Origin: Escherichia coli | GTDB lineage: Bacteria; Pseudomonadota; Gammaproteobacteria; Enterobacterales; Enterobacteriaceae | NCBI RefSeq assembly: GCF_050920415.1 | Contig: NZ_CP169309.1 | Length of the DNA: 64,000 bases | Reading direction: 5' to 3' (one strand) | Part shown: positions 1-64,000 of the stretch, one piece after another | How positions within the stretch are numbered: the first letter of the stretch is position 1 | Layout of the letters: the number at the start of each line of letters is the position of its first letter | Position numbers and translations under genes: made by a program | Notes under the pieces: model-generated | What the model saw: only the letters and a program-made list of their open reading frames with translations | What the model was told of the DNA's origin: nothing | Databases searched by the model: none

Positions 1-1747
<1,747 letters not shown>

Positions 1748-2020
1748 TTATAATTGAATTAATCCACGGATGCGATAGTTGAGATCTTACATATTGTTGG
1801 TTAAAGAGATGTAGATCAAATTGATCGTAATTAAGACTTTTTGATTATGTCCGATTTCGGACAAATGCTTTATAAAAAAGGTTTTAGCTTCGTATTCTTC
1901 AAGAAATGAGGGAGAAAACAAGGCTGACTACCTTATTTTCTCACTCGCATTTCGAGGCAGCATTTTGTGCTCTGTTTAAAATTTGTGATCACAGTGTGAT
2001 TTTCACAAAAGGCACACTAT

Positions 2021-2914
<894 letters not shown>

Positions 2915-2967
2915 TTACCTCATCAATCGCTTGTAGTTATATGTTGTGTTGTGCACATCTATCCGTT

Positions 2968-2992
2968 TAGACGTCCAGATGTAAAGATGAAG
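2968..2992. promoter_or_regulatory. tandem met-box-like 8-mers (candidate MetJ operator) upstream of metF
   Basis: tagACGTCCAGATGTAAAGATG contains consecutive octamers resembling the AGACGTCT met box, about 60 bp upstream of the metF start. MetJ repression of metF is established; exact position is hand-indexed. Confidence 0.5.
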
Positions 2993-3294
2993 GAAAAGCT
3001 GAAGGGCGTCAACCGAAAAATGACCAATGATGGTGAGGAAAAATCAGGGAAGATGAAAAAAATTCATCTTAATTAGAGGTAATAAATAGATTTCTTTATA
3101 GCGCAATCAACCTCACTCGTTTTGACTGATATACAGGCAACACAACGGCACCTGTTTCTCATTCGAAAAACAACGCCCTGCCACCAGATGGTGATGCTAA
3201 AGCATCTGATTCGGCCTGCGCTCTCGTGTAGGCCGAATACAGAATCTGCGAAATCAACGGGTAACAAACAGCAGAGTCAACTCAGTGCGTACTT

Positions 3295-4850
3295 TTATTT
3301 AATATCTTTCACGCGCATACCGTTGATCTGTTCATCCGTGATGGTATTACCCGCTTTAAAGTAATCAACCACCGCGTGATAAACGTAATAACCGCCCGTC
3401 GTATTGCGCGCTTTACCCTCGGTAAACGCGGTAAAACCATCTCCACCATCAGCAAGGAAACTCTGAGTGGCAATGTGGTAAACCGTCGCATCTTCAATCG
3501 GTTTGCCATTCAAAGTCAGTGAGATAACCCGCTGACCAACCGGCTTGCTGCTGTCGTACTTCATTTCCAGGCCTTTCGATACCTGTAAAACGCCATTACT
3601 TAAACTTGCGCCGTGTTCCATCAAACTGCGTAATTGTTTACCCGTGAGATCCATCGTCACCAGTTCGTTGGGGAACGGGAAGGTACTGATGACGCCACCC
3701 ATCGTAATTGCACCCGCCGGGATCTCATTGCGAATCCCGCCAGAGTTGGTTAACGCCAACTGGGTATTTTTACCCGCCGCTGCCAGCAAAGCGTCCGCCG
3801 CCAGGTTCCCGAGGGAAGCCGATTCACCATAGGCACGTTTTAATTCAACCGGCGATTGCGCCACCGTTTGCTGACTTCATCCAGCTTTTTGTTCCAACTA
3901 TCAATCACCTGTTTCGTTTGCGGATCGGGCTTCCACTCATCGGCGTAAAGGGTTTTAAGCTCGAAGTTTTTCACCGTAAAAGTGTGCGGCTTCTCTTTGT
4001 AGTCGAGAACCAGTTTACCCACATCAATCCCGCCGCTGTCAGTGGAGAGGATTAACGTATTGCCGACTTTAATCGGTTCCGGCGTACCCACATGTGCATG
4101 CCCGGTGATCAAAATATCCAGCCCTTTCACCTGACTTGCCGTCTGAATATCTTTATCCAGCGCGCGACGCACATCTGTGCCTCCCATACTGGACTGGCGG
4201 GCCGGAACACCTTCGTGGATCAGGGCAACGGTCAAATCAACCTTGCCTTTGAGTTCATCGATATAACGTTGTAGCCATTTAATTTCATCACGCGCCTCAA
4301 TACCCACTCGCGTTGCCGCAGATACCGTATCATTAAAGGCAAATACACCGTGCAAACCAATCACGCCAATTTTCACGCCGTCTTTTTCAATGATGGTATA
4401 GGGCTTATCCCAGAATGATTTACTGCTGTTCTGATAAAAAACATTACCCTGCACAATCGGGAATTTTGCCTGACTCAGCTGTAATAACGTATTGTCCCAG
4501 CCGTGATCAAATTCATGATTACCTATAGTGACCGCATCGAACGGCATGGTATTCATAATATCGATAATCGCCTTGCCTTTAGTCAGGCTGCTGATATACG
4601 GCCCGGTAAAATAGTCACCCGCATCAAAAAACCAGGTCGCTTTGTTTTTAGCTTTTTCTTGTTTAACAAGCGTAGTGATATTTGCCCAGCCGCCAATATC
4701 TCGTTTACCGTCAGCAATCCACGGCACTTTATAAGGCTCTACATGTGCATGGAGGTCGTTGGTATAAATGATGGTGACATCTTTGGCGCAAGCCCAAAAC
4801 GGCAGTGTTAATGCGATACCCGCAGCAAGCATTTTAATTTTCATAAACAA
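3295..4850 (-). pseudogene. 5'-nucleotidase / metallophosphatase family paralog disrupted by a frameshift
   Basis: Two overlapping minus-strand ORFs in different frames (3840-4850, 336 aa; 3295-3864, 189 aa). Together they align end to end with the intact paralog at 7922-9547 (N-part ...[15 protein letters not shown]; C-part [19 protein letters not shown]...). The frame break is near 3850-3865. Metallophosphatase motifs DxH, GDxxxG and GNHE are present. Confidence 0.75.
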
Positions 4851-4893
4851 TCCCTTCCAGTGAGATAAAGGATTGCTACATTACGTTCTGAAA

Positions 4894-4909
4894 GGCTTTT
4901 TTATGTGAG
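4894..4909. promoter_or_regulatory. perfect-consensus CRP-type site TGTGA-N6-TCACA in a divergent promoter region
   Basis: Sequence tTGTGAgaatacTCACAt sits between the divergent starts at 4850 (minus) and 4977 (plus). Both half-sites match the CRP consensus exactly. Confidence 0.55.
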
Positions 4910-4976
4910 AATACTCACATCCAGAGGCGATAACTGTAGGACAAAATCAACGACCTTATGAAATCGTTGGTGATAT

Positions 4977-6104
4977 ATGTCAAATCTGTTTGCGATTAAT
5001 GTCTGTAAAACGTTCGGTTGTCGAAATTTGGGATTGGCCTCATCGGAAGATTACAGTTGGCCAGACTATAAACTGGGTTTTCCGGCACTACACTGCCAGG
5101 CATGCGGAAGTTACCCCCCTTTGTTTGATGAACAACAATTTCGTGACTGGTTGTCAGTTCACATGACTACGTGTGCCATAGAAACAGGGCATTTTTGTCC
5201 ATCATGCTATTGTAAAGAAAAGATTTTTTATGGCCACAACCCGCAGGGAACACAACGCGTTCAATGCCGTTCATGCAAAAAAGTCTGGACTCCGAAACAG
5301 CAGCCAGCAAGAGAAATTACGTATCCCCAGTCCATTGAAACCGTTCAACTGTTCATGCCCTTTCAAGGAGCCAGCGCACTACAAAAGCTCTATGTTTTAG
5401 TCAGTCTTGACGCCACTCGTGGCAACATCCTTCATCTCTCCACGAATTATACGCAACATCAGACAGGAGACAGTCTGCGGTACAGTTACAGAGGCAATAC
5501 AGAACCAACTGAGCACCATAGCGATATTGTGCAGAGGGTAGATATGCGTGAAGCGCAATTCTTGCGCCGGAGCCAGTTCGATGAAATTCAGTATGGCAGT
5601 GCTGTGCTCAAGCGCAATGGCAAGGGAGCCATACTACGCCCGGTTATCACGGCACACGGGCATTTCAGAATACTGAAAATCCGCTTTCCACATGTCAAAA
5701 CGCATATCATTTCACACGAATGTTTTCTGAGAGGCGCAATTATTACAGCCTGGGCAGATCAGTTCCGCCAACAACAAGGCGAACTTTGGTTCGTAGAAGA
5801 AGAAATCAGCGACCGTAACGCTGATATTCCCTGGCATTTTCAGGGAACGACATACCATGGTTGGTGGCAAAATCAGTGGCAACGCTGGGGGCAGGGGAAT
5901 AACAGCAAGATGGTCTGCCTGCTCACAGGAGTCTCCTTAGAAAGGGGCGCAAATGTTTCTCTGGCAACCAGTCGTTGCTTTATCACATGGCTGACAGACC
6001 AACACGACTTTACCCAAAGCGCGTTATTATCCGCAGGTCGCGTAACGAAAATGCTGACCTCACTGGCGTTAAAATACAATGAATCGCTCAATCCATCTTG
6101 TTAG
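4977..6104 (+). CDS. hypothetical cysteine-rich protein (multiple CxxC pairs, possible zinc-ribbon N-terminus); function unknown
   Basis: 375-aa ORF with no signal peptide. N-terminal 100 residues carry C10/C15, C40/C43, C74/C77/C79 and C97/C100 (HCQACGS..., CPSCYC..., CRSCKKVW). The C-terminal part is Trp-rich. I do not recognise the family. Confidence 0.65.
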   Translation: MSNLFAINVCKTFGCRNLGLASSEDYSWPDYKLGFPALHCQACGSYPPLFDEQQFRDWLSVHMTTCAIETGHFCPSCYCKEKIFYGHNPQGTQRVQCRSCKKVWTPKQQPAREITYPQSIETVQLFMPFQGASALQKLYVLVSLDATRGNILHLSTNYTQHQTGDSLRYSYRGNTEPTEHHSDIVQRVDMREAQFLRRSQFDEIQYGSAVLKRNGKGAILRPVITAHGHFRILKIRFPHVKTHIISHECFLRGAIITAWADQFRQQQGELWFVEEEISDRNADIPWHFQGTTYHGWWQNQWQRWGQGNNSKMVCLLTGVSLERGANVSLATSRCFITWLTDQHDFTQSALLSAGRVTKMLTSLALKYNESLNPSC

Positions 6105-6222
6105 TCAATACACTCGACAAACGACCATAAATTAATGGGATCACTATTTCTCATTTAATTAAATATATGAATGTATGACTGAAAAATATAATCACAGTCA
6201 ATGTTTAATTAATAACATTATT

Positions 6223-6238
6223 TGTTACTAAGATCACA
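6223..6238. promoter_or_regulatory. CRP-like site (TGTTA-N6-TCACA, one mismatch) upstream of the nucleotidase/tsx-like gene set
   Basis: tTGTTActaagaTCACAt lies about 95 bp upstream of the 6334 start in an AT-rich 229-bp leader. Confidence 0.3.
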
Positions 6239-6333
6239 TAATACTTTCCTGACCTATGCTTACATAAAAATAAGACACGGAGTTCCTTTTATTTAAATAA
6301 TTCAACCAATGTAACAACCCCTATCAAGGAGGG

Positions 6334-7887
6334 ATGATGAGAACTGTATTTACGACTTTATCAGTCATATTCAGCGTGATGTTTTCTCACAGTATACTAG
6401 CTCAGGACGTTACTATTTATTATACGAATGATATTCACGCACATGTCAATCCGGCAAAAATTCCCGCTGTTGATAAGAACAGACTTGTAGGTGGTATGGC
6501 TAATATCGCAGGCATCGTTAATGAAGCGAAGAAAAAAAACAAAGATGTCTTTTTCTTTGATGCAGGCGACTATTTTACCGGTCCGTATATCAGTACCCTG
6601 ACCAAAGGTGAAGCTATTATTGATATCATGAACACCATGCCCTTTGATGCGGTGTCCGTTGGTAATCACGAGTTCGATCACGGCGTGCCCAATATGGTAT
6701 CTCAGTTATCAAAAGCAAAATTCCCCATTCTGCTGGGAAATATTTACTACACCGATACAAATAAACCAGTTTGGGATCATCCGTGGACCATTATCGAAAA
6801 AGATGGTTTAAAGATTGGTGTGATTGGATTGCATGGTGCATTCGCTTTCTATGATACAGTCGCGGCAAAAGCACGTGAAGGCGTAGAAGCCAGAGACGAA
6901 ATTAAATATTTAAATAAAGCACTTGCAGAATTAAAAGGTAAAGTCGACATTACCGTTTTGCTAATTCACGAAGGTGTTCCGGCGCGTCAATCAAGCTTTG
7001 GTAGTAAAGATGTGGAGCGGCTACTACAGGCAGATATTGAGACAGCTAAAAAAGTGAATGGTGTTGATGTCTTAATTACCGGTCACGCACATGTCGGAAC
7101 ACCGCAACCAATAAAAGTTAATAACACATTAATTGTATCTACCGATGCATACGGCACCGACATCGGAAAACTTGTGCTTGATTACAATCCGAAAACAAAG
7201 AAAATTGATAGTTATAATGGTGAGTTAATCACCATCTTTGCAGATCAATTTAAACCTGACACCATCGTTCAAAATACTATCGATAAATGGAGCGTAAAAC
7301 TTAACAAAATAACACAGGAAGTTGTCGGCCATTCTCCCGTAGTTTTAACACGTGAGTATGGCAGTTCTTCTTCTACCGGTAACCTTATTCTGGATGCAAT
7401 GATGGAAAAAACACCTGATGCCATTGCCGGATTTCAAAATAGCGGTGGGATGCGAGCTGATTTTCCTAAAGGTGATATCACACTGGGAGATGTTATTAGC
7501 ACATTCCCCTTTAATAATGACCTCATCGAGATGGATTTGACGGGCCGCGATCTCAAATCGTTGATGACGCATGCAACCAATCTAACTAACGGTGTGTTAC
7601 AGGTTTCAAAAAGCGTTGCGGTTGTCTATGACAGCAAAAAACCACTCAACCAACGGTTAATCTCTTTCACCATTAACGGCAAACCCGTGGAAGATAATCA
7701 AACATATCGTATTGCCACGCACTCCTTTTGTGCCAGTGGTGGTGACGGTTTTGAAGCATTTTTGAATGGAAAAAATGTGAAGACGATACCGGGAACAACC
7801 TCGGCGGAATCAATCATCGATTATTTCAAAAATCATAAACCTGTCACCCCAGACTTAACTAAACGAGTCATGGACGTCGCCAAATAA
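6334..7887 (+). CDS. periplasmic bifunctional metallophosphatase / 5'-nucleotidase family protein (UshA-like)
   Basis: 517-aa ORF with a signal peptide (MMRTVFTTLSVIFSVMFSHSILA|QD), metallophosphatase motifs (TNDIHAH, FDAGDYFTG, GNHEFD) and a 5'-nucleotidase-type C-terminal domain. Strong Shine-Dalgarno (aaggaggg) precedes the start. Confidence 0.85.
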   Translation: MMRTVFTTLSVIFSVMFSHSILAQDVTIYYTNDIHAHVNPAKIPAVDKNRLVGGMANIAGIVNEAKKKNKDVFFFDAGDYFTGPYISTLTKGEAIIDIMNTMPFDAVSVGNHEFDHGVPNMVSQLSKAKFPILLGNIYYTDTNKPVWDHPWTIIEKDGLKIGVIGLHGAFAFYDTVAAKAREGVEARDEIKYLNKALAELKGKVDITVLLIHEGVPARQSSFGSKDVERLLQADIETAKKVNGVDVLITGHAHVGTPQPIKVNNTLIVSTDAYGTDIGKLVLDYNPKTKKIDSYNGELITIFADQFKPDTIVQNTIDKWSVKLNKITQEVVGHSPVVLTREYGSSSSTGNLILDAMMEKTPDAIAGFQNSGGMRADFPKGDITLGDVISTFPFNNDLIEMDLTGRDLKSLMTHATNLTNGVLQVSKSVAVVYDSKKPLNQRLISFTINGKPVEDNQTYRIATHSFCASGGDGFEAFLNGKNVKTIPGTTSAESIIDYFKNHKPVTPDLTKRVMDVAK

Positions 7888-7921
7888 AATATCATTTATC
7901 AGTCTATATATTTAACAAGGA

Positions 7922-9547
7922 ATGCGAATGAAAACAGTGCAGCGTACTTTACTTGCCGCAACATTGCTGACTATTTTTTCGGTCTCAGTCATGGCGCAGG
8001 ATGGCACGATTATTTATACAAATGATCTTCACACTCATGTGGATTCTTATAAAGTGCCGTATATCGCAGACGGAAAACGCGACATTGGCGGCTTTGCCAA
8101 TATATCTACTTTAGTAAAACAAGAGAAAGCGAAAAATAAAGCCACCTTTTATTTTGATGCTGGAGACTATTTCACCGGCCCTTATATCAGCAGTCTGACA
8201 AAGGGCGAAGCAATAATTGACATTATGAATACCATGCCTTTTGACGCAGTATCAATCGGCAATCATGAGTTTGACCATGGCTGGGATAATGCCCTGCGAC
8301 AATTAAGCAAAGCGAATTTTCCTGTTTTATTGGGCAATGTTTATCATAAAGAGAGTGAGAAACCCTTCTGGAACAAGCCCTACACCATCCTGGAAAAAGA
8401 TGGCATCAAGATTGGTATTATTGGGCTACACGGCGTATTTGCATTTAATGATACGGTCTCGGAGCTCTCTCTCCAGGGACTCGATAATGACAATAATAAC
8501 CGCTTTGATAAATCTTCCGAGACCCTTAAGAATCAGGGGATTGAAGCACGTGATGAAGTGAAGTATTTGCAGCATTATATCGACGAGTTACGTGATAAGG
8601 TTGACCTCACTGTGGCGCTGGTTCATGAAGGCGTTCCGGCGCGTCAGTCCAGCATTGGCAATACAGATGTTAGACGCGCTCTTGATAAAGATATTCAAAC
8701 CGCTAGCAAGGTGAAAGGATTGGATATTCTGATTACCGGGCATGCCCACGTCGGAACGCCAGAACCAATCAAAGTCGGCAACACCTTAATCCTTTCGACT
8801 GATAGTGGCGGTATCGATATTGGTAAATTAGTCCTTGATGTCAACCCTACAGCTCGTACCCATAAAATGAAGAGCTTTGAGCTGAAAACAGTTTATGCCG
8901 ATGAATGGATACCCGATCCAACGACACAAAAAGTTATCAATGGCTGGAATAAAAAACTGGCGGATATTGTACGCCAACCAGTGGGTGAATCATCGATTGT
9001 ATTAACTCGCGCCTATGGTGAGTCATCGCAACTAGGCAACCTGTTTACCGATGCAATGCTTGTCGCTGCTCCGACTGCACAGATTGCATTGATAAACTCC
9101 GGCAGCTTACGTGCGGATATAAATGCAGGCACGATTACCTTTGGCGACATTACCAGTACATTCCCCTTCAAGAATGAACTTACTGAAATGGATCTCAGCG
9201 GTAAGGATCTGCGTAACCTACTGGAACACGGGGCATCGCTTACCAATGGCATCCTGCAAATGTCAAAAGGCGCAGAAATGCGCTATACCCCGCAGAAACC
9301 AGTAGGTCAGCGCATAGTATCTTTTAAAATTAATGGTGAAGAGATCGTTGATACGAATATTTACCATGTTGCAACAACGACTTTCCTTGCACTGGGGGGC
9401 GATGGTTTTCTGGCATTCAAAGAAGGGAAAAATGTTCAGGTCCGCGCCAGAAATAACATGTCCGATGTCGTGATCGATTATTTGAAGAAAGGCCACAAGA
9501 TTACGCCTGCACAGGTAAATGAAATGCGGGTGGACGTTAGCAAATAA
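7922..9547 (+). CDS. periplasmic bifunctional metallophosphatase / 5'-nucleotidase family protein, second paralog
   Basis: 541-aa ORF with a signal peptide (…VSVMA|QDG) and the same motif set. It is about 80% identical by eye to the frameshifted copy at 3295-4850 and carries an extra low-complexity insert (LQGLDNDNNNRFDKSSETLKNQ). Confidence 0.85.
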   Translation: MRMKTVQRTLLAATLLTIFSVSVMAQDGTIIYTNDLHTHVDSYKVPYIADGKRDIGGFANISTLVKQEKAKNKATFYFDAGDYFTGPYISSLTKGEAIIDIMNTMPFDAVSIGNHEFDHGWDNALRQLSKANFPVLLGNVYHKESEKPFWNKPYTILEKDGIKIGIIGLHGVFAFNDTVSELSLQGLDNDNNNRFDKSSETLKNQGIEARDEVKYLQHYIDELRDKVDLTVALVHEGVPARQSSIGNTDVRRALDKDIQTASKVKGLDILITGHAHVGTPEPIKVGNTLILSTDSGGIDIGKLVLDVNPTARTHKMKSFELKTVYADEWIPDPTTQKVINGWNKKLADIVRQPVGESSIVLTRAYGESSQLGNLFTDAMLVAAPTAQIALINSGSLRADINAGTITFGDITSTFPFKNELTEMDLSGKDLRNLLEHGASLTNGILQMSKGAEMRYTPQKPVGQRIVSFKINGEEIVDTNIYHVATTTFLALGGDGFLAFKEGKNVQVRARNNMSDVVIDYLKKGHKITPAQVNEMRVDVSK

Positions 9548-9557
9548 TAAAAAATTA

Positions 9558-9592
9558 TAATGCCATTCATTCACTGAATGGCATTATTTTTC
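9558..9592 (+). terminator. rho-independent terminator-like hairpin after the second nucleotidase gene
   Basis: Inverted repeat aatgccattca / tgaatggcatt with loop ttcac, followed by a T-run (tattttt). Confidence 0.55.
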
Positions 9593-9624
9593 TCTAAATC
9601 AACAATAAATAATGAGATATATTT

Positions 9625-10485
9625 ATGTGTATAAAAAAGCACGGGATAGCTTTATCGATTCTATTAATACCTTGCATTGGAAACGCTCAGGAAATTAAAA
9701 GTGAGGAAGGCTGGTTACATCAAAGCTTGAATGTCATTGGTCGCACAGACTCTCGCTTTGGCCCAAGGCTGACTAACGACCTCTACCCTGAATATACTGT
9801 AGCAGGAAGAAAAGACTGGTTTGATTTTTATGGTTATGTTGATCTACCAAAATTCTTTGGCGTCGGCAGTCACTATGATGTTGGGATCTGGGATGAGGGC
9901 TCACCACTATTTACGGAAATAGAACCTCGGTTTTCCATTGACAAATTGACCGGATTAAATCTTGCGTTCGGCCCTTTTAAAGAATGGTTCATTGCAAACA
10001 ACTATGTCTATGATATGGGTGACAACCAGTCATCCCGGCAAAGTACATGGTATATGGGGCTTGGTACAGATATCGACACGGGTCTACCAATTAAGCTTTC
10101 TGCCAATATATACACCAAGTATCAGTGGCAAAACTATGGTGCCGCTAATGAAAATGAATGGGACGGATATCGATTCAAAATAAAATATAGCATTCCTCTT
10201 ACCCATTTATTCGGAGGGCGATTGGTATACAATAGTTTTACTAACTTTGATTTTGGCTCCGATCTTGCGGACAAATCACACAATAATAAACGAACCAGTA
10301 ATGCTATTGCTTCAAGCCATATCCTTTCCCTGCTATATGAACACTGGAAATTTGCATTTACACTACGTTATTTTCACAACGGTGGACAATGGAATGCTGG
10401 GGAGAAAGTTAACTTCGGAGATGGTCCATTTGAATTAAAAAACACAGGATGGGGAACCTATACTACTATTGGTTATCAATTTTAA
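9625..10485 (+). CDS. Tsx-family outer-membrane nucleoside-specific channel paralog
   Basis: 286-aa ORF with a signal peptide (…IGNA|QE). It shares long blocks with E. coli Tsx as I remember it ([90 protein letters not shown]) and ends in an aromatic residue. Confidence 0.85.
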
Positions 10486-10630
10486 ATCAGGTGATGTTTT
10501 AGATATTTTTACTTAATGCCATTTTGTAATTGTCATAAATAACTTCACCATTCACACTGTGAATTCATCGCTCAACACAAAAGCCCCTTATTACCGGGGC
10601 ACTGACCAAAGGCAAAATGACAATCAATCA

Positions 10631-10688
10631 CCACCTCCGCAGGAGGTGGTTTAGAGGTGACAACAAAAGCTGGCAACTGCCAGCTTTT
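10631..10688. terminator. two adjacent hairpins forming a probable bidirectional terminator between the tsx-like gene and metL
   Basis: ccacctccgcaggaggtgg (10631-10649) and aaaagctggcaactgccagctttt (10665-10688). On the minus strand the second is a GC stem followed by a T-run immediately after the metL stop. Confidence 0.55.
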
Positions 10689-10700
10689 GTTCAATAATCA

Positions 10701-13133
10701 CTACAACAACTGCGCCAGACGGTTAATATCCGACTGAATCGCCCCGGCGGTGACGTCGCGCCCTGCACCTGGCCCGCGGATCACCAGCGGGTTGTCGCGA
10801 TACCAGCGGCTTTCGATGGCAAAGACGTTATCGCACGGTAGTAGTGATGCCAGCGGATGGTCTTCTCGCACCGCTTCCACGCCTACTCGCGCTTTGCCGT
10901 TGGCATCGAAACGCGCCACGTAGCGCAACACCAGCCCCATTTCACGGGCCGCTTCCAACCGTTGTACCATCTGCTCATTAAGTTCATCGCCATTTTCAAA
11001 GAAATGGTCGATGCTTCCACCTTCGCAATGGGTTGGCACCAGTGATTCAACACGCACCTGGTCCGGTTCAATGTTGTAACCCGCTTCACGCGCCAGAATC
11101 ACCAGCTTGCGCATCACGTCTTTGCCGGAGAGGTCATCACGCGGGTCAGGTTCAGTTAAGCCCTGCTGCCACGCCTGATCCACCAGCTCGGTAAACGGCA
11201 CGCTACCGTCGAATTGCAGGAACAGCCAGGAGAGTGTGCCGGAGAAGATCCCGCTGATCGACAAAATAGTGTCGCCGCTGTCGATCAGATCGCGCACGGT
11301 ATGGTTGATCGGCAAACCTGCGCCGACGGTGGCGTTGTATAGCCAGTGACGCCCGGTTTTTTCGAACGCGTCGTGGATCTGGCGATATTTATTGCTGTCG
11401 CTCGCTCCCGCCAGTTTGTTGGCACTGATGACGTGGAAACCGTGGCTGGCGAAATCGAGGTATTGATCGGCCAGTTGCTGACTGGCGGTAACGTCCAGCA
11501 CCACTAAATCATCATACGGATGGGCACGCATCCACAGGAACAGCGACTCTTCATCCTGTTCGACGGCTTCATCATTAAAGAAGGCTAGCGCACGGCTGGC
11601 GTCCAGCCCGTCATAGCTCAACAGGCTGCGACGGCTGTCCACCACGCCTGCCAGCACAAATTCAAAGCCGGTGCGCGCCGAGAGCGTGCTCTGCTCACGG
11701 GCGAACAGTTCCAGCCAGCGGGAACCGATATTGCCCTTACCGAACAATACCAGGCCGATGCGTTTTTCTGCGCGGAAGACGGACTGATGCAGCCCCTGAA
11801 TCAGGCTTTCGGTCGGCCCGGTGCGCAGTACTGCCACCAGGCTGATGCCGTCATCGGACTGCCAGGTAAACTCGACCGGCTGGCCTTTCAGTTGCTGCCA
11901 GAAGCGGTGGCAATGCAGCGGGTTACGGGTGACGCCCGCCCCAACCATCGCCACCAGCGCCAGCCCCTGACGCAGGCGCAGTTCGCCAGGTAATCCTGCT
12001 TCGTCGAGGATTTTCAGCGCACTGTCGGCCACTTCCGAGGTGTAGCAAAATTGCAGCAACTGGCGATCGTTATGCACGCCAACCGCCAGTGGGCGCACCT
12101 GAGCACGTTTCAGGATTTGGTCGATCTCTTTATGCGCCAGTTTGAAATCCTGACTGGCGGGCACCTGAAACTCAATCAAACAGACATCATCGTGGCTGGT
12201 GACAATACGCGCGCCCGTACCGGAAGCCAGCACGCGTTCAATGCGCGTGGAACCTTGATCCGGTGTATAGCTACAGCGCAGCTGCAGGTCGATTTCACTG
12301 CCAGAAACTGGCTGTAAAGTACGCGCGTGCAACACTGGCGCGGCAAGACGCGCCAGTTCGCTGGCTTCATCAAGACGCAGCAATGGCAGCAGACAGGCAT
12401 CTTTCACTTTACGCGGGTCGGCGCTATATACCCCGGCGACGTCACTCCAGATGGTTACGCGGGAAACTCCCGCCAGCGCACCGATTTGTGTCGCGGAATA
12501 GTCGGAACCGTTACGCCCCAGCAGCACCGTTTCACCGGCGTTGTTACGGCTGATAAACCCGGTCACCACCAGACGTTTGCCCGGATGTTGTACCAGTAGC
12601 TGTTGCAGCAACGGGTAAGAAAGCCCTTCATCAACCTGCGGCTGCGCGGCGCGTTCAGCGCGTAAAAACTCGCGGGCATCAAGCCAGGCCGCTGGCAATC
12701 CTTGTTGATTAAGTACCGCAGACATCAGGCGCGCCGACCACACTTCACCGTGGCCCACCACTTCCGCATACACCGCATCGTTAATACCGCTGTCGAGCAG
12801 CGCCGCCAGGCGTTCCAGATCGCTGACAAAAGCGCTAATGAGGCTATCGGCTTCTTCAGCGGGTAGCAGGCCGCTAATCAGATCGCACTGATAACGACGT
12901 AGCGTTTGTTGAACCTGATGCGCAGAGAGACGATCGGTCTGGCTTAGTTTCAACCAGTTAATCAACTGGTTAGTGGTGCTACCGGCGGCGGAAACCACCA
13001 TCATATCGTCAGGCTGAGAGTACTCCGCCATAATGCCCGCGACACGCAAATAACACTTCACATCAGCCAGACTACTGCCACCAAATTTATGCAGTTGACG
13101 ACCTTTCGCCCCTGCCTGCGCAATCACACTCAT
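10701..13133 (-). CDS. metL: bifunctional aspartokinase II / homoserine dehydrogenase II
   Basis: 810-aa ORF MSVIAQAGAKGRQLHKFGGSSLADVKCYLRVAGIMAEYS... recognised as MetL. Confidence 0.96.
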   Translation of the reverse strand: MSVIAQAGAKGRQLHKFGGSSLADVKCYLRVAGIMAEYSQPDDMMVVSAAGSTTNQLINWLKLSQTDRLSAHQVQQTLRRYQCDLISGLLPAEEADSLISAFVSDLERLAALLDSGINDAVYAEVVGHGEVWSARLMSAVLNQQGLPAAWLDAREFLRAERAAQPQVDEGLSYPLLQQLLVQHPGKRLVVTGFISRNNAGETVLLGRNGSDYSATQIGALAGVSRVTIWSDVAGVYSADPRKVKDACLLPLLRLDEASELARLAAPVLHARTLQPVSGSEIDLQLRCSYTPDQGSTRIERVLASGTGARIVTSHDDVCLIEFQVPASQDFKLAHKEIDQILKRAQVRPLAVGVHNDRQLLQFCYTSEVADSALKILDEAGLPGELRLRQGLALVAMVGAGVTRNPLHCHRFWQQLKGQPVEFTWQSDDGISLVAVLRTGPTESLIQGLHQSVFRAEKRIGLVLFGKGNIGSRWLELFAREQSTLSARTGFEFVLAGVVDSRRSLLSYDGLDASRALAFFNDEAVEQDEESLFLWMRAHPYDDLVVLDVTASQQLADQYLDFASHGFHVISANKLAGASDSNKYRQIHDAFEKTGRHWLYNATVGAGLPINHTVRDLIDSGDTILSISGIFSGTLSWLFLQFDGSVPFTELVDQAWQQGLTEPDPRDDLSGKDVMRKLVILAREAGYNIEPDQVRVESLVPTHCEGGSIDHFFENGDELNEQMVQRLEAAREMGLVLRYVARFDANGKARVGVEAVREDHPLASLLPCDNVFAIESRWYRDNPLVIRGPGAGRDVTAGAIQSDINRLAQLL

Positions 13134-13135
13134 TT

Positions 13136-14296
13136 TTACCCCTTGTTTGCAGCCCGGAAGCCATTTTCCAGGTCGGCAATTAAATCTTCGCCATCTTCAA
13201 TACCGGTGGAGATACGCAGCAGCGTCTCGGAGATCCCGGCGGCAGCACGCGCTTCTGGTGCCATGCCTGCATGTGTCATGGTTGCGGCGTGAGAGATTAA
13301 ACTTTCCACTCCCCCTAATGATTCCGCCAGCGTAAACAACGACAGCCCACCCAGGAAACGACGCAGCGTCTGCTCATCGCCATCCAGTTCAAAACTCAAC
13401 ATTGCGCCAAAGCCTTTTTGCTGGCGCGCAGCAATTTCATGCCCTTGATTTTCCGGCAGCGACGGGTGATACAGTTTTTTCACCAACGGCTGGGTTTGCA
13501 GATATTTCACAATCGCCTGCGCGTTGCGCTGCGCCAGCTCCATACGCGGCACCAGCGTTCGCAAACCGCGCAGCAACAAATAACTGTCAAACGCGCCGCC
13601 CGTCACGCCAATATTGTTTGCCCACCAGGCCAGTTCGGTGACAACGTCCGGGTCTTTAGCAATCACCACGCCAGCCACTACATCTGAGTGACCGTTCAGA
13701 TATTTCGTGCATGAATGCAACACCAGATCGGCACCTAATGCCAGTGGATTTTGTAATGCCGGGCTTAAGAAGGTGTTATCCACCACGCTCACCGCCCCGA
13801 CTTCCCTTGCCAGATGGCAGATTTTCGCAATATCCACGACGCGTAACAATGGATTACTTGGGCTTTCTACCAGTACTAGTTTGGGTTTTTCTGCCAGTGC
13901 AGCCTGCAATGCCTGCTCATCTCCTTGATCAACAAACAGCACGCGATAACAGCCGCGTTTCGCCAGGCTGTCGAACAGGCGATAGCTGCCGCCGTAGCAG
14001 TCGTGCGGTGCAACCAGCAAATCGCCAGGTTTCAAAAAGACGGTCGTTACCAGGTGGATGGCAGACATGCCGGTATTAGTCAGCACTGCACCAGCACCGC
14101 CTTCCAGTTCAGCCAGCGCACGCTGAACCACATCGCGCGTTGGGTTGCCGCGACGCGAGTAATCATGCGCGCGCGGTTCATTAAATCCGGTAAAGTTATA
14201 GGTGCTGGAAAGATGGATTGGAGGGACAACGCAACCATACTGTTCGTCGTCATTTAACCCGCTACGCACTGCGATGGTGGCCTGTTTACGCGTCAT
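13136..14296 (-). CDS. metB: cystathionine gamma-synthase
   Basis: The track ORF (13136-14473) has a 59-codon upstream extension. The recognised MetB start MTRKQATIAVRSGLNDDEQYG... maps to the ATG at 14294-14296 (cat on the plus strand). Confidence 0.93.
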   Translation of the reverse strand: MTRKQATIAVRSGLNDDEQYGCVVPPIHLSSTYNFTGFNEPRAHDYSRRGNPTRDVVQRALAELEGGAGAVLTNTGMSAIHLVTTVFLKPGDLLVAPHDCYGGSYRLFDSLAKRGCYRVLFVDQGDEQALQAALAEKPKLVLVESPSNPLLRVVDIAKICHLAREVGAVSVVDNTFLSPALQNPLALGADLVLHSCTKYLNGHSDVVAGVVIAKDPDVVTELAWWANNIGVTGGAFDSYLLLRGLRTLVPRMELAQRNAQAIVKYLQTQPLVKKLYHPSLPENQGHEIAARQQKGFGAMLSFELDGDEQTLRRFLGGLSLFTLAESLGGVESLISHAATMTHAGMAPEARAAAGISETLLRISTGIEDGEDLIADLENGFRAANKG

Positions 14297-14357
14297 GTGA
14301 TGAAGTTCCCTGGGCTTTGTCGGTGAAATCTCAGGCACCAGAGTAAACATTGTGTTA

Positions 14358-14392
14358 ATGGACGTCAATACATCTGGACATCTAAACTTCTT
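14358..14392. promoter_or_regulatory. MetJ operator (met boxes) in the divergent metB / metJ control region
   Basis: GGACGTCA ATACATCT GGACATCT AAACTTCT are tandem 8-mers resembling the AGACGTCT met box. Confidence 0.6.
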
Positions 14393-14572
14393 TGCGTATA
14401 GATTGAGCAAATCCCCAATAACCGTTAAAATTACATGCATTATCACGCCGACAGGTGCATTACACGATGTCACGGTAACGCCTGTACGGTAAACTATGCG
14501 GGTTTACGGTCAGTACCCACATAAATTGTGTGGTCTGGTCTCAATTTATTGACGAAGAGGATTAAGTATCTC

Positions 14573-14890
14573 ATGGCTGAATGGAGCGGCGAATATATCA
14601 GCCCATACGCTGAGCACGGCAAGAAGAGTGAACAAGTCAAAAAGATTACGGTTTCCATTCCTCTTAAGGTGTTAAAAATCCTCACCGATGAACGCACGCG
14701 TCGTCAGGTGAACAACCTGCGTCACGCTACCAACAGCGAGCTGCTGTGCGAAGCGTTTCTGCATGCCTTTACCGGGCAACCTCTGCCGGATGATGCCGAT
14801 CTGCGTAAAGAGCGCAGCGACGAAATCCCGGAAGCGGCAAAAGAGATCATGCGTGAGATGGGGATTAACCCGGAAACGTGGGAATACTAA
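14573..14890 (+). CDS. metJ: methionine repressor
   Basis: Internal start of the track ORF gives [35 protein letters not shown]... (105 aa), recognised as MetJ. Confidence 0.95.
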
Positions 14891-14949
14891 AGCGGAAAAG
14901 AGCGGCGCGGAGTTAACCAGCCGCTTTTTTCATACATGGACGTTTAACT

Positions 14950-15558
14950 ATGAAATACAGGCTACTGATCCTCAGCCTGCTGGTTTCTGTGCCTGCCTTT
15001 GCCTGGCAGCCGCAAACTGGCGACATCATCTTTCAAATCTCTCGCTCATCGCAAAGTAAAGCGATCCAACTGGCGACCCATTCCGATTACAGCCACACCG
15101 GTATGCTGGTGATGCGTAACAAAAAGCCCTACGTTTTTGAAGCGGTCGGCCCGGTGAAATACACCCCGCTCAAGCAGTGGATCGCCCATGGTGAAAAGGG
15201 CAAATACGTTGTTCGCCGCGTTGAAGGCGGACTGAGTGTTGAACAACAGCAAAAACTGGCGCAAACGGCAAAACGTTATCTCGGAAAACCGTATGACTTC
15301 AGCTTCTCGTGGAGCGACGATCGCCAGTACTGTTCGGAAGTGGTGTGGAAGGTTTATCAGAACGCGCTGGGGATGCGCGTAGGTGAACAGCAGAAGTTGA
15401 AAGAGTTCGATCTTAGTAACCCGCTGGTTCAGGCGAAACTCAAAGAACGTTATGGGAAAAATATTCCGCTTGAGGAAACAGTAGTTTCACCCCAGGCCGT
15501 TTTCGATGCGCCACAACTCACCACAGTCGCCAAAGAATGGCCGCTGTTTTCGTGGTAA
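14950..15558 (+). CDS. yiiX: YiiX-family (permuted papain-like) protein with signal peptide
   Basis: 202-aa ORF MKYRLLILSLLVSVPAFAWQPQTGDIIFQ...; position between metJ and rpmE matches the K-12 gene order as I remember it. Confidence 0.85.
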   Translation: MKYRLLILSLLVSVPAFAWQPQTGDIIFQISRSSQSKAIQLATHSDYSHTGMLVMRNKKPYVFEAVGPVKYTPLKQWIAHGEKGKYVVRRVEGGLSVEQQQKLAQTAKRYLGKPYDFSFSWSDDRQYCSEVVWKVYQNALGMRVGEQQKLKEFDLSNPLVQAKLKERYGKNIPLEETVVSPQAVFDAPQLTTVAKEWPLFSW

Positions 15559-15578
15559 TACGACCAAAATTCAGACAC

Positions 15579-15606
15579 AAAAAAAGCGCCGTGCGGCGCT
15601 TTTTTC
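15579..15606. terminator. bidirectional rho-independent terminator between yiiX and rpmE
   Basis: aaaaaaagcgccgtgcggcgctttttt: a GC hairpin flanked by A-run and T-run. Confidence 0.7.
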
Positions 15607-15618
15607 GGAAATCCGGTC

Positions 15619-15870
<252 letters not shown>

Positions 15871-15910
15871 CTAACGCCAGACACCACGCGATGTTTAAAG
15901 TATAGTTTGA

Positions 15911-18232
<2,322 letters not shown>

Positions 18233-18387
18233 TGCGCAAACGATGCGAGGCGGATCGAAAAATTCAATATTCATCACACTTTTCATGAAAATTCTGTAAC
18301 CGTTTTCACGCGCTATCTGCTAAAAATGTTGCCGATGTGAAGTAAACATGGAAGTAGTACGCCTGCCGTGCCGGGCGAGGAGTGAGT

Positions 18388-19413
18388 GTGAAAGCGAAGA
18401 AGCAGGAAACTGCCGCGACCATGAAAGACGTTGCCCTGAAGGCAAAAGTCTCTACAGCGACCGTCTCCCGAGCATTAATGAATCCCGATAAAGTCTCCCA
18501 GGCCACCCGTAATCGGGTTGAAAAAGCGGCCCGGGAAGTAGGTTATTTGCCGCAGCCTATGGGGCGCAACGTCAAACGTAATGAATCCCGCACCATTCTG
18601 GTGATTGTCCCGGATATCTGCGATCCCTTCTTTAGCGAAATTATTCGCGGTATCGAAGTTACGGCGGCAAATCACGGATATCTGGTGCTGATTGGCGACT
18701 GTGCGCATCAAAATCAGCAGGAAAAAACCTTTATCGATTTGATTATCACCAAGCAAATTGATGGCATGTTGCTGCTGGGTTCAAGGCTGCCGTTTGATGC
18801 CAGCATTGAGGAACAGCGTAATCTGCCGCCGATGGTGATGGCGAACGAATTTGCGCCGGAACTGGAGCTGCCTACAGTTCATATCGACAATCTGACCGCG
18901 GCATTTGATGCAGTAAATTATTTATATGAGCAAGGTCATAAACGGATTGGCTGTATAGCCGGTCCCGAAGAGATGCCGCTGTGTCACTACCGCCTGCAAG
19001 GCTACGTTCAGGCGCTGCGTCGCTGCGGCATTATGGTTGATCCGCAATACATCGCCCGGGGCGACTTCTCCTTTGAAGCCGGAAGCAACGCGATGCAACA
19101 GCTGCTTGCTCTTCCGCAACCGCCTACTGCTGTCTTCTGCCATAGCGATGTAATGGCGCTCGGCGCACTTTCTCAGGCAAAACGCCAGGGGCTGAAAGTC
19201 CCGGATGATCTATCCATAATCGGTTTTGATAACATCGACCTGACGCAATTTTGTGATCCGCCGCTGACAACCATCGCGCAGCCGCGTTACGAAATCGGTC
19301 GGGAAGCTATGCTGTTATTGCTTGATCAAATGCAGGGGCAACACGTTGGCAGTGGCTCTCGTTTAATGGACTGCGAACTTATCATCCGGGGATCAACACG
19401 CGCGTTACCTTAA
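18388..19413 (+). CDS. cytR: LacI-family transcriptional repressor CytR
   Basis: Track ORF starts at GTG 18382 (MSVKAKK...); the K-12 protein as I remember it starts two codons later (MKAKKQETAATMKDVALKAKVSTATVSRALMNPDK...). Confidence 0.9.
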   Translation: MKAKKQETAATMKDVALKAKVSTATVSRALMNPDKVSQATRNRVEKAAREVGYLPQPMGRNVKRNESRTILVIVPDICDPFFSEIIRGIEVTAANHGYLVLIGDCAHQNQQEKTFIDLIITKQIDGMLLLGSRLPFDASIEEQRNLPPMVMANEFAPELELPTVHIDNLTAAFDAVNYLYEQGHKRIGCIAGPEEMPLCHYRLQGYVQALRRCGIMVDPQYIARGDFSFEAGSNAMQQLLALPQPPTAVFCHSDVMALGALSQAKRQGLKVPDDLSIIGFDNIDLTQFCDPPLTTIAQPRYEIGREAMLLLLDQMQGQHVGSGSRLMDCELIIRGSTRALP

Positions 19414-19504
19414 AGTAAACCTTTAAGACTGCCGTGACTGGTCAAAGGCCCGCCGCTTAAGTAACATGGCGGGCTGACGAACGAATAAATACAGCGAAAC
19501 GATA

Positions 19505-20452
19505 GTGGCACAACGAGATTATGTACGCCGCAGCCAACCGGCACCTTCGCGGCGAAAAAAAAGCACCTCACGGAAAAAGCAACGAAATCTGCCTGCGGTT
19601 TCTCCCGCAATGGTCGCTATTGCTGCCGCCGTTCTTGTGACCTTTATCGGTGGTCTGTACTTCATTACGCATCACAAGAAAGAAGAGTCCGAGACGCTGC
19701 AAAGCCAGAAAGTGACCGGAAACGGATTACCACCGAAACCAGAAGAACGCTGGCGCTACATTAAAGAGCTGGAAAGTCGCCAGCCGGGTGTGCGTGCACC
19801 AACAGAACCTTCTGCCGGTGGTGAAGTGAAAACGCCGGAACAACTGACACCAGAACAACGTCAGCTTCTTGAACAAATGCAGGCTGATATGCGCCAGCAA
19901 CCAACGCAACTGGTTGAAGTCCCATGGAATGAACAGACGCCGGAACAGCGTCAGCAAACGCTTCAACGTCAGGCACAACAGCGTCAGATTCAGGCGGCTC
20001 AACAGCAGCAGCGTCAGGCTGAGCAGGCATATCAACAACCGCGTACCGCGCAAGCGCAGCAACCACCGCGCCAGACGCAGCAGACTCGCCAGGCGGCTCA
20101 GCAGCCGTACCAGGATCTCCTGCAAACGCCAGCACACACTGCCGCGGCGCAGCCGAAGTCACAGCAAGTCGCGCCTGTTAGCCGGGCCGCTGACGCGCCA
20201 AAACCGACGGCGGAGAAAAAAGACGAACGCCGCTGGATGGTGCAGTGCGGTTCGTTCAGAGGCGCGGAACAGGCAGAGACGGTACGTGCTCAGCTGGCGT
20301 TTGAAGGCTTTGACTCGAAGATCACCACCAACAATGGCTGGAATCGTGTGGTCATTGGCCCGGTGAAAGGCAAAGAGAACGCAGACAGCACCCTCAATCG
20401 CTTGAAGATGGCGGGTCATACAAACTGTATTCGACTCGCTACCGGGGGTTGA
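19505..20452 (+). CDS. ftsN: cell division protein FtsN
   Basis: 315-aa ORF (GTG start) MAQRDYVRRSQPAPSRRKKSTSRKKQRNLPA... with a single TM segment, Q/A/P-rich linker and C-terminal SPOR-like domain. Confidence 0.93.
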   Translation: MAQRDYVRRSQPAPSRRKKSTSRKKQRNLPAVSPAMVAIAAAVLVTFIGGLYFITHHKKEESETLQSQKVTGNGLPPKPEERWRYIKELESRQPGVRAPTEPSAGGEVKTPEQLTPEQRQLLEQMQADMRQQPTQLVEVPWNEQTPEQRQQTLQRQAQQRQIQAAQQQQRQAEQAYQQPRTAQAQQPPRQTQQTRQAAQQPYQDLLQTPAHTAAAQPKSQQVAPVSRAADAPKPTAEKKDERRWMVQCGSFRGAEQAETVRAQLAFEGFDSKITTNNGWNRVVIGPVKGKENADSTLNRLKMAGHTNCIRLATGG

Positions 20453-20544
20453 AACCCTCAAAATCCCCCCCATCTATAATTGCATTATGCCCCGTACTTT
20501 TGTACGGGGTTTGTACTCTGTATTCGTAACCAAGGGGTCAGCTC

Positions 20545-21075
20545 GTGACAACTATAGTAAGCGTACGCCGTAACGGCCATGTGGTCATCGCTGGTGATGG
20601 TCAGGCCACGTTGGGCAATACCGTAATGAAAGGTAACGTGAAAAAGGTCCGCCGTCTGTACAACGACAAAGTCATCGCGGGCTTTGCGGGCGGTACTGCG
20701 GATGCTTTTACGCTGTTCGAACTGTTTGAACGTAAACTGGAAATGCATCAGGGCCATCTGGTCAAAGCCGCCGTTGAGCTGGCAAAAGACTGGCGTACCG
20801 ATCGCATGTTACGCAAACTTGAAGCACTGCTGGCAGTCGCGGATGAAACTGCATCGCTTATCATCACCGGTAACGGTGACGTGGTGCAGCCAGAAAACGA
20901 TCTTATTGCTATCGGCTCCGGCGGCCCTTACGCCCAGGCTGCGGCGCGCGCGCTGTTAGAAAACACTGAATTGAGTGCTCGTGAAATTGCTGAAAAGGCG
21001 TTGGATATTGCAGGCGACATTTGCATCTATACCAACCATTTCCACACCATCGAAGAATTAAGCTACAAAGCGTAA
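20545..21075 (+). CDS. hslV: ATP-dependent protease subunit HslV
   Basis: 176-aa [38 protein letters not shown]... recognised as HslV. Confidence 0.97.
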
Positions 21076-21084
21076 GGATCTCCC

Positions 21085-22416
21085 ATGTCTGAAATGACCC
21101 CACGCGAAATCGTCAGCGAACTGGATAAACACATCATCGGCCAGGATAACGCCAAGCGTTCCGTGGCGATTGCACTGCGTAACCGCTGGCGTCGCATGCA
21201 GCTTAACGAAGAGCTGCGCCATGAAGTGACCCCGAAAAATATCCTGATGATCGGCCCGACCGGTGTCGGTAAAACTGAAATCGCTCGTCGTCTGGCTAAG
21301 CTGGCGAATGCGCCGTTCATCAAAGTTGAAGCGACCAAATTCACCGAAGTGGGCTATGTAGGTAAGGAAGTGGATTCTATTATCCGCGATCTGACCGATG
21401 CCGCCGTGAAAATGGTACGCGTCCAGGCTATTGAGAAAAACCGGTATCGCGCTGAAGAACTGGCAGAAGAACGTATTCTCGACGTGCTGATCCCACCGGC
21501 TAAAAACAACTGGGGACAGACCGAACAACAGCAGGAACCGTCCGCTGCTCGTCAGGCATTCCGCAAAAAACTGCGTGAAGGCCAGCTCGATGACAAAGAA
21601 ATCGAGATCGATCTTGCCGCAGCACCGATGGGCGTTGAAATTATGGCGCCTCCGGGAATGGAAGAGATGACCAGCCAGCTGCAGTCCATGTTCCAGAACC
21701 TGGGTGGTCAGAAACAAAAAGCGCGTAAGCTGAAAATCAAAGACGCCATGAAGCTGCTGATTGAAGAAGAAGCGGCGAAACTGGTGAATCCGGAAGAGCT
21801 GAAGCAAGACGCTATCGACGCCGTTGAACAGCACGGGATCGTATTTATCGACGAAATCGACAAAATCTGTAAGCGCGGCGAGTCTTCCGGTCCGGATGTT
21901 TCTCGTGAAGGCGTTCAGCGTGACCTGCTGCCGCTGGTAGAAGGTTGCACCGTTTCCACCAAACACGGGATGGTCAAAACTGACCACATTCTGTTTATCG
22001 CTTCTGGCGCGTTCCAGATTGCGAAACCGTCTGACCTGATCCCGGAACTGCAAGGTCGTCTGCCAATCCGCGTTGAACTGCAGGCACTGACCACCAGCGA
22101 CTTCGAGCGTATTCTGACCGAACCGAATGCCTCTATCACCGTGCAGTACAAAGCATTGATGGCGACTGAAGGCGTAAATATCGAGTTCACCGACTCCGGT
22201 ATTAAGCGGATCGCGGAAGCAGCATGGCAGGTGAACGAATCTACCGAAAACATCGGTGCTCGTCGTTTACATACTGTTCTGGAGCGTTTAATGGAAGAGA
22301 TTTCCTACGACGCCAGCGATTTAAGCGGTCAAACCATCACTATTGACGCAGATTATGTGAGCAAACATCTGGATGCGTTGGTGGCAGATGAAGATCTGAG
22401 CCGTTTTATCCTATAA
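21085..22416 (+). CDS. hslU: ATP-dependent protease ATPase subunit HslU
   Basis: 443-aa [42 protein letters not shown]... with Walker A GPTGVGKT. Confidence 0.97.
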
Positions 22417-22446
22417 TCGCGTTCAATCATTTTCATCATTGTTTGA

Positions 22447-22469
22447 TGGGGCTGAAAGGCCCCATTTTT
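22447..22469 (+). terminator. rho-independent terminator after hslU
   Basis: ggggctgaaaggcccc followed by attttta. Confidence 0.65.
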
Positions 22470-22482
22470 ATTGGCGCGTATT

Positions 22483-23409
22483 ATGACTGAACAACAAATT
22501 AGCCGAACTCAGGCGTGGCTGGAAAGTTTACGACCTAAAACCCTCCCCCTCGCCTTTGCTGCAATTATCGTCGGGACGGCGCTGGCATGGTGGCAAGGTC
22601 ACTTCGATCCGCTGGTCGCCCTGCTGGCACTGATTACCGCCGGACTGCTTCAAATTCTCTCTAACCTCGCTAATGATTACGGCGATGCAGTAAAAGGCAG
22701 CGATAAACCTGACCGCATTGGCCCGCTACGTGGCATGCAAAAAGGGGTCATTACCCAGCAAGAGATGAAACGGGCGCTCATTATTACCGTCGTGCTCATC
22801 TGTCTCTCCGGGCTGGCACTGGTTGCAGTGGCGTGCCATACGCTGGCCGATTTTGTCGGTTTCCTGATTCTTGGCGGGTTGTCGATCATTGCCGCTATCA
22901 CCTACACCGTGGGCAATCGTCCTTATGGTTATATCGGTTTGGGTGATATTTCCGTACTGGTTTTCTTTGGCTGGTTAAGCGTCATGGGCAGCTGGTATTT
23001 ACAGGCTCATACGTTGATTCCGGCGTTGATCCTTCCGGCGACCGCATGCGGCCTGCTGGCAACGGCAGTACTGAACATTAATAACCTGCGTGATATCAAT
23101 AGCGACCGCGAAAATGGCAAAAACACGCTGGTAGTGCGCTTAGGTGAAGTGAACGCGCGTCGTTATCATGCCTGCCTGCTGATGGGCTCTCTGGTGTGTC
23201 TGGCGCTGTTTAATCTCTTTTCACTGCATAGCCTGTGGGGCTGGCTGTTCCTGCTGGCGGCACCATTACTGGTGAAGCAAGCCCGTTATGTGATGCGGGA
23301 AATGGACCCGGTGGCGATGCGACCGATGCTGGAACGCACTGTCAAGGGAGCGTTACTGACTAACGTGCTGTTTGTTTTAGGGATATTCCTAAGCCAGTGG
23401 GCAGCATAA
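22483..23409 (+). CDS. menA: 1,4-dihydroxy-2-naphthoate octaprenyltransferase
   Basis: Track ORF starts at 22471; the recognised MenA start MTEQQISRTQAWLESLRPKTLPLAF... is the internal ATG at 22483. Polytopic membrane protein. Confidence 0.92.
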   Translation: MTEQQISRTQAWLESLRPKTLPLAFAAIIVGTALAWWQGHFDPLVALLALITAGLLQILSNLANDYGDAVKGSDKPDRIGPLRGMQKGVITQQEMKRALIITVVLICLSGLALVAVACHTLADFVGFLILGGLSIIAAITYTVGNRPYGYIGLGDISVLVFFGWLSVMGSWYLQAHTLIPALILPATACGLLATAVLNINNLRDINSDRENGKNTLVVRLGEVNARRYHACLLMGSLVCLALFNLFSLHSLWGWLFLLAAPLLVKQARYVMREMDPVAMRPMLERTVKGALLTNVLFVLGIFLSQWAA

Positions 23410-23501
23410 CTGACAAATATCAATTAACAATTGATGATTTTGCCAACAGCCCACATAGCGCGATATACTGAAAATTCTCGCAGCAACTGAATGTTAAGCC
23501 T

Positions 23502-23987
23502 ATGAAATACGATACTTCCGAGCTTTGTGACATCTATCAAGAAGATGTTAACGTCGTGGAACCGCTGTTCTCCAACTTTGGCGGACGGGCGTCGTTTGGC
23601 GGACAAATAATCACGGTAAAATGTTTCGAGGACAACGGGTTGCTGTACGATCTGCTCGAACAGAATGGCCGTGGTCGTGTTCTCGTCGTTGACGGCGGTG
23701 GTTCTGTTCGTCGCGCACTGGTCGATGCTGAGCTGGCGCGTCTGGCAGTACAAAATGAATGGGAAGGCCTGGTCATTTACGGCGCGGTGCGTCAGGTAGA
23801 TGACCTGGAAGAGCTGGATATCGGCATCCAGGCGATGGCAGCAATTCCAGTCGGTGCCGCTGGCGAAGGCATTGGCGAAAGCGATGTCCGCGTTAATTTT
23901 GGCGGCGTCACCTTCTTCTCCGGTGACCATCTTTATGCCGACAATACCGGAATTATTCTTTCAGAAGATCCGCTGGATATTGAATAA
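23502..23987 (+). CDS. rraA: RNase E regulator RraA
   Basis: 161-aa [49 protein letters not shown]... recognised as RraA. Confidence 0.96.
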
Positions 23988-24004
23988 GTACCTGCCATGC
24001 GTTA

Positions 24005-24030
24005 AAAGGGGAATTAAATTCCCCTTTTTT
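24005..24030 (+). terminator. rho-independent terminator after rraA
   Basis: aaaaggggaattaaattcccctttttt: a perfect hairpin followed by a T6 run. Confidence 0.8.
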
Positions 24031-24245
24031 ATATGCAAAATATTCATAAAGACTATCGTTTGTTTTTATTTAATTCATTTTAAATATCAATAGTTCACAT
24101 CTGACAATATAAATTAATTATCGATAAATCATTTCATAAAAATATGCAGCATTAAAAATTAATGCTATATGGTAAATTAACTATTCTGGGAATAGGGATA
24201 TGAATCATCGTTAGTAGCGAACGTATTAAATAATAATGGATTGAT

Positions 24246-24962
24246 ATGAAATACGTTATCTTATTAATACTATGGATAATAACTACTTTTCTTAGTCATC
24301 TTCAGCACAGCAACCTACTGTCTGGAGATCCTGGCATGGTTGGCGAGTATATCGGTTCAGTATTTCTGGGGCCGTTGTTACTTCCCGTGCTTGTGTCAGG
24401 TATTCTGTGCGTATTTATTAAAAAAAAACGTAACTTCGCCAGTTTTACTCGCGGGTGCTGTTGGGTATTGGGAATCCTGCTTTTATCCAAAGTCGGCAAT
24501 ACGTTTCGTATGTTTACCCCGTGACAATATACCTTTGAGAATGCTGCGATAACCGTGACTATCCCGAACCGACACTGGAATACGGTTTCCATTAGTACTA
24601 ATAAAACCATTGATATAAGAAGTGAGGATAATAGCGTCTTCATTTCTGCTTTCCGCCTGCCCGCAGGACGTAGCGCCGATGACCCGCTGGAAGCGTTAAA
24701 GAAGAAGCAGCGAGACAATCTCAAGGATCAATACAATGAGGAAGCCTTCCAGTTTCATGATTGTAATGCCAAACATTTCACCTGTAAGTATCAGGATGTG
24801 TTGATAAATTTTGATGGTCAGCAGAAAAGAACCATCAGTGTTTATCTTGAAGACACCCCTAGGGCTGTGGGGATCATTGCATTAATGGCGCCAGATACGG
24901 CAGATAAATATCGCCAACAGGCGATGGAGATTATGCTTTCCGCTAAAAATGCAGTGAAGTAA
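24246..24962 (+). pseudogene. membrane-anchored ORF interrupted by one in-frame TGA (either a nonsense-inactivated ~238-codon gene or two adjacent small genes of 92 and ~135 aa)
   Basis: ORFs 24246-24524 and 24555-24962 are in the same frame, separated only by TGA at 24522-24524. The N-part has 2-3 predicted TM helices (MKYVILLILWIITTF..., GPLLLPVLVSGILCVFI); the C-part is soluble. An AT-rich leader (24031-24245) precedes it. I do not recognise the family. Confidence 0.45.
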
Positions 24963-25000
24963 AAAATAAGGCGCCTTGCGGCGCCTCTGCGTGGAAGAGA

Positions 25001-25294
<294 letters not shown>

Positions 25295-25670
25295 TTACCG
25301 GTGACGCCTTAATAAATACGAGCGCACTTTAGTTAGCTCCGATTGTATGAAGCCGCGCCATCGCTGTCCAGCGGCACGCCTTGCAGATTACGGTTTGCCA
25401 CACTTTTCATCCTTCTCCTGGAGACATAATCCACGCAAATCGAAAATGTTAATAAATTTGTTGCACGAATGATCTAACAAACATGCATCATGTACAATCA
25501 GATGGAATAAATGGCGCGATAACGCTCATTTTATGACGAAGCACACACATTTTAAGTTCGATATTTCTCGTTTTTGCTCGTTAACGATAAGTTTACAGCA
25601 TGCCTACAAGCATCGTGGAGGTCCGTGACTTTCACGCATACAACAAACATTAACTCTTCAGGATCCGATT

Positions 25671-28047
<2,377 letters not shown>

Positions 28048-28074
28048 TATCAGGCATCTGAACCAATTGCCTGA

Positions 28075-28175
28075 TACTGATCGCCTGATGCGACGCTTAC
28101 GCGTCTTATCAGGCCTACGAGCCGATGCCATTTTGTGTAGGCCGGATAAGGCGTTCACGCCGCATCCGGCATGTC
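28075..28175. repeat. REP (repetitive extragenic palindromic) elements between glpK and glpX
   Basis: gcctgatgcgacgcttacgcgtcttatcaggcctac and gccggataaggcgttcacgccgcatccggc are typical REP units. Confidence 0.8.
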
Positions 28176-28277
28176 GTAGACTCTGAAATCGTGCGGGGGC
28201 AACCCCCGCACACATCAATAATCCCGCCCTTCCCCTGTGCTACACTTCGCGCCATTCCTTACTGCTTAGAGTTTGCT

Positions 28278-29288
28278 ATGAGACGAGAACTTGCCATCGA
28301 ATTTTCCCGCGTCACCGAATCTGCGGCGCTGGCTGGCTACAAATGGTTAGGACGCGGCGATAAAAACACCGCGGACGGCGCGGCGGTTAACGCCATGCGT
28401 ATTATGCTCAACCAGGTCAACATTGACGGCACCATCGTCATTGGTGAAGGTGAAATCGACGAAGCACCGATGCTCTACATTGGTGAAAAAGTCGGTACCG
28501 GTCGCGGTGATGCGGTAGATATTGCTGTTGATCCGATTGAAGGCACGCGCATGACGGCGATGGGCCAGGCTAACGCGCTGGCGGTGCTGGCAGTAGGCGA
28601 TAAAGGCTGCTTCCTCAACGCGCCAGATATGTATATGGAGAAGCTGATCGTCGGACCGGGAGCCAAAGGCACCATTGATCTGAACCTGCCGCTGGCGGAT
28701 AACCTGCGCAATGTTGCGGCGGCGCTCGGCAAACCGTTGAGCGAACTGACGGTAACGATTCTGGCAAAACCGCGCCACGATGCCGTTATCGCAGAAATGC
28801 AGCAACTCGGCGTGCGCGTATTTGCTATTCCGGATGGCGATGTGGCAGCCTCAATTCTCACCTGTATGCCAGACAGCGAAGTTGACGTGCTGTACGGTAT
28901 TGGTGGCGCGCCGGAAGGCGTGGTTTCTGCGGCGGTGATCCGCGCATTAGATGGCGACATGAATGGTCGTCTGCTGGCACGTCATGACGTCAAAGGCGAC
29001 AACGAAGAAAATCGCCGCATTGGCGAGCAGGAGCTGGCGCGCTGCAAAGCGATGGGCATCGAAGCGGGTAAAGTGTTGCGTCTGGGCGATATGGCGCGCA
29101 GCGACAACGTCATCTTTTCTGCCACTGGCATCACCAAAGGTGATCTGCTGGAAGGTATTAGCCGCAAAGGCAATATCGCCACCACCGAAACACTGCTGAT
29201 CCGCGGTAAATCACGCACCATTCGTCGCATTCAATCCATCCACTATCTGGATCGTAAAGACCCGGAAATGCAGGTGCACATTCTCTGA
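28278..29288 (+). CDS. glpX: fructose-1,6-bisphosphatase class II
   Basis: Recognised start MRRELAIEFSRVTESAALAGYKWLGRGDKNTADGAAVNAMR... (336 aa) at the internal ATG 28278. Confidence 0.96.
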   Translation: MRRELAIEFSRVTESAALAGYKWLGRGDKNTADGAAVNAMRIMLNQVNIDGTIVIGEGEIDEAPMLYIGEKVGTGRGDAVDIAVDPIEGTRMTAMGQANALAVLAVGDKGCFLNAPDMYMEKLIVGPGAKGTIDLNLPLADNLRNVAAALGKPLSELTVTILAKPRHDAVIAEMQQLGVRVFAIPDGDVAASILTCMPDSEVDVLYGIGGAPEGVVSAAVIRALDGDMNGRLLARHDVKGDNEENRRIGEQELARCKAMGIEAGKVLRLGDMARSDNVIFSATGITKGDLLEGISRKGNIATTETLLIRGKSRTIRRIQSIHYLDRKDPEMQVHIL

Positions 29289-29384
29289 GTGATTTGATCG
29301 ATTGAGCCTTCCAGTCCTTCGGGACTGGAATTTTTTTGTTCGGAGAACGAAGATAAGGCAAGTCAATCAAAACAGGAGAAAAAC

Positions 29385-30131
29385 ATGGCTGATTGGGTAA
29401 CAGGCAAAGTCACTAAAGTGCAGAACTGGACCGACGCCCTGTTTAGTCTCACCGTTCACGCTCCCGTGCTTCCATTTACTGCCGGGCAATTCACCAAACT
29501 AGGCCTTGAAATTGACGGCGAACGCGTCCAGCGTGCCTATTCCTACGTTAACTCTCCTGATAATCCCGATCTGGAGTTTTACCTGGTGACCGTGCCCGAT
29601 GGAAAATTAAGCCCACGATTAGCGGCACTGAAACCGGGCGATGAAGTACAGGTGGTTAGCGAAGCAGCTGGCTTCTTTGTGCTGGATGAGGTCCCTGACT
29701 GCGAAACACTGTGGATGCTGGCAACCGGTACAGCGATTGGCCCTTATTTATCAATTCTGCAACTGGGCAAAGATTTAGATCGCTTCAAAAATCTGGTTCT
29801 GGTTCACGCCGCACGTTATGCCGCCGACTTAAGTTATCTGCCACTGATGCAAGAACTGGAAAAACGCTACGAAGGGAAACTGCGCATTCAGACGGTGGTC
29901 AGTCGGGAAACGGCGGCGGGTTCGCTCACCGGGCGAATACCGGCGTTAATTGAAAGTGGTGAACTGGAAAGTGCGGTGGGCTTGCCGATGGATAAAGAAA
30001 CCAGCCATGTGATGCTGTGCGGCAATCCACAGATGGTTCGCGATACGCAACAGTTGCTAAAAGAAACCCGGCAGATGACGAAACATTTACGTCGTCGACC
30101 GGGCCATATGACAGCGGAGCATTACTGGTAA
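29385..30131 (+). CDS. fpr: ferredoxin/flavodoxin-NADP+ reductase
   Basis: 248-aa ORF MADWVTGKVTKVQNWTDALFSLTVHAPVLPFTAGQFTKLG... recognised as Fpr. Confidence 0.96.
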   Translation: MADWVTGKVTKVQNWTDALFSLTVHAPVLPFTAGQFTKLGLEIDGERVQRAYSYVNSPDNPDLEFYLVTVPDGKLSPRLAALKPGDEVQVVSEAAGFFVLDEVPDCETLWMLATGTAIGPYLSILQLGKDLDRFKNLVLVHAARYAADLSYLPLMQELEKRYEGKLRIQTVVSRETAAGSLTGRIPALIESGELESAVGLPMDKETSHVMLCGNPQMVRDTQQLLKETRQMTKHLRRRPGHMTAEHYW

Positions 30132-30135
30132 GCGG

Positions 30136-30564
30136 TTACTTATCGATAAACGGCACGATGAGCAGATCCGCTTTCAACTTATTGATCATCCCGCGGTATG
30201 CCGGCATCAAACGGTTGATAAATGAGTGGTGATGACCACAGACAAGGAGGTCGCACTGCTCTTGTTGCATAATATCCAGCAGTGTTTCCGGCATTTCCCC
30301 ACGTTCAATACGCAGTTTTGTCTTCGGCCATTGAATATTTTTCGTCAGTTTATACAGCTTGTTATCCGACTTATTCTTCAACAATTGAAGAATATCCTCT
30401 GTTGCAGGGAAGTAGATACCCGGATACAACTCGCTTAAGCCATCATCAATATGAATTAACGTCAGGTGAGCGTCATTATGTCTGGCGAGCTCCAGGGCTT
30501 TATTCACCAGTAAGGCATCTTCTTCATTCCCGGAAATTGCCACGCCAATGTGTTTATAAGCCAT
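30136..30564 (-). CDS. uspD: universal stress protein D
   Basis: 142-aa [45 protein letters not shown]... recognised as UspD (YiiT). Confidence 0.93.
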
Positions 30565-30590
30565 GTTTAACTCCTTCTAAAGCAACTCCA

Positions 30591-30890
30591 TCAAGCTAAC
30601 GAACGCAGTGATAACTCAAAAATAATCATCTCGGCCTGGCATGAGAAGGTGAAGGCCGCATCAAGTTCAACTTGCCCCTCCAGATCCTTAATCTTATAGG
30701 CCACGCTGGCCCCTTCATCCGCAGAGGATGCAGCGGTGGCAAGCTCTTTCAGTTTAGTCATAAAGGACTCTGCTTCTTCGCGGGTGGCAAAAAAGCGCGA
30801 AAACTTACTGGTACAGTTGTCGTTATCAATCACCGTACCGATATCAATCGCACATCCTTTAGTACTGCATTTATCTACGACATCTTTCAT
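30591..30890 (-). CDS. yiiS: YiiS-family (DUF406) protein
   Basis: 99-aa [37 protein letters not shown]...; position matches K-12 gene order. Confidence 0.85.
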
Positions 30891-31101
30891 AGGGCACCTC
30901 TGTATATTCGCCTCTCTGTCGATTACGACTTAAGAATAATGCGCCGTTAAGGGAAGAACAAACAAGTAATGATCTTATGGATTACCATTTTTTTTGATAT
31001 TGCTTAAGGTGAAGAGCTCAGAAGGATTTTCCGGGCATTGTCATTTGCATGGTGGAAATAACAATCCCGGAAAAAAATAGCAGTAAGAGATATATTAAAG
31101 G

Positions 31102-31542
31102 TTAATTACTTGATTTATTGTCGGCTTTATACTTCACATCCTGAGTGTCTTTACCATATTTATTTTCGCCTTGTGTGCCAACAAACGCACCAAGATCGAT
31201 AAGCATCATCACCAGAATCAACGTCGGGACAAAACGCCCCACCGCCCATTGCCAGACACCAGGTAAAATCGCCCAGTTACCCGCCAGCAGCATCCACGCC
31301 ACAATCATCAGAAATGACCAGGCGCCGGAACGCCCGCGATCATGCAAGCGCTTAACGGTTACTGCCGCTGTTGGCCAAAGCAAGCACACAAGGCAAAACG
31401 CCGCGGTCTGAATATCGAGTAAATTTTTACCCGCCAGTGAGAAAAGCACCAGCATGCCTGCGAACCACAGGCCTATCCAAATCCAGAAATCACGGCGTCC
31501 AATACGCCCTTTAAATGAAAATAACCATTGCTGTATGGTCAT
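31102..31542 (-). CDS. yiiR: YiiR-family (DUF805) inner-membrane protein
   Basis: 146-aa ORF MTIQQWLFSFKGRIGRRDFWIWIGLWFAGMLVLF... with multiple TM segments. Confidence 0.85.
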   Translation of the reverse strand: MTIQQWLFSFKGRIGRRDFWIWIGLWFAGMLVLFSLAGKNLLDIQTAAFCLVCLLWPTAAVTVKRLHDRGRSGAWSFLMIVAWMLLAGNWAILPGVWQWAVGRFVPTLILVMMLIDLGAFVGTQGENKYGKDTQDVKYKADNKSSN

Positions 31543-31642
31543 GTAAGTTCCTTGATGGTTGTCTTTTCCAGGATTCTACCCTTTTGACAAGGGCGACAGA
31601 TATCGTTTTAATCGGAGCCAGTCATAACAAAAGGTACTGTCA

Positions 31643-32242
31643 ATGAAGCCAGGGTGTACGCTGTTTTTTCTCTTATGTTCTGCATTAACCGTTACAACAG
31701 CGGCGCATGCACAAACACCAGATACGGCAACGACCGCGCCTTATCTGCTGGCTGGAGCCCCTACTTTCGATCTCTCCATCAGCCAGTTTCGAGAAGACTT
31801 TAACAGCCAGAACCCCAGCCTGCCACTGAACGAATTTCGTGCCATCGACAGCAGTCCCGACAAAGCCAATCTCACTCGTGCTGCAAGTAAAATTAATGAG
31901 AACTTGTATGCTTCTACAGCGCTGGAGCGCGGTACCTTAAAAATCAAAAGCATTCAAATGACCTGGCTACCCATCCAGGGGCCAGAGCAAAAAGCCGCGA
32001 AAACGAAAGCTCAGGAATACATGGCAGCGGTGATCCGCACACTCACCCCATTAATGACCAAAACACAAAGCCAGAAAAAACTGCAGTCGCTACTAACGGC
32101 GGGGAAAAACAAACGTTATTACACCGAGACTGAAGGTGCACTACGCTATGTTGTCGCGGACAACGGCGAAAAGGGGCTGACCTTCGCTGTTGAACCGATT
32201 AAGCTGGCGCTATCTGAATCGCTTGAAGGTTTGAATAAATGA
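31643..32242 (+). CDS. yiiQ: YiiQ-family (DUF1454) secreted protein
   Basis: 199-aa ORF with signal peptide MKPGCTLFFLLCSALTVTTAAHA|QTP. Confidence 0.85.
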   Translation: MKPGCTLFFLLCSALTVTTAAHAQTPDTATTAPYLLAGAPTFDLSISQFREDFNSQNPSLPLNEFRAIDSSPDKANLTRAASKINENLYASTALERGTLKIKSIQMTWLPIQGPEQKAAKTKAQEYMAAVIRTLTPLMTKTQSQKKLQSLLTAGKNKRYYTETEGALRYVVADNGEKGLTFAVEPIKLALSESLEGLNK

Positions 32243-32349
32243 CAAAAAGCAAAGCCTTTGTGCCGATGAATCTCTATACTGTTTCACAGACCTGCTGCCC
32301 TGCGGGGCGGCCATCTTCCTTTATTCGCTTATAAGCGTGGAGAATTAAA

Positions 32350-33117
32350 ATGCGACATCCTTTAGTGATGGGTAACTGGAAACTGAACGGCAGCCGCCAC
32401 ATGGTTCACGAGCTGGTTTCTAACCTGCGTAAAGAGCTGGCAGGTGTTGCTGGCTGTGCGGTTGCAATCGCACCACCGGAAATGTACATCGATATGGCGA
32501 AGCGCGAAGCTGAAGGCAGCCACATCATGCTGGGTGCGCAAAACGTGGACCTGAACCTGTCCGGCGCATTCACCGGTGAAACCTCTGCTGCTATGCTGAA
32601 AGACATCGGCGCACAGTACATCATCATCGGCCACTCTGAACGTCGTACTTACCACAAAGAGTCTGACGAACTGATCGCGAAAAAATTCGCGGTGCTGAAA
32701 GAGCAGGGTCTGACTCCGGTTCTGTGCATCGGTGAAACCGAAGCTGAAAACGAAGCGGGCAAAACTGAAGAAGTTTGTGCACGTCAGATCGACGCGGTAC
32801 TGAAAACTCAGGGTGCTGCAGCATTCGAAGGTGCGGTAATCGCTTACGAACCAGTATGGGCAATCGGTACTGGCAAATCGGCAACTCCGGCGCAGGCACA
32901 GGCTGTTCACAAATTCATCCGTGACCACATCGCTAAAGTTGACGCTAACATCGCTGAACAAGTGATCATCCAGTACGGCGGCTCTGTAAACGCGTCTAAC
33001 GCTGCAGAACTGTTTGCTCAGCCAGACATCGACGGCGCGCTGGTTGGCGGTGCTTCTCTGAAAGCTGACGCTTTCGCAGTGATCGTTAAAGCTGCAGAAG
33101 CGGCTAAACAGGCTTAA
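32350..33117 (+). CDS. tpiA: triosephosphate isomerase
   Basis: 255-aa [49 protein letters not shown]... recognised as TpiA. Confidence 0.97.
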
Positions 33118-33126
33118 GTCTGACAG

Positions 33127-33149
33127 GTGCCGGATTTCATATCCGGCAC
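33127..33149. terminator. bidirectional terminator hairpin between tpiA and cdh
   Basis: gtgccggatttcatatccggcac is a perfect 9-bp stem; T-runs flank it. Confidence 0.6.
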
Positions 33150-33171
33150 TTACTTTCCTTAACTCCTCGCC

Positions 33172-33927
33172 TTAACGCAAAATCTCACACTGATGATCCT
33201 GGATTTCCTCGGCTGAAGCACGGTTCAGCGTCAGTAGATTTCGTTGTGTCGCCAGCAACACAAACGAATTATCACTCTGCCGCACCATCGCCAGCCCGTA
33301 GCTTCCCATATGTTCCCGCGCCTCAGGCACTTCTTCTGCAAGCATCATAAATGGGCTGCGTTGTACCAGTTCGCTTTCCGTTACCCGACGCGCCAGGTAT
33401 TCATGCCCGTGCAAACCACCTGGCAGTGGCAACCAGCGGCTGCTGATGTTCGCCAGATTGTTATCCAGCTGTTCGCGCACATCAGGACGAATACAAGAGA
33501 TATGAATATGAAAATGGTTTTGCGTACGCCCGGTGCGAGAGTTGATCGCCAAAGAAACCGCGCGATCGGGAACCGGCTGGCCGTATTTTTTGCTCATAAA
33601 ATCACGCGCCTGCCAGGCCAACCAAAAGAAGTTCGGCGTTGAAGGATCGGTCAACAAAGGACTTTCAGTACCGTTAATACGATACGTTGGCATCAACAGA
33701 TATTGCAGTGGGCCATTAAGATCTTTTAAAACCACGTATCCGGCATTGGGTTTGACTTCCGCACATGGCGAAGGATTTTGATTTTGCTGCTGATTGGGTA
33801 AACATTCCTCAAGGACAATCTTACGTAATGTATCCGACTCTTCGCCGGTTAATTTCCAGTAACCAATACCAGCAGCCACAACGGCGATAACTATCATCAC
33901 CAAAAAAAGAAGACCCGCTTTTTTCAT
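33172..33927 (-). CDS. cdh: CDP-diacylglycerol pyrophosphatase
   Basis: Recognised start [36 protein letters not shown]... (251 aa) at the internal ATG of track ORF 33172-34119; the longer ORF would overlap sbp. Confidence 0.9.
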
Positions 33928-34033
33928 CTTTTTTTCCCTGTACCTCAAAGAGATGCAAGGGTAACGCAAAATCGTGACAAATAAAAAACCCGGTCGCGAG
34001 AAACCACCGGGTTTGATAATTATCCTGGAGAAA

Positions 34034-35023
34034 CTAGCGTTTGCTGATCTGATCGAACGTACCACCGTTAGCAAAATGCTCTTTTTGTGCTTTCGTCCAG
34101 CCGCCAAACTCTTCATCAATGGTAAATAACTTCAGCTTTGGAAACGCATTTTCGTACTTTTTCGCCACCTCCGCATCGCGCGGACGGTAGTAGTTTTTCG
34201 CGGCAATTTCCTGGCCTTCTGGCGAGTAGAGATATTTCAGGTAGGCTTCCGCCACCTCTTTGGTATCTTTTTTCTCAACCACTTTATCGACCACCGACAC
34301 GGTTGGCTCTGCGAGGATAGACTCACTCGGCGTGACGATTTCGAATTTATCTTTCCCCAGTTCATTCGCTGCCAGCAGAGCTTCGTTTTCCCAGGCAATC
34401 AGAACATCGCCAATTCCGCGCTCGACAAAAGTGTTAGTGGAGCCGCGCGCGCCAGAATCCAGAACTTCGACGTTTTTATACAGTGCCCGAACAAAATCCT
34501 GCGCTTTTGCCTGATCGTTGTTGTTGTGGTGCAGCGCGTAGCCCCAGGCTGCCAGGTAGTTCCAGCGCGCGCCACCGGAGCTTTTCGGATTAGGCGTGAT
34601 CACCGAAACACCCGGTTTAATCAGATCATTCCAGTCATGGATCTGCTTCGGATTGCCCTTACGTACCAGGAAAACAATGGTGGAAGTGTACGGTGCGGAG
34701 TTATCCGGCAGACGTTTGATCCACTCTTTATCAATCCGCCCGCGTTCCGCAATTGCGTCCACGTCATAGGCCAGAGCCAGAGTGACAACATCAGCTTCAA
34801 TACCATTGATTACCGACGTCGCTTGTTTGCCTGAACCACCGTGTGACTGACGAATCACCACGTTATCGCCAGTTTGCTGTTTCCAGTGGGCGCTGAATGC
34901 CTTGTTGTACTGTTCGTACAATTCGCGCGTTGGATCATATGAAACGTTAAGAAGCTGAATATCCTTTGCCATAACGCTGGTTGCCGCCAGCAAAAATGTT
35001 AACCCTACGCCCCACTTGTTCAT
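34034..35023 (-). CDS. sbp: periplasmic sulfate-binding protein
   Basis: 329-aa ORF with signal peptide [19 protein letters not shown]|[19 protein letters not shown]... recognised as Sbp. Confidence 0.95.
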
Positions 35024-35189
35024 CGCCCGACTCTCTTATGTTGTGTTGTGATGAGCAAAGCGTGCCAGAAGGTTAACCAAACATTAAAGAATAAAAAAAG
35101 ATTGGCTATAACTTGTGGGTATATGTTGGGGGATTAAAAAGGCGGAAGAAATCCGCCTCATATTGCTGACAAAGTGCGCTTTGTCCATG

Positions 35190-35295
35190 CCATATGCGGC
35201 GCGAACGCCTTATACGGCCTACAAAAGTTTGCAAATTCAATAAATTGCAGAATTCATGTAGGCCTGATAAGCGAAGCGCATCAGGCATTTTTGCT
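35190..35295. repeat. REP elements between sbp and pfkA
   Basis: gcggcgcgaacgccttatacggcctac and gtaggcctgataagcgaagcgcatcaggc are typical REP units. Confidence 0.75.
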
Positions 35296-35342
35296 TCTGT
35301 CATCGGTTTCAGGCTAAAGGAATCTGCCTTTTTCCGAAATCA

Positions 35343-36305
35343 TTAATACAGTTTTTTCGCGCAGTCCAGCCAGTCGCCTTTGAACGGACGCTTCATGTTT
35401 TCGATAGCGTCGATGATGTCGTGGTGAACCAGCTGTTCGTTCTGGATACCTACACAACGACCGCCGTAACCTGCCAGCAGCAGTTCAATGGCGTAAGCAC
35501 CCATACGGGAAGCCAGAATACGGTCGTAAGGCACCGGAGAACCACCGCGCTGAATGTGGCCCAACACAGTTGCACGGGTTTCACGACCAGTTTCTTTCTC
35601 GATGAAATGCGCCAGTTCGTCAACATCACACATGTGTTCGGTAATTGCCACAATGGCGTGTTTCTTACCTTTCGCGATACCCGCTTTGATTTCATTTACC
35701 AGGTCATCACGGCTGAATTCAACTTCCGGAACCACGACGAATTCACAACCACCGGCGATGGCCGCAGCCAGCGTCAGATCGCCACAGTAACGCCCCATCA
35801 CTTCCACCACGGAAATACGCTGGTGAGAAGAAGAGGTGTCACGCAGGCGGTCGATCGCTTCTACAACGGTGCTCAGCGCAGTGAAGAAACCGATAGTGTA
35901 GTCAGTGCCTTTGATGTCGTTGTCGATAGTGCCCGGCAGGCCGATGCACGGGAAGCCCATTTCGGTCAGACGCATTGCACCCATGTAGGAACCGTCACCG
36001 CCGATAACCACCAGCGCGTCGATACCACGTTTTTTCAGGTTTTCGATAGCCACGGCGCGGATGTTCTCGTCGCGGAATTCCGGGAAACGCGCAGAACCGA
36101 GGAACGTACCGCCACGGTTGATCATGTCAGACACGCTGTAACGGTCTAGCTGTACCATACGGTCTTCATACAGACCCAGATAGCCGTCATAAATACCCAT
36201 TACTTCCAGACCTTCTGTCAGCGCAGAACGAACAACCCCGCGAATTGCGGCGTTCATGCCTGGCGCATCACCGCCGCTTGTCAACACACCGATTTTCTTA
36301 ATCAT
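35343..36305 (-). CDS. pfkA: 6-phosphofructokinase I
   Basis: Recognised start [37 protein letters not shown]... (320 aa) at the ATG 36303-36305 inside the longer track ORF. Confidence 0.97.
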
Positions 36306-36485
36306 GACTACCTCTGAACTTTGGAATGCAAAATGAAATCTGTTGCCGGAAGTCTTCTTGCACATCGAAGTGATCCAACGAATGTGCAAATAGTATAACA
36401 ATCACTTCCTGCTGAATTGATTCAGGTCAGGCCAAATGGCGGTATTTTATACACAAAATGCGGGTCTGGCTCTCTTTTATACTGA

Positions 36486-37388
36486 TTATGAAAGCATAGA
36501 CCGTTTACCCTCCCTGGGTACGACGGAACAAGGATCCTGATGGATAATCACATCCGATCCCGGAAAACGCCGTAAAATAGCCTGCTCTACCTGATCCGCC
36601 ACCATATGTGCCTGAACCAAAGGCAGAGAGTCTTCCATTTCCAAATGAATCTGAATAAAGCGGGTCGGCCCTGACTGCCGCGTGCGAAGATCGTGAGCGC
36701 CGCTAACACCCGGCCAGGAAGTCACGATATCAATAATTTCTTGCCGTTCCTCATCAGGTAATGCGCGATCCAGTAATGACTGTACCGCCTCATATCCCAT
36801 GCGTAACGCGCTATATAAAATATAGATGCCGATTCCCAATGCAAACAGAGCATCGGCGCGATGCCAGCCGTACCAGGACAACCCCAGCGCCAGCAGAATT
36901 GCGCCGTTCATCATAACATCAGACTGGTAATGTAGCATATCAGCCCGCACCGCCTGGCTTTGCGTCCGGCGCACCACCCACCGCTGAAACGAGACAAGGA
37001 TAATCGTACAAATTAGCGCCACAATTGTCACGATAACCCCGACGCCTGGATCTGTCATCGGTGTTGGAGATACCAGATGTTGAATACCCATCAAAAACAG
37101 GAATAGTGCCGAACCGGAGATAAACATACTTTGCGCCAGCGCCGCGAGGGACTCAGCTTTACCGTGACCAAACGAGTGATTATCGTCGGCAGGTTGCAGG
37201 GAATATCGCACCACCAGTAAATTCGTCAACGACGCGCCGATATCCACCAGCGAATCCACCAGCGCGGCGAGAATACTCACCGACCCGGTATACCACCATG
37301 CAAAAATTTTAATCAGCAATAGCAGCGAAGCCATCGCCGTTGCAGCAATCGCCGCCCGACTGACCAGCCGTCCATAAGATTGATTCAT
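36486..37388 (-). CDS. fieF: cation-diffusion-facilitator Fe/Zn efflux transporter
   Basis: Recognised start [36 protein letters not shown]... (300 aa) at the internal ATG of the track ORF 36486-37430. Confidence 0.94.
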
Positions 37389-37469
37389 AAATACTCCCGC
37401 TATCAACTGACGGTAGTATAACGGAAGCAAATCATCTGCAATGCATTAAGCAGTAGGCAAATTGAGGAT

Positions 37470-37536
37470 AAAAAAAACCCCCACATCATGTGGGGGAAGA
37501 CAGGGATGGTGTCTATGGCAAGGAAAACAGGGTTTA
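37470..37536 (-). ncRNA. cpxQ: cpxP 3'-UTR with terminator; expected source of the CpxQ small RNA
   Basis: Immediately downstream of the cpxP stop on the minus strand is a GC hairpin (cccccacatcatgtggggg) followed by a U-run. CpxQ is known to be processed from the cpxP 3'-UTR in E. coli and Salmonella; the boundaries here are approximate. Confidence 0.45.
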
Positions 37537-38037
37537 CTACTGGGAACGTGAGTTGCTACTACTCAATAGCTTCAACGATGAACTTTTTTGCCATTGCGTC
37601 ACGTCGCGCAACTGCTCCATTCGTTGTTGATGTTTCTCGTTTAAAACCGCTTGCTGCTCCGGCGTTAACAGGCGATACATTTGGTTGCGGACTTTTGCCA
37701 TCTCAACCTGGCGAGCAATTTGCTCATTCGCCATTTTTTCTGCCTGTGCGCGCACAGCGTTTTCATCAAAATTTTCTGCGGTGACAAGGCGATGCATTGT
37801 CTCCAGTTCGCTAACATTAACAGGAGGCTGTTCGTGCCGGGCCTGTTGCATAAGATCTCGCATCTGCTGACGCTGATGTTCGGTTAAACTTATGCCGTCG
37901 AACATATGGCTCTGCGTACTGCGCTGCGTAAGTTCTTCACCCGGATGCCAGTTATCGCCTGAACCGACTTCAGCAGCGTGGCTTAATGAACTGACTGCCA
38001 GCGTTGAGGCCATGACGGCAGCGGTAACTATGCGCAT
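37537..38037 (-). CDS. cpxP: periplasmic envelope-stress adaptor CpxP
   Basis: Recognised start [39 protein letters not shown]... (166 aa); two LTxxQ motifs are present. Confidence 0.94.
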
Positions 38038-38116
38038 CATTTGCTCCCAAAATCTTTCTGTCGCGATTCAACGATAGAGAGTTTACGATTCAGGCTGCAA
38101 ACATGCGTCAGGGGGT

Positions 38117-38131
38117 GTAAAACAACGTAAA
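38117..38131. promoter_or_regulatory. CpxR box (GTAAA-N5-GTAAA) in the cpxP / cpxRA divergent promoter
   Basis: GTAAAacaacGTAAA matches the established CpxR recognition tandem exactly. Confidence 0.7.
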
Positions 38132-38186
38132 GTCATGGATTAGCGACGTCTGATGACGTAATTTCTGCCTCGGAGGTATTTAAACA

Positions 38187-38885
38187 ATGAATAAAATCCT
38201 GTTAGTTGATGATGACCGAGAGCTGACTTCCCTGTTAAAGGAGCTGCTCGAGATGGAAGGCTTCAACGTGATTGTTGCCCACGATGGGGAGCAGGCGCTT
38301 GATCTTCTGGACGACAGCATTGATTTACTTTTGCTTGATGTCATGATGCCGAAGAAAAATGGTATCGACACATTAAAAGCACTTCGCCAGACACACCAGA
38401 CGCCTGTCATTATGTTGACGGCGCGCGGCAGTGAACTTGATCGCGTTCTCGGCCTTGAGCTGGGCGCAGATGACTATCTCCCGAAACCGTTTAATGATCG
38501 TGAGCTGGTGGCACGTATTCGCGCGATCCTGCGCCGTTCGCACTGGAGCGAGCAACAGCAAAACAACGACAACGGTTCACCGACACTGGAAGTTGATGCC
38601 TTGGTGCTGAATCCAGGCCGTCAGGAAGCCAGCTTCGACGGGCAAACGCTGGAGTTAACCGGCACTGAGTTTACCCTGCTTTATTTGCTGGCACAGCATC
38701 TGGGTCAGGTGGTTTCCCGTGAGCATTTAAGCCAGGAAGTGCTGGGCAAACGCCTGACGCCTTTCGACCGCGCTATCGATATGCACATTTCCAACCTGCG
38801 TCGTAAACTGCCGGATCGTAAAGATGGTCACCCGTGGTTTAAAACCTTGCGTGGTCGCGGCTATCTGATGGTTTCTGCTTCATGA
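38187..38885 (+). CDS. cpxR: envelope-stress response regulator CpxR (OmpR family)
   Basis: 232-aa ORF MNKILLVDDDRELTSLLKELLEMEGFNVIVAHDGEQALDLL... recognised as CpxR. Confidence 0.97.
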   Translation: MNKILLVDDDRELTSLLKELLEMEGFNVIVAHDGEQALDLLDDSIDLLLLDVMMPKKNGIDTLKALRQTHQTPVIMLTARGSELDRVLGLELGADDYLPKPFNDRELVARIRAILRRSHWSEQQQNNDNGSPTLEVDALVLNPGRQEASFDGQTLELTGTEFTLLYLLAQHLGQVVSREHLSQEVLGKRLTPFDRAIDMHISNLRRKLPDRKDGHPWFKTLRGRGYLMVSAS

Positions 38886-40255
38886 TAGGCAGCTTAACCG
38901 CGCGCATCTTCGCCATCTTCTGGCTGACGCTGGCGCTGGTGTTGATGTTGGTTTTGATGTTACCCAAGCTCGATTCACGCCAGATGACCGAGCTTCTGGA
39001 TAGCGAACAGCGTCAGGGGCTGATGATTGAGCAGCATGTCGAAGCGGAACTGGCGAACGATCCGCCCAACGATTTAATGTGGTGGCGGCGTCTGTTCCGG
39101 GCGATTGATAAGTGGGCACCGCCAGGACAGCGTTTGTTATTGGTGACCACCGAGGGCCGCGTGATCGGCGCTGAACGCAGCGAAATGCAGATCATTCGCA
39201 ACTTTATTGGCCAGGCTGATAACGCCGATCACCCGCAAAAGAAAAAGTATGGCCGCGTGGAACTGGTCGGTCCGTTCTCCGTGCGTGATGGCGAAGATAA
39301 TTACCAACTGTATCTGATTCGTCCGGCCAGCAGTTCTCAATCCGATTTCATTAACTTACTGTTTGACCGCCCGCTATTACTGCTGATTGTGACTATGTTG
39401 GTCAGTACACCGTTGCTGTTGTGGTTGGCCTGGAGTCTGGCAAAACCGGCGCGTAAGCTGAAAAACGCGGCCGATGAAGTTGCCCAGGGGAACTTACGCC
39501 AGCATCCGGAACTGGAAGCGGGGCCACAGGAATTTCTTGCCGCTGGTGCCAGTTTTAACCAGATGGTGACCGCGCTGGAGCGCATGATGACCTCCCAGCA
39601 GCGCCTCCTTTCTGATATCTCTCACGAACTGCGCACGCCACTGACGCGCCTGCAACTGGGTACGGCGTTATTGCGCCGTCGTAGTGGTGAAAGCAAGGAA
39701 CTGGAGCGTATTGAAACCGAAGCCCAGCGTCTGGACAGCATGATCAACGACCTGTTGGTGATGTCACGTAATCAGCAGAAAAACGCGCTGGTGAGCGAGA
39801 CATTGAAAGCTAACCAGTTGTGGGGTGAAGTGCTGGATAACGCGGCGTTCGAAGCGGAACAAATGGGCAAGTCGTTTACGGTTAACTTCCCGCCTGGGCC
39901 GTGGCCGCTGTATGGCAACCCGAACGCTCTGGAAAGTGCGCTGGAAAACATTGTTCGTAATGCTCTGCGTTATTCCCATACGAAGATTGAGGTGGGCTTT
40001 GCGGTAGATAAAGATGGTATCACCATTACGGTGGACGACGATGGTCCTGGCGTTAGCCCGGAAGATCGCGAGCAGATTTTCCGTCCGTTCTATCGCACCG
40101 ATGAAGCGCGCGATCGTGAATCTGGCGGTACGGGCTTAGGGCTGGCGATTGTCGAAACAGCTATCCAGCAGCACCGTGGTTGGGTGAAGGCAGAAGACAG
40201 CCCGCTGGGCGGTTTGCGGCTGGTGATTTGGCTGCCGCTGTATAAGCGGAGTTAA
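38882..40255 (+). CDS. cpxA: envelope-stress sensor histidine kinase CpxA
   Basis: 457-aa ORF overlapping the cpxR stop; two TM segments, HAMP region and H-box SDISHELRTPLTRL. Confidence 0.97.
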   Translation: MIGSLTARIFAIFWLTLALVLMLVLMLPKLDSRQMTELLDSEQRQGLMIEQHVEAELANDPPNDLMWWRRLFRAIDKWAPPGQRLLLVTTEGRVIGAERSEMQIIRNFIGQADNADHPQKKKYGRVELVGPFSVRDGEDNYQLYLIRPASSSQSDFINLLFDRPLLLLIVTMLVSTPLLLWLAWSLAKPARKLKNAADEVAQGNLRQHPELEAGPQEFLAAGASFNQMVTALERMMTSQQRLLSDISHELRTPLTRLQLGTALLRRRSGESKELERIETEAQRLDSMINDLLVMSRNQQKNALVSETLKANQLWGEVLDNAAFEAEQMGKSFTVNFPPGPWPLYGNPNALESALENIVRNALRYSHTKIEVGFAVDKDGITITVDDDGPGVSPEDREQIFRPFYRTDEARDRESGGTGLGLAIVETAIQQHRGWVKAEDSPLGGLRLVIWLPLYKRS

Positions 40256-40261
40256 ACTCCG

Positions 40262-40350
40262 CATTTGTAGGCCAGATAAGGCGTTACGCCGCATCCGGCG
40301 TTTGAGCAGAATGCCTGATGCGACGCTGATAGCGTCTTATCAGGCCTACT
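40262..40350. repeat. REP elements between cpxA and yiiM
   Basis: tgtaggccagataaggcgttacgccgcatccggcg and gcctgatgcgacgctgatagcgtcttatcaggcctac. Confidence 0.8.
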
Positions 40351-40359
40351 CTCCGGGGG

Positions 40360-41034
40360 TTATTTTCCCCACAACCGCCGTGAAAAATCTTCAATCTTGC
40401 CGCTAAGTCGGCGCTTCTGCATCGTTCGCGTCCAGCTTTTCGATAGTCCGGCTGCGGAAAGCAAACGGTGATACTGATCGTCATCAAACGGCATATGCCA
40501 TGCGATGGCGGCAGCCTCCTGCACGGTCACATCACTGACACGGGAAACCAACTCCAGCGGCGCATCAGCAGATACCAACCCTGGCGCAATCACGCTATAC
40601 AACCACCCCACTTTACCCGTGTTTTGCATCAACTGCGCTATATCGCTGATATCAAAATGGTAATTGAGTTTATAGCAAGGGGAGCGTGGCTGGCTGACCT
40701 GAATTAATGCCTCTCCCCAGCGGAAAATATCGCCAATATAAACATTACTTTCCGTCAGACCGTCGGTTGAGAGATTTTCGCCAAACGCAGGCGCAACAAA
40801 CAACTCCGCCTGTTCCGGAAATTCCCGCGCCCAGTAGAGATAGTGCTCACGAGGATAATGACACAGCGCCCTGTCTGGCCCACCGTGAACGACTTTCTCT
40901 GCCTGCTCGTCACCTTCCAGCCCCAGCTCTGTAAGCATCAATTCGCCATCAACCTGGATTTTGGCAATTGCGCTGGGTTTGCCTTCGGGATAAGCCTGAA
41001 TCTTGCCCGTGTATACATCAACCGGATATCGCAT
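40360..41034 (-). CDS. yiiM: MOSC-domain protein (6-N-hydroxylaminopurine resistance)
   Basis: Recognised start MRYPVDVYTGKIQAYPEGKPSAIAKIQVDGELMLTELGLEGD... (224 aa) at the internal ATG of track ORF 40360-41064. Confidence 0.9.
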   Translation of the reverse strand: MRYPVDVYTGKIQAYPEGKPSAIAKIQVDGELMLTELGLEGDEQAEKVVHGGPDRALCHYPREHYLYWAREFPEQAELFVAPAFGENLSTDGLTESNVYIGDIFRWGEALIQVSQPRSPCYKLNYHFDISDIAQLMQNTGKVGWLYSVIAPGLVSADAPLELVSRVSDVTVQEAAAIAWHMPFDDDQYHRLLSAAGLSKSWTRTMQKRRLSGKIEDFSRRLWGK

Positions 41035-41182
41035 CTGTTCCCTCTCCACGAGAAATTTCCCCATTAGACCATATTTATTTTATGTCAGGCGTGCTGTTTT
41101 CGCGGTATGTATCCAGGCAGGAGCTCAATCGCAAACCGGACGAACGTTAGTTCATCCGGCTGTGGGGATTAAGGAAGCAGGT

Positions 41183-42166
41183 TTATTTTACCGTGCCTAA
41201 AATTTCGATTTTCGCCACTCTGGCTTTGACTTTACGTGACCAGATAGAGGTAAGAATTGGCACCAGAATCGAAGTCACAATGACCGCCGTCGCGACCAGC
41301 GAAGTTGCTGCCGGAGCCATCGGTTTAAACGCAGGCACCATTTCTGCAATCAGCACAGGTGTCGCTACCGCGGCCCCTGCGGAACTGGAAGCGGCAATTC
41401 CGGCAGTGCCATCGCCACCGCCAATCAATTTATCGGCGATAATCAACGGAATACCGGTCACGATAATTACTGCCACACCCAACAGGATCCCCAGCAAACC
41501 TGTCTGGGCAATTACAGTCAAATCAATGGTATTGCCCAGCGCGAAGGCAAAGAATGGAATCAGCGTCTGCACCGCTTTGCTGAAAAATTCTCGTAATTCA
41601 GGGTCAAGGTTCCCAAGGGCAAAGCCCACCAGGAACGGTAATACTGCGCCGACGAAAACATGCGGTTCAAACGAGGCAATCCCGGCAGTGCCCAGAATAA
41701 TCATCGTCATGAGCGGCCCGGACTCCAATGACATCAACACAAATGCCCCAGCTTCTTCTTTCGTACCGTACTGCTGCATGATGGAAGCGTAAAGTCCACC
41801 GTTGGTCATATCCATCGCCGCCACCAGCGCCAGCGTTGAAAGTCCGGCAAAGAATCCAACTTCAACACCATGTTCCGGAATAATGCGCGAGGCAATTGCC
41901 GCAACCACCCACGCGACGGCAATTTTTGTTACCACCAGCGTACCGGATTTACGCAATACCGTTCCCGTCGCGCTTAATTTTATTGACGCCCCCATGCAAA
42001 AAAACCACACCGCCAGAATGGGCACCGTACCGGTAATCATCCCGTTGGTGAATGATCCAAAATATTTCCCCGCCCCCGGCGAGAAGGTGTGGCACAGTGC
42101 GCCAAGGAATAGCGGGACGAGCATCATCCCCCCCGGGATTTTTTCAATCGAGCGTTTTATCTGCAT
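41183..42166 (-). CDS. kdgT: 2-keto-3-deoxygluconate permease
   Basis: Recognised start [37 protein letters not shown]... (327 aa); polytopic membrane protein. Confidence 0.93.
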
Positions 42167-42285
42167 TTCCATCACCTGTCGGCATATTTTTAAGGGCTGA
42201 TGCGTAATTCCTCAACGGAGCATCAGTGTTGATGAAAACGAAGATAGACATTCATTTAATCAATAAAAGTGATCAAAACCACATC

Positions 42286-42306
42286 AATTGAAACACTGTT
42301 TTATTT
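42286..42306. promoter_or_regulatory. KdgR-type operator upstream of kdgT
   Basis: aattGAAACActGTTTTAttt resembles the KdgR box (AAACA..TGTTT inverted repeat). kdgT is an established KdgR regulon member. Confidence 0.5.
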
Positions 42307-42425
42307 TTATCGGATAATTGTTTTTATTTTGAAATTGATCACAAAAAAACCACCGCCGTTGGCGATGGTTCATTTTTTAAGCTGATATGCGGCGTAAACG
42401 CCTCATTGCAGCAGGCGGCAAATGA

Positions 42426-43046
42426 TTATTTTTTCGCCGCGAAACGTGCCGCTGCTTCGTCCCAGTTCACCACATTCCAGAACTCTTTGATGTAGTCCGG
42501 GCGGCGGTTCTGGAATTTCAGGTAGTAAGCGTGTTCCCACACATCCAGGCCCAGGATCGGGAAGCCGGAAGCGCCAGAAATAGTTTCGCCCATCAGCGGG
42601 GAGTCCTGGTTAGCAGTAGAAACCACCGCCAGTTTATCGCCTTTCAGCACCAGCCATGCCCAGCCGGAACCAAAGCGGGAAGCTGCCGCTTTCTCAAATT
42701 CTGCTTTGAAGTTATCAACGGAGCCGAAGTCACGTTCGATAGCCGCTTTCAGGTCACCCTGTAAGGTGGTGCCTTTTTTCAGACCTTTCCAGAACAGGCT
42801 GTGGTTAGCGTGACCGCCAGCGTTGTTGCGCAGTACGGTTTTCTTGTCTGCTGGCAGCTGGTCCAGTTTGGTGATCAGCTCTTCAACCGGCAGGTTGGCA
42901 AATTCTGGCAGGCTTTCCAGCGCCGCGTTGGCGTTGTTGACGTAGGTCTGATGGTGTTTGGTGTGGTGGATTTCCATGGTCTGCTTATCGAAGTGCGGTT
43001 CCAGGGCATCGTAAGCATACGGCAGGGATGGCAGGGTATAGCTCAT
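42426..43046 (-). CDS. sodA: manganese superoxide dismutase
   Basis: Recognised start [44 protein letters not shown]... (206 aa) inside the track ORF 42426-43052. Confidence 0.97.
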
Positions 43047-43109
43047 ATTCATCTCCAGTATTGTCGGGCGGCCGATTGTTAATGCCGCGTAAGCAGTTGG
43101 TTCATTATA

Positions 43110-43140
43110 GTTAATTAAATGATATTGAAAATGATTATCA
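43110..43140. promoter_or_regulatory. Fur box in the sodA promoter
   Basis: Reverse complement reads tgataatcattttcaatatcatttaattaa, the well-known iron box upstream of sodA. Confidence 0.65.
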
Positions 43141-43330
43141 ATGCCGTACTTTTCGTAAGGGTATGGTTTTGCAGGAAAATGCCCGAGATGTGAAGCAAAT
43201 CACCCACTTAATGCCGTGATTGCCAGTAAATCGACAACGGCGGCAACAGGCGAAAGGTTAATCGACAGCACGATTTTTACACTCATCTCGTCGGAGATGT
43301 GACGCGACGAAAAATGATGAGGATAAGAAG

Positions 43331-44365
43331 ATGAGTAACGCGATTACGATGGGGATATTTTGGCATTTGATCGGCGCGGCCAGTGCAGCCTGTTTTTACG
43401 CGCCGTTCAAAAAAGTAAAAAAATGGTCATGGGAAACCATGTGGTCAGTCGGTGGGATTGTTTCGTGGATTATTCTGCCGTGGGCCATCAGCGCCCTGTT
43501 ACTACCGAATTTCTGGGCGTATTACAGCTCGTTTAGTCTCTCTACACTGCTGCCTGTTTTTCTGTTCGGTGCTATGTGGGGGATCGGTAATATCAACTAC
43601 GGCCTGACCATGCGTTATCTCGGCATGTCGATGGGAATTGGCATCGCCATTGGCATTACGTTGATTGTCGGTACGCTGATGACGCCAATTATCAACGGCA
43701 ATTTCGATGTTCTGATTAATACCGAAGGCGGACGCATGACGTTGCTCGGCGTTCTGGTGGCGCTGATTGGCGTAGGGATTGTAACTCGCGCCGGGCAGTT
43801 GAAAGAGCGCAAGATGGGCATAAAAGCCGAAGAGTTCAACCTGAAAAAAGGGCTGGTGCTGGCGGTGATGTGCGGCATTTTCTCTGCCGGGATGTCCTTT
43901 GCGATGAACGCCGCAAAACCGATGCATGAAGCCGCTGCCGCACTAGGCGTCGATCCACTGTATGTCGCTCTGCCAAGCTATGTTGTCATCATGGGCGGTG
44001 GCGCAATTATCAACCTCGGTTTCTGTTTTATTCGTCTGGCAAAAGTGAAAGATTTGTCGCTAAAAGCCGACTTTTCACTGGCAAAACCGCTGATCATTCA
44101 CAACGTGTTACTCTCGGCACTGGGCGGTTTGATGTGGTATCTGCAATTCTTTTTCTATGCCTGGGGCCACGCCCGCATTCCGGCGCAGTATGACTACATC
44201 AGCTGGATGCTGCATATGAGCTTCTATGTATTGTGCGGCGGTATAGTTGGGCTGGTGCTGAAAGAGTGGAACAATGCAGGTCGCCGTCCGGTAACGGTGT
44301 TGAGCCTCGGTTGTGTGGTGATTATTGTCGCCGCCAACATCGTCGGCATGGGCATGGCGAATTAA
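43331..44365 (+). CDS. rhaT: L-rhamnose-proton symporter
   Basis: 344-aa [41 protein letters not shown]... recognised as RhaT. Confidence 0.96.
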
Positions 44366-45210
44366 TCTTTCTGCGAATTGAGATGACGCCACTGGCTGGG
44401 CGTCATCCCGGTTTCCCGGGTAAACACCACCGAAAAATAGTTACTATCTTCAAAGCCACATTCGGTTGAAATATCACTGATTAACAGGCGGCTATGCTGG
44501 AGAAGATATTGCGCATGACACACTCTGACCTGCCGCAGATATTGATTGATGGTCATTCCAGTCTGCTGGCGAAATTGCTGACGCAAAACGCGCTCACTGC
44601 ACGATGCCTCATCACAAAATTCATCCAGCGCAAAGGGACTTTTCAGGCTGGCCGCCAGCCGGGTAATCAGCTTATCCAGCAACGTTTCGCTGGATGTTGG
44701 CGGCAACGAATCACTGGTGTAACGATGGCGATTCAGCAACATCACCAACTGCCCGAACAGCAACTCTGCCATTTCGTTAGCAAACGGCACATGCTGACTA
44801 CTTTCATGCTCAAGCTGACCGATAACCTGCCGCGCCTGTGCCATCCCCATGCTACCTAAGCGCCAGTGTGGTTGCCCTGCGCTGGCGCTAAATCCCGGAA
44901 TCGCCCCCTGCCAGTCAAGATTCAGCTTCAGCCGCTCCGGGCAATAAATAATATTCTGCAAAACCAGATCGTTAACGGAAGCGTAGGAGTGTTTATCGTC
45001 AGCATGAATGTAAAAGAGATCGCCACGGGTAATGCGATAAGGGCGATCGTTGAGTACATGCAGACCATTACCGCGCCAGACAATTACCAGCTCACAAAAA
45101 TCATGTGTATGTTCAGCAAAGACATCTTGCGGATAACGGTCAGCCACAGCGACTGCCTGCTGGTCGCTGGCAAAAAAATCATCTTTGAGAAGTTTTAACT
45201 GATGCGCCAC
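44362..45210 (-). CDS. rhaR: AraC-family rhamnose regulon activator RhaR
   Basis: The track ORF runs to 45375. The 282-aa form that I remember as the current annotation (…[30 protein letters not shown]...) starts at the GTG near 45210; an alternative ATG at about 45300 gives a 312-aa form. The 5' end is therefore uncertain. Confidence 0.85.
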
Positions 45211-45283
45211 CGTGGCTACCTCGGCCAGAGAACGAAGTTGATTATTCGCAATATGGCGAACAAATACGTTGAGAAGATTCGCG

Positions 45284-46120
45284 TTATTGCAGAAAGCCAT
45301 CCCGTCCCTGGCGAATATCACGCGGTGACCAGTTAAACTCTCGGCGAAAAAGCGTCGAAAAGTGGTTACTGTCACTAAATCCGCAGCGATAGGCGATGTC
45401 TGTAACGCTGGCCTCGCTGTGGCGTAGCAGATGTCGGGCTTTCATCAGTCGCAGGCGGTTCAGGTAACGCTGAGGCGTCAGTCCCGTTTTCTGCTTAAGC
45501 TGCCGATGTAGCGTACGCAGCGAAAGAGAAAATTGATCCGCCACGGCATCCCAATTTACCTCATCGGCAAAATGGTCCTCCAGCCAGGCCAGAAGCAAGT
45601 TGAGACGTGATGCGCTGTTTTCCAGGTTCTCCTGCAAACTGCTTTTACGCAGCAAGAGCAGTAATTGCATAAACAAGATCTCGCGACTGGCGGTCGAGGG
45701 TAAATCATTTTCCCCTTCCTGCTGTTCCATCTGTGCAACCAGCTGTCGCACCTGCTGCAACACGCTGTGGTTAACGCGCCAGTGAGACGGATACTGCCCA
45801 TCCTGCTCTTGTGGCAGCAACTGATTCAGCCCGGCGAGAAACTGAAATCGATCCGGCGAGCGATACAGTACATTGGTCAGACACAGATTATCGGTATGTT
45901 CATACAGATGCCGATCATGATCGCGTACGAAACAGACAGTCCCACCGGTGATGGTATAGGGCTGCCCATTAAACACATGAATACCCGTGCCATGTTCGAC
46001 AATCACAATTTCATGAAAATCATGATGATGTTCAGGAAAATCCGCCTGCGGGAGCCGGGGTTCTATCGCCACGGACGCGTTACCAGACGGAAAAAAATCC
46101 ACACTATGTAATACGGTCAT
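45284..46120 (-). CDS. rhaS: AraC-family rhamnose operon activator RhaS
   Basis: 278-aa [47 protein letters not shown]... recognised as RhaS. Confidence 0.96.
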
Positions 46121-46283
46121 ACTGGCCTCCTGATGTCGTCAACACGGCGAAATAGTAATCACGAGGTCAGGTTCTTACCTTAAATTTTCGACGGAAAACC
46201 ACGTAAAAAACGTCGATTTTTCAAGATACAGCGTGAATTTTCAGGAAATGCGGTAAGCATCACATCACCACAATTCAGCAAAT

Positions 46284-46299
46284 TGTGAACATCATCACG
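46284..46299. promoter_or_regulatory. CRP site in the rhaSR / rhaBAD divergent control region
   Basis: TGTGAacatcaTCACG matches the CRP consensus. CRP activation of the rha promoters is established. Confidence 0.5.
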
Positions 46300-46374
46300 T
46301 TCATCTTTCCCTAGTTGCCAATGGCCCATTTTCCTGTCAGTAACGAGAAGGTCGCGAATTCAGGCGCTTTTTAG

Positions 46375-49133
<2,759 letters not shown>

Positions 49134-49136
49134 ACA

Positions 49137-49175
49137 CTGCCGGATGCGGCGCGAGCGCCTTATCCGGCCTACGGG
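49137..49175. repeat. REP element between rhaA and rhaD
   Basis: gccggatgcggcgcgagcgccttatccggcctac. Confidence 0.75.
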
Positions 49176-49215
49176 TCGTGCATCCGACAACACCGAATTT
49201 ACAGGAACACAGAAC

Positions 49216-50040
49216 ATGCAAAACATTACCCAGTCCTGGTTTGCCCAGGGAATGATCAAAGCCACCACCGACGCCTGGCTGAAAGGCTGGGACGAGCGCA
49301 ATGGTGGTAACCTGACGCTGCGCCTGGATGACGCCGATATCGCGCCTTATCACGACAACTTTCATGCACAACCGCGCTATATCCCGCTCAGCCAGCCCAT
49401 GCCTTTACTGGCAAATACACCGTTTATTGTCACCGGCTCCGGCAAATTCTTTCGTAACGTCCAGCTTGATCCTGCGGCTAACTTAGGCGTCGTAAAAGTC
49501 GACAGCGACGGCGCGGGCTACCACATTCTCTGGGGGCTAACTCACGAAGCCGTTCCAACCTCTGAACTTCCGGCTCACTTCCTTTCCCACTGCGAGCGCA
49601 TTAAAGCCACCAACGGTAAAGATCGGGTGATCATGCACTGCCACGCCACCAACCTGATCGCCCTTACCTACGTACTGGAAAACGACACCGCGCTCTTCAC
49701 TCGCCAGCTTTGGGAAGGCAGCACCGAGTGTCTGGTAGTGTTCCCGGATGGCGTCGGCATTTTGCCGTGGATGGTGCCCGGCACGGACGAAATCGGCCAG
49801 GCGACCGCACAGGAAATGCAAAAACATTCGCTGGTGTTGTGGCCCTTCCACGGCGTCTTCGGCAGCGGTCCGACACTGGATGAAACATTCGGTTTAATCG
49901 ACACCGCAGAAAAATCAGCACAAGTATTAGTGAAGGTTTATTCGATGGGCGGCATGAAACAGACCATCAGTCGTGAAGAGCTGATAGCACTCGGCCAGCG
50001 TTTCGGCGTTACACCACTAGCCAGTGCGCTGGCGCTGTAA
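49216..50040 (+). CDS. rhaD: rhamnulose-1-phosphate aldolase
   Basis: Recognised start [41 protein letters not shown]... (274 aa) at the internal ATG 49216. Confidence 0.96.
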
Positions 50041-50049
50041 GGAGCAAAC

Positions 50050-50364
50050 ATGATCCGCAAAGCCTTTGTCATGCAGGTTAACCCCGACGCCCACGAAGAG
50101 TATCAGCGTCGGCATAATCCAATCTGGCCGGAACTGGAAGCAGTGTTGAAATCTCACGGTGCGCATAACTACGCCATTTACCTCGACAAAGCGCGTAATC
50201 TGCTGTTTGCCACGGTAGAGATTGAATCTGAAGAACGGTGGAATGCGGTAGCCAGTACTGATGTTTGCCAACGTTGGTGGAAGTATATGACCGACGTTAT
50301 GCCAGCTAACCCGGATAACAGCCCAGTCAGTAGCGAGCTGCAAGAAGTGTTTTACCTGCCTTAA
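50050..50364 (+). CDS. rhaM: L-rhamnose mutarotase
   Basis: 104-aa [48 protein letters not shown]... recognised as RhaM (YiiL). Confidence 0.95.
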
Positions 50365-50404
50365 TGAGTTGCGGTGCCGGAAAATATCCAGCACCGCGCC
50401 TTCA

Positions 50405-51799
50405 TCAGAAGAAGTATTTAAAGCGAACGCGTGCGCCGTAACGGTCATCAGTATCATCACCGTGTTTTTTATCACCGTCGCTATCCAGAATGGAGTAATA
50501 AGTACCAAGGTAAATATTAAAGTTCTCCATATCCATCACATTAGCGAACTGATAAGACGCATGAATGGTGTGAATGGTGTACGTCCCTTCATCATCAATC
50601 CAGCAGTCGTTATCACAAACTACACCGCTGAATTCATCAATCTTATTGTGCGCGTAGATATAACCCAGCTCGAAACGTTTCCACAGCGCGTTAATCCCGG
50701 CAGTGAAATCTTTTTCATTATTAGCATCTAAATAGGCGGTATTAAGATTAACCACGACGCCATTTTCCGGATCCGTTTTCAGGCCATTCCAGGTCATGCT
50801 CATACCATAGCCGGTACGATCGGACTGATCGACAAAATTACCCTTGCTATCGGTATAACCATAAGCATTATTTACTACGTTCGCTTCCATCGCTGCGGAA
50901 ACGGTGAATTCTTCCGTCGGCGACCAGGCAATTACCGGACGCAGATAAGCAACATTTTTCTGCTGCTCCATATCGCGTCCATGATAATTACCGTCATTAT
51001 ATAAAGATGTTCCGTCTTCAAGTAACGTGTTTAATTCAAAATACCAGTTATCGAGTTGTTTGCTGACGAGGAAATTACCGCCAGCGTTAGAGCGCCCGCG
51101 GCCCTCTTTCATCATATAGATATAACCGCTGCCATCGTCATAAAGATCGTTCGCAGTATTACCGGAATGTTCAACAAAGGTATCCTGATTCAGCGGGAAC
51201 ATATCGTAGGCTTCAAAACGGCCTACTTTGACCTTCCAGTCGTTTTCTTTGCCAAAGAAGAATACCGCATCATCGATATTTACTGAACCGTGCATATCCC
51301 CCAGCGGTTGTGCGGAGAACCCGGCGAAATAACCATTATCCAGTTTTCGCATACCATCAAAACCTAACAGAATACGACCATTGAGATTCCACTGTTCATT
51401 AGTGGGATCACTATTCACATCAGCGTTGGTCATTGCCAGCAGGCCATGATTACTTTCTGCATCCATATTAAATTCTACGTCGCCGTAGATTTTTAAATCG
51501 CCATAACCTGAGAGCAAAAGATTAGGTGAGGTGGAATTTTTCTTTGCAGATTCCGCCGTTGTCTGTCCATTTACCGGCGTATTGCCCTGGGCAGCCTTAA
51601 TTTCGCGGATCTCAGCGGCTTGTTGTGTCTGCAGCTGTTTTACCTGCCCCTCTGCTTTTGCTGCCCGCATTTCTGCCGCTTCCAGGCGTTCTTCCAGCAA
51701 TGCCATGCGTTGTTCCAGCGTTAAATGCTGTGTTTTTGCCATTCCGGTACTACATGCCAATAATAAACCGATGGCTAAAGATAATGTCGATTTTTTCAT
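50405..51799 (-). CDS. carbohydrate-specific outer-membrane porin, LamB superfamily with N-terminal coiled-coil extension (ScrY/BglH-like)
   Basis: 464-aa ORF with signal peptide MKKSTLSLAIGLLLACSTGMA|KTQ, then a heptad-like coiled-coil stretch (LEQRMALLEERLEAAEMRAAKAEGQVKQLQTQQAAEIREIKAAQ), then an aromatic-rich beta-barrel-like body ending ...RFKYFF. Confidence 0.8.
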   Translation of the reverse strand: MKKSTLSLAIGLLLACSTGMAKTQHLTLEQRMALLEERLEAAEMRAAKAEGQVKQLQTQQAAEIREIKAAQGNTPVNGQTTAESAKKNSTSPNLLLSGYGDLKIYGDVEFNMDAESNHGLLAMTNADVNSDPTNEQWNLNGRILLGFDGMRKLDNGYFAGFSAQPLGDMHGSVNIDDAVFFFGKENDWKVKVGRFEAYDMFPLNQDTFVEHSGNTANDLYDDGSGYIYMMKEGRGRSNAGGNFLVSKQLDNWYFELNTLLEDGTSLYNDGNYHGRDMEQQKNVAYLRPVIAWSPTEEFTVSAAMEANVVNNAYGYTDSKGNFVDQSDRTGYGMSMTWNGLKTDPENGVVVNLNTAYLDANNEKDFTAGINALWKRFELGYIYAHNKIDEFSGVVCDNDCWIDDEGTYTIHTIHASYQFANVMDMENFNIYLGTYYSILDSDGDKKHGDDTDDRYGARVRFKYFF

Positions 51800-52276
51800 T
51801 ATTTACGTTCCCTGAAATAAAAGAGACCCTACGCTTTCCAAAAGGAATACGTATATAGAGAAATATAAGGTGTGCACTTTCGATTTTTTAATCCAACTTC
51901 AGCAGGCCGATGGATAGTATCCCGCTGCATAATATGAGTAAATCCGCTGATTTCCTGGAACGTGAGGAATATAACAATAGTGCCGTTTTTAACTAAATAT
52001 CGTAAAAAATATTAGATATAATTCACGCTGACTCATAAACCACAAATATAAATAACCTTGCTGCAAAATATGTGCGGCAGTTAAACATTCACAACATCAT
52101 TAAATAATGATTTTTTATTCACTGCATTTATTTTTCCCATCAATATGTGCCTTACACCGCAAAATTTATCCTTCACTCTGCCTTATATTGTCACGACTTC
52201 ACGACATATCCGCGCTCATCACAAAACCGCCCCGCCGTTACAATTAACTATAATATTTTTTCATGGAGTCCAATAA

Positions 52277-52722
52277 TGGCAGCACTTACTGCAAGCTGTA
52301 TTGACCTGAATATTCAGGGCAATGGCACTTATTCCGTTCTGAAGCAGTTAGCGACAATAGCGTTACAAAACGGTTTTATCACCGACTCACATCAATTCCT
52401 GCAAACCCTGCTGCTGCGCGAAAAAATGCACTCCACGGGATTTGGTTCCGGTGTCGCCGTGCCGCACGGTAAAAGCGCCTGTGTTAAACAACCGTTCGTA
52501 TTATTCGCTCGCAAAGCGCAGGCCATTGACTGGAAAGCCAGCGATGGCGAAGACGTCAATTGCTGGATCTGCCTCGGCGTGCCGCAAAGTGGCGAAGAGG
52601 ATCAGGTCAAAATCATCGGCACACTGTGTCGCAAAATTATCCACCAGGATTTTATCAACCAACTGCGACAAGGCGACGCCGTCCAGGTGCTTGCTTTGTT
52701 AAATCAAACCCTCAGCTCATAA
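52277..52722 (+). CDS. frvA: PTS fructose-like EIIA component
   Basis: Recognised N-terminus MAALTASCIDLNIQGNGTYSVLKQLATIALQNGFITDSHQF... (148 aa) at the internal ATG 52277 of the track ORF 52147-52722; conserved HGKS-type phosphorylation region present. Confidence 0.88.
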
Positions 52723-52732
52723 GGAAGTGGCG

Positions 52733-54184
52733 ATGGAGTCATCCTTACGTATTGTCGCGATCACCAACTGCCCCGCCGGGATCGCTCACACCTACATGGT
52801 GGCGGAAGCCCTGGAACAGAAAGCCCGTTCTCTCGGCCATACCATTAAAGTGGAAACTCAAGGGTCAAGCGGCGTTGAAAACCGCTTATCCTGCGAAGAG
52901 ATTGCCGCTGCCGATTATGTCATTCTCGCTACCGGGCGTGGCCTGAGCGGTGACGATCGCGCGCGGTTTGCCGGGAAAAAGGTGTATGAGATTGCCATCT
53001 CTCAGGCACTGAAAAATATCGACCATATTTTCAGTGAATTGCCGACAAACTCACAACTTTTTGCCGCAGATAGCGGCGTGAAGCTCGGCAAACAGGAAGT
53101 GCAAAGTGGCAGCGTAATGAGCCATCTGATGGCGGGCGTCTCTGCGGCGCTGCCGTTTGTCATCGGTGGCGGTATCCTGGTGGCGCTTGCCAACATGCTG
53201 GTGCAGTTCGGTTTGCCGTATACCGATATGTCGAAAGGTGCGCCGTCGTTTACCTGGGTGGTTGAATCCATCGGTTATCTCGGTTTCACCTTTATGATCC
53301 CCATCATGGGCGCTTATATTGCCTCGTCGATAGCCGATAAACCCGCTTTCGCTCCGGCGTTTCTGGTTTGCTATCTGGCGAACGACAAAGCCCTGCTCGG
53401 CACCCAGTCTGGCGCGGGCTTCCTCGGTGCGGTGGTGCTGGGGCTGGCGATTGGCTATTTCGTCTTCTGGTTCCGTAAAGTCCGTCTCGGCAAAGCGTTA
53501 CAACCGCTGCTCGGTTCCATGCTTATCCCGTTCGTTACTCTGCTGGTTTTTGGCGTACTGACTTACTACGTTATCGGACCGGTGATGTCCGATCTCATGG
53601 GCGGGCTGCTGCACTTCCTGAACACCATCCCTCCATCAATGAAGTTTGCGGCGGCGTTTCTGGTCGGTGCGATGCTGGCGTTCGATATGGGCGGCCCCAT
53701 CAACAAAACCGCCTGGTTCTTCTGCTTCTCACTGCTGGAAAAACACATTTACGACTGGTACGCCATCGTCGGCGTTGTCGCGCTAATGCCGCCTGTCGCG
53801 GCGGGTCTTGCGACGTTCATTGCGCCCAAACTGTTTACTCAACAGGAAAAAGAAGCCGCCAGTAGTGCCATTGTGGTCGGTGCCACAGTCGCAACCGAAC
53901 CGGCTATTCCTTACGCTCTGGCCGCTCCGTTACCGATGATTACCGCCAACACGCTGGCGGGCGGTATTACCGGCGTGCTGGTGATCACTTTCGGAATCAA
54001 ACGGCTGGCACCGGGTTTGGGTATCTTTGACCCGCTGATCGGCCTGATGTCGCCGGTAGGTTCATTTTATCTGGTGCTGGCGATTGGCCTCGCGCTGAAC
54101 ATTTCATTCATTATCGTCCTGAAAGGATTATGGTTACGCCGCAAAGCCAAAGCTGCGCAACAGGAGCTTGTCCATGAACATTGA
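52733..54184 (+). CDS. frvB: PTS fructose-like EIIBC component
   Basis: MESSLRIVAITNCPAGIAHTYMVAEALEQKA... (EIIB cysteine motif NCPAG) followed by a polytopic EIIC domain; ATG at 52733 (track ORF begins at GTG 52727). Confidence 0.92.
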   Translation: MESSLRIVAITNCPAGIAHTYMVAEALEQKARSLGHTIKVETQGSSGVENRLSCEEIAAADYVILATGRGLSGDDRARFAGKKVYEIAISQALKNIDHIFSELPTNSQLFAADSGVKLGKQEVQSGSVMSHLMAGVSAALPFVIGGGILVALANMLVQFGLPYTDMSKGAPSFTWVVESIGYLGFTFMIPIMGAYIASSIADKPAFAPAFLVCYLANDKALLGTQSGAGFLGAVVLGLAIGYFVFWFRKVRLGKALQPLLGSMLIPFVTLLVFGVLTYYVIGPVMSDLMGGLLHFLNTIPPSMKFAAAFLVGAMLAFDMGGPINKTAWFFCFSLLEKHIYDWYAIVGVVALMPPVAAGLATFIAPKLFTQQEKEAASSAIVVGATVATEPAIPYALAAPLPMITANTLAGGITGVLVITFGIKRLAPGLGIFDPLIGLMSPVGSFYLVLAIGLALNISFIIVLKGLWLRRKAKAAQQELVHEH

Positions 54185-55244
54185 GTTACTGCAACAGTTG
54201 TGCGAAGCCAGCGCCGTCAGCGGCGATGAACAGGAAGTTCGCGACATTCTGATGAACACGCTGGAACCCTGCGTGAATGAGATCACCTTCGATGGTCTGG
54301 GCAGCTTTGTTGCCCGTAAGGGGAATAAAGGGCCGAAAGTTGCCGTTGTCGGGCATATGGATGAAGTCGGCTTTATGGTCACCCACATCGACGAGAGCGG
54401 TTTTCTGCGTTTTACCACCATTGGCGGCTGGTGGAATCAGTCGATGCTCAACCACCGGGTAACCATACGCACACACAAGGGAGTGAAAATCCCTGGTGTA
54501 ATTGGCTCCGTCGCGCCACATGCGTTAACCGAAAAGCAAAAGCAACAACCGCTGTCATTTGATGAGATGTTCATTGATATTGGCGCAAACAGTCGCGAAG
54601 AAGCGGAAAAACGTGGCGTGGAAATTGGCGATTTTATTAGCCCGGAAGCCAATTTTGCCTGCTGGGGCGAAGATAAAGTGGTCGGCAAGGCGTTGGATAA
54701 CCGCATCGGCTGCGCAATGATGGCTGAGCTATTGCAGACGGTGAATAACCCCGAAATTACGCTGTATGGCGTTGGCAGTGTGGAAGAAGAAGTTGGGCTA
54801 CGCGGGGCGCAAACCTCGGCTGAACACATTAAACCGGATGTGGTGATCGTGCTGGATACCGCTGTCGCGGGCGATGTTCCAGGCATTGATAACATTAAAT
54901 ATCCGCTGAAACTGGGCAACGGGCCGGGGCTGATGCTGTTTGACAAGCGCTACTTCCCCAACCAGAAACTGGTAGCAGCGTTAAAAAGCTGTGCCACGCA
55001 GAATGATTTACCGCTGCAATTTTCCACTATGAAAACCGGTGCGACGGATGGCGGGCGCTACAACGTGATGGGCGGCGGGCGTCCGGTTGTCGCGCTGTGC
55101 CTGCCAACGCGTTATCTGCACGCCAATAGCGGTATGATTTCAAAAGCCGATTACGATGCTCTGCTCACGTTGATAAGGGATTTTCTGACCACTTTAACCG
55201 CGGAGAAAGTCAACGCGTTTAGCCAGTTCCGTCAGGTGGATTAA
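54174..55244 (+). CDS. frvX: M42-family aminopeptidase / cellulase-like protein FrvX
   Basis: MNIELLQQLCEASAVSGDEQEVRDILMNTLEPCVNEITFDGLGSFVARKGNKGPKVAVVGHMDEVGF...; overlaps the frvB 3' end. Confidence 0.92.
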   Translation: MNIELLQQLCEASAVSGDEQEVRDILMNTLEPCVNEITFDGLGSFVARKGNKGPKVAVVGHMDEVGFMVTHIDESGFLRFTTIGGWWNQSMLNHRVTIRTHKGVKIPGVIGSVAPHALTEKQKQQPLSFDEMFIDIGANSREEAEKRGVEIGDFISPEANFACWGEDKVVGKALDNRIGCAMMAELLQTVNNPEITLYGVGSVEEEVGLRGAQTSAEHIKPDVVIVLDTAVAGDVPGIDNIKYPLKLGNGPGLMLFDKRYFPNQKLVAALKSCATQNDLPLQFSTMKTGATDGGRYNVMGGGRPVVALCLPTRYLHANSGMISKADYDALLTLIRDFLTTLTAEKVNAFSQFRQVD

Positions 55245-56992
55245 TGCTAAACGAACGCCAGTTAAAGATTGTCGATCTGCTGGAGCAACAGCCACGCACG
55301 CCTGGCGAGCTGGCGCAACAGACTGGCGTTTCTGGCAGGACCATCCTGCGTGATATTGACTATCTCAACTTTACCCTTAACGGCAAAGCCCGCATTTCCG
55401 CCAGTGGCAACGCGGGCTATCAGCTGGAAATCTTCGAGCGCCGCAGCTTTTTTCAGTTGCTGCAAAAGCACGATAACGACGATCGGCTGCTGGCGCTGTT
55501 ATTACTGAATACCTTTACTCCCCGTGCGCAACTCGCCTCGGCGCTTAATTTGCCAGAAACGTGGGTAGCAGAGCGCCTGCCCCGCCTGAAACAGCGCTAT
55601 GAACGCGGTTTTTGTCTCGCTAGTCGCCCTGGTTTGGGCCATTTCATTGATGAGACAGAAGAGAAACGCATTATTTTGCTGGCGAATCTTTTACGCAAAG
55701 ATCCGTTTTTAATTCCGCTGTCGGGAGTAACACGAGACAATTTTCAACAATTAACCACCGCCTGCGAAAAGCAACGTCGCTGGCCGCTGATGCAAGGCGA
55801 CTATCTCTCAAGCCTGATTCTGGCTATTTACGCGTTGCGTAATCAGCTTACTGACACATGGCCTGAATATCCCGGTAGCGAGATAAAACAGATTGTTGAA
55901 TATAGCGGCCTGTTTCTTGGTGATAACGCTGTAAGAACGTTGACGGGGTTGATAGAAAAACAGCATCAACAGGCGCAGGTTATTTGTGTCGATAATGTGC
56001 TGGCATTGCTGCAAAGGGTGCCGGGCATTGCGTCATTGAATATTATTGATACGCAACTGGTTGAGAATATTACCGGGCATTTATTACGTTGCCTTGCCGC
56101 GCCGGTGTGGATTGGAGAGCACCGCCAAAGCAGCATGAATAACCTGAAAGCCGCCTGGCCTGCGGCCTTTGATATGAGTCTGCACTTTATTACGCTACTG
56201 CGTGAACAACTCGATATTCCCCTTTTCGACAGCGATCTGATTGGTTTGTATTTTGCCTGTGCGCTGGAACGGCATCAAAACGAACGCCAGCCGATCATTT
56301 TGCTCTCTGATCAGAACGCGATTGCCACTATTAATCAGCTCGCCATTGAGCGCGATGTCCTGAATTGTCGGGTGATTATTGCCCGCAGCGTAAGCGAACT
56401 GGTTGCCATTCGCGAAGAGATTGAGCCGTTATTGATCATTAATAACAGCCATTATTTACTGGATGACGCGGTCAATAATTGCATCATCGTAAAAAATATC
56501 ATTACGGCTGCCGGTATCGAACAAATAAAACATTTTCTGGCGACGGCATTTATTCGCCAGCAACCGGAGCGTTTTTTTTCTGCCCCCGGAAGTTTTCATT
56601 ATTCGAATGTACGTGGTGAAAGCTGGCAACATATTACCCGGCAAATATGTGCGCAATTAGTGACGCAACACCACATTACCGCCGATGAAGCACAACGGAT
56701 CATCGCCCGCGAAAGCGAAGGCGAAAACCTGATTGTTAATCGTCTCGCCATCCCACATTGCTGGAGCGAACAGGAACGACGTTTTCGTGGATTTTTTATT
56801 ACCCTCGCCCAACCGGTTGAGGTGAATAACGAAGTCATTAACCATGTGCTGATCGCCTGTGCCGCCGCCGATGCGCGTCATGAGCTAAAAATATTTAGCT
56901 ATCTTGCCAGCGTATTGTGCCAGCATCCGGCAGAGGTTATTGCCGGGTTAACAGGATATGAGGCATTTATGGAGTTACTTCACAAGGGGTGA
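55244..56992 (+). CDS. frvR: putative frv operon regulator (HTH plus PRD/PTS-regulatory-like domains)
   Basis: 582-aa ORF MLNERQLKIVDLLEQQPRTPGELAQQTGVSGRTILRDIDYLNF...; start overlaps the frvX stop (TAATG). Confidence 0.9.
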   Translation: MLNERQLKIVDLLEQQPRTPGELAQQTGVSGRTILRDIDYLNFTLNGKARISASGNAGYQLEIFERRSFFQLLQKHDNDDRLLALLLLNTFTPRAQLASALNLPETWVAERLPRLKQRYERGFCLASRPGLGHFIDETEEKRIILLANLLRKDPFLIPLSGVTRDNFQQLTTACEKQRRWPLMQGDYLSSLILAIYALRNQLTDTWPEYPGSEIKQIVEYSGLFLGDNAVRTLTGLIEKQHQQAQVICVDNVLALLQRVPGIASLNIIDTQLVENITGHLLRCLAAPVWIGEHRQSSMNNLKAAWPAAFDMSLHFITLLREQLDIPLFDSDLIGLYFACALERHQNERQPIILLSDQNAIATINQLAIERDVLNCRVIIARSVSELVAIREEIEPLLIINNSHYLLDDAVNNCIIVKNIITAAGIEQIKHFLATAFIRQQPERFFSAPGSFHYSNVRGESWQHITRQICAQLVTQHHITADEAQRIIARESEGENLIVNRLAIPHCWSEQERRFRGFFITLAQPVEVNNEVINHVLIACAAADARHELKIFSYLASVLCQHPAEVIAGLTGYEAFMELLHKG

Positions 56993-57047
56993 ACTGTGTC
57001 GGATGCGCCGCATCCGACACTGCATTTATCACCAAAATCAAAAACAT

Positions 57048-58103
57048 TTAACGCAGGCGATTATAATCATCGACCATTTCGTTGTACTCGCGTAACGCTC
57101 GCGGAAATGAGTCGTCGACCATCCAGCTTGTGTTTGCATCCTGAAGTTGCTCTTTATCCCAGTCAGAATACGGAACTTTATCTCTGACGCGGCGAACATA
57201 TTTTTTAGCCTCGAGTTGATACTGGTCTGCCGAATTAATGAACGAGAAATTCATACCGCCTTTATCCGCTTCTTTGGCCTGCGCCACCAGCGTTTCCAGT
57301 TCAGAGACTTTCTTCATTGCCGCATCAACATCAAACTTCTCTTGCGAAATCAGGTTATTAATTTGTTTCGCTGAAATCATGACTGCCAGGGAGTAGTAGT
57401 GGAATGTTTTTCCTTCTGTTTCTTCAATATTTTTCAGTTCCGCAAGCTGACGCTTATCGTTAATTTCCTGAATCGCCGCATGATAAGATTCTGCTACAGG
57501 TTCAAAGGCTTCAAGATTTTTTAAGAATGTCTGGTGCAGCGTTTTCCCTTTCGCAAACGCATCGTCTTTATAATTTTCCTGGGTGTAATATTTATCCATT
57601 TCGTTAATGGTATTACCCAACGCCACGGCAGCATCAATATAACTCACCGCCACGCCATCAATAGGTTGCAGCGCAGGCGTTAACGCCACAGCACTTTTTA
57701 CGCCTTTTTCACACTCAGCGAGGTTGGATTCACTAATACCGTAGATACCATAAACAGTACGCTCTTCACCGGTAGGGCCCTGTTTAAAATCTTTCAGCCA
57801 GTCAGCATAACGCGCCAGACTGCTCTGTACAGGAATCTGTAAGTTGTTGTAGCACTTGATATAGATATCCATTTTTTCGTCGAAAACCGCTTGTTCATCC
57901 ACCACCGGTTGCGCAGGTGTTTCAGGTTTAGCTTCTGCTTTTGCAACGGGAGCTTCAGTAGGTTTCGCTTCAGGAGCTAGTGCGGCAGGTTGACTATTGG
58001 CAGGCGGGGGCGTTTCTGTTTCGGTTTTTTTATCATCACAACCCGTGATACCGAGAGCCATGATGGCGGCTATAATAGCGGAAGATAATAAATTCCTTTT
58101 CAT
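57048..58103 (-). CDS. yiiG: YiiG-family (DUF3829) lipoprotein
   Basis: 351-aa ORF with lipoprotein signal MKRNLLSSAIIAAIMALGITG|CDDKK (lipobox LGITGC). Confidence 0.88.
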   Translation of the reverse strand: MKRNLLSSAIIAAIMALGITGCDDKKTETETPPPANSQPAALAPEAKPTEAPVAKAEAKPETPAQPVVDEQAVFDEKMDIYIKCYNNLQIPVQSSLARYADWLKDFKQGPTGEERTVYGIYGISESNLAECEKGVKSAVALTPALQPIDGVAVSYIDAAVALGNTINEMDKYYTQENYKDDAFAKGKTLHQTFLKNLEAFEPVAESYHAAIQEINDKRQLAELKNIEETEGKTFHYYSLAVMISAKQINNLISQEKFDVDAAMKKVSELETLVAQAKEADKGGMNFSFINSADQYQLEAKKYVRRVRDKVPYSDWDKEQLQDANTSWMVDDSFPRALREYNEMVDDYNRLR

Positions 58104-58255
58104 TTAATTGCCTTATAAATATATAGATAAGAGAGTAAACATAATAAAGGAAAAAAGAAAATGCCACTACACGCGTTTTGTTTATAAATAAAACGATAAA
58201 ATTCACGAAATGAATAAGTCCTGCAATTTAATATATATCGCAGGACTTATTTTAA

Positions 58256-59089
58256 TTAATTACTCAAACGCTGCGGATGGGTATAAACCGTTGCCCGACC
58301 CGGCTTACAAAAGCCCACCAGCGTCAAATTACAGCGCTCAGCCACTTCTACGGCAAGCGTGGTCGCGGCAGACACCGCAAACAAAATTTCTACGCCGCAC
58401 ATCGCTGACTTTTGCACCATTTCATAACTGGCACGACTGGAAACCAGCACCGCACCTTGCTGCCAGCTTTCCCCTTCTTGTGACCGGCGGCCTAACAGTT
58501 TATCCAGCGCCACATGGCGACCCACGTCTTCATGCCCGCCTACCAGTTCGCCAGATGGCAACATCCAGGCAGCGGCGTGAGTACAACCAGTCAGTTGCCC
58601 CACTGGCTGGAAATCATTGAGATGGCGTAATGCATCATCCAGTTTGTTGAGATCAAATGTCTGAGTGAACGGCAGCGGCTGCACCGGTTTACCGATGTCA
58701 TTAAGTTGCTCCACGCCGCACACGCCACATCCCGTACGTCCCGCCAGTGCCCGACGACGCTCCTTCAACCCCATAAAGCGGCGGCTGGAAAGCTCAATTT
58801 GCACTTCCAGACCATTACAGGAAGGAACGACATCCATACCGAAGATATCGCGCGGACTTTCGATAATCCCCTCGGAAAGCGAAAAACCGAGCGCAAAGTA
58901 TTCAAGGTCTTTGGGCGACGCCATCATCACCACATGCGAAATGCCGTTGTAGACCAGCGCAACGGGAACCTCTTCCGCCACCTCATCTAACCGTGGGTGT
59001 TGTAAATCGTCACGCCGCCATAACTCAATTTGACGAACACCTGTGACATTTGTCACATTTTTGATTTCTTTTTGCTGTGTTTTTTTCAC
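58256..59089 (-). CDS. fdhD: formate dehydrogenase sulfurtransferase / accessory protein FdhD
   Basis: 277-aa [52 protein letters not shown]... recognised as FdhD. Confidence 0.95.
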
Positions 59090-59282
59090 TTTCTATTAAC
59101 CGGATAAGAACACACACACCAACATTATGGTATTCTGTTACAAACCCTTCCTGGATGGAGGGAAATTGAGCCAATTCTGGACCTTTGCGGCCCCTTCCGC
59201 AAAGAAAAATAACTCCCACTCCCTGCACAAGCAGCAAGCGAATGTAAATGGGACGTGACAATGTCGAAACAAGGAGCAATCC

Positions 59283-62200
59283 ATGCAGGTCAGCAGAAGG
59301 CAGTTCTTTAAGATCTGCGCTGGCGGTATGGCAGGCACCACGGCAGCGGCACTGGGTTTTGCACCCAGCGTAGCACTCGCGGAAACCCGGCAGTATAAAC
59401 TGCTGCGCACCCGCGAAACCCGTAATACCTGCACCTATTGTTCCGTAGGCTGTGGGCTGTTGATGTACAGCCTCGGTGACGGAGCAAAAAACGCCAAAGC
59501 ATCTATCTTCCATATCGAAGGTGACCCGGATCACCCGGTCAACCGCGGTGCACTTTGTCCGAAAGGCGCTGGCCTGGTGGATTTCATCCACTCCGAAAGC
59601 CGTCTGAAGTTTCCGGAATACCGTGCGCCAGGTTCTGATAAATGGCAGCAAATCAGTTGGGAAGAGGCGTTTGATCGCATTGCCAAACTGATGAAAGAAG
59701 ACCGCGATGCTAACTACATTGCGCAAAACGCCGAAGGCGTGACTGTTAACCGCTGGCTCTCCACCGGGATGCTGTGTGCTTCCGCGTCGAGTAACGAAAC
59801 CGGCTATTTAACGCAAAAATTCTCCCGCGCGCTGGGTATGCTCGCGGTCGACAACCAGGCGCGTGTCTGACACGGACCAACGGTAGCAAGTCTTGCTCCA
59901 ACATTTGGTCGCGGTGCGATGACCAACCACTGGGTCGACATCAAGAACGCCAACCTCGTCGTGGTGATGGGCGGTAACGCCGCTGAAGCTCACCCGGTCG
60001 GGTTCCGCTGGGCGATGGAAGCCAAAATTCACAACGGCGCGAAGCTGATTGTGATCGATCCTCGCTTTACGCGTACGGCGGCGGTGGCTGACTACTATGC
60101 CCCTATTCGTTCCGGTACTGACATTGCTTTCCTGTCAGGCGTATTGCTGTACCTGCTGAACAATGAAAAATTCAACCGCGAATACACCGAAGCCTATACC
60201 AACGCCAGCCTGATCGTGCGTGAGGATTACGGCTTTGAAGATGGCCTGTTCACCGGCTACGACGCGGAAAAACGCAAGTACGATAAATCCTCCTGGACTT
60301 ACGAACTGGACGAAAACGGCTTCGCCAAACGCGATACCACGCTGCAACATCCGCGCTGCGTGTGGAACTTGCTGAAACAGCACGTTTCCCGTTATACGCC
60401 AGATGTGGTTGAAAACATCTGTGGCACGCCGAAAGACGCGTTCCTGAAAGTCTGCGAATACATCGCCGAAACCAGTGCTCACGATAAAACTGCCTCGTTC
60501 CTTTACGCGCTCGGCTGGACGCAACACTCCGTTGGTGCGCAGAACATTCGTACGATGGCGATGATCCAGCTGCTGCTCGGCAATATGGGGATGGCAGGCG
60601 GCGGCGTTAACGCCCTGCGCGGTCACTCCAACATTCAGGGGCTGACGGACCTGGGGCTGCTGTCGCAGAGCCTGCCAGGTTACATGACGCTGCCAAGCGA
60701 GAAGCAGACCGATCTGCAAACCTACCTTGCCGCCAACACGCCGAAACCGCTGCTGGAAGGCCAGGTTAACTACTGGGGCAATTACCCGAAATTCTTCGTC
60801 TCCATGATGAAGGCCTTCTTTGGTGATAAAGCGACGGCAGAAAACAGCTGGGGCTTTGACTGGTTGCCGAAGTGGGATAAAGGCTACGACGTCCTGCAAT
60901 ACTTCGAGATGATGAAAGAGGGCAAGGTCAATGGCTATATCTGCCAGGGCTTTAACCCTGTTGCCTCATTCCCGAACAAAAACAAAGTGATCGGTTGTCT
61001 GTCGAAACTGAAGTTCCTCGTCACTATCGACCCGCTGAACACTGAAACCTCTAACTTCTGGCAGAACCACGGTGAGCTGAACGAAGTGGACTCGTCGAAG
61101 ATCCAGACCGAAGTGTTCCGTCTGCCATCGACCTGCTTCGCGGAAGAGAACGGTTCAATCGTTAACTCCGGTCGCTGGTTGCAGTGGCACTGGAAAGGTG
61201 CGGACGCCCCGGGGATTGCGCTGACTGATGGCGAGATCCTCTCCGGTATCTTCCTGCGCTTGCGCAAGATGTACGCCGAACAGGGTGGCGCGAACCCGGA
61301 CCAGGTGCTGAACATGACCTGGAACTACGCCATTCCGCATGAGCCGAAGTCGGAAGAAGTAGCGATGGAGAGCAACGGTAAGGCGCTGGCCGATATTACC
61401 GATCCGGCAACCGGTGCGGTTATCGTCAAGAAAGGCCAACAACTTAGCTCGTTCGCACAACTGCGCGATGACGGTACCACCTCCTGTGGCTGCTGGATTT
61501 TCGCCGGTAGCTGGACGCCAGAGGGCAACCAGATGGCACGCCGTGATAACGCCGATCCGTCTGGCCTCGGTAACACGCTGGGCTGGGCATGGGCATGGCC
61601 GCTTAACCGCCGCATTCTGTATAACCGCGCCTCCGCAGATCCGCAGGGTAACCCGTGGGATCCGAAGCGTCAGTTGCTGAAATGGGACGGCACTAAGTGG
61701 ACCGGCTGGGATATTCCGGACTACAGCGCAGCACCTCCGGGCAGTGGCGTCGGGCCGTTTATCATGCAGCAGGAAGGCATGGGGCGTCTGTTTGCCCTCG
61801 ATAAGATGGCGGAAGGTCCGTTCCCGGAACACTACGAGCCGTTTGAAACGCCGCTGGGAACTAACCCGCTGCATCCAAACGTTATCTCGAACCCGGCTGC
61901 ACGTATCTTTAAAGACGACGCCGAAGCATTGGGTAAAGCCGATAAGTTCCCGTATGTCGGAACCACCTATCGTCTGACCGAGCACTTCCACTACTGGACC
62001 AAACACGCGCTGTTGAACGCGATTTTGCAACCAGAGCAGTTTGTGGAAATCGGTGAGTCGCTGGCGAATAAACTTGGCATTGCCCAGGGCGATACCGTGA
62101 AAGTCTCCTCCAACCGTGGCTATATCAAAGCCAAAGCGGTGGTGACCAAACGTATTCGCACGCTGAAAGCGAATGGCAAAGATATCGATACCATCGGTAT

Positions 62201-62333
62201 TCCGATTCACTGGGGCTATGAAGGTGTTGCGAAAAAAGGCTTTATTGCCAATACGTTAACGCCATTCGTTGGTGATGCGAACACGCAGACGCCGGAGTTT
62301 AAATCCTTCCTTGTGAATGTGGAAAAGGTGTAA
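59283..62333 (+). CDS. fdoG: formate dehydrogenase-O major (selenocysteine-containing) subunit; in-frame TGA at 59868-59870 decoded as Sec
   Basis: Track ORFs 59283-59870 and 59919-62333 are in the same frame and together give a 1016-aa protein. N-terminus has a twin-arginine signal (SRRQFFKICAGG). The TGA follows the conserved ...LAVDNQARV context of FdoG/FdnG. Confidence 0.93.
59871..59910 (+). promoter_or_regulatory. SECIS-type stem-loop region immediately 3' of the fdoG selenocysteine codon
   Basis: Bacterial SECIS elements lie directly downstream of the UGA. The sequence cacggaccaacggtagcaagtcttgctccaac contains a hairpin (gcaagtcttgc). Confidence 0.55.
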
Positions 62334-62345
62334 CGGAGACGACAT

Positions 62346-63248
62346 ATGGCTTATCAATCTCAAGATATCATTCGTCGTTCCGCGACTAACGGTCTGACCC
62401 CCGCGCCTCAGGCGCGGGACTTCCAGGAAGAAGTGGCGAAACTCATCGACGTCACCACCTGTATCGGCTGTAAAGCCTGTCAGGTGGCGTGTTCAGAGTG
62501 GAACGACATTCGCGATACCGTCGGCAATAACATTGGGGTGTACGACAACCCCAATGATTTAAGCGCCAAATCGTGGACGGTAATGCGCTTCTCGGAAGTG
62601 GAGCAGAACGACAAACTGGAATGGCTGATCCGCAAAGACGGCTGTATGCACTGTTCCGATCCAGGCTGCCTGAAAGCGTGCCCGGCGGAAGGAGCAATTA
62701 TTCAGTATGCCAACGGTATCGTCGACTTCCAGTCCGAGCAGTGCATCGGCTGCGGTTATTGCATTGCGGGCTGTCCGTTCGACATTCCGCGCCTCAACCC
62801 GGAAGACAACCGCGTCTACAAATGTACACTGTGCGTTGACCGCGTGGTGGTTGGGCAAGAACCGGCCTGCGTGAAGACCTGCCCAACGGGCGCGATTCAC
62901 TTCGGTACGAAAGAGTCGATGAAAACGCTGGCGAGCGAGCGCGTGGCGGAGCTGAAAACCCGTGGTTACGACAATGCGGGTCTGTACGATCCGGCAGGCG
63001 TGGGTGGTACACACGTTATGTACGTGCTGCACCATGCTGACAAGCCGAATCTGTATCATGGCTTGCCGGAGAACCCGGAAATCAGCGAAACCGTGAAATT
63101 CTGGAAAGGCATCTGGAAACCGCTCGCAGCTGTTGGCTTTGCGGCTACCTTCGCAGCCAGTATCTTCCACTACGTGGGTGTCGGTCCGAACCGTGCGGAT
63201 GAGGAAGAGAATAATCTGCACGAAGAGAAAGACGAGGAGCGCAAATGA
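62346..63248 (+). CDS. fdoH: formate dehydrogenase-O iron-sulfur subunit
   Basis: 300-aa ORF with four ferredoxin-type Cys clusters ([45 protein letters not shown]...CVKTCP) and a C-terminal TM anchor. Confidence 0.96.
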
Positions 63249-63880
63249 AACGACGTGACACCATCGTGCGCTACACCGCGCCGGAACGTATCAACCACTG
63301 GATCACCGCCTTCTGCTTCATCCTGGCGGCGGTGAGCGGGCTGGGCTTTTTGTTCCCGTCCTTCAACTGGTTGATGCAAATCATGGGCACACCGCAGCTG
63401 GCGCGAATTCTGCACCCGTTTGTCGGCGTGGTTATGTTTGCCTCGTTCATCATCATGTTTTTCCGTTACTGGCATCACAACCTAATCAATCGGGATGATA
63501 TCTTTTGGGCGAAGAATATTCGTAAGATCGTCGTCAACGAGGAAGTAGGTGACACCGGGCGTTATAACTTCGGTCAGAAATGCGTTTTCTGGGCGGCGAT
63601 TATTTTCCTGGTCCTGCTGCTGGTGAGCGGTGTGATTATCTGGCGTCCTTATTTTGCGCCTGCTTTCTCAATCCCGGTGATCCGATTCGCGTTAATGCTG
63701 CATTCATTTGCCGCAGTGGCGTTAATTGTGGTTATCATGGTGCATATCTACGCCGCCCTTTGGGTGAAAGGCACGATTACCGCCATGGTGGAAGGATGGG
63801 TTACCAGCGCATGGGCGAAGAAACATCACCCACGCTGGTACCGTGAGGTCCGCAAGACAACGGAAAAGAAAGCTGAATGA
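63245..63880 (+). CDS. fdoI: formate dehydrogenase-O cytochrome b556 subunit
   Basis: 211-aa [43 protein letters not shown]...; four TM helices with conserved His ligands. Confidence 0.96.
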
Positions 63881-64000
63881 GTATTCGCATAATCCCGCAA
63901 GATGAGCTGGGTTCGAGCGAGAAACGTACGGCGGATATGATTCCGCCGTTATTGTTCCCTCGGCTCAAAAATTTATACAACCGCCGCGCTGAACGTCTGC
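63877..64000 (+). CDS. fdhE: formate dehydrogenase maturation protein FdhE, N-terminal fragment; continues beyond the window end
   Basis: ATG at 63877 overlaps the fdoI stop (ATGA). Translation [41 protein letters not shown] matches the FdhE N-terminus. Confidence 0.85.

Follow-up and report, generated by a model that had tools for sequence, protein, structure and literature searches.

Here, we describe a variable locus between metF and metL of Escherichia coli that carries genes for UshA-family 5'-nucleotidases, a Tsx-family channel and HYP, a cysteine-rich protein of 375 aa with a transposase-like fold. With about even confidence we read it as a catabolite-controlled locus of the Enterobacteriaceae for nucleotide or nucleoside scavenging. 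It would consist of an old core, the divergent pair of the nucleotidase gene N1 and HYP, and a cassette of two further nucleotidases and the channel (N2-N3-TsxL) that is found in about 12% of E. coli, with HYP acting as regulator. The analysis covers a window of 64,000 nucleotides of the E. coli contig NZ_CP169309.1. A literature search found no functional study of any part of the locus. In this respect it is uncharacterised, as had been suggested from the sequence, although the region has been listed and structures of N1 have been solved. The listing is region GR 31 (metL..metF) of APEC BEN2908 and B2 ExPEC/AIEC strains (PMC12928451), which corresponds to the long form of the present locus.

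Layout and boundaries of the locus

In a K-12-type genome metF and metL are only 348 bp apart. BLAST homology to K-12 ends at window position 3066 and restarts at 10702, so the DNA missing in K-12 spans 3067-10701; homology to ST131 likewise restarts at 10702. An initial sequence-only reading had placed the region at 3200-10660, and its absence from K-12 is confirmed, with slightly wider limits. All of the genes named in that reading are present, namely three nucleotidase paralogues, a Tsx-like gene and the Cys-rich protein (Table 1). The GC content is 0.39-0.46 across N2-TsxL compared to 0.55-0.61 in metL. An Rfam search of the spacer upstream of N2 (6105-6336) gave no matches. The hairpin between N3 and TsxL is terminator-like or attenuator-like, and a related AATGCCAT hairpin lies 3' of the Tsx gene in an Enterobacter module.

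Table 1. Features of the metF-metL region (window coordinates).
Feature	Position	Strand	Basis or remark
metF	2021-2911		left flank of variable region
metF upstream region common to K-12	2912-3066	.	BLAST with K-12-type intergenic region, 98.7% identity
N1, UshA-family 5'-nucleotidase pseudogene	3295-4844	minus	ORFs 3295-3864 and 3840-4850; PGAP tag 'frameshifted'
N1/HYP divergent control region	4845-4976	.	alignment of 27 loci, >10 genera
TTACGTTCTGAAAG	4881-4894		N1/HYP control region; 27-locus alignment; motif unique in window
-10-like CAAAAT	4942-4947		N1/HYP control region
AAATCGTTGGT	4961-4971		N1/HYP control region; almost invariant, 26/27 loci; motif unique in window
HYP, 375 aa, cytoplasmic, Cys-rich	4977-6104	+	ORF
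Long-form cassette	5300-10700	.	sliding-window identity
AT-rich spacer 5' of N2	6105-6336	.	GC 0.35-0.39; CRP-like site 6223-6238 (9/10)
N2, UshA-family 5'-nucleotidase paralogue	6337-7887 (start 6334/6337)	+	ORF, family matches; intact in other genomes
N3, UshA-family 5'-nucleotidase paralogue	7928-9547 (start 7922/7928)	+	ORF, family matches
13-bp-stem hairpin between N3 and TsxL	9557-9587	.	T runs flank both sides
TsxL, full-length Tsx-family outer-membrane channel paralogue	9625-10485	+	ORF, family matches
Two hairpins 3' of metL and TsxL	10630-10691	.	convergent terminator region
metL	10701-13133		right flank of variable region

Distribution and origin of the cassette

Of the 5,426 complete E. 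coli genomes examined, N2-N3-TsxL is present in 660 (full-length in 658); about 1,180 have N1 and HYP without these three genes and about 3,585 (~66%) have none of the locus. Some part of it is found in 34% and the entire locus in 12%; hence these are not genes with known functions that K-12 or most E. coli share. The long form is found in ST95-type genomes. In the short form the end of HYP directly abuts metL. The divergent N1-HYP pair occupies the metF/metL site in Citrobacter, Klebsiella, Kosakonia, Phytobacter, Pseudocitrobacter, Superficieibacter, Kluyvera, Salmonella arizonae and other Escherichia species, and the order metF-N1-HYP-metL was seen in 23 of 36 species loci from nine genera. 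Because the pair holds this site in nine genera, the K-12 state is most parsimoniously a loss, and the pair is most likely the ancestral state. The present data also suggest that the pair at this site follows the species tree of the Enterobacteriaceae.

Sliding-window identity between a B2 long form and an ST131 short form is about 1.00 up to ~4995, mosaic up to ~5295 and 0.54-0.83 thereafter. The left recombination breakpoint is placed by this comparison inside HYP at about 5000-5300, which indicates that the cassette entered by homologous recombination within HYP. The added DNA comprises only about 5300-10700 (~5.4 kb), that is the C-terminal part of HYP and N2-N3-TsxL. The sequence-only view that 7.4 kb had been inserted does not hold, since the pair was already in place in nine genera. 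Horizontal acquisition of all 7.4 kb as one island, possibly mobilised by the Cys-rich protein as a transposase, is very unlikely in our judgement. Such an origin would fit the GC content below that of the flanks, the absence from K-12 and two thirds of the genomes, the related modules that Enterobacter, Klebsiella and E. albertii carry elsewhere in the chromosome, and the transposase ancestry of HYP. However, the core sits at one and the same site across genera, and the inspected module boundaries showed no terminal inverted repeats, no integrase and no tRNA; an IS1 inverted repeat was looked for and is absent. Moreover, HYP is single-copy, under purifying selection and has apparently lost its catalytic residues family-wide, and only the distal 5.4 kb behave as imported DNA, by way of recombination within HYP.

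HYP is related to the IS1 transposase

HYP carries two CxxC...CxxC zinc ribbons, the second of which is of the InsA/IS1 type and aligns to IS1 residues 4-88 with an hhalign probability of 96% (E 1.9e-9). For distant members of the small HYP family the match to the IS1 model extends over 130-140 residues. The structure model (pLDDT 94) confidently predicts an RNase H-like, DDE-transposase fold for the C-terminal part. Two of the three catalytic carboxylates appear to be lost in the family: where a catalytic Asp would be expected, position 122 is T/S and position 222 is P, in an R/K-P context, each in 49 of 51 sequences, the positions being assigned by secondary-structure order and not by superposition. 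A Pfam DDE domain was undetected in all 51 members. In the BLAST search no E. coli genome had more than one copy of HYP, and a dN/dS of 0.07-0.25 indicates purifying selection on the gene. In contrast to IS1, HYP has a further zinc ribbon at the N-terminus and is considerably extended at the C-terminus, two of its three catalytic positions are non-acidic, and the gene stands in a fixed chromosomal neighbourhood without inverted repeats. In IS1 InsA and the distant relatives the zinc ribbon is followed by a helix-turn-helix segment, which is missing from the E. coli-type protein. We read HYP as a domesticated IS1-like transposase. It is Cys-rich, as the sequence-only reading said, and yet it is not simply an unknown protein.

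A candidate regulator of nucleoside and nucleotide genes

In 35 of 36 enterobacterial loci a nucleotidase gene lies directly upstream of HYP and divergent from it. Distant homologues (22-30% identity) have nucleoside or nucleotide neighbours in seven of eight contexts: a nucleotidase in Vibrio scophthalmi, V. taketomensis, Proteus terrae and one metagenome contig, add-deoCABD with a Bmp nucleoside ABC transporter in others, and nupC-type with PNP/Udp genes in further ones. HYP sits beside these genes and therefore may be their regulator; we propose it as a candidate locus-specific one. As the E. coli-type HYP lacks the helix-turn-helix, any DNA binding would depend on the zinc ribbons alone.

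What counts against a regulator is a set of conserved residues, R198 and H229 (both invariant), H247 (48 of 51) and E248/D (51 of 51), which might just as well belong to a catalytic or metal site. HYP might thus be an enzyme, a cytoplasmic nuclease or phosphotransferase with a remodelled His/His/Glu site, acting in the same pathway as the nucleotidases. We regard this as unlikely, even though the RNase H-like fold and the loss of the helix-turn-helix would agree with it. In two distant loci HYP is co-directional with a nucleotidase gene and immediately downstream of it, a placement that would suit either a regulator or a functional partner. However, the two canonical catalytic Asp positions are replaced, and HYP and its partner genes most often diverge from a common control region that is highly conserved. 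Its N-terminal part shares homology with the repressor module InsA, which binds DNA. The partners also vary between a nucleotidase, a deo operon and nupC-udp, and such a common theme fits a regulator better than a one-step enzyme.

The control region, of about 130 bp, is highly conserved between genera. It contains a CRP-type site, TGTGAGAATACTCACA at 4904-4919, with a perfect core palindrome and a 10/10 match, which is kept across >10 genera in the 27-locus alignment. Judged from the spacing to -10-like hexamers, this site would lie ~41.5 bp from a putative transcription start on each side. A second site, TGTTACTAAGATCACA at 6223-6238, matches at 9/10 upstream of N2, so that both promoter regions carry CRP-type sites as first noted from the sequence. 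The window holds six CRP-type matches compared to 1.9 expected, and CRP-like sites (8-9/10) also occur near distant HYP-family members. The 27-locus alignment revealed no palindromic operator with covariation, and the conserved blocks might be no more than promoter, UTR or Shine-Dalgarno elements or the sites of another factor.

Nucleotidases and the Tsx-like channel

N3 matches Metallophos and 5_nucleotid_C, and N1, N2 and N3 match UshA, NadN, SoxB and YfkN-type NCBIfam models, all far under the equivalog cut-offs (151-166 bits for this type compared to a UshA cut-off of 600 bits). The nucleotidase family assigned at first sight is thus borne out. With the UshA/5'-NT family (CD73, T. thermophilus 2Z1A, NadN, YfkN) they share the two-domain architecture, the fold, the dimetal and nucleotide-binding motifs, which are invariant in 17 homologues, and an N-terminal export signal. 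Signal-peptide-like N-termini, judged by eye, suggest that all three are periplasmic. Unlike UshA, the N1-type proteins occur as one to four tandem paralogues, and identity to UshA, CD73 and 2Z1A is only about 21-27%. Within the locus, N2 is 59% and N3 65% identical to N1, and N3 and N2 share 54%; N3 has an Asn/Asp-rich insertion of about 24 aa.

In the window a 4-bp deletion after position 3873 has turned N1 into a pseudogene. The exact deletion sequence occurs in one of the 5,426 genomes; N1 was rightly called frameshifted, but the lesion is private to one strain and not a trait of the module. The intact B2 allele encodes c4898, a putative 5'-nucleotidase of E. coli whose structure was solved by structural genomics in 2009 (100% identity to 3IVD with bound uridine, 99% to 3IVE with bound cytidine), and N2 matches this protein with E 2.6e-190. 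Within the literature library searched, we found no publication on the function of c4898. The bound ligands point to pyrimidine nucleotides as possible substrates of N1.

The channel assignment also stands: TsxL is full-length and matches Channel_Tsx (E 1.3e-69) and NF011686 (489.9 bits, cut-off 311). Tsx is a nucleoside-specific outer-membrane channel of the CRP/CytR regulon. TsxL aligns end to end with E. coli Tsx (PDB 1TLW, 64% identical), keeps the C-terminal aromatic residue and likewise has a CRP-type site upstream of its operon. However, it represents a separate paralogue lineage and, unlike canonical tsx, is set within a nucleotidase operon. It also has a five-residue loop deletion and a less negative net charge, -4 compared to -11. 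Its closest relative outside E. coli is from Citrobacter enshiensis (85%), all others being at most 68% identical.

The module might instead serve mainly in host interaction. The nucleotidases would then break down extracellular ATP, NAD or cyclic (di)nucleotides, yield adenosine or other nucleosides and dampen immune signalling of the host, in parallel to CD73, S. aureus AdsA and streptococcal CdnP. After 3IVD and T. thermophilus the closest folds are CD73-type ecto-nucleotidases, and the divergence of the three paralogues (54-65% identity) suggests a wider range of substrates. This role would account for the enrichment in ExPEC/AIEC lineages, as the long form is common to B2 ExPEC and AIEC model strains, according to the account of GR 31 (PMC12928451), and to ST95-type genomes. 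We consider it quite unlikely: environmental and commensal Enterobacteriaceae commonly have the core, the nucleotidases look periplasmic and not surface-anchored, the 3IVD/3IVE ligands are pyrimidine nucleosides and not adenosine, and both CRP control and the linkage of the family with deo and nupC genes speak for a catabolic role.

A proposed scheme for nucleotide scavenging

In the scavenging scheme that we favour, carbon scarcity would switch the genes on through cAMP-CRP. The three nucleotidases would dephosphorylate nucleotides in the periplasm, and TsxL would pass nucleosides, or a related substrate, through the outer membrane. The InsA-type zinc ribbon of HYP might bind the conserved intergenic DNA, and its degenerate RNase H-like domain might be a sensing or oligomerising module. 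A point against this scheme is that periplasmic nucleotidases have no logical need of an outer-membrane nucleoside channel. The scavenging role, also put forward by the sequence-only reading, is plausible given the gene families and the CRP sites. The 2026 genome paper arrived independently at the same role, proposing coordinated nucleotide processing and nucleoside transport without experiments (PMC12928451). Its account of GR 31 scores the region by presence or absence against K-12 and names just the Tsx gene and three nucleotidase ORFs; HYP, the short ancestral form, the CRP site and the mosaic origin do not come up in it. The new point of our analysis is HYP, a protein apparently derived from a transposase that is tied to nucleoside and nucleotide genes and may regulate them.

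The metF-metL locus and its gene content

Five genes lie between metF and metL in the window, as the sequence-only reading had claimed: three paralogous UshA-family nucleotidase genes (N1, N2 and N3), the gene of a 375-aa cysteine-rich protein that is divergent from N1 (HYP), and a paralogue of the Tsx-family channel gene (TsxL). This set is confirmed by the ORFs (see the table), by the comparison with K-12, whose homology to the window stops at 3066 and restarts at 10702, and by GC content, which at 0.35-0.46 across the HYP-N2 spacer and from N2 to TsxL lies below the 0.55-0.61 of metL. The gap from metF to metL measures 348 bp in a K-12-type genome. Three states occur at this site in E. coli, namely empty (K-12), short with only the divergent N1-HYP pair (ST131), and long as in the window. 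Strain MFDS1022581 (NZ_CP169399.1) is essentially identical to the window and differs by one single-base indel in the metF-N1 intergenic region (7,801 versus 7,800 bases for window and strain).

The metF-N1 intergenic region (2912-3294) contains a REP-like palindrome at about 3205-3240, and a degenerate REP-like element is also found inside the 193 bp that are specific to K-12 at this site. In several genera a LysR-family regulator gene and a carboxymuconolactone-decarboxylase-family gene stand between metF and N1, for instance in Citrobacter and Pseudocitrobacter (L004:5897-7272 and L005:6880-8252; L-numbers denote retrieved loci of other genomes with their own coordinates). These genes are a further layer of variation at the metF-metL site.

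Features of the metF-metL region in the window
Feature	Position	Strand
metF	2021-2911	minus
N1 nucleotidase gene, split into two ORFs	3295-4844	minus
Conserved element TTACGTTCTGAAAG	4881-4894	
Conserved element, predicted CRP site	4904-4919	
Conserved element, -10-like CAAAAT	4942-4947	
Conserved element AAATCGTTGGT	4961-4971	
HYP, 375-aa Cys-rich ORF	4977-6104	plus
Second predicted CRP-type site, upstream of N2	6223-6238	
N2 nucleotidase gene	6337-7887	plus
N3 nucleotidase gene	7928-9547 (ORF from 7922)	plus
TsxL, Tsx-like gene	9625-10485	plus
metL	10701-13133	minus

The nucleotidases and the channel

The nucleotidase and Tsx family assignments made from the sequence alone hold up in Pfam and NCBIfam profile searches of N1-N3 and TsxL. 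All three nucleotidases share the Metallophos plus 5_nucleotid_C architecture (by NCBIfam on all three, and by Pfam on N3 with 5_nucleotid_C at 1.7e-36 and Metallophos at 1e-10), which is the N-terminal calcineurin-like metallophosphatase and C-terminal substrate-binding domain of the 5'-nucleotidase/UshA family, and the fold matches 3IVD, 2Z1A, CD73 and UshA. The dimetal motifs (DxH, GD, GNHE, H and GHxH) and the C-domain motifs GGxR, FPF and GGDGF are visible in all three translations. Columns invariant among 17 homologues are D29, D73-G75-D76, N108-H109-E110, H209, H248, R372, P390-F391 and G467-G468-G470-F474. Each protein begins with a signal-peptide-like N-terminus, judged by eye and unscored. 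N3 differs from N1 and N2 by an Asn/Asp-rich stretch of about 24 inserted residues in its N-terminal domain (ELSLQGLDNDNNNRFDKSSETLKNQ, residues ~181-205). Pairwise identity among the three is 54-65%, whereas UshA, CD73 and the T. thermophilus 5'-nucleotidase are only about 21-27% identical to them, and N2 and N3 score 165.6 and 151.3 bits against the UshA equivalog model NF007109 with its cut-off of 600 bits. N1-N3 are paralogous members of the 5'-nucleotidase family and not UshA orthologues.

The intact N1 allele has a solved structure, deposited as 'putative 5'-nucleotidase (c4898) from E. coli' in complex with uridine and cytidine (PDB 3IVD/3IVE), which is evidence of nucleoside binding, not of turnover. 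In the window N1 is broken by a 4-bp deletion after 3873. A search of 5,426 complete genomes found the exact deletion sequence in a single one, so that the break is either private or due to an assembly error, and we rejected the idea that pseudogenisation of N1 characterises the module. Another long-form genome has an undamaged copy of each of the five genes.

By its sequence TsxL is a complete Tsx-family beta-barrel. It matches PF03502 at 1.3e-69 over residues 30-286, scores 489.9 bits against NF011686 (curated cut-off 311; profile positions 6-289 of 289) and aligns to 1TLW residues 11-272 with the C-terminal Phe included. The PGAP annotation of NZ_CP169399.1 calls the gene a pseudogene with 'missing C-terminus' and ends it 15 nt before the stop codon (L001:10225-11070). 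We rejected this flag because an ORF of identical length (861 bp) is annotated as intact in another genome and TsxL is full-length against both the family model and 1TLW. TsxL shares 64% of its residues with Tsx and 57-59% with the Tsx paralogues of related modules in other genera; its nearest relative outside E. coli, from Citrobacter enshiensis, is 85% identical, and all others reach at most 68%. The idea of TsxL as a channel for nucleotides, which are anionic, was set aside: the net charge of TsxL is less negative than that of Tsx, but this is not so for the other module-linked Tsx paralogues, and the comparison does not decide the matter. Between N3 and TsxL lies a hairpin with a 13-bp stem (9557-9587) that contains AATGCCAT and resembles the hairpin after the Tsx gene that ends an Enterobacter module (L006:5584-5625). 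This likeness hints that TsxL may have been appended behind an original operon terminator.

Distribution and history of the locus

HYP is present in 1,841 of the 5,426 complete E. coli genomes, with at most one copy per genome by BLAST. The N2-N3-TsxL genes are found in 660 (full-length in 658); by identity to the window, 97 of these carriers reach 99% or more and 563 lie at 95-99%, with ST95-type strains among the latter; about 1,180 of the remaining genomes are short and about 3,585 are empty. The long form is common to B2 ExPEC and AIEC model strains. Two E. coli matches to the locus and HYP sit on records classed as plasmids, not chromosomes.

A scan for HYP relatives with one genome per bacterial species reached Enterobacteriaceae plus Rahnella and yielded 36 loci. 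The order metF-N1-HYP-metL, with N1 and HYP divergent, is kept in 23 of them across nine genera: Citrobacter, Pseudocitrobacter, Escherichia (including E. whittamii), Klebsiella, Kosakonia, Phytobacter, Superficieibacter, Kluyvera and Salmonella (arizonae). Since the pair occupies the same site in nine genera, it is ancestral there, and the simple insertion of 7.4 kb that had been proposed is not borne out. Most parsimoniously, given the phylogenetic distribution, K-12-like lineages lost the N1-HYP pair. No deletion scar was recognised in K-12, whose specific 193 bp match nothing in the occupied alleles, so that the direction of change is read from the phylogenetic distribution only.

A different history applies to the genes that are added in the long form. 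When a B2 long allele is compared with the ST131 short allele in sliding windows, the two are about 100% identical over metF, N1 and the intergenic region as far as about 4995; identity then becomes mosaic to about 5295 and drops to 0.54-0.83 up to the end of HYP. This drop inside HYP argues that the long-form cassette entered by homologous recombination within HYP. The cassette comprises the C-terminal part of HYP together with N2-N3-TsxL (roughly 5300-10700), and it is the only segment that behaves as imported. Its donor is traced no further than the 85%-identical Tsx of Citrobacter enshiensis. Within phylogroup B2 N1 is 99% identical (dS 0.035), yet the HYP alleles have a dS of about 1.0 and 76% amino-acid identity (window 4977-6104 versus L002:8080-9210 and L056:3580-4704).

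The region has the lower GC content of a genomic island but neither repeats nor an integrase. We also rejected a transposon: terminal inverted repeats were absent around the window island and around three modules at other sites, and the IS1 inverted repeat was not found at the window locus. Elsewhere on the chromosome, Enterobacter, Klebsiella sp., E. albertii and some E. coli have related modules in which one to four additional nucleotidase genes and a Tsx paralogue are present, all extra genes being on the N1 strand. Another module type, which is larger and in which N3-Tsx-N2-N2-N1 is divergent from a HYP paralogue of about 67-69% identity, occupies a second chromosomal site (L009:2261-11131 in E. 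albertii, L026:1260-10131 in E. coli SCPM-O-B-8794, and L045); its neighbours in E. albertii are a DAHP_synth_1 (kdsA-like) gene on one side and a Na_Ca_ex (chaA-like) gene on the other. This type and the metF-metL type occur together in some genomes of Escherichia and Citrobacter.

HYP belongs to a family derived from IS1

HYP has no Pfam or NCBIfam assignment apart from a weak match to the InsA/IS1 zinc ribbon at residues 74-115. Its family is small, with 122 representatives at 50% clustering among 1.84 billion proteins, and its relatives are publicly named 'cytoplasmic protein', or 'IS1 family transposase' for the Vibrio, Proteus and Serratia members. Alignment of the family with IS1 InsAB' by hhalign, for which the comparison sequence is 99.6% identical to annotated IS1A, gives a probability of 96.3% and an E-value of 1.9e-9, and only the InsA part with the zinc finger and the HTH aligns. 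The family has an InsA-type N-terminal zinc finger: all eight zinc-ribbon cysteines are well conserved (C97 and C100 invariant, C77 in 49 of 51 members), and the Zn_ribbon_InsA profile picks up 8 of the 51 members at E<=0.001 and 22 at E<=0.1. The HTH that follows (IS1 residues ~45-88) is present in distant members, which match the IS1 model over 130-140 residues; the window HYP and its enterobacterial orthologues have a gap in its place.

HYP has an RNase H-like fold but appears to lack the DDE triad, and DDE Pfam domains were not found in any of the 51 family members. The position after beta-1 is T/S122 (T or S in 49 of 51 sequences), the position after beta-4 is R/K221-P222 (P in 49 of 51) and the third is acidic throughout (E248 or D in 51 of 51). 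R198, H229 and W301 are invariant, and H247, W297 and N368 nearly so. Because these catalytic positions were mapped by the order of secondary structures, without superposition of coordinates, the loss of the catalytic residues is something we infer. The score against the IS1 transposase model NF033558 is 19.6 bits, with a cut-off of 100. Compared with an IS1 transposase, HYP thus differs in the HTH, the DDE triad, the inverted repeats, the copy number and variable sites, and the model score, and it is better called a member of an IS1-derived family. We conclude that HYP is a domesticated IS1-like transposase, and a probably inactive one as a catalyst.

The dN/dS values of HYP (0.07-0.25) compared with those of N1 (0.02-0.04) and MetL (0.01-0.05) indicate purifying selection that is looser than on either. 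Across the genera compared HYP gains non-synonymous changes roughly 4-40 times faster than N1. A role as an anti-phage defence protein was rejected, as HYP and three distant homologues gave no match in PADLOC; the PHROGs profiles gave only a weak transposase zinc-finger match. Further paralogues of the family, 22-29% identical, 300-460 aa long and likewise named 'cytoplasmic protein', occur in Salmonella and E. coli (AFDB Q8Z9N7 from S. Typhi, A0A8X6EQK0 from S. Dublin and A0A828N132 from E. coli; P0142 from Salmonella serovar Give).

Genomic neighbours of HYP and the shared control region

HYP has a nucleotidase gene directly upstream on the opposite strand at 35 of the 36 enterobacterial loci, and the remaining locus is cut by a contig end. 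We read eight distant contexts, counting two similar contigs as one, in which the homologues are 22-30% identical to HYP except for Citrobacter paralogues at 38-40%. A 5'-nucleotidase gene stands beside the homologue in Vibrio scophthalmi, V. taketomensis, Proteus terrae and one metagenome contig, and the Citrobacter paralogues adjoin a nucleotidase gene of the N3 type. On a second metagenome contig the homologue is divergent from add-deoC-deoA-deoB-deoD and adjoins a Bmp-type nucleoside ABC transporter, and on a third it is divergent from a NupC-type transporter and a PNP/Udp pair. Thus seven of the eight contexts are linked to nucleotide or nucleoside genes, and the context represented by the two similar contigs is not. 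A genome holds only a handful of nucleotide and nucleoside scavenging genes among thousands, and therefore this adjacency is far beyond chance, a conclusion that is reasoned and not a computed statistic.

The divergent region between N1 and HYP is 132 bp long. In an alignment of 27 loci from more than ten genera it is strikingly conserved despite saturated synonymous sites in the flanking genes, with AAATCGTTGGT almost invariant (26 of 27 loci). It contains a perfect CRP core palindrome, TGTGAGAATACTCACA (10/10), which is kept across genera and resembles the lac CRP site; the site upstream of N2 scores 9/10. These predicted sites follow the TGTGA-N6-TCACA pattern. As judged from -10-like hexamers on both strands, the centre of the intergenic site would lie at a suitable distance, about 41.5 bp from each start, in class II geometry. 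CRP-type matches number six in the window, with 1.9 expected, and CRP-like sites (8-9 of 10) are also present in promoter regions associated with distant HYP homologues. Another perfect CRP core palindrome (TGTGACATTTGTCACA) at 59042-59057 is unrelated to the locus. Intergenic hairpins or palindromic operators (CCTTTCAG...CTGAAAGG and CAACGA...TCGTTG) were rejected as structures, since in the 27-locus alignment one arm varies and the other is fixed without compensatory changes. No Rfam match to a riboswitch or known RNA was found in the AT-rich leaders (2800-10800, E<=1). In Vibrio scophthalmi a perfect GCAAACGTTTGC palindrome, of the PurR/CytR (LacI-family) operator type, lies upstream of the nucleotidase gene next to the HYP homologue (L013:6196-6414), and a related AAACGTTT core is found upstream of the nucleotidase gene in V. 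taketomensis (L055:3309-3435). This suggests that a second regulator may act on the Vibrio nucleotidase promoters beside HYP homologues.

A partner gene that varies within a single metabolic theme, a usually divergent arrangement, a conserved shared control region and an N-terminus homologous to a DNA-binding repressor together form the signature of a regulator, and we infer that HYP may be a pathway-specific one. HYP could also be an enzyme, though this is less probable, given that the HTH was lost in the E. coli branch and that a His/His/Glu cluster is conserved. Taking HYP as a regulator, we tentatively propose, as a possibility that we would not yet call probable, that it represents a new kind of bacterial transcription factor, a family as yet undescribed that arose from an IS1-like DDE transposase. 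The InsA zinc ribbon would bind DNA and the catalytically dead RNase H-like domain would sense nucleosides or nucleotides. In Enterobacterales and Vibrionales the targets of the family would be deo operons and the genes of periplasmic nucleotidases, Tsx paralogues and NupC-type transporters, a regulon for nucleoside scavenging parallel to those of CytR and DeoR.

Relation to known work and significance

A 2026 paper that compares APEC BEN2908 with B2 ExPEC/AIEC strains (PMC12928451) lists the long-form locus as 'GR 31 (metL..metF)' and proposes, from annotation alone, that nucleotide processing and nucleoside transport are coordinated. The passages and tables consulted give a Tsx gene and three nucleotidase ORFs, and the 375-aa protein is not discussed in them. 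We found no functional studies in the literature for c4898, the protein accessions, 3IVD or transposase-like regulators of nucleoside genes. The module described by the sequence-only reading is real, but less exotic than it had proposed: a scavenging locus that is polymorphic and in part ancestral, that carries CRP-type control sites, that is already catalogued and that has one enzyme of solved structure.

Neither the enzymes nor the channel stands out within its family, and taken by itself the locus is a modest accessory module of metabolism. Biochemistry can start directly from the solved structure of N1 with bound pyrimidine nucleosides. Because E. coli genomes are empty, short or long at this site, and B2 ExPEC and AIEC model strains share the long form, natural isogenic contrasts exist for a role in host niches or in growth on nucleotides. 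The main value lies in HYP, a small, structurally well-defined, transposase-derived family whose only consistent genomic property is adjacency to nucleotide and nucleoside scavenging genes in Enterobacterales and Vibrionales, and it is this partner that deserves experiment. Should HYP prove to be a regulator, bacteria would offer in it a clear example of a DDE transposase turned into a transcription factor for one pathway, and nucleoside catabolism would gain a layer of control that has been missing.

Follow-up and report, generated by a model that had tools for sequence, protein, structure and literature searches.

Nucleotidase gene A (3295..4844, minus strand) of the window, by which we mean the whole 64-kb stretch of Escherichia coli DNA that was analysed, is an ordinary frameshift pseudogene, already annotated by RefSeq. 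The account that we consider highly probable as a whole places A in an accessory locus for nucleotide scavenging that is inserted between metF and metL, where a real 4-bp deletion is the sole lesion of the gene, is confined to a near-clonal lineage and has no connection with the age of the paralogues or with any inversion. The pseudogene itself is of little consequence: one clone has recently lost a single gene while keeping two intact paralogues, and the loss is already flagged in RefSeq. The analysis sets three points straight: the paralogues diverged long ago, the 4-bp lesion is genuine, and the inverted copies do not act as an inversion switch. Apart from a possible residual activity of its N-terminal fragment no novel reading is left for the pseudogene, and the forward-looking value is confined to a side lead, the neighbouring Cys-rich gene.

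The variable low-GC segment extends from the metF promoter region to the metL stop codon (3067..10700). K-12 intergenic sequence aligns to the window up to 3066 and resumes from 10702, and the GC content of the segment is 0.35-0.52 compared with about 0.55-0.60 in the flanks. The full locus was present in 658 of 5,426 complete E. coli genomes, and about 1,170 genomes carried A without C, with A intact in those examined. Its predicted content is three anciently diverged periplasmic 5'-nucleotidases of the UshA/CD73 type, a Tsx-type outer-membrane nucleoside channel and a Cys-rich IS1-transposase-like protein. Nucleotidases B (6337..7887, plus strand, 516 aa; PGAP protein WP_001261171.1) and C (7928..9547, plus strand, 539 aa; PGAP protein WP_001355354.1) are intact, and in the alignment C has an insertion of ~20 residues relative to A and B. 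The metal-binding motifs NDLHAH, DAGDYF, GNHEFD, IHEG and GHAH are invariant in A, B and C, and each protein displays the N-terminal dimetal pattern of UshA/CD73-type 5'-nucleotidases (DxH, GD, GNHE, H, GHxH). By structural homology to PDB 3IVD all three are putative 5'-nucleotidases; their hydrophobic N-termini, which end in ACA/KD, LA/QD and MA/QD as read from the sequence, make them putatively exported.

Between C and tsx lies a terminator-like hairpin with a 13-bp stem and T-runs on both strands (9557..9587). The tsx gene (9625..10485, plus strand) encodes a Tsx-family outer-membrane nucleoside channel of 286 aa, which scored 489.9 bits over residues 2-286 against NCBIfam NF011686 (cutoff 311). 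Despite the PGAP remark "missing C-terminus" in several records we rejected the idea that tsx is a pseudogene, as the ORF is full length with the C-terminal end GYQF and is identical to alleles annotated as intact.

The intact allele of A (1554 bp, 517 aa) contains Pfam Metallophos (PF00149) at residues 24-252 and 5_nucleotid_C (PF02872) at residues 334-477. As predicted, the window copy is split by a frameshift: the minus-strand ORF at 3840-4850 runs colinearly with residues 10-352 of the protein encoded at 7922-9547 (E = 0) and the minus-strand ORF at 3295-3864 with residues 354-537 of that protein (E = 4e-69), and together they correspond to one Metallophos plus 5_nucleotid_C enzyme. The copy does not reach 4850, since its annotated start codon is an ATG at 4844 and not the TTG at 4850. 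Alignment to four intact alleles identified the lesion as GAAGTC[GTGC]AGC, a deletion that takes out codon V325 and one base of Q326. Its junction lies at 3872..3873 on the minus strand (gene strand GAAGTC^AGCAAACGG, with GTGC missing), slightly upstream of the position near 3850-3865 that had been assigned to the frameshift. The deletion falls in the linker between the Metallophos and 5_nucleotid_C domains. Putting GTGC back restored a clean 517-aa ORF without any other stop, which leaves the deletion as the only lesion in A. An intact copy, which the original prediction had suggested looking for at orthologous loci in other strains, was found at loci L002-L007. Colinear homology across the break thus coincides with intact alleles in close relatives and with recurrence of the lesion in independent assemblies, as in a frameshift pseudogene, and PGAP labels A "frameshifted" in NZ_CP169399.1.

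Loss of GTGC from the linker would stop translation after 324 native and 10 foreign residues and would strand the C-terminal domain in another frame. The N-terminal fragment ORF (3840..4844, minus strand, 334 aa) consists of a putative signal peptide, the metallophosphatase domain (residues 1-324), 10 out-of-frame residues and a stop at 3840-3842. The C-terminal fragment ORF (3295..3864, minus strand, -1 frame, 189 aa from a GTG) encodes the substrate-binding 5'-nucleotidase domain, without a signal peptide. Both frames overlap over 3840-3876 (37 nt). In intact alleles the C-terminal domain is on the same polypeptide as the catalytic domain, and in the window allele it is not. In experiments with CpdB/UshA chimeras, nucleotidase activity depended strictly on having the native pair of domains (PMC8071527). 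Because activity in this family needs both native domains in one polypeptide, the window allele is most likely null for nucleotidase function. We limit the term to that function because some phosphodiesterase activity could persist in the N fragment, as it does in the isolated CpdB N domain, which still hydrolyses 2',3'-cyclic nucleotides and bis-4-NPP (PMC7922932). Intact B, C and tsx may explain why the loss of A is tolerated, assuming that B and C are redundant with A.

The CpdB precedent raises the question of whether the split gene is still useful, either as a secreted N domain acting as a broad phosphodiesterase or by -1 ribosomal frameshifting that restores some full-length enzyme. The 334-aa fragment keeps all dimetal motifs as well as its putative signal peptide, and the downstream frame is reachable by a -1 shift. 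However, no slippery heptamer (X XXY YYZ), the expected signal for programmed recoding, was present in the 37-nt overlap zone, and an AAAAAG upstream of it precedes a TGA in the -1 frame; programmed -1 frameshifting in A was therefore rejected. No good Shine-Dalgarno sequence was found before the GTG of the C fragment, which in any case lacks a signal peptide, and the truncated enzyme with its 10-residue nonsense tail may be unstable. Together with the strict need for the native domain pair, these observations make a useful split gene improbable, and we favour simple loss of nucleotidase function.

The junction 52-mer occurred in only one of the 5,426 complete E. coli genomes, where PGAP calls A frameshifted. 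This rarity might point to a sequencing or assembly artefact, with A intact in the organism, and a 1-T homopolymer difference at 3155 sets the window apart from every other carrier, so that the assembly of the window may contain small indel errors. The deletion in A is different in kind, being 4 bp long and outside any homopolymer, and the identical junction was seen at four loci (L001, L008, L009 and L010). Furthermore, the exact truncated N product was present on 62 contigs and the exact C product on 66, from independent projects and platforms reaching back to 2011 drafts. Contigs with truncated products include M863 (Escherichia clade I), 1.2741, GCA_000194175.2 and GCA_036681285.1, and such products also occur in the Logan assembly of SRR19902547, which was independently built from raw reads. 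Because the exact truncated product is found in assembled sequence on 62 contigs from independent projects, the proviso of the original prediction that the frameshift might be a sequencing error falls away, and an artefact is very unlikely. Compared over 7 kb, carriers and window are separated by 0-1 SNP and a single T-run indel. The frameshift arose recently and is private to one tight, near-clonal lineage.

What had been described as an inverted pair is a set of three paralogues, A on the minus strand and B and C on the plus strand. Protein identity between A and C was 66% overall (71% for the N part, 55% for the C part), well short of the ~80% estimated by eye. The proposed DNA-level alignment of both copies gave 67% identity, with a best 461-bp block of 75% and a longest exact run of 17 nt. 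Mutual identities among A, B and C are 54-66% for protein and 59-67% for DNA. B shares 58% identity with A and 72% with the second E. hormaechei nucleotidase, and orthologues of A are 90% identical in Citrobacter and Enterobacter. Other genera have separate counterparts of A and, less closely related, of B, so the duplication predates those genera; A, B and C are ancient paralogues and not fresh duplicates. The proposed sequence of duplication followed by pseudogenisation holds for the pseudogene but not for a recent duplication, as the paralogues are old (67% DNA identity) and the frameshift is recent and clone-private. Intact A alleles displayed a dN/dS of 0.02-0.12 between strains. A is thus the conserved member, under strong purifying selection, and a functional gene elsewhere. 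Gene conversion between A and its paralogues, suggested by the "2 places" recorded for B2 strains, was unsupported, since the second place is only a 75%-identity cross-match of A and B in strain 536.

Inverted homologues do flank the Cys-rich gene and B, the first nucleotidase, and it had been suggested that they could mediate inversion of the segment. RecA-dependent recombination requires identical sequence over roughly 25 nt or more; A and C lack long near-identical stretches, their longest exact run being the 17 nt given above. Using the reverse complement of 4860-6330 joined to 9548-10690 as a query for the inverted state, we recovered the inverted configuration in 0 of 5,426 complete genomes at ≥80% query coverage. 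In contrast, the colinear query was matched at 100% coverage in 658 genomes, and the arrangement was colinear in 658/658 locus-bearing genomes. Both orientations of the segment are therefore not represented in the sampled population, the anticipated inversion polymorphism of 4850-7922 is absent among the 658 full-locus genomes, and the inverted copies of A and C are no inversion switch. A model in which A and C arose by recent inverted duplication, one copy then decayed and the pair can invert the intervening segment accords with the position of A and C on either side of the Cys-rich gene and B, but it is extremely unlikely given their DNA divergence, the separate counterparts in other genera, the uniform colinearity and the roughly 1,170 genomes that have A without C.

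The Cys-rich gene (4977..6104, plus strand) encodes a candidate regulator of 375 aa with two zinc ribbons and a putative RNase-H-like, IS1-transposase-like core. The divergent intergenic region that separates it from A (4845..4976) contains palindromes and is conserved across genera, with a mean column identity of 88% across E. coli, C. freundii and E. hormaechei. Within it lies a perfect CRP-type core, TGTGA-N6-TCACA (4904..4919), a putative site; this pattern has 2 matches in the 64-kb window against 0.02 expected. The gene occupies the same metF-metL site in C. freundii, and in 7 of the 8 contexts examined, down to 29% identity, it stands divergently beside nucleotide or nucleoside scavenging genes, the partners being a 5'-nucleotidase, deoB-deoD-nupG-like operons or porin/acid-phosphatase/phosphodiesterase operons.

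Against NCBIfam transpos_IS1 (NF033558) the protein reached 19.6 bits, through the zinc ribbon only and far below the cutoff of 100, and its acidic columns D145, D202 and E248 are only 76-98% D/E. The gene query matched 1-2 places per genome in the E. coli search, with the second place in strain 536 being an A/B cross-match. The mobile, multi-copy behaviour and variable neighbours of an IS1-family transposase are thus not seen. Unlike such transposases and InsA, this single-copy gene keeps its synteny in different genera, where both its partner gene and the intergenic region are conserved. A likeness of the family to C2H2 zinc-finger arrays, seen in PDB profile matches, was dismissed as an effect of Cys periodicity. 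We tentatively suggest, while regarding other explanations as likelier, that the Cys-rich protein is a domesticated IS1-family transposase derivative that is dedicated to controlling the transcription of extracytoplasmic nucleotide/nucleoside scavenging genes, possibly with help from CRP. If true, this would be one of the rare cases in bacteria of a domesticated transposase working as a regulator.

The locus as such is already known. It was published as GR 31 (metL..metF), described in APEC BEN2908 and model ExPEC strains as three UshA-like genes plus tsx and read as a coordinated nucleotide-processing system (PMC12928451). In the part of that account considered here, position, gene set and gene lengths (tsx 861 bp; UshA-like 1620, 1551 and 1554 bp) agree with the window, and the Cys-rich gene is not discussed. 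In contrast to the window, where A measures 1550 bp and is frameshifted, the 1554-bp gene is intact in those strains (PMC12928451).

PDB 3IVD/3IVE (E. coli "Nucleotidase") is the same protein as A. The intact allele matched 3IVD with 1114 bits over residues 19-517, and the N fragment of window A matched the 3IVD chain over residues 3-310 with about 98% identity (689 bits). Unlike the full-length structures, which have both domains, window A is cut at residue 324. Our search of the literature on c4898 and 3IVD returned nothing relevant.

UshA of E. coli K-12 (PDB 1USH) shares with A, B and C the Metallophos plus 5_nucleotid_C architecture, the metal-binding motifs and a periplasmic signal peptide, putative for A, B and C. 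However, the three are not UshA orthologues: they scored 154.5 (A), 165.5 (B) and 151.2 bits (C) against the UshA equivalog model NF007109, whose cutoff is 600 bits, and the phmmer E-value against 1USH was only 1.5e-23. The closest parallel to the split itself is provided by engineered CpdB and UshA domains and chimeras, in which separation of the N and C domains abolishes nucleotidase activity and leaves some phosphodiesterase activity in the N domain (PMC7922932, PMC8071527). In contrast to those constructs, the truncation of A is natural, affects another member of the family and adds a 10-residue nonsense tail.

In this Escherichia chromosome, metF (2021–2911, minus strand) and metL (10701–13133, minus strand) enclose a low-GC segment of ∼7.6 kb; the sequence matches K-12 up to 3066, next to metF, and again from 10702, the metL stop. 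The segment holds nucleotidase A (3295–4844, minus), a Cys-rich 375-aa ORF (4977–6104, plus), nucleotidases B (6337–7887, plus) and C (7928–9547, plus) and a Tsx-family channel gene (9625–10485, plus; NCBIfam Tsx score 489.9 versus a cutoff of 311). All three nucleotidases display a hydrophobic signal-like N-terminal sequence, the full set of dimetal motifs of the calcineurin-like phosphoesterase fold and a 5'-nucleotidase C-terminal domain. C carries an insertion of ∼20 residues (…LSLQGLDNDNNNRFDKSSETLK…; window about 8460–8530, alignment columns 182–201) that neither A nor B has and that falls inside the metallophosphatase domain. Between C and tsx, a strong, near-perfect hairpin (9557–9587; 13-bp stem ATAATGCCATTCA…TGAATGGCATTAT, T-runs on both strands) looks like a bidirectional terminator, which suggests that tsx is a separate transcription unit. 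In several RefSeq records (L001, L003, L004 and L005) PGAP labels the tsx-like gene 'incomplete; missing C-terminus'. The 286-aa ORF runs its full length to a terminal GYQF, and the L003 copy is identical to the PGAP-intact L002 allele; the label looks like an annotation artefact.

Consistent with the original prediction, A is split by a frameshift: the minus-strand ORFs at 3840–4850 and 3295–3864 are colinear with residues 10–352 and 354–537 of the protein encoded at 7922–9547. Identity to that protein is 71% and 55% for the two ORFs and 66% overall, lower than the predicted value of about 80%. Alignment with intact alleles of four other strains defined the lesion as a 4-bp deletion, gene-strand GAAGTC[GTGC]AGCAAACGG, in which GTGC is lost and the junction falls after window position 3872. 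Translation reaches V324 and continues through out-of-frame residues to a stop at 3840–3842, and the downstream frame is open from 3876. Since Pfam places Metallophos at residues 24–252 and 5_nucleotid_C at residues 334–477 of the intact protein, the break is located in the interdomain linker. Re-insertion of GTGC resulted in a 517-aa ORF with no further stop.

The split had been attributed to duplication followed by pseudogenisation, a history that the comparisons do not bear out. A and C share 67% DNA and 66% protein identity (longest exact run 17 nt), A and B 59.5% and 58% (17 nt), and B and C 59% and 54% (14 nt). Citrobacter freundii has a 90% identical A orthologue at the same metF–metL site, and Enterobacter hormaechei one of equal identity at another site, in a locus that adds tsx and a second nucleotidase 72% identical to B. 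The 90% cluster of A also holds proteins from E. fergusonii, E. albertii, Kluyvera and Salmonella. Such orthologues in other genera indicate that the duplications long predate Escherichia. A is not the dispensable member, because it is kept in the short form of the locus and its dN/dS between strains is 0.02–0.12. PDB 3IVD/3IVE are crystal structures of A. The paralogues are thus old, A is constrained elsewhere and the frameshift is a recent, clone-private lesion in an otherwise constrained gene. Among the A alleles compared with the window (L002–L007), those of B2 strains show a high dS of about 0.32 relative to the window lineage, and identity to B2 over the entire locus is no more than 94.7%; an old polymorphism or separate acquisitions might account for this.

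The alternative that the frameshift is a sequencing error is contradicted by its recurrence. A 52-mer probe centred on the deletion, with every 28-mer seed crossing the junction, matched a single E. coli genome among the 5,426 complete ones, NZ_CP169399.1 (strain MFDS1022581), whose PGAP annotation already marks A as "frameshifted"; the window is distinct from this record by one extra T in the T-run at 3155. In a large protein collection the exact 334-aa and 189-aa products were present on 62 and 66 contigs, respectively, comprising NCBI accessions from E. coli M863, 1.2741 and others, and Logan assemblies of raw runs. M863 has been placed in Escherichia clade I (PMC4182557). Over 7 kb, three fetched carrier loci, all with the identical junction, differed from the window by 0–1 SNP and the T at 3155. 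As it removes 4 bp, lies outside any homopolymer and turned up in independent projects, the deletion is a real mutation that has become fixed in a single tight clone. Position 3155 is non-coding, between metF and A, and reads TTT in the window and TT in all four other frameshift carriers (L001, L008, L009 and L010); a private indel or a homopolymer error of the window assembly accounts for the extra T.

Programmed −1 frameshifting of A is unlikely, as the 37-nt overlap zone of the two frames contains no slippery heptamer. The predicted inversion of the segment between A and C is not supported: at 67% identity, with no identical run >17 nt, the two copies offer little for homologous recombination to act on given its minimal homology requirements, and a query built contiguous in the inverted configuration only was found at ≥80% coverage in 0 of 5,426 complete genomes, the colinear query reaching 100% coverage in all 658 long-locus genomes (next value 36% in the sampled ranking).

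These 658 long forms comprise about 100 genomes at ≥95% identity to the window and about 557, strain 536 for example, at about 94.7%. The short form, containing only A and the Cys-rich gene, occurs in about 1,170 of the 5,426, ST131 included. In this form, as in the ST131 locus (L007, 4001–6817), the Cys-rich gene departs from the window sequence after position 5896 and overlaps the metL stop with its 3' end. A few genomes retain remnants, such as NZ_AP027877.1 with 495 bp of A and 201 bp of the Cys-rich gene; this remnant (L015, 2501–3205) adjoins malI and PTS genes. The remaining genomes are empty at the site, as in K-12.

No Pfam domain of the Cys-rich protein passes threshold; the sole match is a weak one to the InsA zinc ribbon. 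The family is conserved across Enterobacteriaceae, with 122 representatives when clustered at 50% identity, and has eight near-invariant cysteines (C10, C15, C40, C43, C74, C77, C97 and C100). Of 58 family members, 8 have a second ribbon that matches Zn_ribbon_InsA (best E-value 1.4e-7). The gene is single copy and syntenic across genera. In seven of eight contexts examined, which include window 4845–4976 and loci L012, L013, L016, L017, L018 and L019, the family divergently adjoins nucleotide/nucleoside scavenging genes, at identities as low as 29%. The genes so paired encode 5'-nucleotidases, form a deoB/deoD/nupG-like operon (phosphopentomutase-like, PNP and nucleoside:H+ symporter genes), or belong to a cluster of porin, class-B acid phosphatase and PDEase_II genes. 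This pairing suggests a dedicated regulator or functional partner of the scavenging genes.

The 132-bp region between A and the Cys-rich gene (4845–4976) is 88% conserved across three genera and contains a perfect CRP-type core, TGTGA-N6-TCACA (TGTGAGAATACTCACA, 4904–4919). Two such cores occur in the 64-kb window versus 0.02 expected; the second (TGTGACATTTGTCACA, 59042–59057) is far from the A–tsx locus. A one-mismatch copy (TGTTACTAAGATCACA, 6223–6238) lies about 100 bp upstream of B, and a further palindrome, CAACGACC..AAATCGTTG, is found at 4948–4969. We infer that the Cys-rich protein may be a domesticated transposase-like regulator acting with CRP.

Judged from its gene content, the locus would couple periplasmic nucleotide dephosphorylation to outer-membrane nucleoside passage. 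For UshA and CpdB, nucleotidase activity strictly requires the native N and C domains together (PMC8071527), so frameshifted A has presumably lost this function. An isolated N domain still cleaves 2',3'-cyclic nucleotides and bis-4-NPP (PMC7922932), which leaves a small chance that the secreted N fragment of A would show residual phosphodiesterase activity. The original prediction was therefore essentially right in its observation and only partly right in its interpretation: frameshifted A is an ordinary, clone-specific pseudogene, annotated before, in a published accessory locus. That publication (PMC12928451), in which the region is named GR 31 metL..metF, reads it as a nucleotide-processing system too, and its gene lengths of 861, 1620, 1551 and 1554 bp are identical to those of tsx, C, B and intact A.

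Follow-up and report, generated by a model that had tools for sequence, protein, structure and literature searches.

The window, a stretch of 64,000 nucleotides of Escherichia coli DNA that was analyzed as a whole, carries a CRP-type palindrome in the short gap between a nucleotidase gene and a divergent transposase-like gene. We consider this palindrome likely to be a functional cAMP-CRP site from which one dimer activates two back-to-back class II promoters. As read from the sequence, the two genes very probably share a genuine catabolite-control switch of an ordinary kind. The palindrome and its flanking genes are located as follows.

Positions 4904 to 4919, no strand assigned: CRP core site TGTGA-gaatac-TCACA, an exact match to the core.
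Positions 3295 to 4844, minus strand: nuc1, a pseudogene of a periplasmic bifunctional metallophosphatase/5'-nucleotidase, with NCBIfam matches to UshA/NadN/CpdB-type models.
Positions 4977 to 6104, plus strand: Cys-rich ORF of 375 amino acids, annotated only as "cytoplasmic protein."

The site (TGTGAgaatacTCACA) is composed of TGTGA at 4904 to 4908, the spacer gaatac at 4909 to 4914, and TCACA at 4915 to 4919; its 22-bp version covers 4901 to 4922, with the center at 4911.5. The initial annotation had correctly described two exact half-sites with 6-bp spacing but had put them at 4894 to 4909, 10 bp too far left. The nucleotidase start that it gave, 4850, corresponds to a TTG lying in frame upstream of the pseudogene's annotated ATG at 4844. 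The divergent start codons of the frameshifted 5'-nucleotidase (ATG 4844, minus strand) and the Cys-rich ORF (ATG 4977, plus strand) are thus 132 bp apart, and the palindrome is indeed centered between them, at 65.5 bp from the start codon of the Cys-rich ORF and 67.5 bp from that of the nucleotidase. The core of CRP sites has been defined as TGTGA-N6-TCACA, with the G at core position 4 and the C at position 13 reported as most critical (PMC3105977); at 4904 to 4919, all 10 of these 10 bases match, the critical positions being G4907 and C4916. The base preceding TGTGA is an A and not a T (ttaTGTGAgaatacTCACAtcc).

Exact-consensus sites had been called uncommon, and this is borne out by two counts: a perfect core is found in only 1 of 68 RegulonDB sites, and the 64 kb contain two exact TGTGAN6TCACA sequences versus 0.02 expected from dinucleotide shuffles, none of 100 shuffles reaching two. 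Matrix scoring, which the initial annotation had proposed as a check, was run with a 16-mer matrix derived from RegulonDB sites (the first 68 entries in Table S4 of PMC3105977). This gave 10.9 bits for the site, the fifth rank in the window and a score above those of 93% of the 68 training sites (median, 6.8; maximum, 14.5). With a 22-mer matrix, built from classical sites whose own scores range from 3.5 to 22 (all but one at least 11.6), the site reached 12.0 bits and rank 11 in the window. The site is good and not maximal, because its flanks and spacer are nonconsensus. As positive controls, both matrices also regained known CRP targets elsewhere in the window (PMC3105977), namely, a site that precedes cytR by 117 bp, rhaT-sodA (43189), and rhaS-rhaB (46284).

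Conservation was assessed over the orthologous intergenic regions of about ten genera, 26 distinct sequences in all; these sequences are phylogenetically related, and the conservation counts are therefore not independent observations. Mean entropy over the 26 sequences was 0.15 bit for the half-sites, 1.21 bit for the spacer, 1.34 bit for the next 22 bp, and 0.70 bit for the whole region. Neither G4907 nor C4916 varies (26/26), G4909, the base after TGTGA, is kept in 25 of the 26, and the half-site variants encountered were TGCGA and TGTGC. Among eight E. coli alleles with 87 to 100% identity, the half-sites are unchanged, while variation is seen at three spacer positions and in the directly adjoining flank on either side. 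The position of the site is similarly constant: in 29 of 30 loci, which include Citrobacter, Klebsiella, Enterobacter, Kluyvera, Pluralibacter, Pseudocitrobacter, Silvania, Superficieibacter, E. albertii, and others, the best CRP-matrix match upstream of the Cys-ORF homologue lies 64.5 to 72.5 bp from the ATG, mostly at 65.5 or 66.5 bp, the sole exception being a truncated copy in S. arizonae. Short palindromes do arise by chance, and the nonconsensus spacer and flanks together with rank 11 on the 22-mer matrix would suit a palindrome without function. However, the 0.02 exact cores expected per 64 kb amount to ∼1e-4 per 132-bp region by our own arithmetic, and the deep position-specific conservation stands out from a variable background, so that this reading, already strongly disfavored, has next to no probability left.

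The palindrome could also be the operator of another protein, e.g., the neighboring zinc-ribbon transposase-like protein, in the way of InsA of IS1, but we judge this very improbable. The InsA-type zinc ribbon of IS1 binds DNA, the product of the adjacent gene has such a ribbon, and the left arm with its flank (TTATGTGAG) is conserved beyond the five core bases. The conserved positions are nevertheless precisely the CRP half-sites at 6-bp spacing, TGCGA and TGTGC are among the variants tolerated in known CRP sites, the corresponding regions of distant homologues hold CRP-like sites with unrelated flanks and no other common k-mer, and CRP is universal in the genera concerned.

Returning to CRP as the ligand, the class II geometry is suggested by two candidate −10 elements, one on each side of the site.

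Positions 4942 to 4947, plus strand: candidate −10 element CAAAAT of the Cys-rich ORF promoter, near-invariant in the 26 regions (A4943 invariant, T4947 conserved).
Positions 4878 to 4883, minus strand (read from 4883 to 4878): candidate −10 element TAATGT of the nucleotidase promoter, conserved in a T-A-A-n-n-T pattern (entropy digits 1, 0, 0, 7, 5, 1).

Both candidates display TAnnnT-type conservation in the 26 orthologous regions, and the distances from the center of the site (28.5 bp toward the minus-strand element, 30.5 bp toward the plus-strand element) are free of indels, as is the whole interval between 4858 and ∼4973. Given this conserved spacing to the two −10-like hexamers, CRP would sit at about −42.5 of the plus-strand promoter and at about −40.5 of the minus-strand promoter, in each case 1 bp off the canonical −41.5. 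The most variable sequence of the region is the stretch between the CRP site and CAAAAT, whose length is fixed at 22 bp; since sequence varies and length does not, the constraint appears to act on length only, as promoter geometry predicts. For neither promoter did we find a match to a −35 element, the expected positions reading ATCCAG and CACATA. Likewise, a consensus scan of 4700 to 5100 for full σ70 promoters returned none with 1.0 expected, which fits the need for an activator as weak support and is not evidence of a promoter. A conserved −10-like hexamer at a fixed distance and the lack of a −35 element on each side would mean class II geometry in both directions.

In these respects the region resembles class II promoters with CRP near −41.5, such as galP1: the site overlaps the position of the absent −35 element, and a −10-like hexamer follows at 28.5 to 30.5 bp from the center. 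It differs from them in that the geometry derives from conserved hexamers and not from mapped starts and departs by 1 bp from the canonical position for both promoters. The RegulonDB table gives −41.5 for galETKM and either −40.5 or −42.5 for several activators (PMC3105977). CRP might instead bind with another geometry, activating only one promoter or acting in a class I or repressor position for the other, with the symmetry about the start codons being incidental. The unequal distances between center and hexamers (28.5 versus 30.5 bp) would agree with this, and for many divergent pairs a CRP response is known for only one promoter (PMC3105977). Such a one-sided arrangement is unlikely and hard to uphold, because both hexamers and both spacings are conserved without indels across about ten genera; moreover, class I spacing (−61.5) would place either start within the start codon or no more than ∼4 nucleotides from it.

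Conservation in the region extends beyond the CRP site and the hexamers to two further elements.

Positions 4881 to 4894, no strand assigned: near-invariant block TTACGTTCTGAAAG, overlapping the minus-strand −10 element and the 11 bp upstream of that element.
Positions 4948 to 4970, plus strand: inverted repeat CAACGA-N10-TCGTTG, whose near-invariant right arm (AAATCGTTGGT) closely precedes the ATG.

The block at 4881 to 4894 is more conserved than a promoter spacer would need to be and may for this reason be the site of a second factor; the excess conservation of this block and of G4909 suggests that another factor may share this DNA with CRP. The inverted repeat could serve as a hairpin in the leader, as an operator, or within the ribosome-binding region. 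Between 22 and 26 of the 26 sequences retain its pairs, mostly because the bases are invariant or change by wobble-compatible transitions, and compensatory double changes are absent; in the hairpin reading the left arm would fall on the predicted transcription start or upstream of it. A comparison of the conserved blocks by eye with the Pho box and the PurR, DeoR, LacI-type, σ54, and IHF consensus sequences produced no convincing match.

A single CRP site between divergent promoters was reportedly studied in model constructs by El-Robh and Busby in 2002. Eleven natural cases in which one CRP site serves two divergent promoters are listed in PMC3105977 (where El-Robh and Busby 2002 is cited), among them rhaT-sodA, xylAB-xylFGHR, araBAD-araC, and glpEGR-glpD. 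The present region is like these systems in having room for one dimer in a short divergent gap, roughly equidistant from both genes and at predicted positions compatible with activation on both sides; one of the listed examples, rhaT-sodA, lies in the same window and was regained by the same matrix. Unlike in those cases, the gap here is unusually compact, with 132 bp between the start codons, both promoters are predicted to be class II, and one partner encodes a transposase-like protein and is not among the known catabolic or regulatory genes.

In the window strain, the nucleotidase gene is disrupted by a 4-nucleotide deletion at 3873/3874 relative to the intact alleles of UTI89 and M00057, in agreement with the frameshift noted at the outset, and PGAP labels the gene "frameshifted" in a genome with 100% identity. 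Its orthologues share 88 to 99% amino acid identity in most loci and 81% in the most divergent one, L037 (measured on the best tblastn segment within the N-terminal 330 residues; the locus of strain IH5, L009, a patchwork of gene fragments, was left out). In the window, the nuc1/Cys-ORF pair occupies the interval between metF and metL. The same placement was found in Citrobacter, Klebsiella, Kluyvera, Pseudocitrobacter, Superficieibacter, and S. arizonae. The label "island" given to the locus therefore had to be dropped: because the core holds the same metF-metL position in other genera, it is, as judged by synteny, an old enterobacterial module and not a recent island. Of 5,426 E. coli genomes searched, 1,843 carry the two-gene core; its absence from the other roughly two-thirds presumably reflects loss. 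Carriers of the cluster, which amount to a third of complete E. coli genomes, include UTI89, Nissle 1917, 83972, and ATCC 25922; many Citrobacter, Klebsiella, and Enterobacter strains have it as well. Literature searches for the locus and for CRP data in uropathogenic strains turned up nothing beyond a descriptive entry under the name GR31 (for genomic region).

A long form of the cluster, present in 658 of the 5,426 E. coli genomes, has three additional genes downstream of the Cys-rich ORF, preceded by a second CRP-like site.

Positions 6223 to 6238, no strand assigned: second CRP-like site TGTTActaagaTCACA, centered at 6230.5, upstream of the second nucleotidase gene.
Positions 6337 to 7887, plus strand: nucleotidase 2, a downstream gene of the long form.
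Positions 7928 to 9547, plus strand: nucleotidase 3, a downstream gene of the long form.
Positions 9625 to 10485, plus strand: Tsx-like nucleoside channel, a downstream gene of the long form.

These two nucleotidase genes and the tsx-like gene look like a lineage-specific addition. The site in front of them scores 11.3 bits on the 16-mer matrix (rank 3 in the window) and 15.5 bits on the 22-mer matrix, and its core is identical in the UTI89 allele, which is ∼90% identical overall. An extended −10-like sequence, TGcTTACAT at 6257 to 6265, would place CRP (6230.5) at −41.5. With this second site, the downstream nucleotidase and Tsx genes are probably under a catabolite control of their own. With nucleotidases and a Tsx-like channel as flanking and downstream genes, the biology of the cluster is consistent with control by CRP.

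The initial annotation had further suggested joint control by CRP and CytR. Under such control, CytR would bind beside CRP and act as an antiactivator without cytidine. The E. coli K-12 nucleoside genes deo, udp, cdd, tsx, nupC, and nupG are indeed under such control (PMC3454398), and the cluster shares with the K-12 CRP/CytR promoters (deoP2, tsxP2, cdd, udp, nupG, nupC, and cytR) the theme of nucleoside and nucleotide scavenging and a Tsx-type channel. Most CytR cassettes have two CRP sites with the CytR operator situated between them, and the operator is made of paired octamers, inverted or direct, of the GTTGCATT or GTTRCATT type (PMC3454398). The suggestion found no support in the 132-bp region, which has a single conserved CRP site and, in the suggested search of the flanks for CytR sites, no GTTGCATT-type octamer with one mismatch or none at 4845 to 4976. 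The CRP sites of CytR cassettes lie about 52 to 53 bp apart. A candidate for the second CRP site of a tandem cassette, at 4969 to 4984, was rejected as a chance match: it is 65 bp off, overlies the start codon, and scores well in this allele, to which it is specific, being lost in most orthologues. A candidate direct octamer pair with a 1-bp spacer (GTTACATT-g-GTTGAATT, minus strand) occurs only in the second intergenic region, at 6299 to 6315, and is conserved in UTI89 apart from a different spacer base; CytR binding to direct octamers with a 1-bp spacer has been shown by SELEX (PMC3454398). These octamers are, however, 76 bp from the nearest CRP-like center, which is unusual for the geometry of a cassette, and octamers with at most one mismatch are not above chance across the window (57 versus 89 expected). 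The enzymes differ as well, being periplasmic nucleotidases here and cytoplasmic (deo/udp/cdd) in the K-12 CytR regulon. The cytR gene was correctly said to lie ∼13 kb away (18388 to 19413, 13.5 kb off), but this nearness is coincidental, because cytR belongs to the core genes and the module has its ancestral location between metF and metL. Overall, we regard CRP/CytR coregulation as improbable. What stands of the original catabolite-control proposal is a CRP-type site in the divergent region of nucleotide-scavenging genes, for which the comparative evidence is strong, its position being fixed in 29 of the 30 loci while its spacer and flanks drift; the CytR part is unsupported.

The partner of the nucleotidase, the Cys-rich ORF, combines one or more N-terminal zinc ribbons of the IS1/IS1595 (InsA) type with an RNase H-like transposase/integrase fold. 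Sequence searches against PDB sequences and PHROGs gave nothing past the zinc ribbon, no Pfam transposase catalytic domain was detected, and a literature search on the protein family found nothing. Among 48 family members, an acidic residue (D/E) occupies position 248 in all 48, position 202 in 41, and position 145 in 35. There is none at the place expected for the second catalytic Asp (after the fourth strand), as judged from secondary-structure elements and not from superposition. C97, C100, R198, and H229 are invariant. Although the ORF resembles IS1/IS1595-type transposases in its ribbon and core fold, its gene is single copy, syntenic between metF and metL, and devoid of terminal repeats, and it is tied to nucleoside catabolic operons and not to mobile DNA. 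Looking at homologues down to 29% identity, we found that eight of nine informative contexts, the window included, adjoin nucleoside or nucleotide genes. The neighbors are a 5'-nucleotidase; a class B acid phosphatase with a cAMP phosphodiesterase and a porin; NupC with a nucleoside phosphorylase; DeoB/PNP/NupG; or Add/DeoC/DeoA. The ninth context holds Tsx and a sulfatase with its maturase, and two uninformative contexts were left out (a short contig without a neighboring gene and one with only a radical-SAM/SPASM gene). Intergenic regions beside the deo/nup/udp-type operons of the distant homologues contain CRP-like sites of 9.0 to 11.8 bits, while a shared operator motif upstream of the Cys-ORF homologues was not apparent, k-mer enrichment being no better than in shuffles.

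These gene neighborhoods lead us to a tentative proposal, possible but doubtful at present, that the two genes form an ancient module in which CRP is the global input and the Cys-ORF a domesticated IS1-like transposase that, as a pathway-specific DNA-binding regulator, controls nucleotide and nucleoside scavenging operons across Enterobacterales and related gammaproteobacteria. In such a protein the catalytic triad may be degenerate, and its operators may be TTACGTTCTGAAAG at 4881 to 4894 and CAACGA-N10-TCGTTG at 4948 to 4969. The transposase fold also raises the question of whether the palindrome is what remains of a terminal inverted repeat from an insertion sequence that formerly contained the ORF, the more so as 16 nucleotides at 4898 to 4913 are 88% complementary to 6255 to 6270 on the far side of the ORF. 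A match of 14/16 is nevertheless close to the chance expectation for 1.6 kb of AT-rich DNA (∼0.3 expected by our own estimate, with seven comparable pairs listed), and in the widespread two-gene form the ORF runs directly into metL and thus leaves no space for a right end. On these two grounds, the chance-level repeat and the two-gene architecture, we rejected the palindrome as a transposon end; with the gene being single copy and syntenic across genera and the upstream region common to the nucleotidase promoter at a fixed spacing, such an origin is exceedingly improbable.

Taking the palindrome as a CRP site, a cAMP-CRP dimer at 4904 to 4919 would occupy the middle of a compact 132-bp bidirectional control region and, when glucose is absent, activate both promoters; we infer CRP occupancy, two transcription starts, activation and not repression, and action in both directions. 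The predicted output is a catabolite-controlled periplasmic 5'-nucleotidase, for scavenging external nucleotides, together with a transposase-derived cytoplasmic protein. In the window strain only the plus-strand output could yield a full-length protein, because the 4-nucleotide deletion breaks the nucleotidase gene.

The site is thus one more probable CRP target, located in an accessory nucleotide-scavenging cluster. The prediction that the periplasmic nucleotidases are made only without preferred sugars is unsurprising and bears on growth on host or environmental nucleotides. In addition, the region is a clean natural candidate for one CRP dimer serving two class II promoters 132 bp apart, an arrangement so far described chiefly in model constructs and at a few K-12 loci. 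Its larger value may be indirect, in that the site marks a conserved divergent pairing of nucleoside and nucleotide operons with an uncharacterized transposase-derived family, a pairing that offers a testable case for a domesticated transposase in bacterial metabolic regulation.

We identified an exact CRP core in the intergenic region shared by the divergent nuc1 and Cys-rich ORF (Cys-ORF) genes, which, with three further genes, make up the interval between metF (2021-2911, minus) and metL (10701-13133, minus):

3295-4844, minus: nuc1, 5'-nucleotidase/metallophosphatase pseudogene
4977-6104, plus: Cys-ORF, 375 aa
6337-7887, plus: nuc2, nucleotidase paralogue
7928-9547, plus: third nucleotidase paralogue
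9625-10485, plus: Tsx-like channel gene

The core consists of TGTGA (4904-4908), the spacer gaatac (4909-4914) and TCACA (4915-4919), and its centre at 4911.5 lies 65.5 bp from the Cys-ORF ATG (4977) and 67.5 bp from the annotated nuc1 ATG (4844, minus). The initial annotation had correctly recognized a palindrome with exact half-sites but placed it at 4894-4909, 10 bp to the left of its true position; the base ahead of TGTGA is A and not T as it had stated, and the nuc1 start that it gave, 4850, is an in-frame TTG of the longest ORF.

Exact TGTGAN6TCACA cores are uncommon, as had been proposed, since a perfect core is found in only 1 of 68 RegulonDB sites (Table S4 of PMC3105977). The window contains two, compared with 0.02 expected from dinucleotide-preserving shuffles. 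The other, TGTGACATTTGTCACA (59042-59057), has the highest score in the window (13.7 bits); it falls within the first codons of annotated fdhD (58256-59089, minus), 226-241 bp upstream of fdoG (59283). With a 16-mer matrix built from the 68 RegulonDB sites, the focal site scored 10.9 bits, ranking fifth in the window and above 93% of the training sites. With an approximate 22-mer matrix built from classical sites, it scored 12.0 bits and ranked 11th (training sites, 3.5-22 bits, all except one at least 11.6). The spacer and outer flanks of the focal site are non-consensus. Positive controls in the rhaS-rhaB and rhaT-sodA intervals and 117 bp upstream of cytR were recovered (compare PMC3105977).

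To assess conservation, we aligned the intergenic region of eight E. coli alleles (87-100% identical). TTTATGTGAGA and TCACATCC are unchanged in all eight, and variation is found at three of the six spacer positions, in the immediate left block (4895-4899) and in the right block (4923-4938). A search with the Cys-ORF protein against one genome per species yielded 30 loci (38-80% protein identity) from many species of Citrobacter and from Klebsiella, Enterobacter, Kluyvera, Pluralibacter, Pseudocitrobacter, Silvania, Superficieibacter, Escherichia albertii, E. whittamii and Salmonella enterica subsp. arizonae. A divergent nucleotidase gene is adjacent in all loci with upstream sequence at hand, and the two start codons, where both could be placed, are 131-138 bp apart. 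The best CRP-matrix match upstream of the Cys-ORF lies 64.5-72.5 bp from its ATG in 29 of the 30 loci, mostly at 65.5 or 66.5 bp, the single exception being a truncated S. arizonae copy. Column entropy across 26 distinct intergenic sequences averages 0.70 bit; it is as low as 0.15 bit at the ten half-site positions and reaches 1.21 in the spacer and 1.34 in the 22 bp that follow. No change is seen at G4907 or C4916, and the half-site variants are TGCGA, TGTGC, CGTGC and TCACG. Indels are confined to the nucleotidase leader (4847-4857) and the last few bases ahead of the Cys-ORF ATG, with none between 4858 and ∼4973. Because these sequences are phylogenetically related, the conservation counts are not independent; the contrast from one column to its neighbor is nevertheless the pattern expected of a CRP site. 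Both the half-site entropy and the retained position thus give strong comparative support to the proposed CRP site, an interpretation that we consider well supported at the sequence level.

As in the window, the pair lies between metF and metL in the majority of loci from Citrobacter, Klebsiella, Kluyvera and related genera. By its synteny the nuc1/Cys-ORF core is therefore an old module and not a recent E. coli island; the "island" of the initial annotation is not supported.

The same alignment revealed two candidate -10 elements at a fixed distance from the CRP site:

4942-4947, plus: CAAAAT (Cys-ORF promoter), nearly invariant, with A4943 invariant
4883-4878, minus: TAATGT (nuc1 promoter), bases 1-3 and the last kept, the two between variable

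Both blocks carry what we infer to be the conservation signature of -10 hexamers, and positions -12 to -7 for these would put the CRP centre at about -42.5 for Cys-ORF and -40.5 for nuc1. Neither candidate promoter has a recognizable -35 element, and a scan of 4700-5100 for consensus σ70 promoters gave no match. The 22-bp stretch from the site to CAAAAT has the most variable sequence of the region and yet a constant length, which is a constraint on spacing. In the simplest model, a single CRP dimer would activate two back-to-back class II promoters. PMC3105977 lists eleven natural divergent pairs in which a single CRP site serves both promoters, and refers to the El-Robh and Busby (2002) model study.

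A model of CRP and two -10 elements leaves three conserved features unaccounted for. The block TTACGTTCTGAAAG (4881-4894) reaches 11 bp beyond the minus-strand -10 on its upstream side; G4909 is kept in 25 of 26 sequences; and an inverted repeat, CAACGA-N10-TCGTTG (4948-4969, the element extending to 4970), has an almost invariant right arm, AAATCGTTGGT. Both TTACGTTCTGAAAG and the repeat are nearly unchanged in some ten genera. The hairpin pairs of this repeat are kept in 22 to 26 of the 26 sequences, through invariance or wobble-compatible transitions and with no compensatory changes, and its left arm would be at or ahead of the inferred transcription start. A second, specific factor may bind at all three features; TTACGTTCTGAAAG and the repeat could be either operators of such a factor or leader/ribosome-binding elements.

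Joint control by CytR had also been suggested. CytR octamers, of the GTTGCATT/GTTRCATT type, usually lie between two CRP sites and are either inverted with variable spacing or direct repeats 1 bp apart (PMC3454398). CytR control of the focal promoter is unsupported, because 4845-4976 contains no octamer with at most one mismatch and only one conserved CRP site. The cytR gene (18388-19413) is a core gene, and its nearness is uninformative. Candidate elements are found upstream of nuc2:

6223-6238: second CRP-like site, TGTTActaagaTCACA, 11.3 bits with the 16-mer matrix (third in the window, above the focal site) and 15.5 bits with the 22-mer
6257-6265: extended -10-like TGcTTACAT, which would place TGTTActaagaTCACA at -41.5 (class II spacing)
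6299-6315, minus: candidate CytR octamers GTTACATT-g-GTTGAATT, direct repeat with 1-bp spacer

The octamer pair, just upstream of the nuc2 ribosome-binding site, is kept in UTI89 with a different spacer base. It is only a candidate lead, because it lies 76 bp from the closest CRP-like centre, an atypical geometry. The TGTTActaagaTCACA core is unchanged in the ∼90%-identical UTI89 allele, a two-allele comparison that is thin evidence of conservation; the site suggests that the downstream genes may be under separate catabolite control. A further match, GGTGATATATGTCAAA (4969-4984, 11.0 bits), overlaps the Cys-ORF start codon and is probably a chance match in the window allele, because it is lost in most orthologues (TCAAA to TCGAC). 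A strong CRP-like sequence, TTTGAAATTGATCACA (42328-42343, 13.6 bits), is found in the kdgT-sodA interval, ∼170 bp ahead of kdgT.

The nuc1/Cys-ORF pair is present in 1,843 of 5,426 complete E. coli genomes. The five-gene long form occurs in 658, including UTI89, Nissle 1917 (UTI89 and Nissle being B2 strains), 83972, IHE3034 and ATCC 25922; other strains, e.g., M00057, have the pair only, with Cys-ORF abutting metL. Over the 2.4 kb queried, the window is 100% identical to strain MFDS1022581. Compared with the intact alleles of UTI89 and M00057, nuc1 lacks four nucleotides (GGTG) at 3873/3874, which causes the frameshift; a frameshifted copy is also found in at least one other E. coli strain (E686). 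A literature search for the locus returned only a descriptive entry, genomic region GR31 (metL..metF), in a study comparing extraintestinal pathogenic strains. A role in nucleoside processing is proposed there, and regulation is not addressed. The Tsx-like gene is flagged by PGAP as partial ("missing C-terminus") in the identical genome (L001, 11826-12671); in the window its ORF has 286 aa, as long as that of UTI89, where the gene is intact, and aligns with the Tsx model over its full length. A hairpin resembling a terminator (9563-9590; aatgccattcattcactgaatggcatt and then a T run) separates the Tsx-like gene from the third nucleotidase gene, suggesting that the former may possess its own promoter. 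In the long form the extra genes (6337-10485) follow Cys-ORF. The arrangement differs in Enterobacter and in the second copies that some Escherichia and Citrobacter carry (L017, L019, L020, L033, L035 and L039): there the added nucleotidase and tsx-like genes are on the minus side, downstream of nuc1, and could form an operon driven by the predicted CRP-controlled promoter. The module is present in two copies in some genomes. One locus, L009 (E. coli IH5, NZ_CP168949.1, 5050205-5056458), has a Cys-ORF fragment amid truncated unrelated genes (casA, acfD, capsid genes and aadA5, all flagged as partial) and looks chimeric or misassembled.

The Cys-ORF protein combines an IS1-type zinc ribbon with an RNase H-like transposase fold. 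C97, C100, R198 and H229 are invariant in the family. An intact catalytic triad is doubtful, because an acidic residue is universal at position 248 only (202, 41 of 48 members; 145, 35 of 48). The gene is syntenic and single copy, with no convincing terminal repeats around it. Distant homologues (29-34% identity) also adjoin nucleoside/nucleotide genes, as seen from their neighbors:

porin, class B acid phosphatase, class II cAMP phosphodiesterase
NupC, nucleoside phosphorylase
phosphopentomutase, phosphorylase, NupG-like symporter
transaldolase-like gene, adenosine deaminase, DeoC, thymidine phosphorylase; on the other side, TatD and a Bmp-type ABC transporter
5'-nucleotidase, divergent or in an operon (two contexts)
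NupC, DeoC, DeoA

One homologue is found in a different setting, a cluster of Tsx, a sulfatase and its maturase, and three further neighborhoods were uninformative. The intergenic regions of the distant loci carry CRP-like sites of 9.0-11.8 bits, at a density roughly estimated, in regions that are AT-rich, at about 10 times that of the window; a search of them for shared k-mers gave no candidate operator. A literature search on the family found no paper. Judging from gene neighborhood alone, Cys-ORF is most economically read as a transposase-derived protein that has been domesticated and is linked to nucleoside scavenging, in which it may act as a regulator. The focal site itself would be a further CRP site of a well-known kind and of modest interest, raised a little by the neat geometry proposed for its two promoters and by the conserved blocks that the model leaves unexplained. 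Within the locus, it is the family of the transposase-like partner that might reward experimental work.

Follow-up and report, generated by a model that had tools for sequence, protein, structure and literature searches.

In eukaryotes, transposases are well known to have been recruited as host regulators, and transcription factors such as FHY3/FAR1 are derived from transposases of other superfamilies than that of IS1, while TldR proteins are TnpB-derived repressors that are RNA-guided. The InsA protein of IS1, a repressor, binds DNA sequence-specifically at the IS1 ends and probably needs its helix-turn-helix (HTH) to do so. Among E. coli nucleoside promoters, deoP2, cdd, tsx and nupG are controlled by CytR and CRP, and CytR-regulated promoters carry a distal CRP site approximately 52–53 bp from the proximal one. 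In prokaryotes, TnpA-REP has been called "the first prokaryotic domesticated transposase" (PMC8266576). TnpA-REP differs from the protein investigated here in being a Y1 (HUH) enzyme with retained activity on REP sequences, and a literature search for a bacterial DDE (IS1-type) transposase turned local regulator, or for the ORF itself, yielded nothing relevant.

The ORF in question lies between metF and metL in the analysed stretch of E. coli DNA (64 kb, hereafter the window). The metL-metF region is common to B2/F-type extraintestinal E. coli, and a 2026 description of it does not mention the ORF (PMC12928451). As in other domesticated transposases, a protein from a mobile element has been fixed as a single-copy gene under purifying selection, with its DNA-recognition module putatively reused for the host. 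Our main reading, to which we assign a probability of roughly 0.55, is that the product is a domesticated, catalytically disabled IS1-type transposase that binds a conserved ACCAAC box and modulates the adjacent class II CRP promoter.

Sequence and conservation of the ORF

4977–6104, plus strand: ORF of 375 aa, a domesticated homologue of IS1-like transposases (RefSeq WP_000067199.1, "hypothetical protein")

The Cys-rich ORF singled out in an earlier note, made from the DNA letters only, starts with ATG, was recovered as an exact match and is conserved in many genomes: 752 of 5426 complete E. coli genomes have it in identical or near-identical form, in one copy each and always on the chromosome. 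Existing annotation of the product is limited to "hypothetical" or "cytoplasmic" protein. Full-length homologues with 62–89% sequence identity were found in Citrobacter, Enterobacter, Klebsiella, Kluyvera and Pluralibacter, and a Salmonella match in AFDB shares 59% identity; the family comprises 122 clusters at 50% identity. A comparison of two E. coli alleles gave a dN/dS of 0.24, and the gene is real, conserved and under purifying selection. One contig hit (NZ_CP168949.1, H39), a mosaic of gene fragments, was dropped from the comparison.

The protein has Cys residues at positions 10, 15, 40, 43, 66, 74, 77, 79, 97, 100, 249, 314, 334 and 375. Residue conservation was counted over 57 family members, among which C10, C15, C40, C43, C77, C97 and C100 were invariant or at least 90% conserved. 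With 16 His and 11 Trp residues and no signal peptide evident on inspection by eye, the protein also agrees with its first description as Trp- and His-rich and lacking a signal peptide.

Zinc ribbons and relationship to IS1

4998–5111, plus strand: zinc ribbon 1 (residues ~8–45; C10, C15, C40, C43), all four Cys at least 90% conserved
5190–5285, plus strand: zinc ribbon 2 (residues ~72–103; C74, C77, C97, C100), of the IS1 InsA / IS1-IS1595 type

One or two zinc-ribbon modules had been suggested for the N-terminal region, and two CCCC ribbons are indeed found within the first 100 residues. Zinc ribbon 1, for which the AF2 model predicts β-hairpins at residues 26–30 and 37–40, is specific to the family and has no counterpart in IS1. 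Zinc ribbon 2 could be placed by a search against zinc-ribbon transposase families (IS1595 and others), as had been proposed. In the query this ribbon matched the NCBIfam IS1 transposase model (E 6.7e-4, 19.6 bits) and Pfam Zn_ribbon_InsA (PF03811; E 0.009), and 8 of the 57 family members matched Zn_ribbon_InsA at E ≤ 1e-3, the best at 1.4e-7. The family HMM aligned with IS1 InsA over residues 4–88, encompassing both the ribbon and the HTH (37 bits), and long relatives of the E. coli protein matched the NCBIfam IS1 transposase model over positions 1 to 130/140 of 199 with E-values from 3e-9 to 8e-7. The curated cut-off of that model, 100 bits, was missed by the query (19.6) and by its relatives (at most 37).

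Compared to the long relatives, the E. coli protein is approximately 60 residues shorter after the zinc ribbon, such that the HTH is missing; the relatives have three helices at this place, which align to the InsA HTH. Candidate DNA-binding features are the zinc ribbons in the query, with an HTH in the long relatives only, and the short form found in E. coli and Citrobacter appears to have lost an InsA-type HTH that its longer relatives kept. Overall, the likeness to IS1 InsAB'/InsA, consisting of the CCCC zinc ribbon at the N-terminus and, in the long relatives, also the HTH, points to descent of the protein from an IS1-type DDE transposase.

No match of the family to IS1 InsB alone was obtained using hhalign, and pairwise phmmer alignments of InsAB' with family members were significant over the zinc ribbon only, the core alignments being non-significant hints. 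A PDB sequence search with the protein found no match, and Foldseek against AFDB50 returned only members of its own family and no characterized protein. PADLOC matched the ORF to no defence family, and PHROGs gave only a weak match to a transposase zinc ribbon. C2H2 zinc fingers hit in the PDB with the family profile matched in Cys pattern only, were judged compositional and were rejected. Some Vibrio homologues carry the UniProt label "IS1 family transposase".

The RNase H-like core and its catalytic positions

5319–6092, plus strand: RNase H-like core of the DDE transposase/integrase fold (residues ~115–372), with T122 and R221-P222 at the Asp positions and E248 kept

The part following the ribbons had been described as Trp- and His-rich and without an assignable motif; residues ~115–372 form an RNase H-like core, which that description had missed. 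Its topology, β1-β2-β3-α-β4-α-β5-α, is superposable on known RNase H-like members, and as in IS1, approximately 27 residues separate the second Asp position from the Glu. Unlike that of IS1, the core is enlarged by an added β-sheet and helices (residues 269–370). To the IS256/Mutator-family transposase ISCth4 (PDB 6xg8), other DDE transposases and retroviral integrases the identity is only 6–9%, and the protein differs from these in having neither a conserved catalytic DDE triad nor a transposon context.

Invariant or near-invariant core residues are R198, H229, H247, R252, W296, W297, W301 and N368. The Asp on β1 is near-universal among active RNase H-like enzymes. Based on catalytic positions assigned from AF2 secondary-structure topology and conservation rather than by 3D superposition, this position is held by Thr or Ser in 54 of the 57 members, and the position after β4 by Arg or Lys in 42 of 57, followed by Pro in 54 of 57. 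Both catalytic Asp residues thus appear to be replaced. E248 is the only retained member of the expected triad and is acidic in all 57 members; other acidic residues of the family are D202 (84%) and D145 (75%), which together with E248 could still make up a non-canonical active site.

The protein could be an enzyme, with a retained or re-invented nuclease or other activity mediated by E248, D202, D145 and conserved His residues and serving a salvage-linked turnover of nucleic acids or nucleotides in the cytoplasm. The fold would suit such a role, as would the neighbouring salvage genes and a pocket that looks preserved (E248 acidic throughout, R198 and H229 invariant, H247, R252 and D202 highly conserved). 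The Thr/Ser and Arg/Lys-Pro at the two Asp positions argue against it, as does an N-terminus of zinc ribbons and HTH that amounts to a DNA-recognition module homologous to the InsA repressor, and the pattern of one box per gene described below suits an operator. An enzymatic function is therefore improbable, and the non-acidic residues at the canonical RNase H-like catalytic positions speak against the novel enzyme that the earlier note listed as a candidate role.

A fixed gene rather than a mobile element

The weak IS1/InsA matches of the query, the UniProt label of some Vibrio homologues and the low GC content of the region (35–50% between metF and metL, compared to 51–61% in the flanks) could be taken to mean that the ORF represents an IS1-family insertion sequence, still active or decayed only recently, that imported or marks the island. 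Several properties contradict this. Where IS1A has insA and insB with a programmed frameshift, the ORF is one 375-aa frame, and its score of 19.6 bits is far below the family cut-off of 100. A search of the flanks for terminal inverted repeats, which had been advised, revealed none that were IS-like around the ORF, its hits being limited to the nucleotidase genes, which are paralogous, and to short pairs of AT-rich sequence; a 16-nt inverted pair (4898–4913 and 6255–6270) overlaps a CRP site and was judged to be due to chance or CRP-related. The gene is found in one copy and at one locus in 752 genomes, located between metF and metL in every E. coli and Citrobacter region inspected, and synteny is kept from Escherichia to the Vibrionaceae. 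The catalytic Asp positions are furthermore lost family-wide, and the dN/dS is 0.24. Reading the ORF as an insertion sequence is thereby effectively refuted.

With no terminal repeats, a dN/dS of 0.24 and a fixed locus, the gene qualifies as a domesticated transposase, immobile, fixed and single-copy, and not a decaying remnant. The idea of a decayed, transposase-like remnant marking the insertion was hence right with respect to transposase ancestry and wrong with respect to decay, the gene being intact, under purifying selection and fixed in single copy.

Association with nucleoside and nucleotide scavenging genes

3295–4850, minus strand: periplasmic 5'-nucleotidase gene, divergent from the ORF; conserved partner and presumed target
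6334–7887 and 7922–9547, plus strand: two 5'-nucleotidase paralogues, accessory island genes
9625–10485, plus strand: tsx-like nucleoside channel gene, accessory island gene

The ORF is transcribed divergently from a frameshifted nucleotidase gene, as originally observed: RefSeq labels the gene at 3295–4850 "frameshifted" in the window strain, while B2 strains, Ec387-type strains and Citrobacter have an intact copy. The presumed target is thus a pseudogene in the window strain. The accessory genes at 6334–10485 are missing from the minimal form of the locus.

Synteny with nucleotidase genes, another suggested check, extends from Escherichia and Citrobacter to the Vibrionaceae, and in relatives with 25–45% identity nucleoside or nucleotide scavenging genes always adjoin the family gene. 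In the Vibrionaceae/Psychromonas loci, compared using a tighter Vibrio alignment subset, each of the 22 loci with upstream sequence has a 5'-nucleotidase gene directly upstream and on the same strand; it is divergent in enterics and in groups P0123 and P0140. Other relatives adjoin nupC and a nucleoside phosphorylase gene, and further groups a deo-type operon flanked by a Bmp/ABC nucleoside-type transporter, or a nucleoside phosphorylase gene. The context of the P0158/P0163 subgroup is Tsx-sulfatase-radical SAM, and P0238 was left out of the comparison, its contig being too short.

The tight two-gene unit with a 5'-nucleotidase in 22 of 22 Vibrionaceae/Psychromonas loci, together with the pairing in enterics, could also reflect a cytoplasmic partner or inhibitor of the co-encoded periplasmic-type enzyme, guarding cytoplasmic nucleotides before export, instead of a DNA-binding regulator. 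The island nucleotidases carry signal peptides and the ORF protein is cytoplasmic, which would fit. E. coli K-12 shows UshA inhibitor activity, and the gene behind this intracellular inhibitor is not known to have been identified. The inhibitor, a protein acting on UshA inside the cell, offers a precedent (Glaser 1967 and Innes 2001, both cited in PMC8475336). K-12-type strains, however, do not have the island, the gene being limited to 752 of 5426 complete E. coli genomes, and the subfamilies associated with nupC and phosphorylase or with the deo operon have no nucleotidase gene nearby. As the domains are moreover of DNA-binding/transposase type and the box and CRP module would be left unexplained, we regard an inhibitor as very unlikely.

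A conserved box at a fixed distance from a CRP site

4904–4919: perfect CRP consensus TGTGAGAATACTCACA, kept in the B2, Ec387 and Citrobacter alleles
4878–4883, minus strand: putative -10 element TAATGT of the 5'-nucleotidase promoter, setting the CRP centre near -41
4948–4971, minus strand: conserved ACCAAC box ACCAACGATTTCATAAGGTCGTTG with the dyad CAACGA-N10-TCGTTG, candidate operator of the ORF protein
6223–6238, plus strand: second CRP-like site TGTTACTAAGATCACA with one mismatch, upstream of the nucleotidase-nucleotidase-tsx genes

The intergenic region shared by the ORF and the divergent 5'-nucleotidase gene contains a perfect CRP consensus, in line with the CRP-site promoter region first proposed; the window holds two perfect CRP sites compared to 0.02 expected. 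Its centre lies at approximately -40.5/-41.5 from the predicted start of the 5'-nucleotidase promoter, a class II distance from the -10 element, and the same geometry is found in Vibrio loci. Read toward the 5'-nucleotidase gene, the start of the ACCAAC box precedes the CRP site by exactly 52 nt, and the box ends 5 nt before the ATG of the ORF. The composite of box and CRP site is the only one in the window, and no box accompanies the second CRP-like site at 6223–6238. The conserved module of box, 52 nt and CRP site did not feature in the earlier note.

In at least six separate groups, the promoter adjoining the family gene has A[CTG]CAAC at 51–52 nt upstream of a CRP-like site, and each locus has this combination exactly once. 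These are the enteric short form, P0123, P0140, P0143, P0148 and 17 of the 23 Vibrionaceae loci; the box as such is present in 22 of 23 Vibrionaceae loci using a PWM and in 23 of 23 by eye (off-register in L016). Other hits to the composite amounted to 2 in 637 kb, with 1.25 expected from shuffles. E. coli and Citrobacter share 79% identity in the enteric intergenic region, while synonymous differences in the gene reach a proportion of 0.8. No second box was found within ±8 kb, for instance at the nupC homologue in L029, and the composite is absent from the P0158/P0163 subgroup and from P0223. A scan for promoter and terminator consensus sequences was uninformative. As a distal CRP site the box was rejected on inspection (3 of 10 core matches), and none of the IHF, Pho, CpxR and GntR-type motifs fits it.

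The arrangement resembles CytR/CRP promoters in its theme of nucleoside uptake and catabolism, in the class II CRP site near -41.5, in a second element, here putatively protein-binding, five helical turns (52–53 bp) upstream and, in several Vibrio loci, in a LacI-type operator between both elements. It differs in that the distal element is not a CRP site and is tied to the ORF family rather than to nucleoside genes generally.

Proposed role in local gene regulation

Given the fixed neighbourhood of scavenging genes and the conserved box 52 bases from a CRP site, the protein is most likely a local gene regulator, and a zinc-ribbon regulator of the module is the best fit of the three roles initially considered. 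As the disabled descendant of an IS1-type DDE transposase, the protein has kept the InsA-type ribbon and the RNase H-like core and gained a second N-terminal zinc ribbon, and its gene is now a fixed single-copy host gene travelling with nucleoside and nucleotide scavenging genes. On the model of InsA binding the IS1 ends, the protein would bind the ACCAAC box at 4948–4971, which precedes the CRP site at 4904–4919 of a putative class II CRP-dependent promoter by five helical turns (about 52 bp), and would there modulate, in either direction, cAMP-CRP-dependent transcription of the periplasmic 5'-nucleotidase gene. The target in relatives would be nupC or the deo operon instead. Since the box abuts the ORF's own ATG in the divergent arrangement, the protein may also regulate itself.

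The E. coli short form, lacking the HTH, may bind differently or not at all, and the box binder could be some other host factor. The protein would then assist CRP or a LacI-type repressor as a co-factor, or act as a sensor through protein contacts. In favour of this, besides the missing HTH, the box lies where CytR-regulated promoters have their distal CRP site, and its CAAC...GTTG core is loosely similar to CytR half-sites. In approximately 10 Vibrio loci a LacI-type palindrome (PurR/CytR-like) is situated between the box and the CRP site, and together with the strong CRP site this means that known factors could account for the regulation. The box is nevertheless strictly tied to the family gene across differing target operons, other nucleoside genes nearby have none, and it does not match the CRP consensus. 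The HTH-less enteric form also has another box sequence than the HTH-bearing forms, which is what reading of the box by the protein would predict. Regulation without box binding is thus unlikely, and direct binding is preferred.

A probable function is thereby proposed for the "hypothetical" or "cytoplasmic" protein of the metL-metF region, and the "IS1 family transposase" labels on Vibrio homologues would be corrected. More tentatively, at somewhat less than even odds, no bacterial DDE (IS1-type) transposase turned transcription factor may have been described before this one, whose family is confined to Gammaproteobacteria. Under that proposal nucleotide scavenging (5'-nucleotidase, nupC, deo) in ExPEC-type E. 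coli, Citrobacter and vibrios would be subject to a further, so far unrecognized control, and the pocket of T122, R221, H229, H247, E248 and R252 could sense a nucleoside or nucleotide, a possible ligand of the altered His/Arg/Trp-rich site. The box could then stem from a terminal repeat like that of IS1, with its CCAAC core; a similarity between the ACCAAC(T) box and CCAACTTAYTGAT, the core common to both IS1 ends, would fit, although the link is speculative. The family is a testable candidate, being small and having a confident structural model, a candidate operator with fixed CRP geometry and clear targets, and it offers natural variants in the HTH-less form and in forms with other target operons.

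A conserved cysteine-rich protein encoded between metF and metL

The ORF lies in an insert of the E. coli chromosome with lower GC content (35–50%) than its metF and metL/metB flanks (51–61%). As an earlier note on this sequence had described, it encodes a cysteine-rich 375-residue protein and is divergent from a frameshifted nucleotidase gene, with a CRP site in the promoter region. Ten cysteines fall within residues 1–100 (positions 10, 15, 40, 43, 66, 74, 77, 79, 97 and 100), and the protein has 16 histidines and 11 tryptophans.

Features of the metF–metL insert and its flanks
2021–2911, minus strand, metF, one flank of the insert
3295–4850, minus strand, 5'-nucleotidase gene, annotated as frameshifted, divergent from the ORF
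4904–4919, perfect CRP consensus TGTGAGAATACTCACA, between the ORF and the divergent nucleotidase gene
4971 down to 4948, conserved promoter element (ACCAAC box) ACCAACGATTTCATAAGGTCGTTG, read toward the nucleotidase gene
4977–6104, plus strand, the ORF, 375 aa
6334–7887 and 7922–9547, two intact 5'-nucleotidase paralogues, downstream of the ORF
9625–10485 (11649–12494 in genomic locus L001), tsx-like channel gene, downstream of the ORF
10701–14473, minus strand, metL/metB, other flank of the insert

The product is 100% identical to RefSeq WP_000067199.1 ('hypothetical protein'). Of 5426 complete E. coli genomes, 752 carry the ORF, each in one chromosomal copy. Its three allele classes (nucleotide identity of at least 99%, of about 91% and of about 77%) all lie between metF and metL in the inspected regions. 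One 77%-identity match, in strain IH5 (NZ_CP168949.1 5046285–5061185), falls in a stretch that consists of dozens of unrelated genes in truncated form (tuf, casA, capsid and bla among them) and has the look of an assembly artefact, not of a biological arrangement. Full-length homologues with 62–89% identity, mostly named 'cytoplasmic protein', are encoded by Citrobacter, Enterobacter, Klebsiella, Kluyvera, Pluralibacter and Pseudocitrobacter, and a Salmonella homologue shares 59% identity (AFDB). Only 122 clusters emerged when 1.84 billion representatives were searched exhaustively with HMMER; they include distant full-length members of 400–570 aa (22–34% identity). The family is uncharacterised and restricted to Gammaproteobacteria.

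Between the window and B2 alleles the dN/dS of the ORF is 0.24 (dS 0.24), which indicates purifying selection, although the ratios of metF (0.02) and of the nucleotidase gene next to the ORF (0.09) show stronger constraint. The dS of the adjacent nucleotidase gene (6334–7887) is 0.09, and this contrast with the ORF suggests a mosaic or recombinant history within the island. The metL–metF region corresponds to 'GR 31' of APEC BEN2908, for which three UshA-like nucleotidases and Tsx were noted; the ORF is not mentioned in the accessible part of that account (PMC12928451).

A domesticated relative of the IS1 transposase

The one or two zinc-ribbon modules proposed in the earlier note proved to be two CCCC ribbons, at residues ~8–45 (C10, C15, C40, C43) and ~72–103 (C74, C77, C97, C100), whose cysteines are invariant or at least 90% conserved across the family. 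The profile search against zinc-ribbon transposases suggested there did recover InsA/IS1 matches: ribbon 2 of the ORF product matched IS1 InsA and IS1/IS1595 models weakly (E 6.7e-4 and 0.009), 8 of 57 members matched Pfam Zn_ribbon_InsA at E ≤ 1e-3 (best 1.4e-7), long members matched positions 1–130/140 of the 199 in the NCBIfam IS1 transposase model (E 3e-9 to 8e-7), and the family HMM aligned with InsA over residues 4–88 (ribbon and helix-turn-helix, HTH; 37 bits). Judged by these profiles, the kinship of ribbon 2 with InsA is clear at family level and weak for the ORF product. The HTH is present in InsA and the long family forms, whereas the enteric form lacks it. The remainder of the protein is Trp- and His-rich as reported, but it is not without recognisable features, being an RNase H-like transposase core in the AF2 model of the E. 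coli protein (pLDDT 94, pTM 0.93).

The catalytic register was assigned from AF2 secondary structure and a 57-sequence conservation table, and is topological rather than a coordinate superposition. No conserved acid was found along the whole of β1 (residues 119–129) in the 57 sequences, position 122 being Thr/Ser in 54; the position after β4 (218–220) is Arg/Lys in 42/57, followed by Pro in 54/57; and Glu248, after β5, is the sole position of the three to be acidic in all 57. Since the β1 and post-β4 positions carry no conserved acid, both Asp residues of the DDE triad appear to be lost family-wide, within the limits of a topological register. By eye, and without statistical significance, IS1 'RWLFYAYDSLRKTVVA' resembles the family's 'LWxLxSxDxxxGYxL', and 'LHVIS' its 'THIIS'; these local stretches would lend support to the register. 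A newly arisen invariant set (R198, H229, H247, R252, W296, W297, W301, N368) is found in the family, and a non-canonical enzyme is a rival reading of the protein.

The ORF is no mobile element: it consists of one reading frame, whereas IS1 comprises insA/insB with a frameshift; at 19.6 bits it falls far short of the 100-bit cut-off of the IS1 model; the flank search for terminal inverted repeats found none that were IS-like; and it occupies a fixed locus in single copy. A live or decaying IS is effectively excluded on these counts, and of the database names of members ('cytoplasmic protein', 'InsA N-terminal domain-containing protein' and 'IS1 family transposase') the last is wrong. The earlier note was thus confirmed in its observation and partly supported in its interpretation: its transposase-like remnant was right as to transposase ancestry but not as to decay, given the dN/dS and the fixed, repeat-free locus. 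The family is best described as an IS1-like transposase that has been domesticated, has apparently lost its catalytic ability and is tied to nucleoside-scavenging promoters dependent on CRP. Transposase domestication is a kind of event already known; TnpA-REP continues to be cited as the first case in prokaryotes (PMC8266576), and no relevant literature on IS1-derived or DDE-derived bacterial regulators was found.

Gene neighbourhood of the family

The family is tied to nucleoside/nucleotide scavenging genes. The minimal enteric unit between metF and metL, seen in Citrobacter and Ec387-type E. coli, is a 5'-nucleotidase gene and the family gene diverging from one intergenic region; B2 and F-type E. 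coli carry an extra nucleotidase–nucleotidase–tsx. A scan of Vibrionaceae/Psychromonas genomes gave 24 loci, 22 with upstream sequence, and all 22 have a signal-peptide 5'-nucleotidase gene directly upstream on the same strand. One separately found locus (L008) with the same arrangement brings the promoters analysed to 23. Among other members, the family gene is divergent from a 5'-nucleotidase gene (P0140 and P0123), from nupC and a nucleoside phosphorylase gene (P0143) or from TAL-add-deoC-deoA-deoB-deoD (P0148, flanked by TatD and a Bmp/ABC nucleoside-type transporter), or lies downstream of a nucleoside phosphorylase gene (P0223). A competing explanation, that the protein inhibits the co-encoded nucleotidase, has a precedent in the protein inhibitor known for UshA (PMC8475336), but the existence of subfamilies without a nucleotidase gene speaks against it.

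Two exceptions are P0158, where the family gene follows Tsx-sulfatase-radical SAM/SPASM maturase in one same-strand unit, and P0163, where it adjoins a convergent radical SAM gene. This subgroup (loci L036, L037, L039 and L040) has sulfatase-type rather than nucleotidase genes as partners and no box–CRP composite; here the family may have been re-deployed. A decayed locus in Vibrio hepatarius DSM 19134 (L031, 7909–8818) keeps the ACCAAC box (PWM score 21); its family-gene match begins only at residue ~101, and no nucleotidase homologue was detected upstream.

A box–CRP module at the family promoter

The window contains two perfect CRP sites against 0.02 expected, one in the ORF–nucleotidase intergenic region and the other (TGTGACATTTGTCACA, 59042–59057) far from the island. 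When the 23 Vibrionaceae promoters were aligned on their CRP-like site, a ~21-bp box (consensus ACCAACWCAWWWGGWAACTYY) was found in 23/23, starting about 52 nt upstream of the site. In the window the box starts exactly 52 nt ahead of the CRP site, and 5 nt separate it from the ORF ATG. A[CTG]CAAC at 51–53 nt upstream of a CRP-like site (at most 2 mismatches) was sought in the window and in about 637 kb of loci; there was one composite per locus, always in the promoter adjoining the family gene, in the enteric loci, P0123, P0140, P0143, P0148 and 17/23 Vibrionaceae loci; only 2 other matches occurred, versus 1.25 expected from shuffles. No second box was found within ±8 kb, for instance at the nupC homologue in L029. 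A further CRP-like site (TGTTACTAAGATCACA, 6223–6238, 1 mismatch, AT-rich spacer), about 95 nt upstream of the nucleotidase–nucleotidase–tsx genes, has no ACCAAC box.

With TAATGT (E. coli) and TATATT (Vibrio) as -10 elements, the arrangement is class II: the CRP centre lies near -41, and the centre of the box near -92. CytR-regulated promoters have a distal CRP site at the same position as the box, but the box does not resemble a CRP site. Across the enteric intergenic region, E. coli and Citrobacter share 79% identity; the synonymous-difference proportion within the gene is 0.8. The box of the HTH-less enteric form is a dyad, CAACGA-N10-TCGTTG, unlike that of HTH-bearing forms (roughly ACCA-N7-TGGT). 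About ten of the 23 Vibrionaceae promoters also contain, between box and CRP site, a LacI-type palindrome (AGCAAACGTTTGCT; about -97 to -116 from the nucleotidase ATG in L008–L012, L018 and L024) that resembles PurR/CytR operators and points to additional regulation of that operon by purines or nucleosides.

InsA binds the IS1 ends, which share the core CCAACTTAYTGAT; CCAAC(T) is common to this core and the box, a suggestive overlap that may be due to chance. The analysis shows the ancestry and fold of the protein, the loss of both Asp residues (by topological register), its immobility, its gene neighbourhood and the cis-module. By analogy with InsA, we infer that the family protein would bind the box, with a regulatory effect of either sign and possibly a ligand. 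We put the probability that it is a domesticated IS1-type transposase acting as a local regulator slightly above one half (roughly 0.55). Once bound, it would cooperate with cAMP-CRP, or interfere with it, at the neighbouring promoter; where the two genes diverge, the box would span about +1 to +20 of the ORF's own transcript, so that autoregulation would follow. In a rival mechanism the protein is a regulator but does not itself bind the box.

Other features of the insert

The three UshA-like 5'-nucleotidase paralogues share 71–76% DNA identity across several hundred bases, and the ORF-adjacent copy, frameshifted in the window strain, is intact in B2 and Ec387-type strains. In an identical strain RefSeq flags the tsx-like gene as 'incomplete, missing C-terminus'; as its reading frame is full length (286 aa) and shares 98% identity with the intact allele of B2, this flag is probably an annotation artefact. 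The spacer between the second nucleotidase gene and tsx contains an imperfect 22-nt hairpin (9548–9596), and a perfect 14-bp hairpin (AACAAAAGCTGGCA/TGCCAGCTTTTGTT, 10662–10691) between tsx and metL may be a bidirectional terminator.

Follow-up and report, generated by a model that had tools for sequence, protein, structure and literature searches.

Activation by CRP is associated with a small set of positions, −41.5 at class II promoters and −61.5, −71.5, −82.5 or −92.5 at class I promoters. CRP at −36.5 occupies the position of galP2 repression, and at galP2/galP1 CRP moves initiation 5 bp downstream. Nucleoside genes of E. coli are well represented among the targets of this factor: tsx, nupG, nupC, cdd and deo are all members of the CRP regulon (PMC3105977). 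The documented CRP site of nupG at −92.5, TGTTATCCACATCACA, has the same pentamers TGTTA...TCACA as the site analyzed here (RegulonDB list, PMC3105977), and the documented glpD site at −63.5 reads TGTTA...TCACT (PMC3105977). Within the 16-mer CRP box, G4 is among the two most conserved bases (PMC3105977).

The site that is the subject of the current study lies on the E. coli chromosome, in an island located in the metF–metL interval. A 2026 comparative paper lists this island as 'GR31 metL..metF', common to ExPEC strains, and proposes a role in nucleoside processing and uptake on the basis of gene content alone (PMC12928451). Our literature search found nothing on the regulation of the GR31 metL..metF island, which has so far been described by gene content, and no start-site, ChIP, crp-mutant or locus-tag data usable for this locus in ExPEC. 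Below we analyze the AT-rich spacer that precedes the nucleotidase and tsx-like genes of the island, within a stretch of 64,000 nucleotides that we refer to as the window.

Gene content and distribution of the island

The island spans positions ~3100-10600 of the window and has a G+C content of ~0.40-0.45, with flanks of ~0.55. It is carried by 658 of the 5426 complete E. coli genomes (~12%), in a single copy each and on the chromosome in every case; carriers include ExPEC (CFT073, CE10, APEC strains) and the probiotic strain Nissle 1917. The low G+C content and the accessory distribution among complete E. coli genomes bear out the original prediction that the DNA was horizontally acquired.

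Three genes follow the spacer on the + strand. The first, nt1 (6334-7887, +), encodes a secreted metallophosphatase/5'-nucleotidase of the UshA/YfkN type (517 aa), as assigned by NCBIfam matches and the RefSeq annotation, and the N-terminus of its translation is signal-peptide-like. A Shine-Dalgarno sequence, AAGGAGG (6326-6332, +), precedes two candidate nt1 ATGs, at 6334 and 6337, the second of which is the start used in RefSeq. The second gene, nt2 (7922-9547, +), encodes a second 5'-nucleotidase paralogue of 541 aa that is 54% identical to nt1. The third, tsx-like gene (tsxL; 9625-10485, +) encodes a nucleoside-specific outer-membrane channel of 286 aa (NCBIfam NF011686, 490 bits); the open reading frame is intact and full length, with the C-terminal end YQF, and the product is 97.6% identical to the CFT073 protein. 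A third 5'-nucleotidase paralogue, nt0 (3295-4850, −), is frameshifted in the source strain and intact in CFT073. Directly 5' of the spacer is a gene on the + strand encoding a Cys-rich cytoplasmic protein of 375 aa (4977-6104), and cytR lies 12 kb from the spacer. The layout differs in other genera, where the 375-aa gene is divergent from nt0, homologues of nt1, tsx and nt2 come next after nt0, and the 375-aa gene forms a single-gene unit ending against metL.

The 375-aa protein is annotated in the sources only as 'cytoplasmic protein'. Its family is small: among 1.84 billion proteins it forms 137 clusters at 50% identity. The N-terminus gives a match to the zinc ribbon of InsA/IS1595 transposases, the best E-value (1.4e-7) being obtained with a distant member. 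A confident AlphaFold model computed from a 64-sequence alignment (pLDDT 93, pTM 0.93) predicts a DDE-transposase-like RNase H fold, and the protein looks like a domesticated transposase. Its gene is single-copy, and it is paired with nt0 in 14/14 loci covering the nt0 upstream region, the two genes having the CRP site between them in common.

The leader

The upstream open reading frame stops at 6104 and that of nt1 starts at 6334, which leaves an AT-rich spacer of 229 bp (6105-6333, +; hereafter the leader), the putative regulatory region of nt1-nt2-tsxL. Its G+C content is 0.284, within the lowest 0.4% of 229-bp segments and one of four such stretches in the 64 kb, so that the strongly AT-rich 229-bp leader described earlier is exact in length and accurate in composition. 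That H-NS might bind it would be a guess from composition.

Each of the 658 E. coli genomes has a single copy of the leader, of which there are two main alleles, ~91% identical: the window type in 97 genomes (at least 95% identity) and the B2/CFT073 type in 561 (90-95% identity; ~85% of carriers). A scan of one genome per bacterial species turned up no homologue in other genera, nor did plasmids contain one. Relatives of nt1 outside E. coli, in Citrobacter, Enterobacter, E. albertii and others, are at most 73% identical, and the short spacers 5' of nt1 homologues in other genera have neither a CRP-like core nor similarity to the leader.

We considered several kinds of regulatory element in this segment. 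A riboswitch, an sRNA or another structured leader is rejected, as the leader has no Rfam match and its RNA folds no better than shuffled sequence (z = −0.64). A leader peptide is rejected as well, the only open reading frames in the leader being TTG-start ones of 24-27 aa. Inverted repeats, including AATGTT-N8-AACATT (6200-6219), are not enriched relative to shuffles of the leader (P = 0.17), and a Fur box at 6181 is rejected with 13/19 matching positions (P = 0.24). Homology between the leader and the nt0 upstream region is likewise rejected (alignment P = 0.12). When the tsx, nupC and nupG regions were compared by eye, the leader shared with the nupC CRP site only 10- and 11-nt identities.

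The CRP-like site in the leader

The leader contains a candidate cAMP-CRP site, ATTTGTTACTAAGATCACATAA, at 6220-6241 (not assigned to a strand). Its 16-bp core, TGTTACTAAGATCACA (6223-6238, centre 6230.5), consists of TGTTA (6223-6227), CTAAGA (6228-6233) and TCACA (6234-6238); the 3' end of the core is 96 bp before 6334, and nine of the ten core bases agree with TGTGA-N6-TCACA. The original prediction had reported TGTTA-N6-TCACA upstream of the 6334 start, and both its sequence and its coordinates are as given there. It had also counted one mismatch, which is correct, but understated the cost, as the mismatch falls on the most conserved G: of the key contacts, C13 is retained and a T stands in place of G4. 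The right half, AGATCACA, has no mismatch. FNR is rejected as the cognate factor: read from the sequence, the half-sites are CRP-type and the right half is CRP-specific.

How easily could such a site arise by chance? The 64-kb window contains six sites with no more than one mismatch, where 1.92 would be expected, and a count of six is reached in 3 of 100 shuffles; the mismatch count alone is modest evidence for a non-chance site. For a finer measure we used a symmetric 22-bp CRP weight matrix made from 186 distinct RegulonDB sites (Table S4 of Shimada et al. 2011, PMC3105977). The 22-mer 6220-6241 scores 16.6 bits, which is higher than 95% of the 186 RegulonDB sites, a flattering percentile given that the site list includes many weak or doubtful entries. 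Several well-known sites fall below this value: lacP1 at 15.4, galP1 at 11.5, malT at 14.1 and the two deoP2 sites at 13.5 and 16.3. Dinucleotide shuffles of the leader reach 16.6 bits in 0.14% of cases, and across the whole window two hits at this level are observed versus 0.035 expected from block shuffles.

The candidate site ranks second of the ~64,000 window positions. Several other top matches lie in the rhaS-rhaB spacer (46281), 5' of cytR (18260), between rhaT and sodA (43186) and 5' of glpF (25529), all of which are CRP-dependent promoters. The rhaT/sodA and glpF sites are inside the training set of the matrix, and the rhaS-rhaB and cytR sites are outside it. The matrix behaves sensibly within the window. 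Two weaker CRP-like 22-mers in the leader, at 6127 and 6199 (9.2-9.6 bits), were discarded as being at shuffle level (mean maximum 8.7).

Every allele sampled has the same core, and the two main leader alleles differ at ~9% of positions. The surrounding block, 6195-6244, is at least 95% identical in all 658 genomes; the two main alleles show no difference over 6197-6239, and one rare allele is altered in the uncontacted spacer of the site. In the aligned alleles, the B2-type change within the block is T6240C, outside the core, and the CFT073 allele of the site, at NC_004431.1 4656300-4656315 on the minus strand, scores 15.3 bits. At 9% divergence an invariant run of 43 bp has a rough P of ~0.3, not significant alone. 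The conservation of the core is consistent with constraint, a weak argument in that it draws on two deep haplotypes of one species with no outgroup leader.

We consider it likely that 6220-6241 is a real CRP target, that is, that CRP is predicted to bind there. The proposal of a CRP-like site in the leader holds up well: the match is of classical quality and statistically strong, it lies in a non-coding spacer, and the function of the genes fits catabolite control.

Promoter elements downstream of the site

No convincing sigma-70 core promoter could be placed in the leader with a simple sigma-70 matrix, the best score, 6.6, being the median of the best scores of random 229-bp tiles of the window. 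The absence of a strong constitutive promoter fits an activator-dependent promoter, and equally fits no promoter at all. There is no canonical −10 element at class-II distance from the candidate CRP site. What can be read off by eye is a cluster of overlapping weak −10-like elements at 6255-6266 (+), none of which scores as a strong promoter. TATGCT (6255-6260, +) is the galP2 hexamer at the galP2 spacing of 16 nt from TCACA and would place CRP at −36.5. TGcTTACAT (6257-6265, +) occupies the position of the galP1 extended −10, TGcTATGGT, lacks the A at −11 and would place CRP at −41.5. TACATA (6261-6266, +) lacks the T at −7 and would place CRP at −42.5. This segment varies between alleles through a 1-bp indel, one allele reading TTATAAAAAT.

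Two further candidates lie downstream on the + strand. TATTTA (6290-6295) has no recognisable −35 and would place CRP at −71.5. AAGACA-18-AATAAT (6272-6301), with a start at ~6308, would place CRP at ~−77.5, on the wrong helical face for class I; both of its hexamers are kept in all alleles, and with the weight matrix it reaches 5.0, less than the median for random tiles.

The divergent CRP site of nt0 and the 375-aa gene

The leader site is the second of its kind in the island. The first, TGTGAGAATACTCACA (4904-4919, not assigned to a strand), lies between nt0 (−) and the 375-aa gene (+), and has a perfect CRP core and a weight-matrix score of 13.2. We compared it across 14 loci from Escherichia, Citrobacter, Enterobacter, Phytobacter, Pseudocitrobacter, Rahnella and Silvania. 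TGTGA is invariant (14/14), the other arm is TCACA, TCGCA or GCACA in 12/14, and the six central bases are free; a fixed arm with a free spacer is the pattern expected for CRP. On the nt0 side a conserved TAAnGT hexamer 20 nt past TCACA would put CRP at −40.5, and on the side of the 375-aa gene CAAAAT or CAGAAT, 22 nt away, would put it at ~−42.5. In the source strain 4904-4919 matches deoO2 at 14/16 positions. DeoR is nevertheless rejected for this site, as the spacer has no fixed sequence in other genera, a pattern that suits CRP but not DeoR. The nucleotidase module is thus very probably in the CRP regulon across all these genera.

In E. coli the nt1-nt2-tsx block lies away from the nt0 promoter and has its own high-scoring CRP site. 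Since nt1 homologues elsewhere have no CRP core before them and E. coli has this second site, CRP control appears to have been kept through the rearrangement.

Operon structure and the hairpin upstream of the tsx-like gene

The genes nt1, nt2 and tsxL share a strand. The gap from nt1 to nt2 is 34 bp, or 40 bp if the annotated start is used, and that from nt2 to the tsx-like gene is 77 bp. Of the gaps on which an operon had been proposed, 35 and 77 bp, the second is exact and the first is one base pair too long; both are tight enough for an operon, and the gene set is consistent with one.

Between nt2 and the tsx-like gene there is a perfect 13-bp hairpin with a T-run (9557-9587, +), resembling a terminator or attenuator. 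The stem is followed by TTTTTCTCT (−16.7 kcal/mol, z = −7.1), and the U-run sequence downstream of the hairpin in the window allele is UUUUUCUCU. The terminator-like hairpin that had been reported 5' of the tsx-like gene is therefore found in the window allele (−16.7) but not in the CFT073/B2 allele, where the stem has three uncompensated substitutions, the T-run is broken up and the fold is at −5.3 kcal/mol: the hairpin is allele-specific and not a conserved feature of the locus. It ends 37 bp before the tsx-like start codon, with little room for a separate promoter in between, and a TATAAT at 9556-9561 overlaps its left arm. On the + strand of 6105-6333, after the 375-aa gene, we found no terminator-like structure.

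Regulation of nt1-nt2-tsxL

On balance we lean towards a full explanation in which the CRP site in the leader drives nt1-nt2-tsxL through a weak, activator-dependent promoter. The 229-bp spacer would regulate an accessory operon, associated with ExPEC, that encodes two secreted 5'-nucleotidases and a Tsx-type channel. cAMP-CRP would occupy the 22-mer 6220-6241 and would activate, not repress, by bringing RNA polymerase to a weak promoter just 3' of the site; we infer this recruitment from the lack of a strong constitutive one in the spacer. With low confidence we favour a class-II-like geometry with the −10 at 6255-6266, a start at ~6267-6275 and a transcript leader of ~60 nt, the alternative being a class I geometry with a start near 6302. 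The three genes nt1, nt2 and tsxL would be co-transcribed, and nucleotide and nucleoside scavenging would be placed under catabolite repression in parallel to the conserved 4904-4919 site. As nucleoside genes already belong to the CRP regulon, CRP control of nt1-nt2-tsxL fits their function.

Less probable, and still to be taken seriously, is read-through from upstream: nt1-nt2-tsxL would be transcribed mainly as the distal part of a four-gene transcript from the promoter of the 375-aa gene, with its CRP site at 4904-4919, and the leader site would be either auxiliary (a minor internal promoter, or occupancy only) or dispensable. With no terminator after the 375-aa gene and an unstructured leader RNA, read-through is a real alternative, or an added source of transcript. 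The conserved CRP site at ~−42.5 of the 375-aa gene would supply the promoter, and the leader offers no strong core promoter in its place. However, a 229-bp spacer with a 16.6-bit CRP site is unexpected if that site has no role, and the 375-aa gene is a single-gene unit in other genera, so that the attachment of the nt1 block to it is secondary. A further point against read-through is that Rho tends to terminate transcription in AT-rich untranslated spacers.

It is improbable that CRP acts here as it does at gal. In this reading CRP centred at 6230.5 would block the TATGCT promoter (−35 ATCACA, 16-bp spacer, start ~6267), either as simple repression or by shifting initiation 5 bp downstream to the TGcTTACAT promoter. 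TCACA-16 nt-TATGCT matches galP2 in both spacing and hexamer, an extended −10 of the TGn type stands 5 bp further on as in galP1, and the TATGCT pair has one of the better scores of the promoter candidates 3' of the CRP site. However, TATGCT lacks the TG extension of galP2, TTACAT makes a poor −10, the scores of these promoters do not rise above background, and a CRP-repressed scavenging operon would contradict the logic of the nt0 promoter, tsx, nupG and deo. A wider version, which we hold equally improbable, has cAMP-CRP switching between two starts through the gal-like −10 pair and the whole island acting as a CRP-wired scavenging module with a domesticated transposase as its partner. CRP would be wired in at two points, with control of nt1-nt2-tsxL re-created after an E. 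coli-specific rearrangement, and the co-regulated 375-aa protein would serve the module as a DNA-binding regulator or nuclease.

We would give as little credence to a fortuitous match in AT-rich foreign DNA, with the site unused and the locus mainly silenced by H-NS or driven by another factor. In its favour are the extreme AT-richness of the spacer, the horizontal acquisition of the island, a mismatch that falls on a key G, and shallow conservation. Against this stand the rarity with which dinucleotide-preserving shuffles reach the score and the low expectation for the window (0.14% and 0.035, as given above), and the fact that the other palindromes of the leader are at chance level and the candidate CRP site above it.

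The last alternative is a promoter of the tsx/nupG/deo type under CytR/CRP or DeoR. We looked for two CRP sites ~30-53 bp apart flanking CytR octamers (GTTGCATT, TGCAA core) and for the 16-bp DeoR palindrome TGTTAGAA.TTCTAACA, with operators read from the K-12 deo region. Although the function resembles that of the CytR and DeoR regulons, cytR is 12 kb away, TGTTTAATTAATAACA (6202-6217) matches the deo operator at 11/16 positions and 4904-4919 matches deoO2 at 14/16, this alternative is very improbable: for CytR, rejected here, the leader contains neither TGCAA nor TTGCA and has no tandem CRP partner at a suitable distance, the next best sites (9.2-9.6 bits) lying 21 and 93 bp away, and for DeoR, rejected at 6202-6217, 25% of leader shuffles reach 11/16 (P = 0.25).

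If the leader site drives nt1-nt2-tsxL, as we favour, the regulation here is textbook: one more catabolite-controlled scavenging operon, unsurprising to specialists. A credible CRP site leads to the prediction that expression of the island genes occurs when carbon is limiting but not on glucose, and CRP control suggests a role in the use of extracellular nucleotides as a source of carbon, nitrogen or phosphate. Secreted 5'-nucleotidases can generate adenosine, and the control of these enzymes is relevant to tests of a role in host colonisation.

Comparison with known systems

One parallel is within the same island. The CRP promoter of nt0 and the 375-aa gene, like the leader, is associated with paralogous nucleotidases, and downstream of its CRP site come TCACATAA and a weak −10 at ~20-22 nt. 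Unlike the leader site, it has a perfect core and is conserved in at least seven genera, and its class-II geometry is clear; the leader site occurs in E. coli only, and the flanks of the two have no detectable homology (P = 0.12).

The gal promoters share with the leader an equal distance of the CRP half-site to two overlapping −10 elements that are 5 bp apart. The first hexamer, TATGCT, is identical in the two, and the second is preceded by TGc in both. Unlike gal, the leader has TTACAT in place of TATGGT, no TG before TATGCT and no GalR operators.

Among the promoters of nucleoside genes, the distal nupG site AAATGTTATCCACATCACAATT resembles the leader site in its TGTTA and TCACA half-sites, its AT-rich flanks and its position 5' of a nucleoside-uptake gene, and it scores 19.3 bits against 16.6 for the leader site. 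At nupG, however, a further CRP site follows 50 bp downstream, and CytR and DeoR operators lie between these two sites and around them; the leader lacks both a partner CRP site and any CytR or DeoR motif. The leader likewise departs from tsx-p2, cdd, udp and deoP2 of the CytR regulon in lacking their tandem-CRP plus CytR architecture, and resembles them in what it is predicted to serve, namely catabolite-controlled uptake and breakdown of nucleosides, a Tsx channel included.

Gene order and gene integrity

The low-G+C island between metF and metL carries three paralogous 5'-nucleotidase genes, of which the third paralogue, nt0 (window 3295-4850, minus strand), is frameshifted in the window strain and intact in E. 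coli CFT073. The tsx-like gene is labeled by RefSeq in an identical strain (L001 13726-14571) as a pseudogene with a 'missing C-terminus'. In the window, the tsx-like open reading frame (9625-10485) is full length: its 286-aa product has the usual aromatic C-terminus, YQF, and shares 97.6% identity with its CFT073 counterpart, which is intact. The pseudogene call is probably an annotation artefact.

The order of the cluster differs in Citrobacter, Enterobacter, E. albertii and one atypical E. coli (compared loci L007-L012). Here the gene for the Cys-rich 375-aa protein and nt0 are divergent, with homologues of nt1, tsx and nt2 following nt0; one of these genomes additionally has a fourth nucleotidase gene and a second 375-aa/nt0 pair adjoining metL. 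Given the different order in other genera, the arrangement seen in E. coli of groups B2, D and F is a rearrangement.

The divergent promoter region

A candidate CRP site with a perfect core (4904-4919, within the region 4870-4950) serves as a common element for nt0 and the 375-aa gene, which diverge from the region between them. Its core is kept across seven genera (loci L002 and L008-L022), with an invariant TGTGA arm and a freely varying spacer, and is accompanied on both sides by weak but conserved -10 hexamers at class-II distance, that is, -40.5 and -42.5. Just upstream of the start codon of the 375-aa gene there is an inverted repeat, CAACGA-N10-TCGTTG (4949-4970), that is also kept across genera. 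The repeat has a terminator-like score on the minus strand; it may form a hairpin in the 5'-UTR or act as an operator.

Two other strong CRP-like sites are found in the window: TATTTTGAAATTGATCACAAAA upstream of kdgT (42325-42346), which has the top score of the window, 18.2 bits on the CRP weight matrix, and one with the perfect core TGTGACATTTGTCACA at the 5' end of fdhD (59039-59060).

Palindrome and repeats in the leader of nt1

Within the AT-rich leader, a perfect TATAAT (6187-6192) is surrounded by an imperfect palindrome (6174-6198). Its arms read GACTG...CAGTC in the window and GACCG/GACCA...TGGTC in B2, and the differences look compensatory. As a Fur box the palindrome matches at 13 of 19 positions, which is not above chance.

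The leader also contains a 13-nt direct repeat (6132-6144 and 6225-6237), the copies of which are 77% identical and 93 bp apart. Each copy includes a GATC, at 6139 in the first and at 6232 in the second, and one of these two falls within the candidate CRP site; two GATC in the spacer is about the chance expectation. Finally, GATCACTATTT (6139-6149) and AATGTATGAC (6170-6179) are each identical to one half of a documented CRP site of nupC, AAATGTATGACAGATCACTATT at -89.5; in the leader the halves are set apart and their order is reversed relative to nupC.

Follow-up and report, generated by a model that had tools for sequence, protein, structure and literature searches.

Nucleotidase island between metF and metL

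The locus lies in a low-GC island of an E. coli chromosome, which is flanked by metF and metL and occupies positions 3295-10485 of the window, that is, of the whole 64-kb stretch of DNA that was analysed. The GC content of the island is 0.41-0.44, versus 0.51 for the whole window. Three paralogous 5'-nucleotidase genes, here called P1, P2 and P3, share the island with a gene for a Cys-rich hypothetical protein and a gene for a Tsx-like nucleoside channel (Table 1). Signal peptides are present on all three nucleotidases. P1 is a frameshifted pseudogene in the present strain and is intact in UTI89; its intact ortholog is c4898 (PDB 3IVD/3IVE). P3 carries a segment that neither of the other two has. 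RefSeq places its start at 7928, which gives a protein of 539 aa (WP_001355354.1, ‘bifunctional metallophosphatase/5'-nucleotidase’). A signal peptide is followed by an N-terminal metallophosphatase domain and a C-terminal 5'-nucleotidase domain.

Table 1. Features of the island and of the P3 gene, in positions of the window
Feature	Position	Strand	Basis or remark
P1, paralog without the insert	3295..4844	-	ORF list, RefSeq annotation
Cys-rich hypothetical protein, 375 aa, island member	4977..6104	+	divergent from P1
P2, paralog without the insert, 517 aa	6334..7887	+	ORF list, alignment, Pfam
P3, insert-bearing 5'-nucleotidase paralog	7922..9547	+	ORF list, 541 aa
Insert of P3, 23 codons E181-K203, ELSLQGLDNDNNNRFDKSSETLK	8462..8530	+	protein and DNA alignments; hhalign; dN/dS
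Insert core G186-S198, GLDN[DN]x[NS][NH]RF[DS]KS	8477..8515	+	ortholog alignments
Tsx-like nucleoside channel gene, outer membrane	9625..10485	+	PF03502, NF011686

Judged by its sequence and modelled fold, P3 is a member of the 5'-nucleotidase superfamily (UshA-CD73) and, within it, of the c4898/3IVD subfamily. It scores 127.2 bits with PF02872 (cut-off 23.6) and 43.5 bits with PF00149 (cut-off 21.5), and phmmer matches it to 3IVD over residues 24-538 with E = 1.4e-226. The dimetal and His-Asp motifs DxH, GDxx, GNHE(F)D, H(E)G and GHxH align to those of CD73. The catalytic and metal residues D35, H37, D82, N114, H115, D118, H235, H274 and H276 are invariant in an alignment of 66 sequences. Invariant too are the substrate residues R363, N392, R397, F416, F488 and D494, which correspond to R354, N390, R395, F417, F500 and D506 of CD73: the two Arg bind the phosphate, the Asn and the Asp bind the ribose, and the two Phe stack on the base. 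The subfamily binds nucleosides, because P1, in the form of c4898, was crystallised with uridine and cytidine. P3 is not an equivalog of UshA, NadN, SoxB or CpdB, since its NCBIfam scores are below each cut-off (UshA NF007109, 151.3 against 600 bits; NadN, 121 against 436; SoxB, 148 against 550; CpdB, 99 against 486). A literature search found no relevant paper on the activity of c4898, c4896, c4895 or 3IVD, and no published kinetics for any enzyme of the c4898/3IVD subfamily.

The Tsx-like gene scores 235 bits with PF03502 and 490 bits with NF011686 (cut-off 311). It directly adjoins P3 in 12 of the 12 insert-bearing loci examined, which are not independent samples; they show three gene orders and occupy at least four genomic sites. 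P3 precedes Tsx in E. coli and C. enshiensis, and Tsx precedes P3, with a gap of 22 nt, in E. albertii, Enterobacter and some Citrobacter. In one contig the two genes alone form the module. No Tsx neighbour is found in any of five stand-alone relatives that have no insert, and P2-type paralogs that lack the insert are likewise neighbours of Tsx. The same insert, ELSIQGLDNDKNNRFDKSAAALK, is found beside a Tsx that shares 85% identity with that of the window in Citrobacter enshiensis, and only 57-59% in Enterobacter and Citrobacter spp. The adjacency supports a common pathway. For the insert itself it is hardly informative, since insert-less P2 types flank Tsx as well and the insert stays constant over divergent Tsx proteins. 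With several nucleotidases beside a Tsx-like channel, the island cluster looks like a nucleotide-scavenging module.

The insert and its conservation

When the three paralogs are aligned, as proteins or as DNA, the insert shows up as one 20-codon gap (60 nt). Its flanks are strongly conserved, GLHGVFAFNDTVS before and GIEARDEVKY after. The 23 residues replace three in the paralogs (AAT and AKA; APM in the nearest outgroup), hence the net gain is 20 aa. The remaining part of the length difference between P3 (541 aa) and P2 (517 aa) is found elsewhere, chiefly in the signal peptide.

The initial annotation had described here a low-complexity, Asn/Asp-rich segment of about 24 residues, located at 8458-8545 between conserved blocks and absent from both paralogs. 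The segment, its absence from the paralogs and its position between conserved blocks are borne out by the single gap of the three-paralog alignment, and the span correctly brackets the true insert at 8462-8530. The size needs amending: 23 codons stand in place of three, and as a net gain the figure of 24 does not hold. The Asn/Asp richness stands, with N or D at seven of the 23 residues. The low-complexity label falls. By default SEG is triggered by a 12-residue window with an entropy of at most 2.2 bits; the insert does not go below 2.36 bits, therefore the insert is not formally low-complexity, and other parts of P3 score lower, down to 2.23 bits.

The insert is not a strain oddity; its conservation over several genera and the purifying selection on it are points that the initial annotation had missed. 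Of 5426 complete E. coli genomes, 658 have a match to P3 (95-100% identical), and all 30 sampled E. coli matches are uninterrupted and exactly 1626 nt long. Such a one-piece span in every sampled match means that the insert is no sequencing artefact. Among 120 collected homologs the insert is found in 15 sequences (P0001-P0015) of 536-539 aa, which are 74-99% identical to P3; the named sources are E. coli, E. albertii, Citrobacter and Enterobacter. It is missing from 91 of the 106 full-length homologs of this collection, so that it is not a feature of the whole family. A degenerate DNA pattern for the insert core matches six of about 100,000 species-representative genomes, all of them Escherichia, Citrobacter or Enterobacter. 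A homolog search with a 77-aa query restricted to the region around the insert returned just 20 short fragments and nothing new.

In a neighbour-joining tree, calculated with the insert columns left out, all 13 insert-bearing sequences (the mosaic P0015 apart) form one clade, sister to the homologs without the insert. One clade of insert-bearers points to a single insertion event. P0015, a P1 gene that also stands at the P1 position, contains a P3 tract of about 420 nt, the insert included. The longest exact run common to P1 and P3 does not exceed 17 nt, and for this reason gene conversion is likelier than an assembly chimera. The insertion arose once, in the ancestor of a small Escherichia/Citrobacter/Enterobacter clade, and its amino-acid sequence has been kept by selection from then on.

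Alignments of orthologs from E. coli, E. albertii, Citrobacter, Enterobacter and one further contig define the motif ELS[LI][QK]GLDN[DN]x[NS][NH]RF[DS]KS..LK over the insert, with the core given in Table 1. The nucleotide sequence of the insert is not conserved among orthologs, which show synonymous codon differences. For six orthologs aligned by codon (15 pairwise comparisons), dN in the insert is 0.02-0.29 and dS runs from 0.15 to saturated, with 0.6 to above 3 between genera. The resulting dN/dS is 0.02-0.16 in the insert, where dS is saturated, and 0.03-0.07 in the rest of the P3 gene. The amino acids of the insert are under purifying selection, slightly looser than that on the enzyme core. 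Counted from the alignment, identity to the most distant ortholog is 61% in the insert versus 80% in the rest of the protein. No ortholog among those compared has lost or shortened the insert.

Position of the insert and its possible role

The AlphaFold2 model of P3 has a mean pLDDT of 86.5 and superposes on 3IVD with TM 0.88/0.95 and an rmsd of 2.2 Å (Foldseek); it is nearer to the closed forms of CD73 and UshA than to the open ones. The modelled insert stands between helix 172-178 and strand 207-209. Residues 182-204 have pLDDT <50, with a short helix at 184-187 followed by coil. The loop that holds the insert, between the anchors L169 and I207, was compared with its counterparts in 223 domains from 150 diverse family representatives (50% identity clusters, profile-aligned). 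At 37 residues it is the longest of the 224 domains, the other 223 having 13-33 residues with a mode of 16 (136 domains). A few independent expansions to 21-33 residues show that the site tolerates changes of length. The low pLDDT and the variable loop length across the family agree with the surface loop proposed in the initial annotation.

Profile alignment places the insert with respect to human CD73, a homolog that is only about 23-28% identical and whose sequence was checked against PDB chains. In hhalign L184 of CD73 pairs with S180 of P3 and S185 with T201, and P3 residues 181-200 are insert states. In closed CD73 the backbone carbonyl of Leu184 is 3.9 Å from N6 of the adenine (PMC8677862). 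By homology to this Leu184 loop, the insert would begin on the N-domain side of the interface, at the nucleobase-pocket rim.

The insert is accompanied by changes elsewhere in the protein. Fifteen positions outside it are diagnostic for the insert-bearing clade. Five of these, I391, S395, K417, T486 and L491, are at most three residues from the six C-domain substrate residues, where 1.2 would be expected (P = 0.004, in a post hoc test designed after the data had been seen). I391 and S395 flank N392 and R397, and S395 is Gly in 90 of the 91 other homologs. K417 directly follows the stacking F416, and T486 and L491 flank the stacking F488. At the C-terminal base of the loop P3 has Asn204, where 73 of the 91 other homologs have Arg. 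This pattern of substitutions suggests that the nucleobase pocket was remodelled along with the insertion.

Hence, we suggest that the insert is a flexible flap located at the base-pocket rim and the domain interface, which alters the substrate range or the closing behaviour of P3; we give this reading a probability of about one half. The insert-bearing loop on the surface of the metallophosphatase N-domain is the counterpart of CD73 residues 177-190. On domain closure this loop moves down to the nucleobase bound in the C-terminal domain. The insert, placed directly after the equivalent of CD73 Leu184, would then form the flap at the pocket rim. Combined with the clade substitutions next to the Phe-Phe base clamp and to the ribose/phosphate loop, the flap may make P3 distinct, so that its substrate range or closing would differ from those of the two or three paralogs encoded alongside. 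We infer that the insert contacts or gates the substrate and in this way changes specificity. An effect on substrate specificity, raised in the initial annotation, is thus plausible, with indirect support from the Leu184 placement and from the clade substitutions near base and ribose contacts.

There is a lesser, though real, chance that the insert is a tolerated spacer loop of little function, which originated by chance and is constrained merely for solubility, folding or avoidance of clashes. The range of 13-33 aa at this site across the family, reached by several independent expansions, fits such a loop, as do the modelled disorder, the faster divergence of the insert than of the remaining protein and the lack of a match to any known domain or motif. 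However, with synonymous sites saturated, the dN/dS of 0.02-0.16 lies well away from neutrality, and nine positions of the 13-residue core are invariant or nearly so over four genera. The retention of the full-length insert in every ortholog compared and its co-occurrence with changes beside substrate-binding residues also argue against a mere spacer.

The DNDNNNRFD core resembles the DxDxDG calcium loop of EF-hands, and calcium binding would stabilise the loop or give P3 a calcium response. A model for this is the nine-residue calcium loop of the galactose-binding protein, which is also periplasmic. The EF-hand rule covers 12 residues: positions 1, 3, 5 and 9 supply oxygen ligands, position 6 is Gly, position 8 is aliphatic, and an acidic residue at position 12 acts as a bidentate ligand. 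Positions 1, 3, 5 and 9 of the core fit (D, D/N, N/S and D/S). Position 4 varies, N or H takes the place of the usual Gly at position 6, and a hydrophobic Phe is invariant at position 8. This Phe is, however, unusual at position 8, and position 12 is S/A/G instead of acidic. The insert peptide has no EF-hand or other meaningful Pfam match, even at E = 10, and no match in the PDB. AlphaFold2 gives no ordered loop, and metal-free Asn/Asp-rich turns are common. We consider calcium binding rather unlikely.

A stronger proposal, that the insert is a calcium- or partner-dependent gate which couples P3 to Tsx or limits P3 to a distinct substrate class, is in our judgement distinctly unlikely. The substrate class imagined here could be, e.g., a dinucleotide or a modified nucleotide that the other paralogs cannot process. 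If true, such a gate would explain why the P3-Tsx pair is the sole element kept in every version of the cluster.

The initial annotation also raised partner specificity. The insert would then be a docking element, chiefly for the periplasmic face of the Tsx-like channel, and would couple hydrolysis to the flux of nucleosides or nucleotides. The constant neighbourhood of P3 and Tsx, including the module of these two genes alone, and the absence of Tsx beside the five stand-alone insert-less relatives are in line with docking. Adjacency, however, indicates a common pathway and not contact, P2 types without the insert flank Tsx too, and the 12 loci are not independent; an identical insert is, moreover, paired with quite different Tsx proteins. 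A fused chain (mature P3, a (G4S)x10 linker and mature Tsx) was modelled by AlphaFold2 with a part-paired alignment. The insert has pLDDT <50 in this model and gives no sign of docking, in what is a weak test, the Tsx barrel itself being poorly modelled (pLDDT 25-80). The partner claim has the constant Tsx neighbourhood as its sole support, and docking is very unlikely.

Finally, it is barely credible that the insert is a DNA-level feature, such as a mobile-element scar, a hairpin or a regulatory site, that is translated incidentally: a perfect 9-bp inverted repeat (8455-8463 / 8516-8524) encloses most of it and two weak promoter-like matches lie within it, but the repeat is missing from the UTI89 allele and all other orthologs, chance alone would give an estimated 0.1 or so of such repeats per 240 nt, the promoter-like matches number 11 against 14.2 in shuffled sequence, and GC content is 0.43 in the insert and 0.44 in the gene. 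We rejected the repeat as a chance feature that orthologs do not keep. The promoter and terminator scan found nothing within the insert above the shuffled expectation, Rfam gave no match in 3400-10700, and searches of the 64-kb window for related DNA or peptide (blastn-short, tblastn) returned chance matches only. Since the nucleotides are not conserved, no Rfam or promoter signal is present and the window holds no related sequence, a role at the DNA or RNA level is ruled out.

Significance and comparison with known nucleotidases

The insert is ordinary paralog divergence, unremarkable beyond its family; the practical stakes are small and no long-standing question is touched. It is a clean small case of paralogs diverging by a loop insertion at a loop that faces the nucleobase. 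Of the complete E. coli genomes, about 12% carry the island; they include two extra-intestinal pathogens, UTI89 and UM146, as well as 83972, a strain from asymptomatic bacteriuria. Should the insert alter specificity, P3 is the first paralog to test for what the island scavenges. P0015, a P1 with a P3 tract, is a natural swap construct.

The same island is GR 31 of the APEC strain BEN2908, with a Tsx-like gene and UshA-like ORFs of 1620, 1551 and 1554 bp, and the authors of this genome paper of 2026 propose a nucleoside processing and transport system (PMC12928451). Their account does not mention the insert or tell the paralogs apart, and the proposal is made without experiments on them (PMC12928451). 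A literature search for loop insertions in UshA-like enzymes gave nothing specific.

UshA is likewise a periplasmic 5'-nucleotidase of the same fold, with a rotation of the domains between open and closed forms. However, it is only about 21% identical to P3, which reaches 151 bits against the 600-bit equivalog cut-off. CD73 shares with P3 the two-domain fold, the dimetal site, the Phe-Phe base clamp and the homologous loop 177-190. This loop has 14 residues in CD73 and 37 in P3. CD73 is a GPI-anchored dimer, whereas P3 is predicted to be a soluble periplasmic protein with a signal peptide.

The closest known system, and the nearest with a solved structure, is c4898 of E. coli CFT073 (‘putative 5'-nucleotidase’; 3IVD with uridine, 3IVE with cytidine), the P1 ortholog, which belongs to the same subfamily and the same island. 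It is about 74% identical to P3 when the sequences are aligned and 66% when Foldseek aligns the two, and it has every catalytic and substrate-binding residue in common with P3. Unlike P3, c4898 has a short loop (…DTVSAATRVGIEARDE…) with no insert, and it carries P, N/Q/H and D/T/P in place of K417, T486 and L491 of P3.

The island and its P3-Tsx junction

The three neighbouring 5'-nucleotidase-family paralogs (P1, P2 and P3) and their companions form an island of low GC content, which occupies the metF/metL interval in 658 of the 5426 complete E. coli genomes; Citrobacter enshiensis carries it in that interval too. E. albertii and Enterobacter have it at other sites with changed gene order, in some cases with a fourth paralog. 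There the order of P3 and the Tsx-like nucleoside channel gene is reversed and the two are separated by a gap of 22 nt. In the window, the hairpin between them is terminator-like on both strands, so that in E. coli the two genes may not form a simple transcription unit.

In NZ_CP169399.1, the RefSeq entry for the Tsx-like gene is flagged partial ('missing C-terminus'). However, its reading frame of 286 codons is intact and identical to that in the window, and the encoded protein is 98% identical to that of UTI89. The flag is probably an annotation quirk.

Features of the island and of related loci (L001, L007, L008 and L018 are loci examined outside the window)
Feature	Location	Strand	Description
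Five-gene island	window, about 3295-10485		GC 0.41-0.44 vs 0.51 for the window
P1	window 3295-4844	minus	frameshifted pseudogene in the NZ_CP169309.1 strain
Cys-rich hypothetical protein	window 4977-6104	plus	375 aa
P3-Tsx hairpin	window 9557-9587		AT-rich, 13-bp stem, between P3 stop and Tsx-like start codons
Tsx-like gene	window 9625-10485	plus	
Tsx-like gene	L001 10704-11564		NZ_CP169399.1
Cys-rich homologs	L007 4583-5851; L008 4597-5865		422 aa each
P0015 gene	L018 3398-5011		E. coli GCA_001520995.1; P1 gene in P1 position, with P3 tract

A P1/P3 mosaic gene

The P3 tract of the P0015 gene covers about 420 nt (nt 301-720) and includes the insert, the extra loop of P3. An assembly chimera might produce such a mosaic, but the longest exact run common to P1 and P3 does not exceed 17 nt, which favours the other explanation: the gene looks like the product of gene conversion between the inverted paralogs. 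Separately, we note that the L018 contig ends approximately at the expected start of the shared tract in P3, as estimated from coordinates.

The Cys-rich protein and paralog P1

The sole domain match of the Cys-rich protein is a faint one, to an IS1 InsA zinc-ribbon-like domain. Its gene is divergent to a nucleotidase of the P1/P3 family: the partner is P1-type in the window, Enterobacter and Escherichia sp. MOD1, and in a Cronobacter genome and a metagenome contig it belongs to the nearest insert-lacking relatives of P3. The protein may be a regulator.

The reading frame of P1 shifts past …KKLDEV in the NZ_CP169309.1 strain, whereas in UTI89 the gene is intact. Its ortholog c4898 is structurally characterized, with uridine or cytidine as the ligand (PDB 3IVD/3IVE).
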